Positions 1 to 48,876 of a stretch of DNA of 48,876 bases are shown here, one piece after another (within the stretch, counting starts at the first letter, position 1; every line of letters begins with the position of its first letter). This DNA is from an uncultured archaeon (lineage in GTDB: Archaea > Asgardarchaeota > Lokiarchaeia > Sigyniarchaeales > SOKP01), in assembly GCA_964493715.1 (NCBI GenBank), contig CAZBPC010000016.1, positions 1 to 48,876 of the forward strand, given 5' to 3'. The position numbers were made by a program, and so were the translations under genes. Below the pieces are notes generated by a model. It saw only the letters and a list, made by a program, of their open reading frames with translations, was not told the origin of the DNA and made no database searches.

Positions 1-548
1 ACAACTTCATCCTTCATTTCCCAATTAATAGCACCAGCTTCACATTCTTTTTCACATAATTTACATGCTCCTTTTGTTAAAAAAAGGCATTTCTCGGCAT
101 CAATTACCGCTTTACGTGGTACTGCTTGTGGAAAAGGAATATAAATTGCTGTTCGATTTCCCATACCCTCTTCAAATTCAGAAGGTATTTTTTTCATAGG
201 GCATTTTTCAGAACAGGCCCCGCAACCAGTGCAGATATCCCAATCAACATACCTTGCTTTCTTTAAAACTTTTACACTGAAGTTCCCAGGCTTTCCAGTA
301 ACTTCTTGAACTTCTGAGTATGGAATTAGTTCGATATTTGGATGCCTAGATGATTCAACCATCTTGGGAGCTAATATACATATGGAACAATCTAATGTTG
401 GAAATGTTTTGTCGAGTTGAGCCATTCTACCCCCTACAGAAGATGTTTTCTCCACTAAAATCACCTTATATCCTTGATCAGCTAAAGTTAAAGAAGCTTC
501 TATGCCTGAAATTCCAGCTCCTATTACCATAACATTACTATTTGGCAT
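1..548 (-). CDS. hdrA: Heterodisulfide reductase subunit A-like flavoprotein (5' part; runs off window start)
   Basis: Manual translation from ATG 548: MPNSNVMVIGAGISGIEASLTLADQGYKVILVEK...GGRMAQLDKTFPTLDCSICILAPKM...CTGCGACSEKCP...CKLCEKEC. Has the GxGxxG FAD motif, the HdrA signature LDKTFPTxDC and ferredoxin Cys motifs. Absent from the ORF track because it is truncated. Confidence 0.93.
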   Translation of the reverse strand, partial: MPNSNVMVIGAGISGIEASLTLADQGYKVILVEKTSSVGGRMAQLDKTFPTLDCSICILAPKMVESSRHPNIELIPYSEVQEVTGKPGNFSVKVLKKARYVDWDICTGCGACSEKCPMKKIPSEFEEGMGNRTAIYIPFPQAVPRKAVIDAEKCLFLTKGACKLCEKECEAGAINWEMKDEV

Positions 549-1251
549 TTTTCTTCATTTGGTATTTTTTTTTATAATCTTACTTAATTACTGCATTACT
601 ATTGAATTAACGATCAAAAAATAAAGATATTGTTAATTCCAGTAAGATATAACTTTATAATGAGTATTAATGACTATTTCGTATTTAAAGATTACATATA
701 TTGTACGAATTTTACAATTTTTTGTATTATTTGATCAATTTTTCGCAGTATTTGATCATTAAATTACGAAAAAAAAGCCTAATTCAGTAATAATCGATTT
801 TGAGAGCTTTTACTCTCAAAAGAACGATGACAAAAAAGTATATCGTCAGTCTTTATTGTGTGATTAATAAATAAAAAATGCAATAACTTGATATTACTTT
901 GTTAGATTATGAAAAAATTACTATGGAAGTTATATCTTGAAATTTCCTTTTTGCCCAAAACAAAAAGACCAAATAAATCGACTTTTTCGCGTGAAAATCC
1001 GAGAAATTGAAGTTAAAGGCAAATTTATAAATGTAAATTGATTTATTTTATATACAACAAGGAAAAATATTTTTCGTCGATATCGGTCATTTTTTTATAA
1101 CACGGGGTTATAACGACTGTCTTGCGTTGAGAACTTTTAGATGTTATCTAGGTATTAATCTTATATTAAAATAAAGGAATGTAATAAAAACATAATAAAA
1201 TATGAAACGCTAAAAGAATCCGACAAAAATTTGTAAAAAAGGTGAATTACG

Positions 1252-1932
1252 ATAAAGATATGTGTTTGCGGTCCATTAAGATGTGGTAAATCAACGTTTA
1301 TAAGTCACTTTGATGAAAAAGCTCTTAACGTTGAGGCAAAAGCTAGAGATAATAACTATTATACAGTTGGTATGGATCTTGGGATAGTTAAATTGAATGG
1401 ATTTGATGTGTTTCTATTTGGAACACCAGGGTTATTAAGATTTAAAGTAATGAGGGATGTTATTGTACAAGGCACTGATGGGATCATTTTCATGTTTGAT
1501 GCAGCCCACCCGGATAAGGATGAAGATGGGATCATAATTCTTAATGCCGTGAGGAAACTTCTACTACCTGAAACCCCAATTGTATATTTAGCGAACAAAC
1601 AGGATATCGCGGGAGCTAGGCATCCAGAAGTTGTCCGTTCACAAAATTATTTGCCACCAGATGCCGTCATTTTCCCTACAATAACAAGAACTGGTGAAAA
1701 CTTAGAAGAAGCATTGAAGTATATTGTTAACCAGATTTATGAAAATTATTCTTCACTGTTAAAGGTGTTAAGAACCTATGAATCAGATATTGAGGGTCTG
1801 GCTAAGAATTTGAGCAAGAATAAGACGGAGATGCGAGATTTATTAAATAATTTAGAAATCAAGAGATTTATTGATATAAATCGTTTTAATCAAACATATA
1901 AAGTTCGCGAAGGTATGAAGCTCTTGATGTAA
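1252..1932 (+). CDS. MglA/CvnD-like small GTPase with C-terminal winged-helix domain; probable ATA start
   Basis: The frame stays open upstream of the called ATG 1372 to a stop at 1243-1245 and contains the P-loop (KICVCGPLRCGKST). Also TVGMDLG, LFGTPGL and NKQD. The last ~55 aa look like a wHTH. Confidence 0.8.
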   Translation: MKICVCGPLRCGKSTFISHFDEKALNVEAKARDNNYYTVGMDLGIVKLNGFDVFLFGTPGLLRFKVMRDVIVQGTDGIIFMFDAAHPDKDEDGIIILNAVRKLLLPETPIVYLANKQDIAGARHPEVVRSQNYLPPDAVIFPTITRTGENLEEALKYIVNQIYENYSSLLKVLRTYESDIEGLAKNLSKNKTEMRDLLNNLEIKRFIDINRFNQTYKVREGMKLLM

Positions 1933-1952
1933 AAGAATTACGGAAAAAAAAT

Positions 1953-3866
1953 TCATCTTTTTAAAAAATCATTTGGAGAAATAATATACTTTCCTTTATC
2001 ATTCATGAGTTGGATTAAATCAATTTTCTGCTTATTTAGAAGGGTCCATATAAATTCTGGTATGTCTTTTTCAGCTTTAAACATTGTTTCCATCCGTTCA
2101 AATTTTGCTAGAATTTGTTCTATTCTAATTGAAAATTGCTCGATATAAGCTGTCTCTGAATAAGATTTGCCCAATTCCAGTTCAAATAGATTCTTTAAAT
2201 CTTTATATAATGGAATGTATCCAATCGGTGTTTTAATTGCTTCAAAATCACCTTGAGTTCTCCCTTCTGCCCATATAATCCATACTTTTTTATCAAGTAT
2301 TCCATTTAAGTACTTTCCATCTTTGTTTTTTAGAAAGTAGTTGGTGGAAAACACTTTTGGACAGTACTTTAATTTATTTCCGAACTTTTCATGGTTTTTT
2401 AGATATTCCCCTAACGGCACTACTAAAAAATCAAGATTGGCCATTGGGTTTGAATCTCTCACACCTTCAGTTCCTATTGTTGCAGATGTAGATTCAGATT
2501 CTATTGTAGCTCCGAGAAAGATGCCATGTTCCCAATTTAAACTTTCTAATACTGGTGGCATAGTATTTGAGTCTCTTCCCCCATAGAAAATACCATGAAG
2601 GGGTACTCCATCTGGATCCTCCAGTTTAATGTCGGTATTCGATAATTCACTTAGTCTTATAGTGTATCTCGCATTAGGATGAGCGAATGGAATCTTAATT
2701 CCATTTTCATCAGTTTTTTCTGCATTCCAATCACCAGAAAAATTATATCCATCTTTTGGTGCACCTTTACCCATACCTGTCCAGTATGATTCTCCATCTT
2801 TAATTAGGATATTAGAAAAAATTGTCTCTCGTGGGGTTGTGAGAGCTTCATATATTACAGGATCATCAATTGGGTTTACATCCTTTATAATTCCAAAGAT
2901 CCCTTTTTCTATATTAGCAGCATGAGCATATCCATCATCCCAAGAACGTAAATAAGCAATATCATCACCAACTATTTTTTGACCTGGTAACATTGCTGTA
3001 GATGTTTTTCCACAAGCACTAGGATAAGCACCCGCAAAATAGCTTACGCGATTTTTTCCTTTTGGACAAATTCCCATTATAAAGTAATGTTCTGTAAGCC
3101 AATCTTCATTATTTGCTTTCTGAATAGCTAATCTTAAAGCTAATTTTTTTAAACCTAAACTATTACCAGCATATTGATTATTAACAGAGAGAACTCTAGG
3201 TTCTTTTAAATCAATGTATATTCTTCGGTCTTTCAGATTTTTAGTAACAGGTGGGTCTCCTGTTAATTCTCCCGCAGAGTGGATGAAATAAAAGAAATCG
3301 TCTGAGTTTTTTAATTTCTTAAATTCTTCATATCCCGCTCGATACAATAAATCCTCTGAATGGGCAACATATAGTGAATCTGTAAGTTGAAGAGAGAGAA
3401 TAGAGAATTTCGAGTTCTTAGGTCCTAAACAGAAAAACCTAATTATACATTCTTTACCTTTCATGCAATCTTCCATAATTTTCAAAATTTCTTTCAAACC
3501 TTCCTCCCTATCAACTGTGTTCAATGCAGGCGGTTTATATCCTCCCTTAGGAATTAAAATCTTTGTATTTCCTTTATCCCTTGCTTGATCATGATTTGCC
3601 ATTGTAATGAATCCATCATAATGGACTGTATGCCCATCTATGTTTAAGGTGCATTCCTCATGCTTTTCAATTGCTTTTTGTCTTACATACTTAATGTCTT
3701 TTTCAGAATCAGAGATAACAGTAAGTTTGCTAGGATTGCACAAATTTACAAATTGATGAATTATACGTAATACATGTCGATTATTTAGAGTTTTTAATTT
3801 TTCAAAATCAGACTCTGTAAGTATACCTTTAATTACATAACCCTCTATTTTATTTAGATAATCCAT
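1953..3866 (-). CDS. pckG: GTP-dependent phosphoenolpyruvate carboxykinase
   Basis: YAGNSLGLKK, WLTEH, AYPSACGKT, VGDDIA, HPNAR and YGGRD motifs; 637 aa. Confidence 0.95.
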   Translation of the reverse strand: MDYLNKIEGYVIKGILTESDFEKLKTLNNRHVLRIIHQFVNLCNPSKLTVISDSEKDIKYVRQKAIEKHEECTLNIDGHTVHYDGFITMANHDQARDKGNTKILIPKGGYKPPALNTVDREEGLKEILKIMEDCMKGKECIIRFFCLGPKNSKFSILSLQLTDSLYVAHSEDLLYRAGYEEFKKLKNSDDFFYFIHSAGELTGDPPVTKNLKDRRIYIDLKEPRVLSVNNQYAGNSLGLKKLALRLAIQKANNEDWLTEHYFIMGICPKGKNRVSYFAGAYPSACGKTSTAMLPGQKIVGDDIAYLRSWDDGYAHAANIEKGIFGIIKDVNPIDDPVIYEALTTPRETIFSNILIKDGESYWTGMGKGAPKDGYNFSGDWNAEKTDENGIKIPFAHPNARYTIRLSELSNTDIKLEDPDGVPLHGIFYGGRDSNTMPPVLESLNWEHGIFLGATIESESTSATIGTEGVRDSNPMANLDFLVVPLGEYLKNHEKFGNKLKYCPKVFSTNYFLKNKDGKYLNGILDKKVWIIWAEGRTQGDFEAIKTPIGYIPLYKDLKNLFELELGKSYSETAYIEQFSIRIEQILAKFERMETMFKAEKDIPEFIWTLLNKQKIDLIQLMNDKGKYIISPNDFLKR

Positions 3867-4054
3867 TAAAATCAGTTGTTAAATTTTATTGAGTAGTTAT
3901 TGAGATAAAGATTAGAAGGGAATAACTAATTTAAATGCTTTTCTATCCTCGTAGAGGGAAAAATTTGGGAAAAATAGTAACTATTCAGCTGATATTTAAG
4001 ATATGAAAGAAAAAAAAGAGATTAAAATAGATAATTTAAGAAAAATGTAATAAT

Positions 4055-5626
4055 TTAGGAAGAACCTTTAGCATTAATTATTCTATCAACGCGTAAAATT
4101 AGATTTGCTAATCCACTACCAGATTTAATAACATGACTGATTAAAGCAGCAGGCTCTATTATGCCTTTATCATAATTGTTTCCTATTGAATTGGTTAATG
4201 TATCAATGCCAATCCATTTATCGTTATCTGATTTATGAGCTGCTCGTAATTCGGTCATGTTTTCAATCTCATCTAATCCAGCATTTTTAATCAATGTCTT
4301 AGGGATTTCTTCGAGAGCAAGCGCAAATGCATTAATGGCTAATTGTTCTTTACCACTGATTTCATTGGCATATTCTCTTAAATGTTTAGCTAATTCGATA
4401 TAAATAGCACCACCACCAGCGACAACCTTCTTAGTATCAACAACTTTTGCAACAACAGATAAAACGTCATGTAATGTTACTTCTGTTGTTCCTAATATTT
4501 TATCCAGACCTCCTTTCAGCAAGATGGACACAGATTTGGGATTCTTGCACCCTGTGAATAGCGTGTAATCATTCTTGTCGATTTTTTGGAACTTTATACT
4601 TTCAGCATAACCCAACTCATTTTCACTTAAAGCAATGAGATCGTCGATAACTTTAGCTCCCGTAGCTTTAGAAACGGCTTTGATATCACTATCTCCCAAA
4701 TTCTTAATCGCAGCGATCCCTTCTCTTGCTAAAAGTGCACCAAATTTATCTGAAATGTCCTTATTGTTGACAACCATATTTACTCCTAAATCTTTGAAGA
4801 TTTTAAGGTAGTTAAATAGCATTTTTTCCTCTTGATCCAGGAATTTCTGTATATCAGCAGGATTAGTGATGCGAATTTCTCCAGAAATTTCTGTTTTGGA
4901 TACATCCAACTTTTTCCTAACAATCGCGATTTTAGCATTCTTAACGACGTCAGGCATCATAGCGTTTACTTTTTCCTTTTCAATATATACTCCATTGATC
5001 AGTTCTGTGTCTTTGAGTGATTTTCCAGGGGCCTTGACGATTTTTACGTTTCCGACTTTAGAAAAGGTATTACCATCTTCTTTTATATGATTTACTGCTT
5101 TAACTGCCATTTCTGCGAAAAAGTCTTTTAAGCCCATGACATCTTTGGAATTCATTGCTGTGATCGCAACTTTTTTCAAGATTTTATCATCATCAGCGGA
5201 GATATCTTCCGCGATTTTATCTATAATTGAAAGAGCTTTTTTAGAGGCTAAATGATATCCATGTGTAATGGGTTTAGGATGAATCTCTTGTTCTATTAAT
5301 TCCAGTGCGTTTGCTAATAATTGTGCGGCAAAAATAACTGCAGATGTAGTGCCATCACCTATATCTTCATCTATTGATTTAGCGATGTTTACCATCATAT
5401 TGGCGGCTACATTTTCAATACTCAAGTTTTTCAAGATTTCAGCACCATCGTTTGTAATTGTTACATCTCCAGTGCCATCAACAAGCATTTTATTCATTCC
5501 TCTTGGTCCGAGTGTTGATCTAACGGTCTCAGTTATCGCCATCATTGCATTAATATTTTGCATCCTTGCTTCTTTTTCCTTAGTTTCCTCAGTTCCTTCC
5601 TTTAGTATCAATATTGGAACAGACAT
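4055..5626 (-). CDS. ths: Thermosome (group II chaperonin) subunit
   Basis: STLGPRGMNKM, ITNDGA, GDGTTS and GGGA motifs; SD GGTGA 6 nt before the ATG. Confidence 0.95.
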   Translation of the reverse strand: MSVPILILKEGTEETKEKEARMQNINAMMAITETVRSTLGPRGMNKMLVDGTGDVTITNDGAEILKNLSIENVAANMMVNIAKSIDEDIGDGTTSAVIFAAQLLANALELIEQEIHPKPITHGYHLASKKALSIIDKIAEDISADDDKILKKVAITAMNSKDVMGLKDFFAEMAVKAVNHIKEDGNTFSKVGNVKIVKAPGKSLKDTELINGVYIEKEKVNAMMPDVVKNAKIAIVRKKLDVSKTEISGEIRITNPADIQKFLDQEEKMLFNYLKIFKDLGVNMVVNNKDISDKFGALLAREGIAAIKNLGDSDIKAVSKATGAKVIDDLIALSENELGYAESIKFQKIDKNDYTLFTGCKNPKSVSILLKGGLDKILGTTEVTLHDVLSVVAKVVDTKKVVAGGGAIYIELAKHLREYANEISGKEQLAINAFALALEEIPKTLIKNAGLDEIENMTELRAAHKSDNDKWIGIDTLTNSIGNNYDKGIIEPAALISHVIKSGSGLANLILRVDRIINAKGSS

Positions 5627-5874
5627 TAATTTTCACCTATATTTATCATATTTTTTTTTTTATTTATATTATAAATTCATTAATTTTCTGGATTTTAAGA
5701 ATTTTATGATTTGGGGATCTTTAAAAAAAGGTATGTTAGATTATGTTTAAATAGCGAAATAATAAAATATACAAATAAAAACGTATTTTTGTTTAAAAAA
5801 GAAAACTACGGCTTTTTCTCTTTATTAATTATAACACGAATAATTAATTGCTCTATTTTGTATTGTATTTTATT

Positions 5875-6285
5875 ATGAACGAAACAGAAAATCAAATTAA
5901 TGATGATGATTGGCGTAAAAAATTAACAAAAGAACAATATAAAGTATTACGTGAAAAAAGCACTGAACGTCCATTTACTGGAAAGTATTGGGATAATAAA
6001 GAGAAAGGAAAGTATTATTGTGCTGGTTGCGGAGCACCATTATTCGACTCTGAAACTAAATTCAAATCAGGATCTGGTTGGCCAAGTTTTTATGCACCTA
6101 TAGATGAAAGTAGTATCGAAACTGAAACCGATAAAAGTTTTGGAATGCATCGTACAGAGGTTTTATGCAAAAATTGTGGAGGACATCTGGGACATGTTTT
6201 TCCGGACGGTCCAAAACCAACAGGTCAAAGATATTGTATAAATTCAATTTCTTTAGATTTTAAGAAGAAAGAGCAAACTAAATAA
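5875..6285 (+). CDS. msrB: Peptide methionine-R-sulfoxide reductase
   Basis: [31 protein letters not shown] and RYCINS motifs. ATG 5875 preferred over TTG 5848. Confidence 0.95.
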
Positions 6286-7165
6286 TTAGTTCATCCCAAA
6301 ATTTTTTTTTAAGTAAAGAAAGTACTTTATTTTTAGGTTTAATGAAATAAATATCCCGAGATGTTAATATTGGATATTCTTCAACTTCTAAAAATTTAAT
6401 AAGACCTGCAGTAACAGCTTTTTGAGCAATTTTCTCACTAAGAACAGAAATAAAATCAGATTCATAAATTGCTGAAATTATTGAATCATTATTGTCTAAT
6501 TCTAATTTAATATCTAATTTATTATATTCAAGAAAATTATGTTCGAAAACATCACGAGTTCCTGAACCTCTCTCTCTATTTATAAATGGAAATTTTAGTA
6601 ATTCTTTAAAATGGACAACTTTTTTTTTTATAAGTTCATGATTAGGTGAACAAACGAATTTTAAGTTTTCTTTTCCTATTATTAAAATATCAAAATTTTC
6701 TGCAGTATGTCCCATAAAACTTCCGATACCAGCAAAATCAACTTGGTTTTTTGTGATAGCTTGCAAAGATTGCTCAGAATTATTGATTATTATTTTGAAA
6801 TTAGAATTGGGGTATTTTTCTCTGAATTGAGCAATAAATTTTGGCAAAATATGTGTCCCTGGAAGTGTTGAAGCTGAAATGATTATATCATCAACTTTTT
6901 TTTCATTGTATTTTAATAACTCATTCTTGCTTTTTTCAAATAATTCTAATATAGCTTTAGCATATTTAAGGAAAATAATTCCTTCTTCGGTTAATTCAAA
7001 TGTTCGAGTGGTTCTCTTAATAAATTTAATACCACCATATTGCTTCTCTATCTGAGATAAACGGTGAGATAATGTACTCTGAGATATTTGTAATTCATTA
7101 GCAAGCTTAGAAAAACTTTTACTCTCTGCGAGATAAATAAAGGTTCTCAAAAATTCAATATTCAT
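6278..7165 (-). CDS. LysR-family regulator (CysL/selenium-metabolism-associated-like)
   Basis: N-terminal HTH ([17 protein letters not shown]), ASTLPG and REXGSGTR motifs; divergent from dsrE/tusA. Confidence 0.88.
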
Positions 7166-7200
7166 TATTAAATATTATAAGAATTAGCTTATTTTTTAAT

Positions 7201-7219
7201 TTATCGAAATAATTAATAA
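7201..7219. promoter_or_regulatory. Candidate LysR box (TTAT-N11-ATAA) in the divergent promoter
   Basis: TTATCGAAATAATTAATAA, a T-N11-A dyad between lysR and dsrE. The AT-rich background weakens it. Confidence 0.3.
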
Positions 7220-7292
7220 ATCAATACGAAAAAATTAATATGTAATATTATTAGATTTATTAATAGGAAATTTTCACCGAATAAGATTTATA

Positions 7293-7652
7293 ATGATTGA
7301 AAAACGGAAAGTATTTACAATTGCCATTAGTTCGGGTCAATACACAACGGAAAGACCTTATACTTTACTTAGATTTGCCTACACTGCTTTATTGGAGGGT
7401 CATAAAATTAATATATTTTTAGTAGAAGATGGTATTTGGGTTGGAAAGAAAAACCAAGACCCTAAAACATATGATAATGTAGGTAAATGGCTAATGGATG
7501 TAATAGAAGAAGGTGCAAAAGTGTTTGTTTGTGGAGTCTGTATGAACGCAAGAGGTATGTCAGAAGAGGAATTATTATCGGGATGCAAAAAAACTACGAT
7601 GAATGGATTCTTAGATATGTGTGTAGAGGCAGATAATATAATTTTTTCTTGA
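7293..7652 (+). CDS. DsrE/TusD-family sulfur relay protein
   Basis: IFLVEDGIW, VCGVCMNARG and C-terminal ADNII; 119 aa. Confidence 0.85.
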   Translation: MIEKRKVFTIAISSGQYTTERPYTLLRFAYTALLEGHKINIFLVEDGIWVGKKNQDPKTYDNVGKWLMDVIEEGAKVFVCGVCMNARGMSEEELLSGCKKTTMNGFLDMCVEADNIIFS

Positions 7653-7662
7653 ACACAAAAAG

Positions 7663-7899
7663 GTGGTTAATATAGCAGGATTAAACTTTTTAGATTGCTC
7701 TGATCTTGTTTGTCCCTTGCCTGTAGCAAAGACAAAAAAATTGCTCAATTCAATGAAAAAGGGCGAACTTCTTGAAGTAAAAGGAGATTTCAGCGAAGCT
7801 GGTGAAAATATTCGGAGATTTGCAGAAACCCAAGGTCATGAAGTGGTCGATTTTAAGATAAAGGGAGAATGTTACGTAATCAAAATCAAAAAGAAATGA
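7663..7899 (+). CDS. tusA: TusA/SirA-family sulfur carrier
   Basis: LDCSDLVCPLP (CPxP) and GELLEV motifs; 78 aa; 10 nt after dsrE. Confidence 0.85.
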   Translation: MVNIAGLNFLDCSDLVCPLPVAKTKKLLNSMKKGELLEVKGDFSEAGENIRRFAETQGHEVVDFKIKGECYVIKIKKK

Positions 7900-7912
7900 T
7901 ATAACCTCTATA

Positions 7913-8416
7913 TCAAATACCAATAATCGATGAAGTGTTCTTATACTCCTTTAGGACCATGTTGGATATAGTCTTTGTAACCCATTCTTCTTCATTGATA
8001 GACCTGATAAAATCGTGAACATCTTCAGGTTCTTTAAATCTACATATTAACGCTGCAGATTGTTCACCAGTTGTGTGGAAAATGGAGCATACTTCTGGTT
8101 TCTCCTTGAATCCTTCTAAAATTTCTGGTGTATGCTTACCATCGATCTGAACCCTAATGAGAAAAGTAAATTTATATCCAAGTTTAATATTATTGAGATT
8201 TAGGGTATAGCCTTCAATAATCTCATTCTCCTCCAGTTTAGAGATTCTATTATGGATTGTACCTATAGATATTCCCAATTTTTCTTGGATTTCTCTATAT
8301 GAAGTCTTTGCATTTTTTTGCAGGATTGTAATTATGTTTCTATCAATAGAATCAAGTGATTTTTCCTTTTTTTCCTTTTTATCGTTCTTTTTTTGATTTG
8401 AATTTGTAGGAACCAT
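7913..8416 (-). CDS. Lrp/AsnC-family transcriptional regulator
   Basis: LDSIDRNIITILQKNAKTSYREI...IHNRISKLEENEII HTH, followed by a RAM domain (HTTGE). Confidence 0.92.
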   Translation of the reverse strand: MVPTNSNQKKNDKKEKKEKSLDSIDRNIITILQKNAKTSYREIQEKLGISIGTIHNRISKLEENEIIEGYTLNLNNIKLGYKFTFLIRVQIDGKHTPEILEGFKEKPEVCSIFHTTGEQSAALICRFKEPEDVHDFIRSINEEEWVTKTISNMVLKEYKNTSSIIGI

Positions 8417-8589
8417 TATTTAACCCTTAGGTAGTATTGAGAAAATAACAATATAATATATTTTGAAAAATATTTAAAGCCTATCTTTAAATATGAAAAA
8501 AAATTAAAAATTCTTGAAAAATTTGATCTAATTTTAAAAAAAGAAAGTATATCTTTTTACCGAGGAAAGATGGTTCCCGAATTTTATTT

Positions 8590-9753
8590 TTAAGGAAATC
8601 TTTTATTTTTTTCATTTACTAATGAATTAAGATTAATTTTTTCATCAAGTAGATAATCGTTAATTATATCTTTTGCTTTTTCTCTTTGTTGCTGATGTTT
8701 TGAAAGGAATTTATTGATCTTTTGTATTAGATTATTCTTACATTCTCCGCAAAGTAAATCACCTCCTTTACATCTTGATTGAATATTTCTAATTTCATCA
8801 TCATCTAAAGTGAAAAGCATAAAATGATATTTATAAACTGAACATATTGAGGGATTTCCTCCTAATTCTCTTTGTATTTTTGCATTTGCTTGTCCACCTG
8901 TAAATGCATTGTTTACCTTTTTCTTGACTATATCTGGAGTGTCTTTTGTGAATATCGCGGTATGTTCCATAGAGGCAGACATTTTTCCTCCTTGTTGAAG
9001 ACTTGGTAGAAATACACATTGTATGGAAGCAGGTTTGTAATAACCCAGTTTTGGTAAAACGTCTCTTGATAAACGAAAATGTGGATCTTGGTCTACGGCA
9101 TGAGGAATCATGCATGGAACATTCTTCTCCTCAATTATACTCTTAATTATAGCTGGAACAGTTTGAATGCTTGTATAAAAAATTTGTCCTATGTTTGAGC
9201 TATTATCTAGTCCAAAAGTAGCCTTAATAGTAGAGAAAGTTATTTTTTTCGCAATTTTTAACGCATTTCTATAGAGAGTTCCTGCGAGATCTATATCTGA
9301 AAAGATAAAAGTCTTTTTTGGATCAAATCCTAAAGCGATAATATCTAATGCATTATCATAGGAGTATTTATAAGCATCTTCAATTGAAAGAGATTGATTA
9401 AATAAAAATTTCTCGTCATCTGTTAATTGAAACCATAATTCCACTTTAAATTTATCTTGAAGCCACTTTGTAAAAATCCAAGGCATAACATGCCCTAAAT
9501 GGACATTTCCAGAGGGACCTCTTCCTGTATATAGATAAAAGGGGTTTCCTTTTTTATATTCATCTAATATCCAATTTAAATCTCTATGAGCAAAGAAAAT
9601 TTTTCTGGTTAGAAAGGGATGAAGTTCATTTGTAATTTCTTTCAACTGAGACAATAATTGATTATCAATTGCATCTATTCCAAACTCTCGTATTAATTGA
9701 TCATAATCTACTTCTCCACTTACTTCCCAAGGAGTAACAATAAAATCAGACAT
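8590..9753 (-). CDS. trpS: Tryptophan--tRNA ligase (archaeal/eukaryotic type)
   Basis: VTPWEV, YTGRGPS, HLGH, TDDEK, DQDPHFR and KMSAS motifs. ATG 9753 is the probable start. Confidence 0.96.
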   Translation of the reverse strand: MSDFIVTPWEVSGEVDYDQLIREFGIDAIDNQLLSQLKEITNELHPFLTRKIFFAHRDLNWILDEYKKGNPFYLYTGRGPSGNVHLGHVMPWIFTKWLQDKFKVELWFQLTDDEKFLFNQSLSIEDAYKYSYDNALDIIALGFDPKKTFIFSDIDLAGTLYRNALKIAKKITFSTIKATFGLDNSSNIGQIFYTSIQTVPAIIKSIIEEKNVPCMIPHAVDQDPHFRLSRDVLPKLGYYKPASIQCVFLPSLQQGGKMSASMEHTAIFTKDTPDIVKKKVNNAFTGGQANAKIQRELGGNPSICSVYKYHFMLFTLDDDEIRNIQSRCKGGDLLCGECKNNLIQKINKFLSKHQQQREKAKDIINDYLLDEKINLNSLVNEKNKRFP

Positions 9754-9897
9754 TAGTTTATCAGTAATAAAATTCAAGTTATTGTTAATTGGTAGTGTTT
9801 CCTTTTTTTTAGGTTTTAGGATTTTTCACCAATAATATGAATTATGCATTAAAGAGAGAAAAAAGATATACAAAAAATACATCAGAATGACTTAATT

Positions 9898-10827
9898 TTA
9901 ACTTAAAAGTGGTTTCAATATCATTTCTATTTTATTTAGAAAATCACTAAACTTTTCTAGAAATTCATCTTTTAATGATTCTTTAATAATTACTGATATA
10001 AATAGCGAATTTTCAGCAATATTTATTCTATGAAGATAAGAAAGCAGATTTTTTCCAATATTAGAAAAGCTATAATCTGCCTCATATGATTCCTCTAACA
10101 TTCTTTTAAGTAAAAACAGATGATCTTTTATTGATTCTATGAGTTCTATATAAATTTCAGGTTCAATAAATTCACTATAATATTCACTTATTATAATTCC
10201 ATTTTTATCAAAAACAATTAAAGAAGAGCAATTAAACTCTTTTAAATATGTTTCAAGTAGTTCTGAGAGATCAAAAAATTTATCATCGAATATAGACAAA
10301 CCATATGAAATTAGTTGAACGATGGAAATAATATCAAAAATTGAGGTTTGCTGAAATAATATCTTCACAGAGGGATATTTTTGTAAAATGATTTCTTGTA
10401 AATCTTCAACTTGTCTAATAATTCCTTCATTCTCACGTAATTCCGGATCATATTTATGAAAGCTAATTATTAGTGGAATATCCATTTTATACTTCATGAA
10501 GTTTTGTAAAATCATATCTAAATAAGCGAGAGACGTTTCAAGTCTCTTGGTATCTTGAATATCAATGACGTAGACTAGTAAATCAGTATTCGCAAAATAA
10601 ATTTCTTGTTTCTCGTGATATAGTTCTCTGTATTTCTCTTGCCCGCCTAAATCCCAAAAAACAACTTTATTTTTTAAAAATTCTGTTGCATGATATTCAA
10701 CTCTAATTGTTGGTGTGAGGGATACAATGTCTTTTTGAAAATCATACTTTTTATCTAAAGCAGTTAAGATTGAAGTCTTACCAGCATTATCTAAGCCAGC
10801 TACAATTATTTTTACAAGCGATTCCAT
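9898..10827 (-). CDS. Arf/Rag-like small GTPase with C-terminal roadblock-like domain
   Basis: GLDNAGKT, PTI, WDLGGQ, HKYD and TSIFD motifs; C-terminal SSLIVFDKNGIIISE roadblock-like strand. Confidence 0.85.
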   Translation of the reverse strand: MESLVKIIVAGLDNAGKTSILTALDKKYDFQKDIVSLTPTIRVEYHATEFLKNKVVFWDLGGQEKYRELYHEKQEIYFANTDLLVYVIDIQDTKRLETSLAYLDMILQNFMKYKMDIPLIISFHKYDPELRENEGIIRQVEDLQEIILQKYPSVKILFQQTSIFDIISIVQLISYGLSIFDDKFFDLSELLETYLKEFNCSSLIVFDKNGIIISEYYSEFIEPEIYIELIESIKDHLFLLKRMLEESYEADYSFSNIGKNLLSYLHRINIAENSLFISVIIKESLKDEFLEKFSDFLNKIEMILKPLLS

Positions 10828-11049
10828 TACTATCACGTTAAATTTTAAGATCCTTGGTTATTTTCGAATATTATATTATCAAATAAAATTCATTATTTTT
10901 AATCTTATGTTCTTCCCGTTAAGAAGCAAGATCGCGCGTGTTCTTTTGATAATATTCACGTGTTAATCGCGAGTCATATAAATAACACTCTTATTTTAAT
11001 TAATGAGCCTTTTTTATATCGTCAATTGAATTAATTTAGAAAGGTAGTA

Positions 11050-11277
11050 ATGATGGAAGGAAAAAAAAACAATTTTTTACAATATTTAGAATATCAAATT
11101 AACATCAAAAATAGGAGCGAGCAATTCAATATAAAATTCCCTTCATTTGAATCACAGATAAATGAAAAAAACTCCAAGATTATAAAGATGATTGACGAAT
11201 TTGATTATATGCGCCACAGAGAAGTATACGCTTCATTGGTGGAAGAGTTTACAACATTAATTCAAAAGAATAGATAA
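11050..11277 (+). CDS. Hypothetical protein (75 aa)
   Basis: ORF preceded by AAGGT; fills the gap between neighbours; no motif recognised. Confidence 0.55.
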   Translation: MMEGKKNNFLQYLEYQINIKNRSEQFNIKFPSFESQINEKNSKIIKMIDEFDYMRHREVYASLVEEFTTLIQKNR

Positions 11278-11280
11278 ATA

Positions 11281-11703
11281 TCATTCCCCAATAATTTGGC
11301 AATAAATTGTCCTACGACGAGGCTTTTCATCAAATTCACAGAAGATAATCTGTTGCCAAGTACCTAGAATTAACTTTCCGTTATGAAACGGAAAAGTTTC
11401 AGAGGTCTTAATAAGAAAACTTCTTATATGACCTGAACCATTTTGGTCTCCCCAAGTTCTATGATGTTTATAATCGCGTTTATATGGTATAATATTTTCT
11501 AAAAATTCATTTATATCATTTTGAACCAATCCTGGCTCAAATTCAATTGTTGAAATTGCACCTGTAGATCCAGCAATATGAGCATTAACGAGTCCATTGG
11601 TTATATTGCTAGAACTAACAGCATTTTGTATTTGAGCAGTAATATCAATTAAATCACAAAATGGATTTGATACTATCTCAAATGTTTTTAATATAACTGT
11701 CAT
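11281..11703 (-). CDS. yjbQ: YjbQ/UPF0047 family protein
   Basis: DITAQI, GSTGA, EFEPGL, HHRTWGDQNGSGH and LGTWQQI motifs. Confidence 0.9.
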   Translation of the reverse strand: MTVILKTFEIVSNPFCDLIDITAQIQNAVSSSNITNGLVNAHIAGSTGAISTIEFEPGLVQNDINEFLENIIPYKRDYKHHRTWGDQNGSGHIRSFLIKTSETFPFHNGKLILGTWQQIIFCEFDEKPRRRTIYCQIIGE

Positions 11704-11832
11704 TTTCAAGATCTAATTTTAACATTCTTTTTATTAAAGAAAGTAAGATAAATACTTTGAAAAGTTTTTTCAGAGATAATGGCCTTATAAAATTATACCT
11801 TTAATTTAATGATACAAATTTGCTGAAAAAAT

Positions 11833-12255
11833 ATGAGTGAAGATAAACTCAAAAAATTCTTAAAGAAAATTCATAACCCCAAAAATGATATTCCTCTTTA
11901 TGTCACTATTATTGTAAGACCCGGGAAGAAAATAATTGATTTTAAGATAAAAAAAGAAGAGGCAAATATCTTACGTGTTATTGCTCATGATGAAAAAAAA
12001 GTTGGGTATTTTATTCATTCATTTCACATACCCATCAAGAATTTGGGATTATCTCCAGATTCCAAAGATCAAGAAATCCTTAGCTATCTAACAAATCCAT
12101 CTAAAATACCTAACAAACCAACTAAAGACTTCGTTGAAGATATTCTCAGAAAATATATAGAGATTTTACCAGAAAAAGGACGGAATTATTTTAAAACTCA
12201 GAGATACAAGAAAAAGAAAGAAATGCAAACAGGTGTTAAATTAAAAGGATTTTAA
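11833..12255 (+). CDS. Hypothetical basic protein (140 aa)
   Basis: Intact ORF with typical codon usage; no family recognised. Confidence 0.65.
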   Translation: MSEDKLKKFLKKIHNPKNDIPLYVTIIVRPGKKIIDFKIKKEEANILRVIAHDEKKVGYFIHSFHIPIKNLGLSPDSKDQEILSYLTNPSKIPNKPTKDFVEDILRKYIEILPEKGRNYFKTQRYKKKKEMQTGVKLKGF

Positions 12256-12256
12256 G

Positions 12257-13129
12257 TTATTCATCATTCTTTAAGGGCATCCCATCTAAGGATACCTTTT
12301 CAAACTTTATAGGTTTTCTCTCTCTATAGGGATTAATTATATCTAATATTTTTCGTCCTACGGTTATGTATCCTGTATGACCAATCATTCTTACTTGAGG
12401 CCTCGTTGCGTTTTCTTTTACTTGCATAGTTCTTTTAATCAATTCATAAGTGTAGATCTCAGTGAATTCATTCTGTTGCAAGGCGATTGTTGTCTTTTTA
12501 ACTTGTTCTATAGTAGGAGAAAAAGAAACTAACGTTCCAGAAAATTTCAAGTATTTTTTTACATTGGAAATTGCCTCCCAAGGTTGAGGCATATCTAAAA
12601 TAACGGAATCGATATTTTTATGATCCATTTCGTCAATAAGAATATCTCCATTTTTAATTGAAACAAATTCTTGTAAATTTGCTCGTACGATATTTCTCTC
12701 CGCAGTCCGCAAACTCTTTTCTCTAATATCATATGAGTAAACATGCCCATTTGGTTGCACATATGTTCCTAATATACAGGTCAATGCTCCAGATCCACAT
12801 CCTGCTTCGATTACAATACTACCAGGTTTAATTCCAGAGTACATAATGATAAGTCCCGCATCTTCAGGATAAATGATTTGTGTTTTTCTGCCCATATAAA
12901 TTACATAATCAGAAGGTAAAGGCTTTAGAACATAGAATTTGTAACCTTGAGTATCATGTGGATGCGAAAATACGACTGTACCAAATGATTTCCCGATTAA
13001 ATCATCGAATTTGATAATACCTAAATGGGAGTGAAATTCTTTTCCTTTTTCTACCTGTACAAGCCATCTCCTTCGCTCATCTAATATTAGAAAAACAAGA
13101 TCGTTATCTTGTATTAGTCTATCGCTCAT
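12257..13129 (-). CDS. trmI: tRNA (adenine-N1)-methyltransferase (m1A57/58)
   Basis: TQIIYPED, EAGCGSGALT, LDMPQPW, SPTIEQV and MIGHTGY motifs. Confidence 0.93.
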   Translation of the reverse strand: MSDRLIQDNDLVFLILDERRRWLVQVEKGKEFHSHLGIIKFDDLIGKSFGTVVFSHPHDTQGYKFYVLKPLPSDYVIYMGRKTQIIYPEDAGLIIMYSGIKPGSIVIEAGCGSGALTCILGTYVQPNGHVYSYDIREKSLRTAERNIVRANLQEFVSIKNGDILIDEMDHKNIDSVILDMPQPWEAISNVKKYLKFSGTLVSFSPTIEQVKKTTIALQQNEFTEIYTYELIKRTMQVKENATRPQVRMIGHTGYITVGRKILDIINPYRERKPIKFEKVSLDGMPLKNDE

Positions 13130-13367
13130 TATTTATTGATTTTCATCATAATTTAATGTTTATATTTATAGAATAATACTTTAAGTTTAAAGATTTTAGG
13201 GATAAACTCTATATTTTTAAGTACTCCTTTTTTTGACAAACATGTAGTTAGATGGTGAGAAAATCTCCTTTTTAAAATTATTACAAAAAATATAAAATAA
13301 ATGGTAAATTGAAATACTTAATAATTAGTATAATCTTCTTTATAATTACTCGATTAAGAATCTATTC

Positions 13368-14294
13368 ATGAGTAAAGAAAATAATAGCGCATCTCAACCT
13401 TCTAGGGACTCATTTAGAGGATTACAACTCCAGATTGAGGACTTTCGAGAAAAAAGGGATGAGTTAAATAAAAAAACAAAAGAATTTATAATTGAATTAC
13501 AAGAGATTGATACAGAGATCGATAATTTACTTAAGGTATCAAAAGAAAATTACAAAAAGAAGAGAGATTATTGGAATAGCAAAGTAAAAATCCTCAAAGA
13601 AAAAAAGAATGAATATAAATCAATTCTCGACTCTTGCCTAGAGGAGCAAAAAGCACTTCAGAAAGAATTCAAAAAAGATAAAAATCCCCAAAATAATTTC
13701 TCATCCATCAAGCAAATTGAACGCAAAATTGAGAACTTAGAAAGAGTCATTGAAACCGAAAAATTAGATATTGCTGAAGAAAACTCGATTATAGATAAAA
13801 TTGGGGAATTAGCAGAAGTAAAACAAGATTTTTTATCAGAACAGAAAAATTCTGAAATCTTTAAAATCGAACGAAAAATCCAGATCGTTAAAATCAATTT
13901 AAATAAAATCTACGAGCAATTAACAAAATGGTCAAATAAATCTCAAAATTATCATTCAAAACTCCAAGAAGTCTATGATCGGATAAACGAATTAAAAGAA
14001 AAGAAGAAAAAAACCGAAGAAGAACTAATTGAAAACAAGAAAGCTGCTGATGCTTATCATGAACAATTTTTAAAAGTTATGAATCAGAGGAAAACTGCTT
14101 CCAAAAGGAAAGCTCCACATACTCGCAATAAGAAACCTGAGAAATTTCAGAAATCATATAGATATAATAAAGAGAAAAATGACGAACTTCAAAAACTTAA
14201 AGATGACAAATTAGCTACTGCCCTGGAGAAGCAAAAAGCAGGAAAGCGATTAAATTTATATGAAGCACGATTGATCTTGGAATCAAGGAATTAA
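13368..14294 (+). CDS. Archaeal long coiled-coil protein (COG1340-like)
   Basis: Heptad-rich; REKRDELN, LERVIETEKLDIAEE, KKAADAYHE and C-terminal KAGKRLNLYE. Confidence 0.75.
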   Translation: MSKENNSASQPSRDSFRGLQLQIEDFREKRDELNKKTKEFIIELQEIDTEIDNLLKVSKENYKKKRDYWNSKVKILKEKKNEYKSILDSCLEEQKALQKEFKKDKNPQNNFSSIKQIERKIENLERVIETEKLDIAEENSIIDKIGELAEVKQDFLSEQKNSEIFKIERKIQIVKINLNKIYEQLTKWSNKSQNYHSKLQEVYDRINELKEKKKKTEEELIENKKAADAYHEQFLKVMNQRKTASKRKAPHTRNKKPEKFQKSYRYNKEKNDELQKLKDDKLATALEKQKAGKRLNLYEARLILESRN

Positions 14295-14544
14295 TTCCAA
14301 AGATTGATTTAGGGGCACTAACACCTTTTATCTACAATATTATTATAAAAATAGTTGTTTTTTGTTTCATATTTCATCAATTTTGAACAATATCGAATAA
14401 TATTCTTATTTTAAAATATATGGCGTTTTCCATATTAAAATTTGATTAAATTTATTGGTTCGATTTATTTTTTTATCATGATTTATTAAAATTACATAAT
14501 GTATTATCATATAAATTTACCAAAATATGAAAGGTGAAATAAAA

Positions 14545-15873
14545 TTGAAGAATATAGTAACTGAAATCCGTGAGCATTTAATGAATCATAATGACTGGTT
14601 TAGCAAGTCTATACCACTAATCGCTTCAGAAAATATTACAAGTCATGCAGTTGATGAAGCATGTAATTCAGACTTTAGCCATCGGTATGCAGAGGGCTGG
14701 GTTAACGAAAGAGTGTATGCTGGATGTCGATACATTGATAAAGTCGAAGAAATTTGTATGGAATTGGCTAAAAAGTACTTTAGATCTATTCATGCTGATG
14801 TTCGACCAATCTCTGGAGTGGTAGCTAATTTAACAATGTATAATGCTTTAACTTCAGACAACAATGGAAAAATGTGCTGCATGTCAATTATTCGAGGAGG
14901 ACACATTTCTCACGGTCCACGATTTGCAAAAAGTGGAAGAGAAATATTTGGAACTGCTGGGACTACAAGAGGTTTAAATATCGAATATCTTGCCTTTGAT
15001 AATGATGAAATGAATTTAGATATTGATGGATCGGCTAAAATTATTAGGGAATTTGAACCCGAATTGGTGTTGTTTGGAGGATCTGTATTTCTATTTCCTC
15101 ACCCTGTGAAGGAACTTAGCAATGTTGCTAAGGAAGTGGGAGCTTATGTTGGATACGATGCCGCTCACGTCGCGGGTTTAATCGGTTCTGGATATTTTCA
15201 AGATCCTCTGAGAGAAGGCGCTGATGTAATGACAATGAGCACTCATAAAACCCTCCCCGGTCCTCAGCATGGAACATTAGTTTCCAATAGAGAGGATTTA
15301 GTTGATAAGCTAAAGTCATGTGCATTTCCAGCGCTTTTATCAAATCATCATTTGCATAACGTAGCTGGTTTAGCTATTGCTTATGCAGAAATGCTTGAAT
15401 TTGGAAAAAGATATCATAAAAATGTAATTGATAATGCAAAGGCTCTCGGACAAGCTCTTAATGAAAGAGGTTTATCAGTTCTAATGGAACACAAAGGTTT
15501 CACAGAGTCTCATCAAATATTGGTTGATATTGCTGATTTTGAAAAATCTATTGGATTAGGTGGAGACATTGAGAAATTATTGGAAGCCAGTAATATAATT
15601 TTGAATAGAAACTTACTTCCTCGTGATCTCACTGAAGGAAGGCATTATCAAAACCCAGGAGGTTTGAGAATAGGAACTTCTGAAGTTACTAGGTTAGGGA
15701 TGGGAAAAAGTGAAATGGTAGATATTGCTGAATTCATAAAAAAAATTGTGATTGATAAGAAAGATCCCAAAAAGGTAAAGGATGAAGTTATTGAATTTCG
15801 AAAAGGCTTCCAAGAAATACAATACTGTTTTGATAAACCCAACAAAGCATACGAATATTTGAAATTTTATTAA
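14545..15873 (+). CDS. glyA: Serine hydroxymethyltransferase
   Basis: LIASEN, YAEG, GGHISH, YDAAH, STHKTLPGPQ (PLP Lys) and GLRIGT motifs. TTG 14545 lies 7 nt after GGTGA; ATG 14527 is the alternative. Confidence 0.96.
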   Translation: MKNIVTEIREHLMNHNDWFSKSIPLIASENITSHAVDEACNSDFSHRYAEGWVNERVYAGCRYIDKVEEICMELAKKYFRSIHADVRPISGVVANLTMYNALTSDNNGKMCCMSIIRGGHISHGPRFAKSGREIFGTAGTTRGLNIEYLAFDNDEMNLDIDGSAKIIREFEPELVLFGGSVFLFPHPVKELSNVAKEVGAYVGYDAAHVAGLIGSGYFQDPLREGADVMTMSTHKTLPGPQHGTLVSNREDLVDKLKSCAFPALLSNHHLHNVAGLAIAYAEMLEFGKRYHKNVIDNAKALGQALNERGLSVLMEHKGFTESHQILVDIADFEKSIGLGGDIEKLLEASNIILNRNLLPRDLTEGRHYQNPGGLRIGTSEVTRLGMGKSEMVDIAEFIKKIVIDKKDPKKVKDEVIEFRKGFQEIQYCFDKPNKAYEYLKFY

Positions 15874-15876
15874 TAT

Positions 15877-15894
15877 TTTTTCTTCATTTTTTTT
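15877..15894 (+). terminator. Oligo-T archaeal terminator candidate after glyA
   Basis: TTTTTTCTTCATTTTTTT directly after the stop codon. Confidence 0.4.
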
Positions 15895-15982
15895 AAAAGA
15901 GAGAACAGAAAAATTTATCTAAAATAGCATGTTCCATATATTATTCATTTATTATACATAATCTTTTAGGTTTCTAAGTAAT

Positions 15983-16819
15983 ATGAGTTCTCTTAAGCTT
16001 GATATAATCGACAAGGATGAATATAATCTCAAGTTCATTGTTGAAGGAGTTTCTATCGAAATGATAAATGCTATCAGAAGAATTATGCTTACAGAAATCC
16101 CCGTAATGGCAATTGATGAAGTAATTATCTTAAAAAACGACAGTCCGCTTTATGATGAGATTATTGCTCATCGTTTAGGACTGCTTCCATTAAAGACAGA
16201 TTTAGATACATATAAACTTCCTGAAGAATGTGAATGTGAAGGGTATGGTTGTTCACTTTGTCAAGTATCATTAACGTGTGAAATAAGTAATTCTACAAAT
16301 GCTTTTTTAGAGATTTATTCTGGAGATCTTATTTCAAACGACCCTAAGATTGTACCAGTAAATTCAAGGATTCCTATAGTAAAAATTGATAAAAATGATA
16401 AAGTTATCATAGAAGCATATGCTATATTAGGAAAGGCTAAGGATCACGCGAAATGGCAAGCGGTTTCGAATTTTGCTTATCGACATTATCCCATTATAGA
16501 ATTTAATGAAAAAAAGATGAATGATCCTGAGATCAATAGTCTAGTAGTTAGGATGTGTCCTGAGAAGTTATATGAATTAAGCGGTAATAATGGATTAAAA
16601 TTGAAGAATGATTATTGGAAAACCTGCACGCTTTGTAAATCTTGTGAAAGCAATTCTGATAAAATTAAAGTATCCTATAAAGAGAATGTGTATATTGTTA
16701 CAGTAGAAAGTGATGGAGTATTACCTTTCGATGTTCTCTTCAAGAAGACATTTGAGATATTTAATGAAAAAATTGATGAATTTATTGAAAAATTAGAGGA
16801 TTTAAAGATAGAGACTTGA
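15983..16819 (+). CDS. rpoD: RNA polymerase subunit Rpo3 (D)
   Basis: NAIRRIMLTEIP, DEIIAHRLGLLPL and HAKWQ motifs; Zn site CECEGYGCSLC; Fe-S-type CP...CTLCKSC. Confidence 0.95.
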   Translation: MSSLKLDIIDKDEYNLKFIVEGVSIEMINAIRRIMLTEIPVMAIDEVIILKNDSPLYDEIIAHRLGLLPLKTDLDTYKLPEECECEGYGCSLCQVSLTCEISNSTNAFLEIYSGDLISNDPKIVPVNSRIPIVKIDKNDKVIIEAYAILGKAKDHAKWQAVSNFAYRHYPIIEFNEKKMNDPEINSLVVRMCPEKLYELSGNNGLKLKNDYWKTCTLCKSCESNSDKIKVSYKENVYIVTVESDGVLPFDVLFKKTFEIFNEKIDEFIEKLEDLKIET

Positions 16820-16896
16820 ATAATGAAAAATTTATTAAAATAATATAAATTTTAGTTTATATATTAAATATACCATAGTAATACGAGAGAGAAAAA

Positions 16897-17253
16897 ATGA
16901 GCCACCAGAGCAAAGGTCCAAGTAATTATTATAACAGAAAACTAATAAGAGAACTTTGGAAGACTAAGAGAAGAATATGGAAAAAAATTTCAAAAAAAGT
17001 AGCTAGCCCAAGAAGTAATAAAATAGAAGCTAATTTATACAGGATAAATAAGAAGACGAAAATCGATGATGTCATTGTTATTCCGGGCAAAGTATTGGGT
17101 ATTGGTGAATTAAATCATAAATTAACGATAGCTTGTTTGGAGTGTTCAAATCCTGCAAAGAAGAAAATTGAGCAATCCGGAAGCAAATTACTATCAATTA
17201 ACGAATTATTAGAACAAAATCCAGAAGGAAAAAACATAAAAATCTTTTACTAA
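16897..17253 (+). CDS. rpl18e: 50S ribosomal protein eL18
   Basis: NLYRIN and VIPGKVLG motifs; conserved position after rpoD. Confidence 0.93.
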   Translation: MSHQSKGPSNYYNRKLIRELWKTKRRIWKKISKKVASPRSNKIEANLYRINKKTKIDDVIVIPGKVLGIGELNHKLTIACLECSNPAKKKIEQSGSKLLSINELLEQNPEGKNIKIFY

Positions 17254-17270
17254 AAGGTAAGTGAAAAAGA

Positions 17271-17741
17271 ATGCAGGAATATCAATTAATAGATGCTACT
17301 GATAAGATATTGGGACGTTTATGTAGTCAAATTGCTAAAAAAGCATTATTAGGAGAAAAAATAGTAATTGTCAATGCAAAATATGCAATAGTAAGTGGAA
17401 CTAAGCAAAATATCCATAATAAATATTTAGAAAAATTGAATATACATACAGCTACAAACCCACGTCGTGGACCTTTTTGGCCAAGAAGGCCTGATACCTT
17501 TATGAGAAATGTTATCAAAAAAATGCTTCCTAGAAAGAAATTAAGGGGTAAAGAGGCATTGAAGAGAGTTCATGTTTATATCGGGGCTATACCCGACCGA
17601 TTTAAACCTAAATATCAGAAATTAACACCAGATGAAATTCCTAATTCTGATAAAAGTAGGTTATCATATTATAATAAATATATTACTTTAGAAAATCTTT
17701 GTACTCGAATTGGATGGAATAATAAGGAAATTGAGGTTTAA
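17271..17741 (+). CDS. rpl13: 50S ribosomal protein uL13
   Basis: IDATDKILGRL, GPFWPRRPD and KKMLP motifs. Confidence 0.95.
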   Translation: MQEYQLIDATDKILGRLCSQIAKKALLGEKIVIVNAKYAIVSGTKQNIHNKYLEKLNIHTATNPRRGPFWPRRPDTFMRNVIKKMLPRKKLRGKEALKRVHVYIGAIPDRFKPKYQKLTPDEIPNSDKSRLSYYNKYITLENLCTRIGWNNKEIEV

Positions 17742-17746
17742 TAAAG

Positions 17747-18163
17747 ATGTCAGAAAAAGTTAAATATATTCAATCTGCTGGAAAAAGAAAATCAGCTATT
17801 GCCAGAGCTACGCTAGGATTTCCTGCGAAAGGTCAAATCAAAATTAATAGTATTCCATTAGATATATATGAACCAGAAATTGGTAGATTAAGGATTAAAG
17901 AAGTGTTGGAAGTTGTTAACCATCCTAAACTCGAGAAGTGTGATATTTCAGTCAAAGTGAAAGGCGGGGGAATAATGAGCCAAACTGATGCTGTTCGAAT
18001 TGCTATTGCGAAAGCAATAAATAAATTTATTGGCACAAAGACAATTGAACGGTCCTTTCGAGAATACGATGAATCTCTGCTTTCTGGTGATTCAAGAAGA
18101 ACTGAACCAAAACATTTTGGTGGTAGGAAAGCTAGAGCAAGACGCCAGAAATCATTCAGATAA
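17747..18163 (+). CDS. rps9: 30S ribosomal protein uS9
   Basis: GKRKSAIARA, VKGGG and EPKHFGGRKARARRQKSFR motifs. Confidence 0.96.
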   Translation: MSEKVKYIQSAGKRKSAIARATLGFPAKGQIKINSIPLDIYEPEIGRLRIKEVLEVVNHPKLEKCDISVKVKGGGIMSQTDAVRIAIAKAINKFIGTKTIERSFREYDESLLSGDSRRTEPKHFGGRKARARRQKSFR

Positions 18164-18177
18164 TTTCTTGGTAAAAA

Positions 18178-19500
18178 TTAATCTATTTCTAATTTTGCAC
18201 CTAATTTGATCAAATCTTGTATAAAATCAGGATAGGAATCTTGAAAAATTTCAGCATTTTTTATTCTGGATTTTGAAGTCGCATATAATGCTGCTATGGT
18301 AAATGCCATTGCTATTCGATGATCATCTTCGTGGTTTATAATAGTACCTATAAGCTTATCACAGTGATGTATTACAAGGATTTTTTCATCATATTCTATT
18401 TTTACTCCCATTCTTTTCAATTCTCGCATCATTACCTTGATTCTATCGCTTTCTTTATATTTTAAAGTGGATATATTATAAAGAATAGTTTTAGAAGTAG
18501 CAAATGCGCCTATTACACATAAAATTGGAAAGAGATCAGGAATCCCATTGCAGTTTATTTCAATACCCTTTAAAATATTTTTTTTTAAATTTCCTCTGAC
18601 AACTAGCTGACCCTGAGTTCTATTTATCTCAATATCAGCACCCATTTCTTTTAAAATACTGATAAATCTTTTATCTCCTTGAGGTTTATCAAAATCTAAA
18701 TTTTTTATAATTACTTGAGAATCAACGGTTGAAATGACGACTGCAGCAATAATAAAAGCGACCGATGAGAAATCTCCAGGTATGGTAAATTCGGTTGCAA
18801 TAATTCGTTGGGGGTTAGAAACATAATATTTAGCAGTATTATCTTCATTGATTTTTTCTTCTACATTAACTCCGAAAGATTTTAAAACGTCAATTGTGAT
18901 TTCAATATAAGGATAGGATGAAAAGGGAGTTACTACATTAATCTCAACGGAGTCATTGTTCCCACATGGGATTATAGGACTTATCATTAAGAGAGCAGAA
19001 ATAAATTGTGAACTTATATTACCCGGGATATTAATAATATTACATTTTTCCTCTTTTCTTTCAATGTGTAATATATTGTTAGAAATTTTATATATAGCTC
19101 CGAAATCCTTCAAAGAATTTAATAATGGAAGAATAGGTCGATTTCTCGCAAAAAATTCTCCAGTAATATTTACACCGCCATCTATTAATAAAGACATAGC
19201 ACTAAAAAATCGTATGCTCGTGCCTGAATTCTTACAATCCAAAAGTTTTCCTTTTTGTTTTAAAATTTTATCCGGTCTTTCAACTTTATAATAGTTTTCT
19301 TTTAATTTATCAATATTTACACCAAAAGTTTTCAGTCCATCTAGCGTGATTTTAACGTCTCCGGAAGTTAAAGGATTCTCAATCATACTTGGTTCATTTG
19401 CTATACTAGCTACTAAAAAAACACGATGAGAATAACTTTTTGATGCCGGAGCTCTAATTTCACCTTGAAGTAGACTGGTTGGAAATATATTTAAGTTCAT
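18178..19500 (-). CDS. aroA: 3-phosphoshikimate 1-carboxyvinyltransferase
   Basis: ASKSYSHR, NSGTSIR, SSQFISA, GDFSS, KESDR and DHRIAM motifs. Confidence 0.95.
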   Translation of the reverse strand: MNLNIFPTSLLQGEIRAPASKSYSHRVFLVASIANEPSMIENPLTSGDVKITLDGLKTFGVNIDKLKENYYKVERPDKILKQKGKLLDCKNSGTSIRFFSAMSLLIDGGVNITGEFFARNRPILPLLNSLKDFGAIYKISNNILHIERKEEKCNIINIPGNISSQFISALLMISPIIPCGNNDSVEINVVTPFSSYPYIEITIDVLKSFGVNVEEKINEDNTAKYYVSNPQRIIATEFTIPGDFSSVAFIIAAVVISTVDSQVIIKNLDFDKPQGDKRFISILKEMGADIEINRTQGQLVVRGNLKKNILKGIEINCNGIPDLFPILCVIGAFATSKTILYNISTLKYKESDRIKVMMRELKRMGVKIEYDEKILVIHHCDKLIGTIINHEDDHRIAMAFTIAALYATSKSRIKNAEIFQDSYPDFIQDLIKLGAKLEID

Positions 19501-19594
19501 ATTTTCTTCTCAAAGATTTAATAATTCATAAAAAAGAATTAATAAAATATCAAAGTAATTAATTAATCATCAGATCGTACTAATGTGATATACA

Positions 19595-20695
19595 TTGGCT
19601 AATAATTCTTTAGGTCAAATCTTTAGAATCACATCCTTTGGAGAAAGTCATGGGGAAGTGATTGGCATAATTATTGATGGTATACCAGCTGGTTTGGTTT
19701 TCGATTTAAATTTAATACAAAAAGAACTAAAACTAAGAATGCCTGCTCAATCAGAGATAACATCTCCTCGAAGGGAGAGAGACATTGTCAAACCTTTATC
19801 AGGATTATTTAATGGAAAAACAACGGGAGCTCCTTTATGTCTTATTATTGAGAATGAAAGTTTTAACTCCTCAAAATATGATCAAGAAAAAATTCGTCCC
19901 TCTCATGTTGATTATGTTGCCTTGAAGAAATATGGAGGATTTGCAGATTATAGAGGATCGGGGAGATTTTCGGGGAGAATTACTGCAGGTTTTGTTATAG
20001 CAGGTGCAATAGCAAAGCAACTTCTTGAGACAAGAAATATTTCTATTTTTTCATATACAAAAAGTATTGGAAATATTTTTGATAATACGGATTATACTTT
20101 AGAAGATAAGGAAAAAATGTTCAGGATTCGGGAAAATTCACCAGTGCGAGCACTAAATCCCGAGTTATCAAAAACTATGGAAGACAAAGTTAAATCCGTT
20201 ATCCAAAATAAAGACTCAATAGGAGGAACCATAAAATGTATTGTTCATAATTTCCCATCAGGAATAGGTGGTCCGATTTTTAATAGCCTTGAATCAAACC
20301 TAAGCAAAGCAATATTCTCTATTCCTGCTGTTAGGGGTATTGAATTCGGTGCGGGTTTTAATGCTTCATTAATGAAAGGTTCAGAACACAATGATCCTTG
20401 GATTTATGACAATGATGTAATTAAAACCACAAAAAATGATTCTGGAGGTATTATTGGCGGAATCTCAACCGGTATGCCAATTGAATTCAATGTAGCTATC
20501 AAACCAACTCCTAGTATAGGGATTTCTCAGCAATCTGTAAATATTAAAACTAAAGAAAATATAAAAATTAGGATTGAAGGAAAACATGATCCCTGCATTG
20601 TACCAAGAGCTGTTGTCGTGGTAGAAGCTATGACTGCTATAGTATTATTAGATTTTTTATTGATAGAGGGAATAATTCCTTCCATCTTGAATTAG
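19595..20695 (+). CDS. aroC: Chorismate synthase
   Basis: FGESHG, RPSHVD, GRFSGR, GGISTG, KPTPS and HDPC motifs. Confidence 0.95.
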   Translation: MANNSLGQIFRITSFGESHGEVIGIIIDGIPAGLVFDLNLIQKELKLRMPAQSEITSPRRERDIVKPLSGLFNGKTTGAPLCLIIENESFNSSKYDQEKIRPSHVDYVALKKYGGFADYRGSGRFSGRITAGFVIAGAIAKQLLETRNISIFSYTKSIGNIFDNTDYTLEDKEKMFRIRENSPVRALNPELSKTMEDKVKSVIQNKDSIGGTIKCIVHNFPSGIGGPIFNSLESNLSKAIFSIPAVRGIEFGAGFNASLMKGSEHNDPWIYDNDVIKTTKNDSGGIIGGISTGMPIEFNVAIKPTPSIGISQQSVNIKTKENIKIRIEGKHDPCIVPRAVVVVEAMTAIVLLDFLLIEGIIPSILN

Positions 20696-20705
20696 GGTGA
20701 GATAA

Positions 20706-22142
20706 ATGGATTTACCAATAAAAGCTATATTAATTGGAGCAGGAAATCGGGGGATGACTGTTTATGGCAAATATGCTCTTGAAAATAAAGGTAAATTGAG
20801 ATTTGTTGCCGTTGCTGAACCTATTTCTTCAAGATTAGAGAGATTTGCGATGCTGCATAATATCCCTCCAGAATTATGTTTTGATACTTGGGAAGACCTT
20901 CTTACTAAAGAAAAGTTTGCAGACGTGGCTTTTATTTGTACACAGGATCAACTTCACATTGAACCCACTATTATGGCTTTAGAAAGAGGATATCATGTTC
21001 TATTAGAAAAACCCATGGCTCACACTCTTGATGGATGTATTAGTATAACTAAAAAAGTTGAAGAAACAGGTAATATTTTAGGAATTGGACACGTTTTGAG
21101 ATATACAGGTTTTTTCTCAACAATCTATAATACAATCAGACAAGGTTTATTAGGTGAAATAATCAATATTTCTCATAGGGAAAATGTAAGCTGGTATCAT
21201 ATGGCTCACAGTTTTGTGCGAGGGAATTGGAGAAATATTAAAGAATCGTCCCCAATGATCTTAGCAAAATGTTGTCATGATCTGGATTTGCTATTCTGGT
21301 TGGTCGGTTCTCATCCAAAAAGTATTACTTCCTTTGGAAATTTAAAACATTTTAAACCAGAAAATTCTCCAAAAGGTGCTCCTAATTTTTGTGTTGAAGG
21401 ATGTCCGATTGAGGATTCTTGCTTGTATTATGCACCGCGAATCTATATTGATATAGAGCCTATTCTCCAAATTTTGAATCAAAGCCAAATAAAATATTAC
21501 AAATTTGTTTCAAACTTACGAAAAAATCATCCTAAATTTTTAAAGATTTTATCAACAATAATAAAATCACTAAAACCGTTAGTAAATTGGAAAGATTGGC
21601 CTGTTAAGCCCATGTACTTAGGGCAACCAGAAGAAAGTTTAGGAGATTATTCTAATGAAGCGAAAATCTCAATATTAAGTCGTAGTTCTTATGGAAGATG
21701 TGTTTATAAATGCGATAATGATGTAGTAGATCATCAAATAGTGAATATTGAATTTGAGAATGGCGTGACGGCTTCTTTAACGATGCATGGATTTAGTGAT
21801 CGGGAAGGACGTACCTTAAGAATTGATGGAACAAAAGGTACCTTGATAGGAGAATTCGGTGATTCTTATCAACAGATTATCATAAGAGATCATTATTCTC
21901 ATTCTGAGGAAACAATTTTCAAGAAGAATCTCTCTTCAGACTTATCTGGTCATGGAGGAGGTGATTTTATTCTTATTTCAAAATTTATTGAAGCTTTGCT
22001 CGATCCGAATAACCCCCAACCTCTAACCAATGCTCGTGAAAGTATAGAAAGCCACTTGATGGCGTTTGCCGCAGATGAATCCCGTTTGAACGAGACTGTT
22101 ATAAATATGAAAAATTTTCGTATAAAAGCTGGGACAAAATAA
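20706..22142 (+). CDS. Gfo/Idh/MocA-family oxidoreductase
   Basis: GAGNRG, LEKPMA, AHSFVRGNW, LAKCCHDLD and HGGGD motifs; SD GGTGA. Confidence 0.9.
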   Translation: MDLPIKAILIGAGNRGMTVYGKYALENKGKLRFVAVAEPISSRLERFAMLHNIPPELCFDTWEDLLTKEKFADVAFICTQDQLHIEPTIMALERGYHVLLEKPMAHTLDGCISITKKVEETGNILGIGHVLRYTGFFSTIYNTIRQGLLGEIINISHRENVSWYHMAHSFVRGNWRNIKESSPMILAKCCHDLDLLFWLVGSHPKSITSFGNLKHFKPENSPKGAPNFCVEGCPIEDSCLYYAPRIYIDIEPILQILNQSQIKYYKFVSNLRKNHPKFLKILSTIIKSLKPLVNWKDWPVKPMYLGQPEESLGDYSNEAKISILSRSSYGRCVYKCDNDVVDHQIVNIEFENGVTASLTMHGFSDREGRTLRIDGTKGTLIGEFGDSYQQIIIRDHYSHSEETIFKKNLSSDLSGHGGGDFILISKFIEALLDPNNPQPLTNARESIESHLMAFAADESRLNETVINMKNFRIKAGTK

Positions 22143-22224
22143 AAGATTATTTTAGGTAATTTTATTACTATGAAGTTCATAAGTATAATATATCACGATC
22201 TACTAATTCAAAGCAAGTGAAATT

Positions 22225-22449
22225 ATGGATAATAAGATAAATACTGGAAAAGACTTTATGAAATTTTTTCAAACCAAAGGAGATTATCTTGTTGAGTTAT
22301 CTGAAAATCATTTTAAGAATAAAGAATATCATAAAGCATTAGAGCTTCTAAATCAAGCTTACTCTAATTACATGAAATGTAATAATACTGACGATGCGGA
22401 GAGAACAAAAAAGAGATATCTTGAGATTAAGAGCAATTTTTTGAAGTGA
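22225..22449 (+). CDS. Small TPR-like helical protein
   Basis: KEYHKALELLNQAYSNY...DDAERTK resembles a single TPR/SNAP-type hairpin. Confidence 0.55.
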   Translation: MDNKINTGKDFMKFFQTKGDYLVELSENHFKNKEYHKALELLNQAYSNYMKCNNTDDAERTKKRYLEIKSNFLK

Positions 22450-22514
22450 GTGGTTTAAAAATTTTTATTAATAATTAAAAATAGTTTTAAAACTCCAAAA
22501 AAGGAGCACCAAAA

Positions 22515-23042
22515 ATGGATTTAAGTGAATTAATGAAAAAAGCAACGCTTTTTCACGGCCATATTTGCCCAGGAGTTGCTATTGGTGTATTAGTGGCAAA
22601 ATATGCCATTGAAAATGGATTTGAGCATTCTTCAGATGAGGAATTAGTAGCTGTAGTGGAGACAGATAACTGTTCTGTTGATGCAATACAAGCATTATTG
22701 GGAACTACTTTTGGAAAGGGGAATTTGATCCATCGAGATTATGGGAAAAATAACTTTACAATCTTTAGTAGAAAAGCAAAAAAAGGTGTAAGACTGTCCT
22801 TAAAGAATACAATTTTTGATAAAAAAAAAGTTACTAGAGATGAAAAAGTCAAAATATTATTAGATTCTAACTTTGAAGATATATTCGATATCGAAGAAGT
22901 TGAGTATAACCCTCCTCCAAAAGCTCAGATAGAAGAATCTATATTATGTGATATCTGTAAAGAATCAACAATGAGTTCGAGAATTATTAATTATCAAGAA
23001 AATAAAATGTGTATTCCTTGTTATCAGAAATTTAAAAAATAA
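22515..23042 (+). CDS. fwdE: FmdE/FwdE-family protein with C-terminal zinc finger
   Basis: FHGHICPG, ETDNCSVDAIQ, TFGKGN and CDIC...CIPC motifs; SD AAGGAG. Confidence 0.88.
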   Translation: MDLSELMKKATLFHGHICPGVAIGVLVAKYAIENGFEHSSDEELVAVVETDNCSVDAIQALLGTTFGKGNLIHRDYGKNNFTIFSRKAKKGVRLSLKNTIFDKKKVTRDEKVKILLDSNFEDIFDIEEVEYNPPPKAQIEESILCDICKESTMSSRIINYQENKMCIPCYQKFKK

Positions 23043-23215
23043 CATATAATCAATATTATGTTATTCAGGTCATAAAACATATGTCCGATTAATGAAATTT
23101 TTTAATGAAAAAATCGTGTCTAAGAAGATGATTAATAAAAAAAAAATCATTTATTATAAAGAGTTTATTTTAGATATTATATTTACAAGTTTTTTGAATT
23201 AAGCTAATAAATAAA

Positions 23216-23662
23216 ATGATTATTCGAGAATTTTCTGAAGACGACATAGATGAGATCACTTTATTAATGAAACAACTCTGCATATTAAAAGGTAAAGAGT
23301 TCAATGAAGAAAGTTGGAGAAAAAGCTTAACTGAAAGATTGTTTATTGATTCACAATCTAAAGTTATTGTTGCCTTCGATGAAAATTGTAATCCGGGTGT
23401 TTTAGGTATAGCACAATGCTCCGTTAAGAGCTCAGACAATGGTTTTAAATTTGGATATCTTTCAAATTTAATAGTATTAGAAGATAAAAGAAGAACTGGA
23501 ATAGGAGAGCTTATAATGAGAAATGCAATTGATTACTTTAAGAGTAATCACATTCAATCAATACGGTTAGCTCTTATTCCTAATTTAAATAAAGCAGCAA
23601 CAATTTTATTTACAAAATTAGGATTTCAAGATATCCTTCATATATATGAACTTAAAATTTGA
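23216..23662 (+). CDS. GNAT-family acetyltransferase
   Basis: MIIRE start, RRTGIG acetyl-CoA motif and NKAATILFTKLGF. Confidence 0.88.
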   Translation: MIIREFSEDDIDEITLLMKQLCILKGKEFNEESWRKSLTERLFIDSQSKVIVAFDENCNPGVLGIAQCSVKSSDNGFKFGYLSNLIVLEDKRRTGIGELIMRNAIDYFKSNHIQSIRLALIPNLNKAATILFTKLGFQDILHIYELKI

Positions 23663-23752
23663 AATAGAAAAATAAAGTATATTTCTTTTAATTAATTATA
23701 TTAATTGAGAGCATGTTATGGTTTTTACAACAATTATAGAAATGAGAAATTT

Positions 23753-24958
23753 ATGATAAAGAATATTTCAAAAGGTCATACATTATTGGTTCAAGGTCCG
23801 ACACGAGTTGTTTTAGTGGAGGGAAAGATCGAAGTTTTTGGTAAGATTTTTGTGCCGGGTAAAATTGAAGAAAATAATGTATTAATTGTTCCAAGCGCAA
23901 ATGTTTATCCAATCTTTTCCGTTGAATCCTCTAAATTAGATGTTTATACAAATAGTGATAATAATTTGACATTAATAGAAGAAAATAGCATCATTAAGGA
24001 ATGGGAAGATATAAAGGATAAAGTTCTAGAGGAAGTAAAAAAGAAGAGCGCCCTGAATCCATTAAAAGTCATGGTATTAGGGATAAGTGGAGGGAAAACT
24101 ACTCTAATTAAATATTTAGCAAATAATATCTTGAGAGCAGGATACAAAGGAGGATATCTTGATTCCGATTTAGGTCAACAAATGATGTATCTTCCTACAA
24201 CTCTAAACATTGGTGAAATTAAGGATTATATAATCTCAAGTGTAAATATAAAAACTGAAGAAACGATATTTATCGGAAGTACATTTCCCAAATCAAACTA
24301 TAAATTCATTGTCGCACATTCTTGTAATAGTTTAATTGATAGTTATTTAGAAAATCATAAAGATACGAATCTTATATTGATTGACAGTGACGGTTGGATA
24401 AAAACTGAAGCAGGAATCGTTTATAAGACATATTTCATAGAAACTGTTGATCCAGATATTATCATTGTATTTCATGATGACAATATTGAAGAATTAAAAG
24501 AGATTGAGAAAAGCGCTTCTAAATCAAAAAAGAGGAAAATATTTCTAATTAAACAAGAAAACAAATATTTTTATGAAAAAGATAAAGAAGAAAGAAGATT
24601 TTTAAGACAAAGCCAATTTGCGAAAATTTTAGAAAATTATCGAAAAATTTCTATGCCCTTAGATGATATAAAGTTCATTAAAATGGATTTTGATATGGAA
24701 AATAATAAGCTAATTGAACAGGAAATAAATATTGGGAGTTTAGTTAACTTGCCTTATCATTATGTAATAATTTCATTAATGACTGAAGATTCTAAATTAA
24801 TCAAAATTGGTTTACTTTTTGTAATCAATCTCGAGAAAAGATATATTTTATTCTTTTCAGATTTGAATTATAAGGAACAATCACAAGTAAAGAAAATTAT
24901 TCTTGGTAGTCTGAGATTAAGCACAAAAGGCAATCATCAAGGTTATTTATACTTATGA
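23753..24958 (+). CDS. Clp1/Grc3-family polynucleotide 5'-kinase
   Basis: N-terminal beta domain (LLVQGP), GGKTT, DSDLGQ, IDSDGW and RRFLR lid. ATG 23753 is the probable start. Confidence 0.85.
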   Translation: MIKNISKGHTLLVQGPTRVVLVEGKIEVFGKIFVPGKIEENNVLIVPSANVYPIFSVESSKLDVYTNSDNNLTLIEENSIIKEWEDIKDKVLEEVKKKSALNPLKVMVLGISGGKTTLIKYLANNILRAGYKGGYLDSDLGQQMMYLPTTLNIGEIKDYIISSVNIKTEETIFIGSTFPKSNYKFIVAHSCNSLIDSYLENHKDTNLILIDSDGWIKTEAGIVYKTYFIETVDPDIIIVFHDDNIEELKEIEKSASKSKKRKIFLIKQENKYFYEKDKEERRFLRQSQFAKILENYRKISMPLDDIKFIKMDFDMENNKLIEQEINIGSLVNLPYHYVIISLMTEDSKLIKIGLLFVINLEKRYILFFSDLNYKEQSQVKKIILGSLRLSTKGNHQGYLYL

Positions 24959-24987
24959 ATTAGCTTTCTCACATCATTTTTTTTGTA

Positions 24988-25002
24988 CGAAAAAATATAT
25001 AA
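24988..25002 (+). promoter_or_regulatory. BRE-TATA candidate upstream of the ATP-grasp gene
   Basis: CGAAAAAATATATAA about 90 nt before ATG 25092. Confidence 0.35.
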
Positions 25003-25091
25003 CTACACGCATCTTAAATTCACTATATCTAAGCCTTTAAAATTGGTGATTTCTTTTAGAGGATAATTTATTTACTAAATTTCTAAATTTA

Positions 25092-26501
25092 ATGTCTCAG
25101 AACATTACTGAATCAGATTTAGAATTAATTAAACTAGGAGAATCATTAGGACTTAATTTGATATCATTTGCAGATCTAAGGCAGTCACAAGATGATTATT
25201 TTGTAGATGGGATACGATCTGATGCTTTAAAGAAGTTAGAAAATAAAAATTGCAATACTTTAACTCAAGAGAATGCCTTTTACGTTGGTAGTATTGATTT
25301 CATGGTAGGTAATACTCACGATGGCAAAAAGTTTTTTCTTTTAGAAACAAATGGGGGTTCACATCGAGGACTTTCAATTTTAACAACAAAGCAACAAGAA
25401 TTGCTTTATCAAGGATATTACCAAGCAATTGAAGATGCCCTTAAGCAAAAAAACCAAGAAACTGAAAAAATTTTTATACTCGTTGGGCTGCCGGTTGATG
25501 ACAGACTGATTCATGAAAAAGTTATATTGATTGAATACTTAAGAAAAAGACTGAAAAAGGAAGGTTTTACGTCAAAAATTTTTAATATAGATAATTATGA
25601 CCCTAATCATAAAGCAGAAATTATCTTTCTCGTCGCGAACTATAATCAAATTTCTGTCTATCTCTCTTATATTAATAATTGGTTTAAATTTAAAGAAGAA
25701 AATGTCCATGTTTTAATTGGAGATGGCATAGCAAGGCGATTTAATGATAAAACGTTTAATTCAGACGTTTATAATAATTATAGGAATATTAAAACCATAA
25801 TCGTAAATCCAATTTTTAAAATAACTGATGATAAATCTTTAACATATTTAGCTAGTTTTTTTTCTCAAAGTAAACTCAGTGAATTTAACCTGAAGCATTT
25901 AATGTTTACAAAATGTTTTTCAGAAAAGCAATTACTTCAGAAACTATTAATTTTGATTAAAAAAGAACAGAAATCTTTTATCATAAAACCAAGTGGAGGT
26001 TCTGGTGGAGCAGGAGTTTTAATTGTCTCTCAAAGTCAAAATAAAAAAGATATCAAGCAAATTATAAAAGAGTCTCAAAAAGAATTCTATGATAAATTTG
26101 GAGATCAAAGAAATCCTTTTCCTTACACCATTCAAGAGTTTGCAGATTTTTGCTTAATTAATTGGAGGGGTGGAAAACATACTTATGATTTAAGAATTTA
26201 TGTTGCTCAAATAAGCGGGATCATCCAGCCAATAGGTGGATTAGCAAGAATTTCTCGTGGTTCATACATAACTGGAGAAAAAAAACAAGAATTTGTTGTA
26301 AACCTATCCGGTTTTAATGGTCAAATCGAGGTGAGTAGAGGCCTTGGTTTTTCAAAAACCAATGCAACTTTACTCGGTTTACAACGGGAAGATTTCGTCG
26401 ACATATTTTGTATAAGTTGTATGATTTTTAGAAATATTATCAATCATTATGAGAAAATTATCAATTTTTCTAATTGGAATAAATTTTTTGGATTTCATTG
26501 A
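25092..26501 (+). CDS. Circularly permuted ATP-grasp ligase (CP-ATP-grasp-like)
   Basis: GSIDF...LLETN occurs near the N-terminus, ahead of IIKPSGGSGGAGV, IQEF, YDLRIY, GGLARI and VVNLSG. Confidence 0.75.
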   Translation: MSQNITESDLELIKLGESLGLNLISFADLRQSQDDYFVDGIRSDALKKLENKNCNTLTQENAFYVGSIDFMVGNTHDGKKFFLLETNGGSHRGLSILTTKQQELLYQGYYQAIEDALKQKNQETEKIFILVGLPVDDRLIHEKVILIEYLRKRLKKEGFTSKIFNIDNYDPNHKAEIIFLVANYNQISVYLSYINNWFKFKEENVHVLIGDGIARRFNDKTFNSDVYNNYRNIKTIIVNPIFKITDDKSLTYLASFFSQSKLSEFNLKHLMFTKCFSEKQLLQKLLILIKKEQKSFIIKPSGGSGGAGVLIVSQSQNKKDIKQIIKESQKEFYDKFGDQRNPFPYTIQEFADFCLINWRGGKHTYDLRIYVAQISGIIQPIGGLARISRGSYITGEKKQEFVVNLSGFNGQIEVSRGLGFSKTNATLLGLQREDFVDIFCISCMIFRNIINHYEKIINFSNWNKFFGFH

Positions 26502-26519
26502 TTTAAAATACTAATAATT

Positions 26520-26681
26520 TTAAGGATTTTTATTGTTTTCAATATCCAAACAACTCAAGTGGATATATTGTTTTTGCTTACCTAAGAACTTCCCGTTAAT
26601 CATATTTCCTAATGTTAATTGATATGCTTTATTTAATTCTTTATCTGAGATTATTTGCTTACAAATTTGGCAATAATACAT
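26520..26681 (-). CDS. 53-aa CxxC...HxxC zinc-finger microprotein (not in ORF track)
   Basis: MYYCQICKQIISDKELNKAYQLTLGNMINGKFLGKQKQYIHLSCLDIENNKNP; SD GGTGA 6 nt before the ATG. Confidence 0.75.
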   Translation of the reverse strand: MYYCQICKQIISDKELNKAYQLTLGNMINGKFLGKQKQYIHLSCLDIENNKNP

Positions 26682-26751
26682 TATAAATCACCATAAATTT
26701 GACTATAGTCTAGTCTAAACTATATAAACCAAACAAAAAGAGAGCCAAATT

Positions 26752-27774
26752 TTATTTTGAATTAGATTCAAGAAATTTTAATGAGCGTCCAACCAAAATC
26801 AGTTCATTTTTTTTATGGGTATGTCCTCCTTTGCTTATTATTAACTTATTTTCTTCTGGAAGATCTAAAACTTCGGCATTTTCCTCATAATTTATCATTT
26901 TGATAATTTTATCATTTCTGCTATGAATTAACAATACCCTATTGGATAAAATTTTCCATTTTTCTTCAGGAATATCCTTTTTGATTTGATTTATTATGAT
27001 TGAAGGAGACAATCTTCGATTTTCCTCATATTTTGGAAAAAGTCTCACGCCTTTCAAAAAATAGCTTAGCATGACAATAATGTTAAATCTTGGTAAATTT
27101 TTTCTATAATTAGATATAGCAGAGATAGCAATTATTTTGTCAATCGACTGATTATCGAATCCACCACATAATATGGTTAAAGCTCCAATACTAAACCCTG
27201 CGCAACAAATCCTTTTATTATTTAAATCGTTATTCATTGATACCCATTTTAAAATTTTTCTAAAATCTTCAATTCTTTTCAAGAATTGACTTCTTCGCCC
27301 AATTTTTTTTGATTTTCCGGTTCCCCTAGCATCATAAATAAGGATCACATATCCTAGTTGTACAAAAGGAAGAAAATAATTCTGAAGCGATTCTTTTGTA
27401 TCAGAAAATCCATGAGCTATTATTAATACGGAATTTTTAATATCAACAAGATTTTTATCTTGTGATGATACAATGAGAGCAGCTATTTCTTTTTTCTTAT
27501 TTCTTACACCTCCTACATCAATTCTTTCGATATTTGTATTATAGTCTTTTAACGTTAGGGAAATCCATCGCTCATACCATAAATCTGCAAAACTCCAATA
27601 AATTTCGAAAGGGGTATAGATAATCAAGAAAGTTGTAGTAGATAAGATAAAGCAAGGTAAAAATGGATTCCCGAATATATTCTGATTAACATTCCATATG
27701 AGCATAGAAAAAATAAGATCAAAATAAATTAGAATGCTCCGTTTTAAATTTTTTGTGATTATAATAACCACCAA
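26752..27774 (-). CDS. Membrane-anchored alpha/beta hydrolase
   Basis: N-terminal hydrophobic helices; HGF, YDARGTGKS, GFSIG nucleophile elbow, HSRND and GGH. Exact start uncertain. Confidence 0.85.
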   Translation of the reverse strand: MVVIIITKNLKRSILIYFDLIFSMLIWNVNQNIFGNPFLPCFILSTTTFLIIYTPFEIYWSFADLWYERWISLTLKDYNTNIERIDVGGVRNKKKEIAALIVSSQDKNLVDIKNSVLIIAHGFSDTKESLQNYFLPFVQLGYVILIYDARGTGKSKKIGRRSQFLKRIEDFRKILKWVSMNNDLNNKRICCAGFSIGALTILCGGFDNQSIDKIIAISAISNYRKNLPRFNIIVMLSYFLKGVRLFPKYEENRRLSPSIIINQIKKDIPEEKWKILSNRVLLIHSRNDKIIKMINYEENAEVLDLPEENKLIISKGGHTHKKNELILVGRSLKFLESNSK

Positions 27775-27833
27775 TGAGATTTCATTATATTTGAAAAATA
27801 AAGAATAAAAAAGGGTTGATTGTTTCTAGAATT

Positions 27834-28154
27834 CTATTTTTTTGCTTTATCTGGAGGACATCCAAAATCATTCCGAACTTTGCATTCCCGCTTACTAGAA
27901 CTACCGGGGCAAGGGGCACATTTAGCTTTCCGTAGTAATTGTTCTACTTCACTGATTTCATAACCAAACTCCTCATCCTCAGTTTCATCCGCTAACATAT
28001 CATCTTCGATTTCACTGAGATCGTAAATCAAATCTTCATCCAAATTATCTTTCTCATCATATAAATCGATGACCTCGTCCCCATCTTCATCACTTTTCCC
28101 CGCTGGAATATCATCATCTTCTGGTTCGGTGATTATAACCTTCTTTTTAGCCAT
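27834..28154 (-). CDS. Highly acidic small protein with C-terminal Cys4 motif
   Basis: D/E-rich body, then CAPC...C...GCPP. ATG 28154 (MAKKK) preferred. Confidence 0.7.
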   Translation of the reverse strand: MAKKKVIITEPEDDDIPAGKSDEDGDEVIDLYDEKDNLDEDLIYDLSEIEDDMLADETEDEEFGYEISEVEQLLRKAKCAPCPGSSSKRECKVRNDFGCPPDKAKK

Positions 28155-28309
28155 TAAACTCACTATTCTCTAAATTTGAAATTGTTGATATAAGATAATA
28201 TGAAATTATAAAATTTAGATTTTGTCATTATTCAAAATTCTTTGAATTGATAGTAGATAGATTTTTTAAAAATAATAAAAGTATTCGATATTAGTAATTG
28301 AGCTTTAAA

Positions 28310-30334
28310 CTAACCCAAAGATAACTCGCTCATAATTTGTTTATTTTCAATTATTTTAGTGTAAATTATAAATATATCTCTCAAGATCTCTTTTATTTCA
28401 TTTAAATTATAAAATTTGTAGTTCTCTATTTTAAAATGAGGGTAAATGTATTTGAATTCTATCTCAGGAAAGTAATCTTTTGAATCTAGCAAAAAACTCA
28501 ATTCCTTACATTCCCGTTTATTTAAGTATAGTTCTTCAACTAATGCATTAGTCAATGCTTCGAAAATAATTATTAATTTTTCAATATCCTCCAATTTTAT
28601 TTTGTCGTTTACATCTAATTCACGAAAATCATGTCTTAATTGGTGTAAAAAATGATTTATTTTGCTAATATTAGAAATGGAAGATGGAAAATCATTCGGA
28701 ATCGGCAATCTTTTTATAAAACTACCATTATATCTTAGGTAACCTCCTGCCATATGAAGACTTCGATAAAGGGTATTAAAAAGATTATTCATAAATTCAG
28801 AATTCATAATAGCTAACAAACAAAAATAATCGTTAGTTGAAAATGATTCTATAATAACTTGGTATAATCCGGTAATGTTAACATATATTCCAGGATCATA
28901 AACCCATGTTAATTCTTTTGCTATCTCTCTAAAGATTAACTTTTCTGATTTAAGTAATTTCCACTTATCCTTATAATCATCTTGATAAGTAAAATAAGAT
29001 ATTTTTAATTTATTTTTTGCGATTGTTATGAGTTTATTAAATTTAATATGATATTTTCCGAGATTTCCCGTACCAATTATTAGTAAATCATGGTCACTCT
29101 TCTTTTCTTCTTGTATATTTTTAAAATGTTTAGCCCATTTTATAAATCCAAATGGTCTATATATTATTTTTAAACCTTGAAATTTCTCTTGTAATGATTT
29201 ATAGTTATCAAATATAGAATTTACTAAATCAATATCTCCAGATAATGGAATCACATGAGTTGGTAACTTCTTGAGAGAATTTTGAGATATCTTTTTCCAC
29301 CTTTCTTTTTTCTGATTTATATTTATATTTATTTCATCTAATTGAATAAAATCGAATAAATTTTCTTTTTCAAGGCTAATAATTTTGAGAGTTATGACTA
29401 TAGGATAAGCTGCTGCTTCTTTAAATATAGGAAGGGAAGAAATGTCAATGATTTGCCTTATTTGTGTGTCATGAACAATTTTTTTCCGAATTTTTATTCC
29501 ATAGTCCGCTGCCAAAAACTTATTTGTTATTAAGAAGGATAAATATCCTTGATTTTGGCTTAACAATTCCATAGATTTTTCTATGAACAAAATAGATAAG
29601 TCGTATAACCTATATGCGCTATCAAATATTTTTAATTTATTTTTATAGGCTTTATTTTCAATTTTTTTATTCTCTATATAAGGGGGATTTCCTAAAATAA
29701 TATCAAAAGGTTTAGTGTTAAATTCTAGGAGGTAATCAGAATGAAATATCTGAAAGTTAAGATGGGAATTATCTATAATAGATTCTAAGTTGTCTTTCAT
29801 ATTCAGAGCTAGTGATTCTAATTCTGTTTGAGAATACCACATCATCAATCTTGCTTTCGTAGCCAATAGCGCTCCTTTCTCAATTTCTACACCATAAATA
29901 TTATGTTCAATTATATAACGCTTTATTTCCTTTAAAGTAAGATTGCACGATAAAATTTTATATAGTTCAAGCAAAAAATTAGCCACACTCAACAAAAACC
30001 TTCCAGAACCGCAACTTGGATCCAGAATTTTCATTTGAGATATGTGTTTCCTTACTAAATTTTTAGTCTGCTCTTCTTGCTCGTTGAAAAACTTAATTAA
30101 AGGTAAATTATCTAATTGTTCCGTAAGGATATTTGGTATCCATTCTTTCTCCTTAATTTTATCAATTAAGTAAATTTTGAATACATTATTAGTTACGAAA
30201 TCGGCGATATGTTGAGGAGTATAAACAATTCCATTTGTTTTGTTCCCAATCTTATTTTGAAGCTTATCTTCCTCATGTTTTTTTAAAAAGTCTCTGAGGT
30301 ATGTGAAATGATTCTCCATAGATTTCTTTTTCAT
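28310..30334 (-). CDS. Amino-DNA methyltransferase (gamma class, Eco57I/TaqI-like)
   Basis: GIVYTP, LDPSCGSGRF, YGVEI, GNPPY and a C-terminal TRD-like region ending IKRLPIP. Confidence 0.88.
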   Translation of the reverse strand: MKKKSMENHFTYLRDFLKKHEEDKLQNKIGNKTNGIVYTPQHIADFVTNNVFKIYLIDKIKEKEWIPNILTEQLDNLPLIKFFNEQEEQTKNLVRKHISQMKILDPSCGSGRFLLSVANFLLELYKILSCNLTLKEIKRYIIEHNIYGVEIEKGALLATKARLMMWYSQTELESLALNMKDNLESIIDNSHLNFQIFHSDYLLEFNTKPFDIILGNPPYIENKKIENKAYKNKLKIFDSAYRLYDLSILFIEKSMELLSQNQGYLSFLITNKFLAADYGIKIRKKIVHDTQIRQIIDISSLPIFKEAAAYPIVITLKIISLEKENLFDFIQLDEINININQKKERWKKISQNSLKKLPTHVIPLSGDIDLVNSIFDNYKSLQEKFQGLKIIYRPFGFIKWAKHFKNIQEEKKSDHDLLIIGTGNLGKYHIKFNKLITIAKNKLKISYFTYQDDYKDKWKLLKSEKLIFREIAKELTWVYDPGIYVNITGLYQVIIESFSTNDYFCLLAIMNSEFMNNLFNTLYRSLHMAGGYLRYNGSFIKRLPIPNDFPSSISNISKINHFLHQLRHDFRELDVNDKIKLEDIEKLIIIFEALTNALVEELYLNKRECKELSFLLDSKDYFPEIEFKYIYPHFKIENYKFYNLNEIKEILRDIFIIYTKIIENKQIMSELSLG

Positions 30335-30429
30335 TATTCAATTACAAATTTATTAGGAATGAGCATCTAATTTATTATAATCAAATTATTTTAAATAATA
30401 TTCTTCTATACATATAGGTGTTTTTTAAT

Positions 30430-31338
30430 TTGGTTATTAAATCTTGGTTAATCAAGCTAATTGAAAATCCAAATCTCATATCTTCTTTAAAATTTGAAGA
30501 AATTTATCCAATTTTATTAAGAGCATATGATATCTTTAAGGAAGAAAATTTCATAATTGAATCAAATCTGATTAATCCTGATGATGTTGGATATGTAATT
30601 GGAGATATTCATGGAAATCTTAACTCATTAAATTATTTTACTAAATTAATTCAAGAAAATGACCCAAAACTTGTCGTATTTTTAGGAGACATCGTAGATA
30701 GGGGACCAGATCAATTGGAATGCTTCATAGTAGTCCTCGCATTAAAAATCTTATTCCCTCATAAAATTTTCCTTCTAAAGGGAAATCATGAAACTTTAGA
30801 AATGAACAAAGCGTATGGATTTTATGACCTCTTTCTAAATCGATTTAATGATCGAAATAAATTTAACTCGATCTTAATGGTTTATGATGTTTTACCACTA
30901 TGCAATATTATTAATAATGAAATTCTATGCGTTCATGGGGGGATTTCTAGGGATTTTAAATCATTAATAGCTCTGAAAAATCATAAAACCGCCAATCGTG
31001 AAAATTTGTCTCAATTTTTGAAGGATTCAATATTTGAAATGATGTGGAACGATCCAAAAGATGAAATCTCAGGATTTTCAAGAAGTTATAGGGGTGAGGG
31101 AATCTTTTTCTTTGGTGAAGATGTTTTTAACGAATTCATCGCGAAAAATAAATTAAAATGCCTTATACGATCTCATGAATGTTTTCGAGAGGGATATCGA
31201 TGGTTTTTTAATAAAAAATTGCTTTCAATCTTTTCCTCACATAATTATCATGGTAATCTCAATCCAAATCCAGCATCTTATGCGATTATAAGAGGAACGG
31301 AGATCGTTCCTACAAACATAAAAATTTTAGAGAATTAA
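30430..31338 (+). CDS. PPP-family Ser/Thr protein phosphatase
   Basis: GDIHG, GDIVDRG, KGNHE, VHGG, MWNDP, RSHE and FSSHNY motifs. Start is TTG 30430 or GTG 30418. Confidence 0.92.
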   Translation: MVIKSWLIKLIENPNLISSLKFEEIYPILLRAYDIFKEENFIIESNLINPDDVGYVIGDIHGNLNSLNYFTKLIQENDPKLVVFLGDIVDRGPDQLECFIVVLALKILFPHKIFLLKGNHETLEMNKAYGFYDLFLNRFNDRNKFNSILMVYDVLPLCNIINNEILCVHGGISRDFKSLIALKNHKTANRENLSQFLKDSIFEMMWNDPKDEISGFSRSYRGEGIFFFGEDVFNEFIAKNKLKCLIRSHECFREGYRWFFNKKLLSIFSSHNYHGNLNPNPASYAIIRGTEIVPTNIKILEN

Positions 31339-31800
31339 TTCTGGGAATAATTGCACGATTTCTGGAATTTTTTTAAGATGTTCTTTCCATCCGTCATTTA
31401 TATCTAAATCTATGGTTAATTTTTGAGAATTAATTAAATTTTCAGTGGGAACATACAAAAAGGCGTTGATTTTATTCCCCTTCTTTAATTCAACTTGAGT
31501 TCGAATGCGTTCAAATAAACCTAAATCCACACCTTCATATTTATTAAGTTGATTTAATTCCTCTTGAGTTACATCAAACTTTAACGCCCAAAATGAATCA
31601 GCTGAAGGAATTACAATTGGGAACCAATAATTTGGAGGAAAAACTCTCGTATAATTACGTACTAAACAGGGTTCCACATTTCCCTTATTTTTCCAGTAGC
31701 CCTGAGTGATAAATGTTCCGTAACCAACTACAGAAAAGTATTTTTTATAATTATTATCTAAATTCAATTCAGATATATCGTTTTTTTTGTATGATACCAT
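31327..31800 (-). CDS. Gamma-glutamylcyclotransferase (GGCT/AIG2-like) family protein
   Basis: VGYGTF, ELNQLNKYEG (catalytic Glu position) and FERIRTQV...AFLYV. Confidence 0.75.
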   Translation of the reverse strand: MVSYKKNDISELNLDNNYKKYFSVVGYGTFITQGYWKNKGNVEPCLVRNYTRVFPPNYWFPIVIPSADSFWALKFDVTQEELNQLNKYEGVDLGLFERIRTQVELKKGNKINAFLYVPTENLINSQKLTIDLDINDGWKEHLKKIPEIVQLFPELIL

Positions 31801-31893
31801 CCACTATCTCACCAGCATTTTCAAGAATCACGGAGATGATTAATTTTCTGTAATTAAATATATATTTCTAATACTTTACTTTTTATTTGAGTT

Positions 31894-32268
31894 ATGAAAA
31901 TAAAAAAGAAAAGACTGATCGCGCTTAAAAATCCTCGTTTACGGAAAATTAGGACTGAATTACGAAATCTATTAAAGAAAGCATTCAATGACCACTATTC
32001 AAGATATTTTAAACAAGAAGATGCTATCAGAAATGATTCAAGTTTAAGTTATGACGAAAAGAAGAAGAAATGTACCGAGATCGAAAATAGAAGTGAAAAA
32101 TTTTATATTGCTTTCATTCATTCGCTTATTGGATGTCGTTTGTGTGGCAAAACAGATTTGGACTTGGTATATAACCCAATTTTAGATACTTGGTACTACG
32201 AGTGATGTTATAAGTTTAACCAAAAATGCTAAGATGAGCTACTAACACCCGGTGTATATTATCCATAA
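31894..32268 (+). pseudogene. Probable decayed zinc-finger protein gene
   Basis: The ORF has CRLC and stops at WYYE*. In-frame continuation reads CYKFNQKC*DELLTPGVYYP*, consistent with a broken second CxxC and two premature stops. Confidence 0.5.
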
Positions 32269-32270
32269 AA

Positions 32271-32318
32271 TACTTGGGTTGCATCTGGTTTAATAAACAA
32301 CAAGTTGTTCCCACAAAT
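32271..32318 (-). repeat. Diverged duplicate of the Sm gene 3' end
   Basis: Translates ICGNNLLFIKPDATQV versus IRGNNLLFIKPDASQI in the Sm gene (32410-32457). Confidence 0.85.
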
Positions 32319-32403
32319 TTTCAATATCCTTGAGTGAAGGATGTTCTATATCCAATCATAGTAAAATTATAATTTTTACTATCAGAATTCAAGATAGATA
32401 CTT

Positions 32404-32664
32404 TTACATTATTTGTGAGGCATCTGGCTTTATAAATAAGAGATTATTACCTCTGATGAAAATCTCGTTGTATTTGGCTACAGGGCTCCCATCCATTATC
32501 TCCACTGCATTTTCAAGAATCATATTCATATACGCATCGATCTCTTTTAATAAGCCCTTGTATTCTGTTCCATCTTTCAATCTGAGTATTATTTCAGAAT
32601 TTTGAGCAGCTTGAAGAATATGTAACGGATTTTTGGACCGCTGACCTGTGTTATTTCTTTCCAT
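32404..32664 (-). CDS. Sm-like archaeal protein (SmAP/Lsm)
   Basis: Sm1 motif LKDGTEYKGLLKEIDAYMNMILENA and Sm2 motif FIRGNNLLFI. Confidence 0.93.
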   Translation of the reverse strand: MERNNTGQRSKNPLHILQAAQNSEIILRLKDGTEYKGLLKEIDAYMNMILENAVEIMDGSPVAKYNEIFIRGNNLLFIKPDASQIM

Positions 32665-32792
32665 TTTTTTTCAATCTCTTTTCAAAAAAAAATCTATTAT
32701 TGATATTATTTAAAAGAATATTTTAAAGAAAAACTTTTTTGAATTAAAACCTTATCATCGCTTAAATTTAACTCTAAAATGGGATTTTTGAT

Positions 32793-33407
32793 TTGGGAGA
32801 TCAACAAATAAACTTTGCTAAAAAGAAAAACATAATTGACAGTTATAATTCCTCACATGAATATTATGACGATAGATATAGAAATATCCAGTTCCAAAAA
32901 TATGAGCTCGCTTTTAAAGGCGCTAATTTACATTCAAAATTAATTTTAGATGCAGGATGTGGCACTGGATTATTATTTGTTCATCTATTAAAAACATTTC
33001 CTGAATCAAAAAGTACTCGATCATTTCTTATATGTCTTGATTTATCTCTAAACATGCTAAAAAAAATAAAAATTAGAGAAGAATTTAAGGAAAAAAAAGC
33101 TAATGTGTGTTTAATTTTATCAGATATGGAAAACTTGCCATTTAGAGAAAATTTGTATGATGTTATCGTTTCTATAACATCTTTACAGAATTTACCAGAT
33201 ATTTTCCAAGGAGTTTTGGAGTTAATTCGGGTAAGTAAACGAGGAACGGAATTTTATTTATCAATACTAAAAAAAGATGCTCGATTAAAAAAGGTATTAG
33301 CCAAATTTAAGCCATATTTTGATGATTATAGTACGATAAAAAATGAGGGGTTGGAAGATTTAATCATTCTTGGAATTTTAAATAATAAAAAAATTCCTTT
33401 TAATTGA
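32793..33407 (+). CDS. Class I SAM-dependent methyltransferase
   Basis: LDAGCGTG, LDLSLNML and DMENLPF motifs. Confidence 0.88.
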   Translation: MGDQQINFAKKKNIIDSYNSSHEYYDDRYRNIQFQKYELAFKGANLHSKLILDAGCGTGLLFVHLLKTFPESKSTRSFLICLDLSLNMLKKIKIREEFKEKKANVCLILSDMENLPFRENLYDVIVSITSLQNLPDIFQGVLELIRVSKRGTEFYLSILKKDARLKKVLAKFKPYFDDYSTIKNEGLEDLIILGILNNKKIPFN

Positions 33408-34278
33408 AGAAAGAAGCTAGGATATCTTGAACGTCACTTTGGATATTAAATTTCCTGTAGAAATATGTCGATAAGTTAGATAAGTCTCGTTCGAGCAATG
33501 ATCGTGCATTTGGGTGGTCACTAGCCACCCATTGTAACCAATCGATTATCAAAATATTTTGTTTTTCATCGACTATGATATTAAACTCTCCTAAATCCCC
33601 ATGTACTATCTTTGCTTCTTGAAATATTATTTTCATTTGTTTTATTATCTTATTAAAAATTTTTTCGGGTTTATTGAGATCATTAAAATAAACTAATTCT
33701 TTTCCTTTTAGGTAAGACATAACAATCATGTGTCTGTTATAAGCAATTGGTTTTGGTGTATCTAATTTTAATTTAAAAATTTTAGTTAAGGCTTCAAATT
33801 CTCTTCTCGCTGCTAATCTATTAATGTATAACCAAGAAGAATGTCCTCGGTTCCCTATTAAATCCCTTAATTGCTTTATACTTTTGAAACTTGTTCGTCC
33901 CATTCTAAAAATCTTTAAAGCCAGAATATTTTCATCATCATCCATGCAACCATATACATCAGATTCTTTCCCTTTACCTATGATAGGTCCTAATTGACCA
34001 ATAACTTTTTTCTCCACTAATGCGTGAAGAGCTAAAACATCATAACCAATTGAATTAAGAGTATAACCAATTTTGTATGAAGAGGAATCTCTTATTATGA
34101 GATTATACTTATGAACTTTTTTTAAGCGAAAAAGAGTTTCTTCCAGTTTATAACGGGAATAAAATCTGATGTTATCAACAGTTACATATTCTGAACGTTT
34201 CATCCCGATTTCAATTGCCATTAAGATTCTTAGATCCTCCTTTTCAAGAACAGTAAGTAATTGGGCTGCTTCAGACAT
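33400..34278 (-). CDS. rio2: RIO2 atypical Ser kinase
   Basis: N-terminal wHTH with GYDVLAL; GKGKESDVY, GRTSFK, HGDLGEFNI and IDWLQ motifs. Confidence 0.93.
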   Translation of the reverse strand: MSEAAQLLTVLEKEDLRILMAIEIGMKRSEYVTVDNIRFYSRYKLEETLFRLKKVHKYNLIIRDSSSYKIGYTLNSIGYDVLALHALVEKKVIGQLGPIIGKGKESDVYGCMDDDENILALKIFRMGRTSFKSIKQLRDLIGNRGHSSWLYINRLAARREFEALTKIFKLKLDTPKPIAYNRHMIVMSYLKGKELVYFNDLNKPEKIFNKIIKQMKIIFQEAKIVHGDLGEFNIIVDEKQNILIIDWLQWVASDHPNARSLLERDLSNLSTYFYRKFNIQSDVQDILASFFN

Positions 34279-34312
34279 GGTATTAATCGTCTTTATTCAA
34301 GTTCAAAAATTT

Positions 34313-35098
34313 TTAAAAAATATAACTTTTATAAGTTTTGATAAAAGAAATGAGTTTTGCTAGGTTTGGTAACTCAAAAATACATAAACAGATTGTCACG
34401 ATTATTAAAAATCTAAATAAATCTGCGAAATTAATGAAGTAAAGAGATTCCGTTGATCCTTCTTGAAATAAAAAAAGAAAAATCCCTTGATTCAAGTAAA
34501 AGATCATTCCTATAGAAATTATTATTCCTGAAAGAGAAATAATTAAAGCTGTAATCTCATATTCGTAGATAGATGCTCCAATATTGACTATTAAAGCCAC
34601 TAAAGTAAAGCTTACCATCATTATTGCAAAATTGATCCAATTTAGAAAATTTATTGAAGAAATCGAAACATTTGGACCAATTCGTGTCCAATTAAGTGAT
34701 CCCCATAAATTTAACATCATCAACGCAGGCAAGATAAGTGAGATAAGACTCATTATAAAATAAATTCTTATTGTAATAAATCTAGTGAAGACATATTTCT
34801 CGGCATCTTCTTCACGTTTTGCTGTTTCTAGCATACTATTCAATTTGGTTTTGATATGGGAAGGAAAATCTTTGGATAAAACAATCAATTCAAATTTAGA
34901 ATCTTGAAAACTTGAAAAGATATCTATTAATGAAGCCTTTCCTTTTTTTAATTTATCTTTCGTGCTTTTTGGACCATTCCATAAAAAAGCTTTCTTTTGA
35001 GTCACATCTAAAAAAACACATAAATCATGGAATAATAAAACATGTTCTTCTTCAATCCAACTATTCTTAACTTCATTAAAAATATATGTATTAAGCAT
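34313..35098 (-). CDS. Gelsolin-like domain fused to four TM helices
   Basis: N-terminal HDLCVFLDVTQKKAFLWNGPKSTKDKLKKG fits the gelsolin D-x-F-x-L-D...W-x-G pattern; four hydrophobic segments follow. Confidence 0.6.
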   Translation of the reverse strand: MLNTYIFNEVKNSWIEEEHVLLFHDLCVFLDVTQKKAFLWNGPKSTKDKLKKGKASLIDIFSSFQDSKFELIVLSKDFPSHIKTKLNSMLETAKREEDAEKYVFTRFITIRIYFIMSLISLILPALMMLNLWGSLNWTRIGPNVSISSINFLNWINFAIMMVSFTLVALIVNIGASIYEYEITALIISLSGIIISIGMIFYLNQGIFLFLFQEGSTESLYFINFADLFRFLIIVTICLCIFELPNLAKLISFIKTYKSYIF

Positions 35099-35182
35099 TA
35101 AGTAATTTAACTCTGATTATTTATTAATTTTTTCTATATATTTTAAGAGTTGTTCAAATACAAATAAAATTAAGTAAAAAAT

Positions 35183-36082
35183 TTAATCTTCCTTTATTCT
35201 TGATTCGATCCCAGACCATAAATCGATAATATATTCTTTATAATTCTCGATTTGTTCTTGAGAAAGAGATTTAAATCGTTTTTGTGCTTTAATATATTCT
35301 TCAATTGGTTTTCTTTTCGATGAATCGAGGAATTTCTTACTATCTTTTGATAGGATGAATTTACCTTCAATAACTTCATAAAGTGGCCAAAATCCCGTTT
35401 GAACTGCTAATCTACCTATTTCAATAGAACTACTAGGGAGATACCCCCATCCTGGAGGGCAAGGGGCAAGAATATGGATATATTTTGGACCATATATATT
35501 TTTTGCACGTGAAAATTTCTCATAAATATCTAAAGGATAAGAGGATATCGCCGTGGCTACATATGGAATACCATGAGCCTCCATAATTTTAGGCATATTC
35601 TTTTTATATCCAATTTTGCCTCCTGGAGTGGTGGTACTGAAAGCACCTGGAGGGGTACTTCCACTTCTTTGGACACCAGTGTTCATATATGCTTCATTAT
35701 CATAACACGCATAAATGAAGTTTGTACCTCTTTCTGCAGCTCCACTTAAACTTTGAATTCCAATATCTACTGTCCCTCCATCACCTGCGAATGCAACTAC
35801 ATTGATATCTTGATCAAGCCCTTTATCTTCAAGTGATGCAACAATTCCTGATGCAGATGCTCCAGTAGTTGCAAATGGAGTGTGCAACACTGAAACTTTA
35901 GTTGTACAAAATCCCTGCATTCCGTGAAGAACCGTTAAACAACTAGCAGGAACGGTAATAATTGTTTTAGGTCCTAAAGCTTTAAGCGCAATTCTATAAA
36001 TCAATGCCATTGAACATCCAGCACATGCTCTGGTACCTGGATATATATATTCTTCTTCAGGTACATCCATAACATTTACCAA
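35183..36082 (-). CDS. porB: Pyruvate/2-oxoacid:ferredoxin oxidoreductase beta subunit
   Basis: ACAGC, GDGGT, YDNEAYMNTG and PCPPGW motifs. Confidence 0.92.
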   Translation of the reverse strand: MVNVMDVPEEEYIYPGTRACAGCSMALIYRIALKALGPKTIITVPASCLTVLHGMQGFCTTKVSVLHTPFATTGASASGIVASLEDKGLDQDINVVAFAGDGGTVDIGIQSLSGAAERGTNFIYACYDNEAYMNTGVQRSGSTPPGAFSTTTPGGKIGYKKNMPKIMEAHGIPYVATAISSYPLDIYEKFSRAKNIYGPKYIHILAPCPPGWGYLPSSSIEIGRLAVQTGFWPLYEVIEGKFILSKDSKKFLDSSKRKPIEEYIKAQKRFKSLSQEQIENYKEYIIDLWSGIESRIKED

Positions 36083-36085
36083 TTT

Positions 36086-37363
36086 TTATTTCGCCTCCTT
36101 AAAAAAAGTGGATTCGTCATATTCACTTAATTCTTTTAATTGTAATCCTAAAAATTCAGTAGTTTGAGATATTTCTCCAGTTTTTTCTTGATCTAATGTT
36201 CTGTTGACACCTTCAATGAGTTGTTCATTAGTTATATCCCTTCCACCTAATCCTACTATGAAACCTTTGATAAATGGATTTTCTTTCAAACCATATAAAG
36301 CAGATTTTAATTCATAACATAAAACACCTTCATATCCATAACCTATGTCTCTATCAAAAACTACTATTGTTTTTTTGTTCTTTAGAAGCTCTCTTAACTG
36401 TTTTGCAGGATACGGTCTGAATAGTTTTAAACTAACCAAGCCTACATTTAAACCTTTTTGTCTTAATTTTTTTAAAACTGTTCTAGCTTGGGAAGCAACA
36501 GAGCCCATTGCTAAGATAATAATATCAGCATCATCAAATTCAACTGTTTTAAATAGTCCATTTCCGTATGATCTTCCGAATCTATTTGCAAAATCATCAT
36601 GTACTTCTTGAATTATTTCAATTGAATTTTCTAATGCCTTTTGGAGGGCATATCTGTATTCAAAATATCCCGGAGCAGTTCCCTCGGATCCTCTATCACG
36701 GATATGTGGTGTGGTGACGGGGTCTATCCCCTTAACTTGAGAAATATCAGAAAGATTAATGTGATGTTTTAAAGGAGGTAAGAATTTATCAACTTCTTTT
36801 TGATCCTCTAAAATCACGGGCATCATTGTATGTGATAGAATGTACCCATCATAGCCCACTATTACAGGTAAATTTACTCTTCGATCTTCTGCAATTTTAA
36901 ATGCTTGTAAATTAGTATCATAAATTTCTTGATTATCTTCGCACATAAATTGAATCCAACCCACATCCCGGATAGTAACAAAGTCTGAATGATCTGTCCA
37001 TACAGACCATGGAGCACCTAGGCTTCTTGTAGCCAAATTTATAATTATTGGTAATCTATTACCCGAAGTCCACGGTAACATTTCATACATATATTCTAAT
37101 CCGTGAGCTGATGTAGCGGTTCCAACTCTAGATCCGGTTGCAGAAGCCGCAACACAAACTGCGAGAGCAGAATGCTCTGATTCAACTTTTACAAATCGCG
37201 CATTTAGTTTTCCATCATTTATAAATTCTGCAATTTTTTCCACAACTGGGCTTTGAGGCGTAATAGGATAGGCAGCAACAACTCCTACTTTGACTTGTCT
37301 TAATGCATGAGCAGCGGCATAATTACCAGTTAAAATCTTAGTCTCTTCCGTTGCATTATTAAT
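36086..37363 (-). CDS. porA: Pyruvate/2-oxoacid:ferredoxin oxidoreductase alpha subunit; probable ATT start
   Basis: The frame extends upstream of the called GTG 37243 through TGNYAAAHA and AYPITPQ to ATT 37363, with a stop at 37370-37372. Also ESEHSA and GLGGRD. Confidence 0.9.
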   Translation of the reverse strand: MNNATEETKILTGNYAAAHALRQVKVGVVAAYPITPQSPVVEKIAEFINDGKLNARFVKVESEHSALAVCVAASATGSRVGTATSAHGLEYMYEMLPWTSGNRLPIIINLATRSLGAPWSVWTDHSDFVTIRDVGWIQFMCEDNQEIYDTNLQAFKIAEDRRVNLPVIVGYDGYILSHTMMPVILEDQKEVDKFLPPLKHHINLSDISQVKGIDPVTTPHIRDRGSEGTAPGYFEYRYALQKALENSIEIIQEVHDDFANRFGRSYGNGLFKTVEFDDADIIILAMGSVASQARTVLKKLRQKGLNVGLVSLKLFRPYPAKQLRELLKNKKTIVVFDRDIGYGYEGVLCYELKSALYGLKENPFIKGFIVGLGGRDITNEQLIEGVNRTLDQEKTGEISQTTEFLGLQLKELSEYDESTFFKEAK

Positions 37364-37658
37364 CGATTTTCACCTCTTCCATAGTTATTGCTTTTACGGG
37401 ACACTCTTCCATACAAATGCCACATCCCTTACAATAATCAAAATCTATCGTGGGAGGGATTGTACGTGTAATAACTGCATCAGGACAATATAACCAACAA
37501 TTAAAACAAGAAAGTTTACCAGATTTTGCAGGTATGCATTTATCTAAATTAATTACGGGTTTTTTTGAACTCCAACTTCCGGTTCTTCCTGCTTCACCCT
37601 TTACTGATTTTTGCACCGATCCAAGAATTTTTTGATAATCCTTTTTAATATTAGTCAT
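37359..37658 (-). CDS. porD: 2-oxoacid:ferredoxin oxidoreductase delta subunit
   Basis: TGSW, C..CFNCWLYCPD and YCKGCGICMEECP motifs. Confidence 0.92.
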   Translation of the reverse strand: MTNIKKDYQKILGSVQKSVKGEAGRTGSWSSKKPVINLDKCIPAKSGKLSCFNCWLYCPDAVITRTIPPTIDFDYCKGCGICMEECPVKAITMEEVKID

Positions 37659-37872
37659 AATATCACAATCATTAATGAATAAAAGCTAATATGAAATGTA
37701 ATAACTATTAAAATAAAATATCTTTGGAAATAATACAAAACTAAAATGAAGTTTGTTATTATAATTCAATCATTTTACTTTTTAGAAATACATATATATT
37801 TAGGGTTTTCATAATCTTTTTGAATATTCTATTAGTGATAACTCCTAAAAATAAATTCTTGAGGATAGAAAA

Positions 37873-40500
37873 TTGGAGTATAATAAAGAAGAAGTTAGGG
37901 AGAGATTCAAAGAACTATTTGAATATTCATTAGAATTAATATATGTTAATGATCTTAATGGAAACTTCCTTGATGCAAATGATGTTACTTTATTTACTCT
38001 AGGATATGACCGTGAGGATATTCCAAAGATATCGTTTGTAGATTTGCTCGATCAAGAAAACCTCATAAAAGCTTACAAGTTTACGAAAGAAATTCGTAAA
38101 ACGGGAAGACAGTCTCAATGGAGCGAATACAAAATTAAGGCAAAAGACGGAGATTATATTTATATTGAAACCTATGGAATTCCACTTAAAAAAGATGGTA
38201 AAATTTACGCTATATTGGGGATTGGTAAAAATGTCACAGATCGTAAAGTCTCTGAGCTCAAACTGAAAGATTCTGAGGAGATGTTTAAGGCCATTTATAA
38301 AGAAGGCCCAATTCCCGCTTATACCTGGCAAAAATTAGGAAATGATTTCATTTTAATTGATTTCAATAAAGCAGCGGAGGAAATCAGTAAGGAAAATGTC
38401 AAAAATTTCATAGGCTTTAAAGCTTCTGTAATATATAAGGATCGCCCTGACATTTTAAATCACCTAAGGCAGTGTATGGAGAAAAAAGAACGTGTCAGGG
38501 CGGAAATAAGGTACAAATTTGAACTCTCAGATGAAGAAAAACATATATTTTCATATTTTGGATATGTTAATCCTGAATTAATTGTGGAACATGCTGAAGA
38601 TATTACCGAACGAAAAAAAGCGGTTGTACGACTTCAAGAATCTGAGGAAAAATATAAAGAGATGATTAATAATTTAGATGTGGGTTTTTATCAAGTCAGT
38701 TTAGATGGAATCATGCTAAATCATAATCCGGCACATAATGAGATTTTAGAGTATGAATTTTCAGAAAGCTTGGTAGGTAAAAAGGTAACAGATTTTTGGC
38801 AATTTCCTGAAGAAAGAGAAAAATATCTAAAAGAGATTTTAGAAAATAATTATGCTAAGAATTATATTTGCCCATCATTAACAAAAAATGGTAAAAAAGT
38901 TGTTGTTCAATTAAACTCACATTTAATGCGGAATAAAGAAGGAAATCCAGTTGGTATTGAAGGAACTTTTATCGACATTACAGAAAAATATAATTTAGAG
39001 CAAGGATTAATAGAATCAGAAGAGAAATTCCGATCAATAGCAGAACAATCGTTATTGGGCATATGCATCATACAAGATGATTTGGTTAAATATATTAATC
39101 AACAATTTGCTGATTTGATAGGATACACAGTCGAAGAAGTTAAGAATTGGAGGGTTGGTTGGTTTGCAAACGTTATACATCCAGATGATAGGGATTGGGT
39201 AGTGGAACAAGCTAAGAAGAAACAGTTGGGTTCAAAAGATGTAAGAAATTATTATCAATATCGGTTAATAAATAAATCTGGCAAAATTTTATGGTTAGAA
39301 AATCTCTCTAAAACCATATTATTTAGAGGAAGAAATGCGAACTTAGTTACTGTTGTGAATATTACGGAACGAAAAATTGCTGAGCAAAAATTAAGAGAAT
39401 CAGAGAAAAAATATCGAAATATCTATGAAAACACACCTTTTTCAGTAGTATTAATTAATTCTCAAGGCGTCGTTGTGGATGCTAATCCAACAACCGAAGA
39501 AATGTTTGGTTATAAGAGAGATGATGTAATTGGAAAAAAGTTTATGGATCTTTCAATAATACATCCAGATTACTCATCCACAATTTTCGAACTATTTAAA
39601 AAGTTTATAAAAGGAGAAAAAATGCATCGAATAGATATTCAAATACAAAAAAAGAACGGAATTAATTTTTGGGCGAATCTTCAAGCAGCATTGATGAATA
39701 TCAACGATAATACTTATGTGCAAGCACTTTTTACAGACATTACTGAAAAAAAAGAAGCTGAATTATTGGTTAATAAAGAAATTAGTAAATTAAAAGAATT
39801 AGAAAAGATTCGGAAGAATTTAATTTCTCGAGTTTCTCATGAACTAAAAACACCACTCGTTTCTATAAGTGGAGGTTCAGAATTATTATTGAATGTATAT
39901 AATGATGAATTCTCATCTGAAGCGTTAGAAATTCTAGAACTTATTGAAAAGGGAGGAAAACGATTAAAATATCTTGTAGATCGTTTAGTTGATATCTCGA
40001 AAATCGATTATGGAAAATTTGAGTTAGAGATAAAATTAGATGATATAAGTGAAATTATTAGGGAATGTTGCCGTGAAATATCAAATTTATTAAGAAATCG
40101 CAAGATTAACTTGAACCTTTCTATTCCTGATAGCATATTTATAAAATTAGATCGAATTCGAATTGAACAAGTGATTACAAACTTACTCTCAAATGCAATC
40201 AAAAATTCACCACCCAATGGAGAGGTAAATGTTATTCTGAAACAAGCTGATGATTGGATTGAGTTAATTGTAAAAGATACTGGGATTGGTTTTACAAAAG
40301 AAGAAATGGATTCACTATTCACTCGTTTTGGTAAAATAGAACGATACGGTGAAGGTTTTGAATATTTGGATATTCAAGGATCAGGTTTAGGATTATTTAT
40401 CGTAAAAGAGATCGTTAACTTACATAAGGGAGAAATAGAGGTCTTTTCAGAGGGAAGGAATAAAGGAGCTAAATTTATTGTGAGATTACCAATTAATTAA
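37873..40500 (+). CDS. Cytoplasmic multi-PAS sensor histidine kinase (about 5 PAS + HisKA + HATPase)
   Basis: Five (D/N)(I/V)T(D/E)(R/K) PAC ends; SHELKTPL, NLLSNAIK, DTGIG and GSGLGL; no TM segment or receiver domain. Confidence 0.93.
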   Translation: MEYNKEEVRERFKELFEYSLELIYVNDLNGNFLDANDVTLFTLGYDREDIPKISFVDLLDQENLIKAYKFTKEIRKTGRQSQWSEYKIKAKDGDYIYIETYGIPLKKDGKIYAILGIGKNVTDRKVSELKLKDSEEMFKAIYKEGPIPAYTWQKLGNDFILIDFNKAAEEISKENVKNFIGFKASVIYKDRPDILNHLRQCMEKKERVRAEIRYKFELSDEEKHIFSYFGYVNPELIVEHAEDITERKKAVVRLQESEEKYKEMINNLDVGFYQVSLDGIMLNHNPAHNEILEYEFSESLVGKKVTDFWQFPEEREKYLKEILENNYAKNYICPSLTKNGKKVVVQLNSHLMRNKEGNPVGIEGTFIDITEKYNLEQGLIESEEKFRSIAEQSLLGICIIQDDLVKYINQQFADLIGYTVEEVKNWRVGWFANVIHPDDRDWVVEQAKKKQLGSKDVRNYYQYRLINKSGKILWLENLSKTILFRGRNANLVTVVNITERKIAEQKLRESEKKYRNIYENTPFSVVLINSQGVVVDANPTTEEMFGYKRDDVIGKKFMDLSIIHPDYSSTIFELFKKFIKGEKMHRIDIQIQKKNGINFWANLQAALMNINDNTYVQALFTDITEKKEAELLVNKEISKLKELEKIRKNLISRVSHELKTPLVSISGGSELLLNVYNDEFSSEALEILELIEKGGKRLKYLVDRLVDISKIDYGKFELEIKLDDISEIIRECCREISNLLRNRKINLNLSIPDSIFIKLDRIRIEQVITNLLSNAIKNSPPNGEVNVILKQADDWIELIVKDTGIGFTKEEMDSLFTRFGKIERYGEGFEYLDIQGSGLGLFIVKEIVNLHKGEIEVFSEGRNKGAKFIVRLPIN

Positions 40501-40514
40501 TACAATTTTTTAAT

Positions 40515-41108
40515 TCAAAGAATCTTAGCCATTTTATATCCTTCTTCAATCAACTCATAATTTAGTGCTCCTAAACGTTCACCTAATCTATCATGAATAA
40601 CCTTTTCTAAGTTTGTAAGATTTAAATCGGGAAGTGCTTTAGAAAGAAGCCCTAAAACTGGAGTGTTTATTATGGGATTTCCATCAATCGTTAAATCTTT
40701 CTCAAGAGCTAACTTACTGATATCCGCTACAATTATTTTTGTTTCATGGCTGAAATTAAATTTTTTGGAAAAATATTCCGGTTCTTTATCTGAGTTAATA
40801 ATAAATATTCCATTTTTATGCAGAGAAGAGACGATTTCATCATCCAATACTGTTTCATCAAAAACAATTAGAATATTAGGATGTTGTATTTGTGCTCTGT
40901 CCCAAATTTTATATTTTCTTGATAATTTAGCATATGCTTGAACAGGGGCACCCCTTCGTTCAGCGCCAAAAGAAGGATATGCATGTACATCAATAAAATT
41001 GCCACTCATATATGCGGCTTCAGCTAATATTTCTGCACATGTTACTACTCCCATTCCTCCCCTTCCAAGGAGGATGATGCTAATAAGATCAATTTTATTA
41101 TTTTCCAC
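40515..41108 (-). CDS. porG: 2-oxoacid:ferredoxin oxidoreductase gamma subunit
   Basis: GRGGMG, PSFGAERRGAPV and INTPVLG motifs. Confidence 0.92.
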   Translation of the reverse strand: MENNKIDLISIILLGRGGMGVVTCAEILAEAAYMSGNFIDVHAYPSFGAERRGAPVQAYAKLSRKYKIWDRAQIQHPNILIVFDETVLDDEIVSSLHKNGIFIINSDKEPEYFSKKFNFSHETKIIVADISKLALEKDLTIDGNPIINTPVLGLLSKALPDLNLTNLEKVIHDRLGERLGALNYELIEEGYKMAKIL

Positions 41109-41251
41109 TATTAAAACAACATTTTATTAATTTAATTCTGGTAATTATTTTAAAGCAATTTTTAATAAAAAATTTCGGTAATTAATATAGAATCAAATGT
41201 TATAATATATTATTCCCATTTCTTATTACAATAATTAAAGAGGATTTTATC

Positions 41252-42097
41252 ATGAAAACGGGATCAGGATTTTTTGAAGGAAGAGAAAACAAGAAGTTAT
41301 TCTATCAATACTGGTTACCCGAAGATAAAGATATAAAGGCATATATCGTAGCTCTTCATGGATGGGGTACTCATTCCGATAGAATGAAAGTGCCTGCTGA
41401 ATATTTTACTCAAGAAGGTTATGCTATTTATAGTTTCGACTTGAGGGGGCATTGGAGAAATGCTGGGGGAGCTCCCGGACATATTGATAGCATGGACCAT
41501 CTTCAAAAAGATATTGTGCTTTTTATGGATATTGTAAAATTGGATGCTAATGAAAAAAAGATTTTTTTGATGGGTCATTCATTTGGTGGACTAGTTTGTT
41601 TGTTATATGCTATAGAACATCCAAGTTTACCTGGAATTATTGTTTCTTCTCCAATGATTCGCTTGGTTAAAAATTTTTCATTTACCAAGAAGCTTGGTAA
41701 TAAAATAGCAACACCCTTATCTAAAATTTCTCCTAATAAAACGATTAAAATGGTCATTGATCAGAATCTATTAACCAGTGATCTTAAAATCTTAAGAAGT
41801 CACATTGCAGATAAAAATAAAATAGATTTCATATCATTAAGAACTGCTGCGGAAATGGAGAGATCTATGAAGTGGGTAATGGAGAATGCTACGAGATTGT
41901 TATGCCCAATTTTAATTTTACAAGCTGAAAAAGATAAAATAAATGATATTGAAGCTACAAAAAGCTTTTATGAAGGGATCAAGGGTCAAGACAAGAAATT
42001 ACGAATATATGATGGATTCCTTAATGAATTATGGAATGAGAAGGGTCGAATGCAAGTATACAGAGACATGTGGATATGGTTAGAAAAACATATTTAA
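41252..42097 (+). CDS. Lysophospholipase/monoacylglycerol lipase-family hydrolase
   Basis: HGWGTH, DLRGH, GHSFGG and QAEKD motifs; the expected catalytic His position reads Asn. Confidence 0.88.
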   Translation: MKTGSGFFEGRENKKLFYQYWLPEDKDIKAYIVALHGWGTHSDRMKVPAEYFTQEGYAIYSFDLRGHWRNAGGAPGHIDSMDHLQKDIVLFMDIVKLDANEKKIFLMGHSFGGLVCLLYAIEHPSLPGIIVSSPMIRLVKNFSFTKKLGNKIATPLSKISPNKTIKMVIDQNLLTSDLKILRSHIADKNKIDFISLRTAAEMERSMKWVMENATRLLCPILILQAEKDKINDIEATKSFYEGIKGQDKKLRIYDGFLNELWNEKGRMQVYRDMWIWLEKHI

Positions 42098-42106
42098 GTT
42101 TTTAAT

Positions 42107-42895
42107 TCAAGGATATTTTTCATATAAATTTTTAATAAAATCTTCTATTTCTTTTTGGGATTTCTTTTGATATGCAATTTCTCCACAATTATCTTCTAAA
42201 TCATACCATCGCTCTATCATCTTGTTGTTCATTAAGGTAAGAGATGATTTGATCAAGAACATAAAAGATTCCATTCTTTTACTGAAGGTTCTAATAAATT
42301 TTTTGGTTTCTGTCTCTAGTTTATCTGGGGAGAATATTCTTGTCGGAAAATTAATATTCTTTAATTCTTCCAATCCAAATTCATCAGCGGTAAATAAGAT
42401 ATTTTTTGCATAATTTAATCCAAATGATAATAGCGGTAAAATGCTAGCACCTGTTTGTGGATATATTGAAATTGCTATTTCTGGCATCCTAAAGAACATT
42501 TCTTCTTTAGGTTTCTCTGCAAAAATTCTCAAATCAGAAGCCATTATTAATTCCATTCCATATCCTATAGCTGTACCTTGAACTTGCACAATAATAGGCT
42601 TTTTCATAAGCAACATATATTCTGTATTTTTTCTTCCATAATTTCTCATGCTCTCTAAATATTCCAAATCATCAGGAGTAGTACTTTTTATATCTATTCC
42701 CGAACTAAATACTTTATTCCCCGTGCTTTTCAATAAAATACATTTAACATTCTCGTCTTGATCCGCTTTACGTAGAGAATTATAAAGTTCCTTCATTAGT
42801 AGTAGATTAAATGAGTGGGCTGCTTTTGGTCTATTTAAAGTAATATATGCCACTCTCCCTTTAACTTCATTGAACAATATCTTATCTTCCGACAT
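42107..42895 (-). CDS. Enoyl-CoA hydratase/isomerase (crotonase) family
   Basis: ITLNRP, FSSGID, KPII, AIGYGMEL and MPE motifs. ATG 42895 is the probable start. Confidence 0.9.
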   Translation of the reverse strand: MSEDKILFNEVKGRVAYITLNRPKAAHSFNLLLMKELYNSLRKADQDENVKCILLKSTGNKVFSSGIDIKSTTPDDLEYLESMRNYGRKNTEYMLLMKKPIIVQVQGTAIGYGMELIMASDLRIFAEKPKEEMFFRMPEIAISIYPQTGASILPLLSFGLNYAKNILFTADEFGLEELKNINFPTRIFSPDKLETETKKFIRTFSKRMESFMFLIKSSLTLMNNKMIERWYDLEDNCGEIAYQKKSQKEIEDFIKNLYEKYP

Positions 42896-42979
42896 AGTTT
42901 TTAACACATAATTAAAATGATATTTTTAAAAACACATTGCTTAATAAAAACTTTAATAGTGCTGAAAAAACCTCACTTT

Positions 42980-43048
42980 ACCCATCCCGTGCATTTTTTA
43001 AATTCAAAAATTTATGCATAAGCTATTTGAATTTCGTGCTCTCTGGGT
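42980..43048. repeat. Imperfect ~70-bp inverted repeat
   Basis: ACCCA/TGGGT, GCA/TGC and AAATTCAAA/TTTGAATTT arms around the perfect palindrome TTATGCATAA. Confidence 0.55.
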
Positions 43049-43177
43049 CGAAGCTTTACACATGAGTCCTTGGATATAAATTATGACAATTATTAAAACT
43101 GTAATAATTAGAATAAATTTCTATTAAATACTAATACTCCACGTATATTTATTTCCATAAAAATAATTGATAACATA

Positions 43178-46099
43178 ATGACGAAAAACACTACTTCTGA
43201 GGGACTTCAAATAAAAGACCTCACCCCCATGATGAAGCATTGGTTCAGCGTGAAACAAACTTATAAGGAAAAATATCCAAATCACTTGATCGCGTATAGA
43301 ATGGGGGATTTCTATGAATTCTTTTATGATGATGCTGTTAGAGTATCGACTCTGTTAGGAATCACTTTAACTCAGAGAAAAATAGGATCTGATGCGTATC
43401 CATTAGCAGGTATTCCCTATCACGCAGGCAGTTACATAAAAAACCTCGTTAACTTAGGACAAACGGTGGTTGTAGTTGATCAGTTAGAAGATCCTACTAC
43501 AGTGAAAGGAAGAATAGTAAAGCGAGGTGTTGTTAGGATTATGTCTCCGGGAACTATAATTGAATCAGATATGCTTAAATCACAGGAGAATAATTATTTA
43601 TGTTCCTTAATCAAGGAGAGACTCGATTTTGGAATAGCATTTGTTGACATATCGACTGGAGAATTTGTAACAACAGAGTATTTATCAAAAAATGATGATT
43701 CTCAAGGAAGGATGTTAAGTCTTTTTTCCCAATATGATCCAGTAGAAGTTATTATTCCATCTGAACTAAAGAAAGAAGAAAAACTCTTTTTAATATTAAG
43801 AGATTTGACTAATGCATTAATCAAGCCGTATGACGTATTTGCCTTTAATTATGATAATGCTTACAGTTTAATCACGCGGCATTTCGGGATATCTAACCTT
43901 GAAGGTTTTGGGATTGAAGATAATAAACTCGCTATTCAAGCTAGTGGTGGATTGCTTGCATTCTTGAAGGAAACCCAAAGAGACATACTTCCCAACATTT
44001 TTAAGATTAATTTAATTCAAGAAGGAAGTATATTGCATCTTGATTATGTTACTCAGAGAAATCTTGAATTGGTTTCGTCCTTGTGGGAAAAAGGGAAAGA
44101 TGTGACCTTATTCTCTATTTTTAATCGGACGCATACTCCTATGGGAGCAAGATTACTCAAAAAGATCATATTACAACCACTCACTAATATTGAAGAAATT
44201 AAAAGAAGACTTAACATAGTGCAAAAATTTAAGGACGACGTGTTCTTAAGATCTGACTTAAGAGAAGAATTGAAAATATTGGGAGATTTAGAGCGTCATA
44301 TTAATCGGATTAATTATTCAAGCAATTCTAATGCAAGAGATTTAATACATATCAGGAATTCTTTAGAAAAAATTCCTAAAATTAAAATTTTATTAGAGAA
44401 ATCAAAGATTCCAGAAATTGAGGATTATTTAAAAAAAATCGAAGAGTTCCGAGATATTAAAAGTTTGATTGAAGCTTCAATAAGGGAAGATCCACCAACT
44501 TCCGTAAAAGAAGGAAATATGATCAAGTTTGGCTTTGATGAAAAAGTTGATGAATTGATGGATCTCTTGCAGAATGGAAAAAAATACATTCTCAATTATG
44601 AGAATGAACAAAAATCAATATTGAAATTGACTACTGGATTAAAAATTGGACATAATAATATAATGGGATATTATATACAAATAACTCTTAATACTCTAAG
44701 AAATATATCAAAGATACCAGATGAATATATAGAACGACAAACATTAAAAAACGCTAAGAGATATACTAGCGCTGAATTGAAGAAGTTGGAAGAAAGAATA
44801 GTATTAGCTGAAGAAAAAATATATGATTTAGAATACGATATTTATAGCAAAATTCGAGAAAAAGTAATAGAAAAAACTGGTGATATATTAGAAACCGCTA
44901 AAAGCATTGCGTATATTGATGTTTTATCTTGTTTTGCTGAAATTGCTGAAAATTACAATTATTCGTGTCCAATCATTTCCCAAGATGACAAAATTATTAT
45001 AAAAGAAGGGAGACATCCCGTAGTCGAGCAAATAAATCTTACAGATCAATTTATTCCAAATGATTGTTATTTAGATACAAATAAAGATCAGATATTGATA
45101 ATTACTGGTCCGAATATGGCAGGAAAAAGTACCTATTTGAGACAAGTAGCGTTGATTTGCATCATTGCTCAAATGGGATGTTTTGTACCTGCAAAATCAG
45201 CTAAAATTGGAATTGTTGACAAAATATTTACCAGAATTGGTGCATCTGATGATTTAGCTCGCAGATTAAGTACTTTCATGATTGAAATGACTGAAACGGC
45301 TAAAATCCTTCATAATTCGACGCAAAAAAGTTTAATCATCATTGATGAATTAGGAAGAGGAACGAGTACGAGTGATGGACAAAGCATTGCAATGGCTACA
45401 TTAGAAAAATTGCATAAGATAAAAGCTAAAACTCTATTTAGCACCCACTATCATCAATTAACTGAAATTGATTTACCTAGAATTAAGAATTATCATTTAG
45501 ATATAATTGAAAACGACGATGGAAGTATCAACTTTATTAGAAAGTTGAGAGCTGGGAGTACGGATAAATCATACGGAATTCATGTTGCAAAATTAGCTGG
45601 ACTCCCAGATGATGTTATCATCCGTGCTTTTGAAATACTTGACCAAATTGAAGACAAGGATCCATTCAAAGCTACTATAAGAGATAATGGAAACGGAATT
45701 GGAAAAGGAAAATATCTTGAAAAATTTGTAGAAGAAAAGAAAATAGAATTAGAAAAACTAACAATTGAAATACAAAATAAATTAGGCGAACTGAATAAGT
45801 GTGAAGAAGAGATAAGTAATAAGGAACTAGATTTGGGAAGAAAAAGTTATGAGTTGGAGGAAGTTAAAAAAAGACTTGATATCAAATTGAATCAAAGCGC
45901 AAATACTGATATTGCCAAAGAAAATCTTTCTAAAAAGAAAAAGTTCGTTCAAACAACTTTATTTCCTCCAATCAATAATATAGATAATTCACTTAAAGAT
46001 TTGATTGAGGAATTAAAAAGAATCGACCTTAATTCAATGACACCAGTTGAGGCAATGAAAAAGTTAATTGAATTTAAAGAGTTTCTGACGAAATCATAA
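43178..46099 (+). CDS. mutS: DNA mismatch repair protein MutS
   Basis: TPMM, GDFYE, AGIPYH, GRHPVVE, TGPNMAGKST, STFM, DELGRGT and SYGIHVA motifs. Confidence 0.97.
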   Translation: MTKNTTSEGLQIKDLTPMMKHWFSVKQTYKEKYPNHLIAYRMGDFYEFFYDDAVRVSTLLGITLTQRKIGSDAYPLAGIPYHAGSYIKNLVNLGQTVVVVDQLEDPTTVKGRIVKRGVVRIMSPGTIIESDMLKSQENNYLCSLIKERLDFGIAFVDISTGEFVTTEYLSKNDDSQGRMLSLFSQYDPVEVIIPSELKKEEKLFLILRDLTNALIKPYDVFAFNYDNAYSLITRHFGISNLEGFGIEDNKLAIQASGGLLAFLKETQRDILPNIFKINLIQEGSILHLDYVTQRNLELVSSLWEKGKDVTLFSIFNRTHTPMGARLLKKIILQPLTNIEEIKRRLNIVQKFKDDVFLRSDLREELKILGDLERHINRINYSSNSNARDLIHIRNSLEKIPKIKILLEKSKIPEIEDYLKKIEEFRDIKSLIEASIREDPPTSVKEGNMIKFGFDEKVDELMDLLQNGKKYILNYENEQKSILKLTTGLKIGHNNIMGYYIQITLNTLRNISKIPDEYIERQTLKNAKRYTSAELKKLEERIVLAEEKIYDLEYDIYSKIREKVIEKTGDILETAKSIAYIDVLSCFAEIAENYNYSCPIISQDDKIIIKEGRHPVVEQINLTDQFIPNDCYLDTNKDQILIITGPNMAGKSTYLRQVALICIIAQMGCFVPAKSAKIGIVDKIFTRIGASDDLARRLSTFMIEMTETAKILHNSTQKSLIIIDELGRGTSTSDGQSIAMATLEKLHKIKAKTLFSTHYHQLTEIDLPRIKNYHLDIIENDDGSINFIRKLRAGSTDKSYGIHVAKLAGLPDDVIIRAFEILDQIEDKDPFKATIRDNGNGIGKGKYLEKFVEEKKIELEKLTIEIQNKLGELNKCEEEISNKELDLGRKSYELEEVKKRLDIKLNQSANTDIAKENLSKKKKFVQTTLFPPINNIDNSLKDLIEELKRIDLNSMTPVEAMKKLIEFKEFLTKS

Positions 46100-47032
46100 C
46101 CATAGCTGAATTGCTGGTATAACTGATACTATAATAGCTGTATAAACGTAATAAGTAGTCAAAGTTGTAATTACAAAGGTTCTTATCCTATTTTTTCGTT
46201 TGCCTTCTTCTAAATGTTCAAAGTAAATTAAATATAGAAAACTTATATACATTAAATGAGAAGGTTGTAACGCTTTCCAAAATATGGGATCTATTGGTGT
46301 TAAGCCTTGAATGCCGGGATCACTGTGAGCCCAATTATATAACATCTGACCAAGGAAATCTGGAAAAATAACATAAGGTAAACATACGATTGTAAAAGGT
46401 ATGAGATAGTATATTAAATCTTTAAATTTGATTTTCTTACTTAATAAAATAACAGGAAGAAATAAGAATCCGTTAATCTTGAAAGTACCTAAAGTAAAAA
46501 ATATACCTGAAATCCATTTTTTATCTTTCTCTAAATAATCATAAGAAAGATAGAGAAATAATAAAATGAGGAAATTCGAATTTCCATACCAACAATCAAT
46601 AAGATAACCCAAAGTCATAAAAACAAAGAAGATCTTAAAGTCTTTATAATCCTTAAAGCGATCATAACTTCTAATTCCTACAAAAGAAACTAACCCGAGA
46701 CTTAAAATATTCCATATTAAAAGACTTATTGGTATTAATTCAGATGTAAACCATCCCATTGGAGAAAAAAGAAAGTACCAGAAATATAAGTAATAAGGGG
46801 GCCATTCAGGCATCCAAGAAGGGAGATCTTTTAGTGGTAAATAAAAGTTAAATAATCCATTTTCCTCATGTCCTAAAATAAGTAATTTAAAATCAATATC
46901 CTTACTAAGAGCAATTATATCTGGTAATTCAATATAATAATTTAAAATTCTGAAGAATATCGAGAAAATTATTATTCCGAGCAATGTTTCAAAAATGACA
47001 CGATGCGCTAAACGAGGTCGAGGACCTTCCAT
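46094..47032 (-). CDS. GT87/DUF2029-like polytopic membrane glycosyltransferase
   Basis: Multi-TM; DIDF, PPYY, GNSN and GTFK motifs typical of GT-C fold GT87-like proteins. Confidence 0.6.
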   Translation of the reverse strand: MEGPRPRLAHRVIFETLLGIIIFSIFFRILNYYIELPDIIALSKDIDFKLLILGHEENGLFNFYLPLKDLPSWMPEWPPYYLYFWYFLFSPMGWFTSELIPISLLIWNILSLGLVSFVGIRSYDRFKDYKDFKIFFVFMTLGYLIDCWYGNSNFLILLFLYLSYDYLEKDKKWISGIFFTLGTFKINGFLFLPVILLSKKIKFKDLIYYLIPFTIVCLPYVIFPDFLGQMLYNWAHSDPGIQGLTPIDPIFWKALQPSHLMYISFLYLIYFEHLEEGKRKNRIRTFVITTLTTYYVYTAIIVSVIPAIQLWL

Positions 47033-47258
47033 AATTATTCGTCCTTTTCGGAGCTAATATATAAACAATTAAGATAGTGTATTAAAACAACTATAAAAGA
47101 ATTACTTTAAGTTTATCAAAAATCTTCCTTATTCCATCTTGTTTCATTTTTTTTATCAATGGAGTATCATTAAATTATTTAAACCTTGATAGTGCATTCT
47201 TTTAAAAAATAAGAATTGCTAAGTAAATAATAATGTCATTAAATAAAATTGACAAGAA

Positions 47259-48876
47259 ATGATGAGACCAAAAATACAAAAACTTCAAGATGCAGAAAAG
47301 ATAGCGGCTGGTGAGGTCGTTGAACGCCCCGCTAATATTGTGAAAGAAATAGTGGAAAACAGTATCGATTCGGGGGCGAACGAAATCCGTATCATAGTAA
47401 AGAAAGCAGGAAAATCCTCAATACAAGTCATTGATAATGGCATTGGAATTCATCCTGATGAGATAGAATTAGCTTTTCAGAGATATACGAGTAGTAAAAT
47501 CAGAACAATAAAAGATCTTGAAAACCTCTCTACTTTAGGGTTTAGAGGTGAAGCTTTGGCAAGTATTGCTGCCGTTAGTGAAGTCGAAATAACTTCAAGG
47601 ATTAAAGAGTTCAAAACAGGAGTTAGATTAAGAATAAACGGAGGAATAATTACTGAAAAAAAGGAAATATCAGGGCCAATCGGTACGAATATAAAAATAA
47701 ATAATTTATTTTATAATACACCAGCGAGACAAAAATTTCTAAAAAAGGATATAACGGAATTAGGTCATATTACAGATATTATACAACGATATTCGCTTGC
47801 ATATCCAGACATACACTTTATTTATTTAAACAACGATCTTACAATTTTAAATTGCCCAGCATCTAATGATCTAAAGACTACAGCATATCATATCTATGGA
47901 AAAAAAATAGCCCAAGCATTAGAAGAGATTAACCATGATAAACCCAATTTTAAATTGCATGGATTAATTGGAGGAAGAGACATAGCTAAAAAAAGCCGGA
48001 GCCAATCAAGTTTTTTCCTTAATAGAAGATATATCGTTAGTGATTTATTATATAGGGCTGTACAGGAAGCTTATAAAGGAACCCTCATGACTAACACCTT
48101 TCCTTTTTTTATATTATATTTGGAAATAGACCCTTCCATGGTGGATTTTAACGTGCACCCGAAAAAATTAGAAGTAAGATTTGAAGATGAAGAATTTATC
48201 TATAATAAAGTATACTCAGTTTTGCGTGGGTTTATTGAAAAGAAATACATGAAAGATGAGGAACTTTCTTCTACTGATTTGAACTCTTACATAGCTACCG
48301 ATAATACAATACCTAAAAGAATGCTTCATGGTGATCAGGATCAAAAATTAAAAATAGAACCAACCCGGGATAAAGCAGTACAACTTGAAATTACAGATCA
48401 CCTATCAAATAACGAAAATGAAATCCCAGAAACTTTTATCCGAGAGAAATACGTAGTTGCTAAAAATTTTCCAAAATTAAGATTGATATCCAAAACGGGG
48501 CAACTAAGCAATAAGATATACGTAATTCTAGAGGGAGTAAATCAAGAGGGAGAATCGGGAATTTATCTCTTGGATCAACATGCTGCTTCCGAGCGGATAA
48601 CTAAAGAATACTTTATTGAGCAATTTGAATCATCAAAAAAAAGTAAGCAAGCACTAATAATACCCTTAACAGTTGAGGTTTCTCCGAGTGAAAAATATTT
48701 TTTACTTTCAAATATCAATGAAATTAAAAAGCTTGGATTTGACTTTGAACATTTTGGGGGCAATACTTTTATATTGAGAGAGATTCCGGTAATTATAGAA
48801 AAAACAGTGAATGCAAATATCATTAAAGACATCGTAAGCGATATTACAGAAATTGGAAAGGATTGTAGTTTCTCAG
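47259..48876 (+). CDS. mutL: DNA mismatch repair endonuclease MutL (runs off window end)
   Basis: Manual translation: MMRPKIQKLQDAEKIAAGEVVERPANIVKEIVENSIDSGA, DNGIG, GFRGEALASI and VDFNVHP; in-frame DQHAASERITKE endonuclease motif at 48573. Confidence 0.96.
   Translation, partial: MMRPKIQKLQDAEKIAAGEVVERPANIVKEIVENSIDSGANEIRIIVKKAGKSSIQVIDNGIGIHPDEIELAFQRYTSSKIRTIKDLENLSTLGFRGEALASIAAVSEVEITSRIKEFKTGVRLRINGGIITEKKEISGPIGTNIKINNLFYNTPARQKFLKKDITELGHITDIIQRYSLAYPDIHFIYLNNDLTILNCPASNDLKTTAYHIYGKKIAQALEEINHDKPNFKLHGLIGGRDIAKKSRSQSSFFLNRRYIVSDLLYRAVQEAYKGTLMTNTFPFFILYLEIDPSMVDFNVHPKKLEVRFEDEEFIYNKVYSVLRGFIEKKYMKDEELSSTDLNSYIATDNTIPKRMLHGDQDQKLKIEPTRDKAVQLEITDHLSNNENEIPETFIREKYVVAKNFPKLRLISKTGQLSNKIYVILEGVNQEGESGIYLLDQHAASERITKEYFIEQFESSKKSKQALIIPLTVEVSPSEKYFLLSNINEIKKLGFDFEHFGGNTFILREIPVIIEKTVNANIIKDIVSDITEIGKDCSFS

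What the first reader, a model, noticed from the sequence alone, without database searches (positions are those of the whole stretch)
34313..35098. Putative membrane-anchored gelsolin-domain protein
Seen: the first ~90 aa match the gelsolin/villin repeat core (HDLCVFLDVTQKKAFLWNGPKSTKDKLKKG...ELIVLSKDFP) and are followed by four hydrophobic TM-length segments. Known: Asgard archaea have actin and soluble 1-, 2- and multi-domain gelsolins. Inference: a gelsolin domain tethered to a 4-TM anchor could link actin filaments to the membrane (cortex or protrusion anchor). I do not know this architecture as described.
Basis: partly seen in the sequence, partly recalled or inferred. Interest (0 to 1): 0.75.

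Follow-up and report, generated by a model that had tools for sequence, protein, structure and literature searches.

The report
Membrane-anchored gelsolin-domain protein of Lokiarchaeia
This gene encodes a small, conserved Asgard-archaeal membrane protein whose cytoplasmic head has the fold of the actin regulator gelsolin, making it an undescribed candidate for tying the archaeal actin skeleton to the cell membrane, though actin binding has not been shown.

Summary
Window 34313-35098 (-) is a real 261-aa gene. Residues 1-~99 model confidently (mean pLDDT 90.1) as a gelsolin-homology domain. The best structural match is Thorarchaeota ProGel bound to actin (7c2f_B: Foldseek E 2.6e-4, TMt 0.73; 7c2f_D: VIA Z 10.5). 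A profile of the family finds the same entry by sequence (E 5.5e-4). Four long helices follow. The positive-inside rule puts both termini, and so the gelsolin domain, in the cytoplasm.

The family is single-copy, of uniform length, and confined to one Asgard order (133 of 151 genomes at E<=1e-5, about 126 with strong matches). It sits in a fixed block OFOR-delta/alpha/beta > this gene > Rio2 kinase. A divergent subfamily (model pLDDT 83.8, same ProGel top hit) includes a Ca. Lokiarchaeum ossiferum protein. That protein is expressed but absent from the published Lokiactin co-IP and from the paper's named GH proteins.

Six literature searches and six papers gave no description of this architecture. 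Actin binding remains inferred, and the docking prediction could not be run. The membrane domain is as conserved as the gelsolin domain, so it is more than a passive anchor. Verdict: a new architectural variant of a known domain family, with function open.

The parts
34313..35098 (-). Whole gene ('GelTM'): 261 aa plus stop codon
   Evidence: ORF listing. 111 full-length relatives at E<=1e-3. 56 syntenic loci.
34802..35098 (-). Residues 1-99: cytoplasmic gelsolin-homology (ProGel-like) domain. Strands 2-8, 13-16, 26-31, 36-41; long helix 47-62; strand 70-73; helix 80-99.
   Evidence: AF2 model, mean pLDDT 90.1. Foldseek 7c2f_B E 2.6e-4, TMt 0.73. VIA Z 10.5. Profile vs PDB E 5.5e-4. WxG motif: W40 and G42 each 52/53.
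34781..34801 (-). Residues 100-106: short basic juxtamembrane linker
   Evidence: Mean K+R is 4.17 over residues 92-106 across 53 sequences. There is a break between helices 80-99 and 107-136 in the model.
34691..34780 (-). Residues 107-136: TM helix 1 (R111 at least 90% conserved)
34658..34690 (-). Residues 137-147: outer loop 1 with a small beta-hairpin
   Evidence: Strands 138-140 and 143-147. Mean K+R 0.45.
34562..34657 (-). Residues 148-179: TM helix 2, ending in E179, which is invariant in the window-type clade
34493..34555 (-). Residues 182-202: TM helix 3 (G197 and Y201 conserved in both subfamilies)
34430..34492 (-). Residues 203-223: outer loop 3, motif NQGIFLFLFQEGST. This is the most conserved segment of the protein.
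   Evidence: Mean majority fraction 0.76, against 0.60 for the N-domain. L208 and F209 invariant. Mean K+R 0.32.
34316..34429 (-). Residues 224-261: TM helix 4 and a short basic cytoplasmic tail (P244 and Y256 invariant)
   Evidence: Tail mean K+R 2.70.
33400..34278 (-). Context: Rio2 kinase gene, 34 nt downstream on the same strand
   Evidence: Pfam RIO1 1.9e-49 and Rio2_N 1.4e-20. Adjacent in 55 of 56 loci.
35183..37658 (-). Context: 2-oxoacid:ferredoxin oxidoreductase delta, alpha and beta genes. They lie upstream on the same strand, with an 84-nt gap to GelTM.
   Evidence: Pfam TPP_enzyme_C, POR_N/PFOR_II and Fer4. Beta is present in 54, alpha in 53 and delta in 48 of 56 loci.

Best explanation
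GelTM is an integral membrane protein found in one order of Asgard archaea. A single ProGel-like gelsolin-homology domain sits on the cytoplasmic face. Its own C-terminal helix and a linker of about 7 residues hold it to a conserved four-helix transmembrane bundle, whose two outward loops form a small, highly conserved cap.

The most likely mechanism is that the gelsolin domain binds Lokiactin (monomer, filament side or barbed end) directly at the inner membrane surface. This would probably not depend on calcium. The protein would then act as a direct actin-membrane coupler. The conserved bundle and outer loop would add self-association or contact with a surface partner.

Shown: the gene, its architecture, the fold, the inferred topology, the lineage range, and expression of a family member.
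Inferred: actin binding, calcium independence, and any role of the outer loop.

The confidence given is for the whole statement including actin binding. For the architecture alone it would be about 0.9.
For: Fold:
- Two independently modelled subfamilies both give Thor ProGel in complex with actin as the top PDB match. Window type: 7c2f_B E 2.6e-4, TMt 0.73. Tail type: 7c2f_B E 1.4e-4, TMt 0.73.
- VIA gives Z 10.5 to 7c2f_D and Z 9.7 to the Loki 2DGel/actin entry 7whg_G.
- No Sec23/24-type gelsolin-like domain appears among the listed rows. The nearest structures are all actin regulators.

Sequence:
- The family profile hits 7c2f_B at E 5.5e-4.
- The WxG signature used by PMC9433394 to recognise gelsolin domains (passage) is kept: W40 52/53, G42 52/53; across both subfamilies G42 38/38.

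Topology: mean K+R is 4.17 before TM1 and 2.70 in the C-tail, against 0.45 and 0.32 in loops 1 and 3. There is no N-terminal hydrophobic signal.

Cellular context:
- The genome encodes a 381-aa actin (440 bits to PF00022) and 7 gelsolin-repeat matches over the Pfam cut-off.
- Asgard gelsolins, including ProGel, bind and regulate actin in vitro (PMC7444086 and PMC9433394, passages).
- Lokiactin fills dynamic membrane protrusions (PMC13716822, passages).

Selection and expression:
- 133 of 151 genomes of the order match at E<=1e-5, about 126 of them strongly. Lengths are uniform at 259-275 aa.
- The L. ossiferum family member has iBAQ values in all 15 proteome runs and ranks 1232; the paper counts 3,061 expressed proteins.
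Against: - No direct or computational evidence of actin binding was obtained.
- The L. ossiferum member (GNAMCCOK_02483) is absent from the Lokiactin co-IP sheet of about 1,500 rows, which is keyed by the same identifiers. Five soluble GH proteins were enriched there. The preprint version warns that transmembrane proteins are under-represented.
- Sequence similarity to gelsolins is marginal. The window protein has no Pfam hit. No member among the 27 proteins scanned reached the PF00626 gathering score (best 20.7 vs 21 bits). hhalign against the genome's own six soluble gelsolin domains gives only 46% probability (E 2e-4, 27 columns).
- Canonical calcium and actin-contact positions do not look conserved. 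By motif register against human gelsolin G1 (numbering recalled, not from a tool), the type II Glu position (G42+7 = residue 49) is K or R in 47 of 53. The position of the actin-inserting Ile (residue 55) is a variable 'x' in the family consensus. The type I Asp position (residue 61) is hydrophobic.
- The membrane domain is as conserved as the gelsolin domain (0.62 vs 0.60), and outer loop 3 is the most conserved segment (0.76). A pure tether would not need this.
- The conserved neighbours (OFOR, Rio2, SAM methyltransferase, LSm) have no cytoskeletal link.
Confidence: 0.45

Rival explanations
1. The gelsolin fold has been repurposed. The N-domain would be a cytoplasmic regulatory or partner-binding module of a small membrane protein whose real business lies in the conserved 4-helix bundle and outer loop (sensing, small-solute passage, or scaffolding of a surface complex), with no actin contact. 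Other gelsolin-like domains are not known to bind actin.
For: - Expressed but not recovered with Lokiactin in L. ossiferum.
- The TM domain and outer loop 3 are at least as conserved as the N-domain. Invariant residues are concentrated in the membrane part: E179, L208, F209, F230, P244, Y256, against P79 alone in the N-domain.
- The family-specific invariant residues E16 and H24/D25 are not shared with ProGel in the alignment.
- Canonical calcium and actin-contact positions are not conserved (register recalled).
- Neighbours are metabolic or ribosome-biogenesis genes.
Against: - The closest structures in every search are true actin-binding gelsolin domains, led by Asgard ProGel and 2DGel crystallised on actin.
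- No specific membrane-protein fold or family was found for the TM part.
- The co-IP is acknowledged to be biased against membrane proteins.
Confidence: 0.35
2. The N-domain is a lipid-facing module. Its conserved basic patch (G-P-K-S-x-K-x-K/R-x-x-K at the start of the long helix) would bind anionic or inositol lipid head groups at the inner leaflet. The protein would then organise or sense membrane lipid domains, or membrane binding would regulate it, much as phosphoinositides regulate eukaryotic gelsolin and Asgard profilin.
For: - Conserved basic residues: K44 47/53, K47 36/53, K/R49 47/53, K52 40/53.
- The linker of about 7 residues holds the domain at the membrane surface.
- The crawling-motility preprint (10.1101/2025.11.30.690169) reports expressed phosphoinositide-synthesis homologues in L. 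ossiferum and PIP-reversible profilin action (passage).
- That gelsolin binds PIP2 through basic clusters is recalled knowledge, not a tool result.
Against:
- A basic patch suits the acidic actin surface equally well.
- Many juxtamembrane regions are basic simply because of the positive-inside rule.
Confidence: 0.12
3. The ORF is not a functional gene, or the gelsolin likeness is a modelling artefact.
For: The single sequence has no Pfam or PDB sequence hit.
Against: - Full-length conservation in 111 clusters and fixed synteny in 56 genomes.
- High-confidence models for two subfamilies about 20% identical to each other that converge on the same fold and the same top hit.
- A sequence-only profile hit to the same PDB entry.
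- Protein-level detection of a family member.
Confidence: 0.01

Closest known systems
Asgard ProGel (Thorarchaeota single-domain gelsolin/cofilin; PDB 7c2f; PMC7444086)
   Same: - A single gelsolin-homology domain of about 90 aa.
- Best structural match for both subfamilies (TMt 0.73) and best sequence-profile match (E 5.5e-4).
- Shared core ...(I/L)D....K.IY.W.G.K....
- Asgard origin.
- No evident canonical calcium site. The paper's discussion places calcium binding after ProGel (passage).
   Different: - ProGel is a soluble 92-aa protein. GelTM carries a C-terminal 4-helix membrane domain of about 155 aa that is as conserved as the head.
- Only 16-18% identity.
- GelTM has its own invariant residues (E16, H24/D25) that do not align to identical residues in ProGel.
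- Actin binding is shown for ProGel and not for GelTM.
Asgard 1DGelX and 2DGel, and eukaryotic gelsolin, villin, adseverin and CapG (PF00626)
   Same: Same domain fold, with hits throughout. WxG motif. The principle that a gelsolin domain gains function from what is appended at its C-terminus (PMC7444086 discussion).
   Different: - The published Asgard architectures are ProGel, 1DGelX and 2DGel, with or without C-terminal extensions and zinc ribbons. 'Transmembrane' occurs 0 times in the main texts of PMC7444086, PMC9433394 and PMC13716822.
- All other gelsolin ORFs in this genome lack TM segments.
- GelTM members stay at or below the Pfam gathering score.
Ponticulin of Dictyostelium (a small integral membrane protein that binds and nucleates F-actin). 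This is a functional analogue recalled from memory and was not searched here.
   Same: If the main reading is right, both are small integral membrane proteins that bind actin directly at the cytoplasmic face without adaptor proteins.
   Different: There is no sequence or fold relation, and none was tested. Ponticulin has no gelsolin domain. The resemblance is one of proposed function only.
Gelsolin-like domain of Sec23/Sec24 (COPII)
   Same: A gelsolin fold used at a membrane, and an example of the fold without demonstrated actin binding (PMC7444086 figure legend).
   Different: Sec23/24 are large soluble multi-domain coat proteins. No Sec23/24 chain appears among the listed rows.

Membership tests
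Gelsolin-homology (GH) domain superfamily (PF00626-type fold) | Fold: a central mixed beta-sheet packed between a long helix and a shorter C-terminal helix, about 90-110 aa | tested here: met
   Model order b-b-b-b-a-b-a at pLDDT 73-92 per 10-residue block. Foldseek prob 1.00 to 34 listed gelsolin-family rows, top E 2.6e-4. VIA Z 10.5, 10.1 and 9.7 to 7c2f_D, 5a1k_B and 7whg_G. The second subfamily repeats this.
Gelsolin-homology (GH) domain superfamily (PF00626-type fold) | Signature 'WxG' motif after the central strand (the criterion used in PMC9433394 methods) | tested here: met
   W40 52/53 and G42 52/53 in the window-type clade. Across both subfamilies G42 is 38/38 and W40 is 30/38, with Y or F in the other 8.
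Gelsolin-homology (GH) domain superfamily (PF00626-type fold) | Scores over Pfam's curated gathering threshold for PF00626 (21 bits) | tested here: not met
   Window protein: no PF00626 hit at E<=10. 23 of 53 members hit at E<=1, best E 1.3e-4. 7 of 27 distant or longer members hit weakly, best 20.7 bits. 13 of 35 hit in the tail subfamily, best E 0.0033.
Gelsolin-homology (GH) domain superfamily (PF00626-type fold) | Type I and type II calcium-binding residues | tested here: inconclusive
   D25 is invariant across both subfamilies (38/38) and lies where the type II Asp lies by motif register. The partner Glu position (residue 49) is K or R in 47/53, and the type I Asp position (residue 61) is hydrophobic. 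The register to human G1 is recalled and ungapped, not a structural superposition, and model coordinates could not be inspected.
Gelsolin-homology (GH) domain superfamily (PF00626-type fold) | Binds actin | not testable with these tools
   No docking result could be obtained. The only indirect data are that the L. ossiferum member is absent from the Lokiactin co-IP sheet although it is expressed, in an experiment said to be biased against TM proteins.
Asgard ProGel (single-domain soluble gelsolin/cofilin) | Consists only of one GH domain and is soluble | tested here: not met
   GelTM has four TM helices after the domain. It is therefore ProGel-like in its head domain and is not a ProGel.
WH2-motif actin binders (asked only for the C-terminal tail of the divergent subfamily, not the window protein) | Matches the WH2 profile: an amphipathic helix followed by an LKKT-like motif | tested here: inconclusive
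   The tail ...LDEMRLSAKPTILRDK... models as helix 258-265 plus turn 269-272 at low confidence, and PTILRDK is conserved. No Pfam WH2 hit was found among the 35 members at E<=10, nor for the isolated 45-aa tail. HMMER filters lose most weak hits on motifs this short.
Any known membrane-protein family for residues 100-261 | Sequence or fold match to a curated family | tested here: inconclusive
   Pfam gives only DUF202 at E 9.5. NCBIfam gives none. The atlas returns only its own cluster, score 0.86. VIA-wide gives generic four-helix bundles.

The most novel reading that the evidence does not exclude
GelTM is a direct transmembrane actin-membrane coupler of Lokiarchaeia. Its cytoplasmic ProGel-like head would hold Lokiactin filaments against the membrane in the dynamic protrusions. 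Its conserved outward loop would engage the cell surface or substrate. That would make it a prokaryotic, one-polypeptide forerunner of the adhesion-to-cytoskeleton coupling that eukaryotes achieve with multi-protein linkers. In the tail-bearing subfamily, a C-terminal WH2-like motif returning to the same membrane face would give a two-site actin grip, like domain 1 plus linker of 2DGel.
Probability: 0.3. Interest if true: 0.85.

Novelty: new variant of a known kind. Interest (0 to 1): 0.66.

Why it matters
Asgard archaea build actin-filled, fast-moving membrane protrusions and crawl (PMC13716822, passages). The passages I read name only soluble regulators (profilins, gelsolins) plus an ARF GTPase and BAR-domain candidates. 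None of my six searches turned up an integral-membrane actin linker.

A conserved, expressed membrane protein with an actin-regulator fold on its cytoplasmic side is a concrete, cheap-to-test candidate for that missing link. The orthologue in a cultured strain (UYP46179.1) makes it experimentally reachable.

It also shows that domain-annotation surveys of 'GH proteins' miss divergent members. The family carries no Pfam annotation and is not among the GH proteins named in that paper's identifier sheet.

If it does not bind actin, it is still a clean example of the gelsolin fold recruited to a new membrane role before eukaryotes arose.

Tried and rejected
1. Complex prediction of the N-domain (residues 1-100 with family alignment A1) against this genome's own actin (alignment A3, 20 Asgard actins). 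The job was counted. I did not attempt the pairing any other way, so there is no result for or against binding.

2. RNA evidence. The look-up of sequencing runs on window 33400-36100 listed 24 holders, none on record as RNA: 'no RNA holder listed'.

3. Fold of the membrane domain. VIA-align against 48,161 chains gave only generic up-down four-helix bundles (de novo designs at Z 15.0-12.6, chemoreceptor ligand-binding domains, talin rod, and so on). This is within the range the tool says is common for helical bundles, so no family can be named. The atlas feature search on residues 100-261 returned one cluster (Promethearchaeota, no Pfam) at 0.86, below the 0.9 lead level. Pfam DUF202 at E 9.5 and NCBIfam Rv2732c-family at E 0.023 for the L. 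ossiferum-type protein are noise-level.

4. The WH2 idea for the tail of the divergent subfamily has no Pfam support. I keep it as a lead only.

5. Functional link through neighbours. The OFOR-GelTM-Rio2-MTase-LSm block is conserved in nearly all 56 loci, but it mixes unrelated housekeeping functions, and the L. ossiferum-type gene sits beside TFB instead. I read the block as conserved genome order, not as an operon with shared function. The flanking spacers of 84 and 34 nt contain T-runs and an AT-rich TATA-like stretch. In a genome of about 30% G+C this is not informative.

6. Earlier scan notes. The one unrelated note returned (a pilus locus) had no bearing.

7. RbcX hits in the profile searches (3 of 26 PDB sequences; 6 of 53 members). 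They cover the helix 2/linker region only, at E 0.018-0.23, and I dismissed them as helical noise.

8. A script slip. My notebook said 8 of 27 distant members hit PF00626; a recount gives 7 of 27.

Full report
**1. What is there**

Window 34313-35098 (minus strand) is an ATG-initiated ORF of 261 aa. The window has about 30% G+C. It is contig C16 of a 3.68-Mb, 160-contig genome scored 100% complete.

On its own the protein matches nothing. Pfam gives only DUF202 at E 9.5, residues 1-100 alone give no family, and phmmer against PDB sequences gives 0 hits.

It does have many relatives:
- 111 clusters at E<=1e-3 among 1,688 candidates. Almost all are 259-275 aa and cover 100% of the query. The sources call them 'hypothetical protein' of Promethearchaeota/Lokiarchaeota MAGs.
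- An exhaustive HMMER pass over 1.84 billion representatives found 65 hits at E<=1e-3 (23 at E<=1e-30). These include a distant group of 270-320 aa at 21-28% identity that still aligns from residue ~4 to ~250.

**2. The N-terminal domain is a gelsolin-homology domain**

I aligned the window protein with 52 of the 111 hits (A1).
- A profile of A1 searched against PDB sequences gave 26 sequences at E<=10. Of these, 23 are gelsolin-superfamily chains, led by 7c2f_B, Thorarchaeota ProGel (E 5.5e-4). The other 3 are RbcX.
- Scanned one by one, 23 of 53 members hit Pfam PF00626 at E<=1 (best 1.3e-4). The window protein itself does not.
- AlphaFold2 on A1 gave mean pLDDT 90.1 and pTM 0.64. Elements: strands 2-8, 13-16, 26-31, 36-41; helix 47-62; strand 70-73; helix 80-99; then helices 107-136, 148-179, 182-202 and 224-260, with short strands in the loops at 138-147 and 219-223.
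- Foldseek against the PDB put 7c2f_B first (E 2.6e-4, prob 1.00, TMt 0.73, rmsd 3.1, 89 columns, 16% identity). All 34 listed rows above rank 50 are gelsolin, villin, adseverin, CapG or Asgard 2DGel entries.
- VIA-align, which is independent of Foldseek, gave 7c2f_D Z 10.5 (rmsd 2.5, 85 residues), adseverin 5a1k_B Z 10.1, and Lokiarchaeota 2DGel/actin 7whg_G Z 9.7.
- The gelsolin 'WxG' signature, which PMC9433394 uses to recognise such domains (methods passage), is conserved: W40 52/53 and G42 52/53.
- A profile-profile comparison with the six soluble gelsolin domains of the same genome is specific but modest: 46% probability, E 2e-4, 27 columns over the ...LD...IY.W.G..S core.

So the fold assignment is secure. 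The sequence is too divergent for Pfam's threshold. The best score I saw was 20.7 bits against a cut-off of 21, in a longer relative.

**3. Topology**

Across the 53 sequences, mean K+R is 4.17 in the 15 residues before TM1 and 2.70 in the C-terminal tail. It is 0.45, 0.26 and 0.32 in loops 1, 2 and 3. The first 100 residues contain no hydrophobic signal-like segment.

With four helices, this gives N-in/C-in. The gelsolin domain and the C-terminus are cytoplasmic, and loops 1 and 3 face outward. This is an inference from the positive-inside rule, not a measurement.

**4. The membrane domain is not a passive anchor**

- The mean majority-residue fraction is 0.60 for residues 1-100 and 0.62 for residues 107-261. 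Mean identity to the window protein is 0.47 for both.
- The most conserved stretch of the whole protein is outer loop 3 (203-223, NQGIFLFLFQEGST..., 0.76), followed by the C-tail (0.75).
- Six of the seven invariant columns of A1 lie in the membrane part: E179, L208, F209, F230, P244 and Y256. The N-domain has only P79.
- I could not name a family for this part (see Tried and rejected).

**5. Family range and structure**

A profile that includes the distant group (A2) was run over 398 genomes of the phylum.
- Within the window's own order, 133 of 151 genomes match at E<=1e-5 (f1 114/132, f2 1/1, f3 14/14, f4 4/4). Seven of those matches are weak (E 1e-5 to 1e-10), which leaves about 126 strong ones.
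- The sister order of the same class gives 0 of 3.
- Other Asgard lineages give only E about 1e-6 to 1e-7 matches, plus one of 2.6e-19 that covers only profile positions 31-122 in a 430-aa frame. These look like soluble gelsolin domains.
- Some complete genomes of the same family lack the gene (genus g6, 0 of 4), although two of them have actin.

A tree of 136 full-length rows (172 collected, reduced by a k-mer redundancy filter) shows three things:
- a window-type clade of 97 rows (SH-aLRT 99);
- a separate clade of 27 rows (support 98), of which 23 carry a C-terminal ...P(S/T)ILRDK... tail;
- smaller groups.

The window's genome also has a second, very divergent membrane-anchored paralogue on contig C30 (263 aa, 62.9 bits, branch length 2.94).

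I modelled the tail-bearing subfamily separately (A4, 35 sequences). It has the same architecture at pLDDT 83.8, and ProGel 7c2f_B is again the top hit (E 1.4e-4, TMt 0.73). Two subfamilies about 20% identical to each other converging on the same result makes a modelling artefact very unlikely.

**6. Genomic context**

In all 56 species-level loci recovered from genome contigs, the gene lies between the 2-oxoacid:ferredoxin oxidoreductase beta gene (54/56) and the Rio2 kinase gene (55/56) on the same strand. OFOR alpha (53), OFOR delta (48), a SAM methyltransferase (52), LSm (48) and a PAS histidine kinase (46) are in fixed order around it (Pfam identities).

These functions are unrelated to each other and to the cytoskeleton, and the tail-type gene sits beside TFB instead. 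I read the block as conserved gene order.

The genome does have the presumed partner system:
- four actin-family matches, the best a 381-aa actin at 440 bits;
- eight gelsolin-repeat matches, seven over the cut-off;
- every one of those gelsolin matches lies in an ORF without a TM segment.

**7. Experimental data from a cultured relative**

A search with the tail-type ORF returned a 100%-identical cluster that its source names 'hypothetical protein NEF87_002464 [Ca. Lokiarchaeum ossiferum]'.

In the supplementary tables of PMC13716822:
- This protein (GNAMCCOK_02483 / UYP46179.1) has iBAQ values in all 15 proteome measurements, a mean log2 iBAQ of 15.79 and rank 1232. The paper counts 3,061 expressed proteins (passage).
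- It does not occur in the co-IP sheet (about 1,500 rows, keyed by the same identifiers) or in the sheet of named proteins (2DGel1, 2DGel2, Gel1, Gel2, GelX). 13 of the 14 supplementary files were searchable; file 11 is a scan.
- The paper says L. ossiferum encodes nine GH-domain proteins and that G1 domains were taken from InterPro annotations (passages). This divergent member has no Pfam hit at E<=1e-3 and is not among the GH proteins named in the identifier sheet.
- The preprint version states that the co-IP probably under-represents membrane-associated or transmembrane proteins.

The absence is therefore mild evidence against stable actin association, and no more than that. This orthologue is about 20% identical to the window protein.

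**8. Mechanism**

Shown: a cytoplasmic ProGel-like domain joined by its own C-terminal helix (80-99) and about 7 residues to TM1, which places it at the inner membrane surface, and a conserved four-helix bundle with a conserved outer cap.

Inferred: the domain binds Lokiactin there. The closest relatives by every measure are actin-binding gelsolin domains crystallised on actin. ProGel binds filament sides and bundles them (PMC7444086 passages).

I expect binding not to depend on calcium. By ungapped motif register to human gelsolin G1 (numbering recalled):
- the invariant D25 occupies the type II Asp position;
- the partner Glu position (residue 49) is Lys or Arg in 47 of 53;
- the type I Asp position (residue 61) is hydrophobic.

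A D25-K/R49 salt bridge standing in for bound calcium is a hypothesis only.

The same register puts a variable residue (position 55 is an 'x' in the consensus) where G1 inserts Ile into the actin cleft. The conserved exposed residues are basic: K44, K47, K/R49, K52. That patch could suit acidic actin or anionic lipids equally well. This is why I keep the rivals at substantial weight.

**9. Known or new**

Six full-text searches found no description of a membrane-anchored gelsolin in archaea.
- PMC7444086 lists three Asgard architectures: ProGel, 1DGelX and 2DGel.
- PMC9433394 adds extended 2DGels.
- 'Transmembrane' occurs 0 times in the main texts of both, and of PMC13716822.
- I read passages only, not whole papers or their figure supplements.
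- NCBIfam has no model for the family.

I class GelTM as a new architectural variant of a known domain family. It is a member of the gelsolin fold superfamily by structure and motif. It is not a ProGel, because it is not soluble and not single-domain. It is not shown to work like one.

Noticed in passing
G000 contig C30:5369-6157 (+) = L085:1489-2280 (+): A second, very divergent membrane-anchored gelsolin-like paralogue in the same genome: 263 aa, N-terminal ...SDIVVIVDSSRNIIWYFEGRNSS..., then four hydrophobic segments. It scores 62.9 bits against the broad family profile. Pfam and NCBIfam find nothing. It is flanked by a CDP-alcohol phosphatidyltransferase gene (PF01066, 4.7e-13) and a CTP-dependent riboflavin kinase-like gene.
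   Followed up: partly
L116:988-1266 (-) and L116:1382-1663 (+); L085:845-1147 (-): A closed genome of family f3 has a stand-alone 92-aa gelsolin-like ORF with the family's N-domain signature (PF00626 E 0.0074). It is 25% identical (E 3e-8) to the head of the C30 paralogue. Its divergently transcribed 93-aa neighbour is 41% identical (E 4e-20) to the 100-aa ORF beside the C30 paralogue. The same gene pair therefore exists with a soluble or a membrane-anchored gelsolin-like partner. The small neighbour has no Pfam family.
   Followed up: partly
L081:1498-2349 (-), residues ~256-283, and alignment A4: The L. ossiferum-type subfamily carries a cytoplasmic C-terminal tail with the conserved motif E..R..S.PTILRDK.P..L.EI. 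It models as a short helix plus turn at low confidence. The layout recalls WH2 (helix plus LKKT-like), but no Pfam WH2 hit was found. Another small group (P0141-like, about 310 aa) has a different K(E/D)W-containing tail.
   Followed up: partly
window 28310-40500 and loci L016-L071: A block of about 10 kb is kept in the same order and orientation in nearly all 56 species-level genomes, although the GelTM proteins are only 36-50% identical in all but the two closest loci (84-85%). The block comprises a PAS histidine kinase, OFOR delta/alpha/beta, GelTM, Rio2, a SAM methyltransferase, LSm, a GGACT-like gene, a metallophosphoesterase and an Eco57I-type methylase.
   Followed up: yes
window 37244-37358 (-), upstream of the OFOR alpha ORF 36086-37243: The OFOR alpha reading frame stays open for about 38 more codons upstream of the listed GTG start (...NNATEETKILTGNYAAAHALRQVKVGVVAAYPITPQSPV) but has no ATG, GTG or TTG there. 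The Pfam POR_N match starts at profile position 23, and syntenic loci have ORFs about 45 aa longer. The cause is a non-canonical start, a lost start codon or a sequence error.
   Followed up: partly
L037 (contig DATKTW010000096.1): One of the 56 syntenic loci comes from a record titled 'Candidatus Nanopelagicaceae bacterium'. It carries the full Asgard block (OFOR, GelTM, Rio2, MTase, LSm), so the contig looks mis-binned.
   Followed up: no
G000 contig C18:14300-15881 (-) = L005/L011: Two soluble gelsolin genes lie side by side in the window's genome. One is a 338-aa two-domain gelsolin ending in a Cys-rich zinc-ribbon-like tail. The other is a 403-aa single-domain gelsolin with a long helical extension. 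None of the genome's other gelsolin ORFs has TM segments.
   Followed up: no
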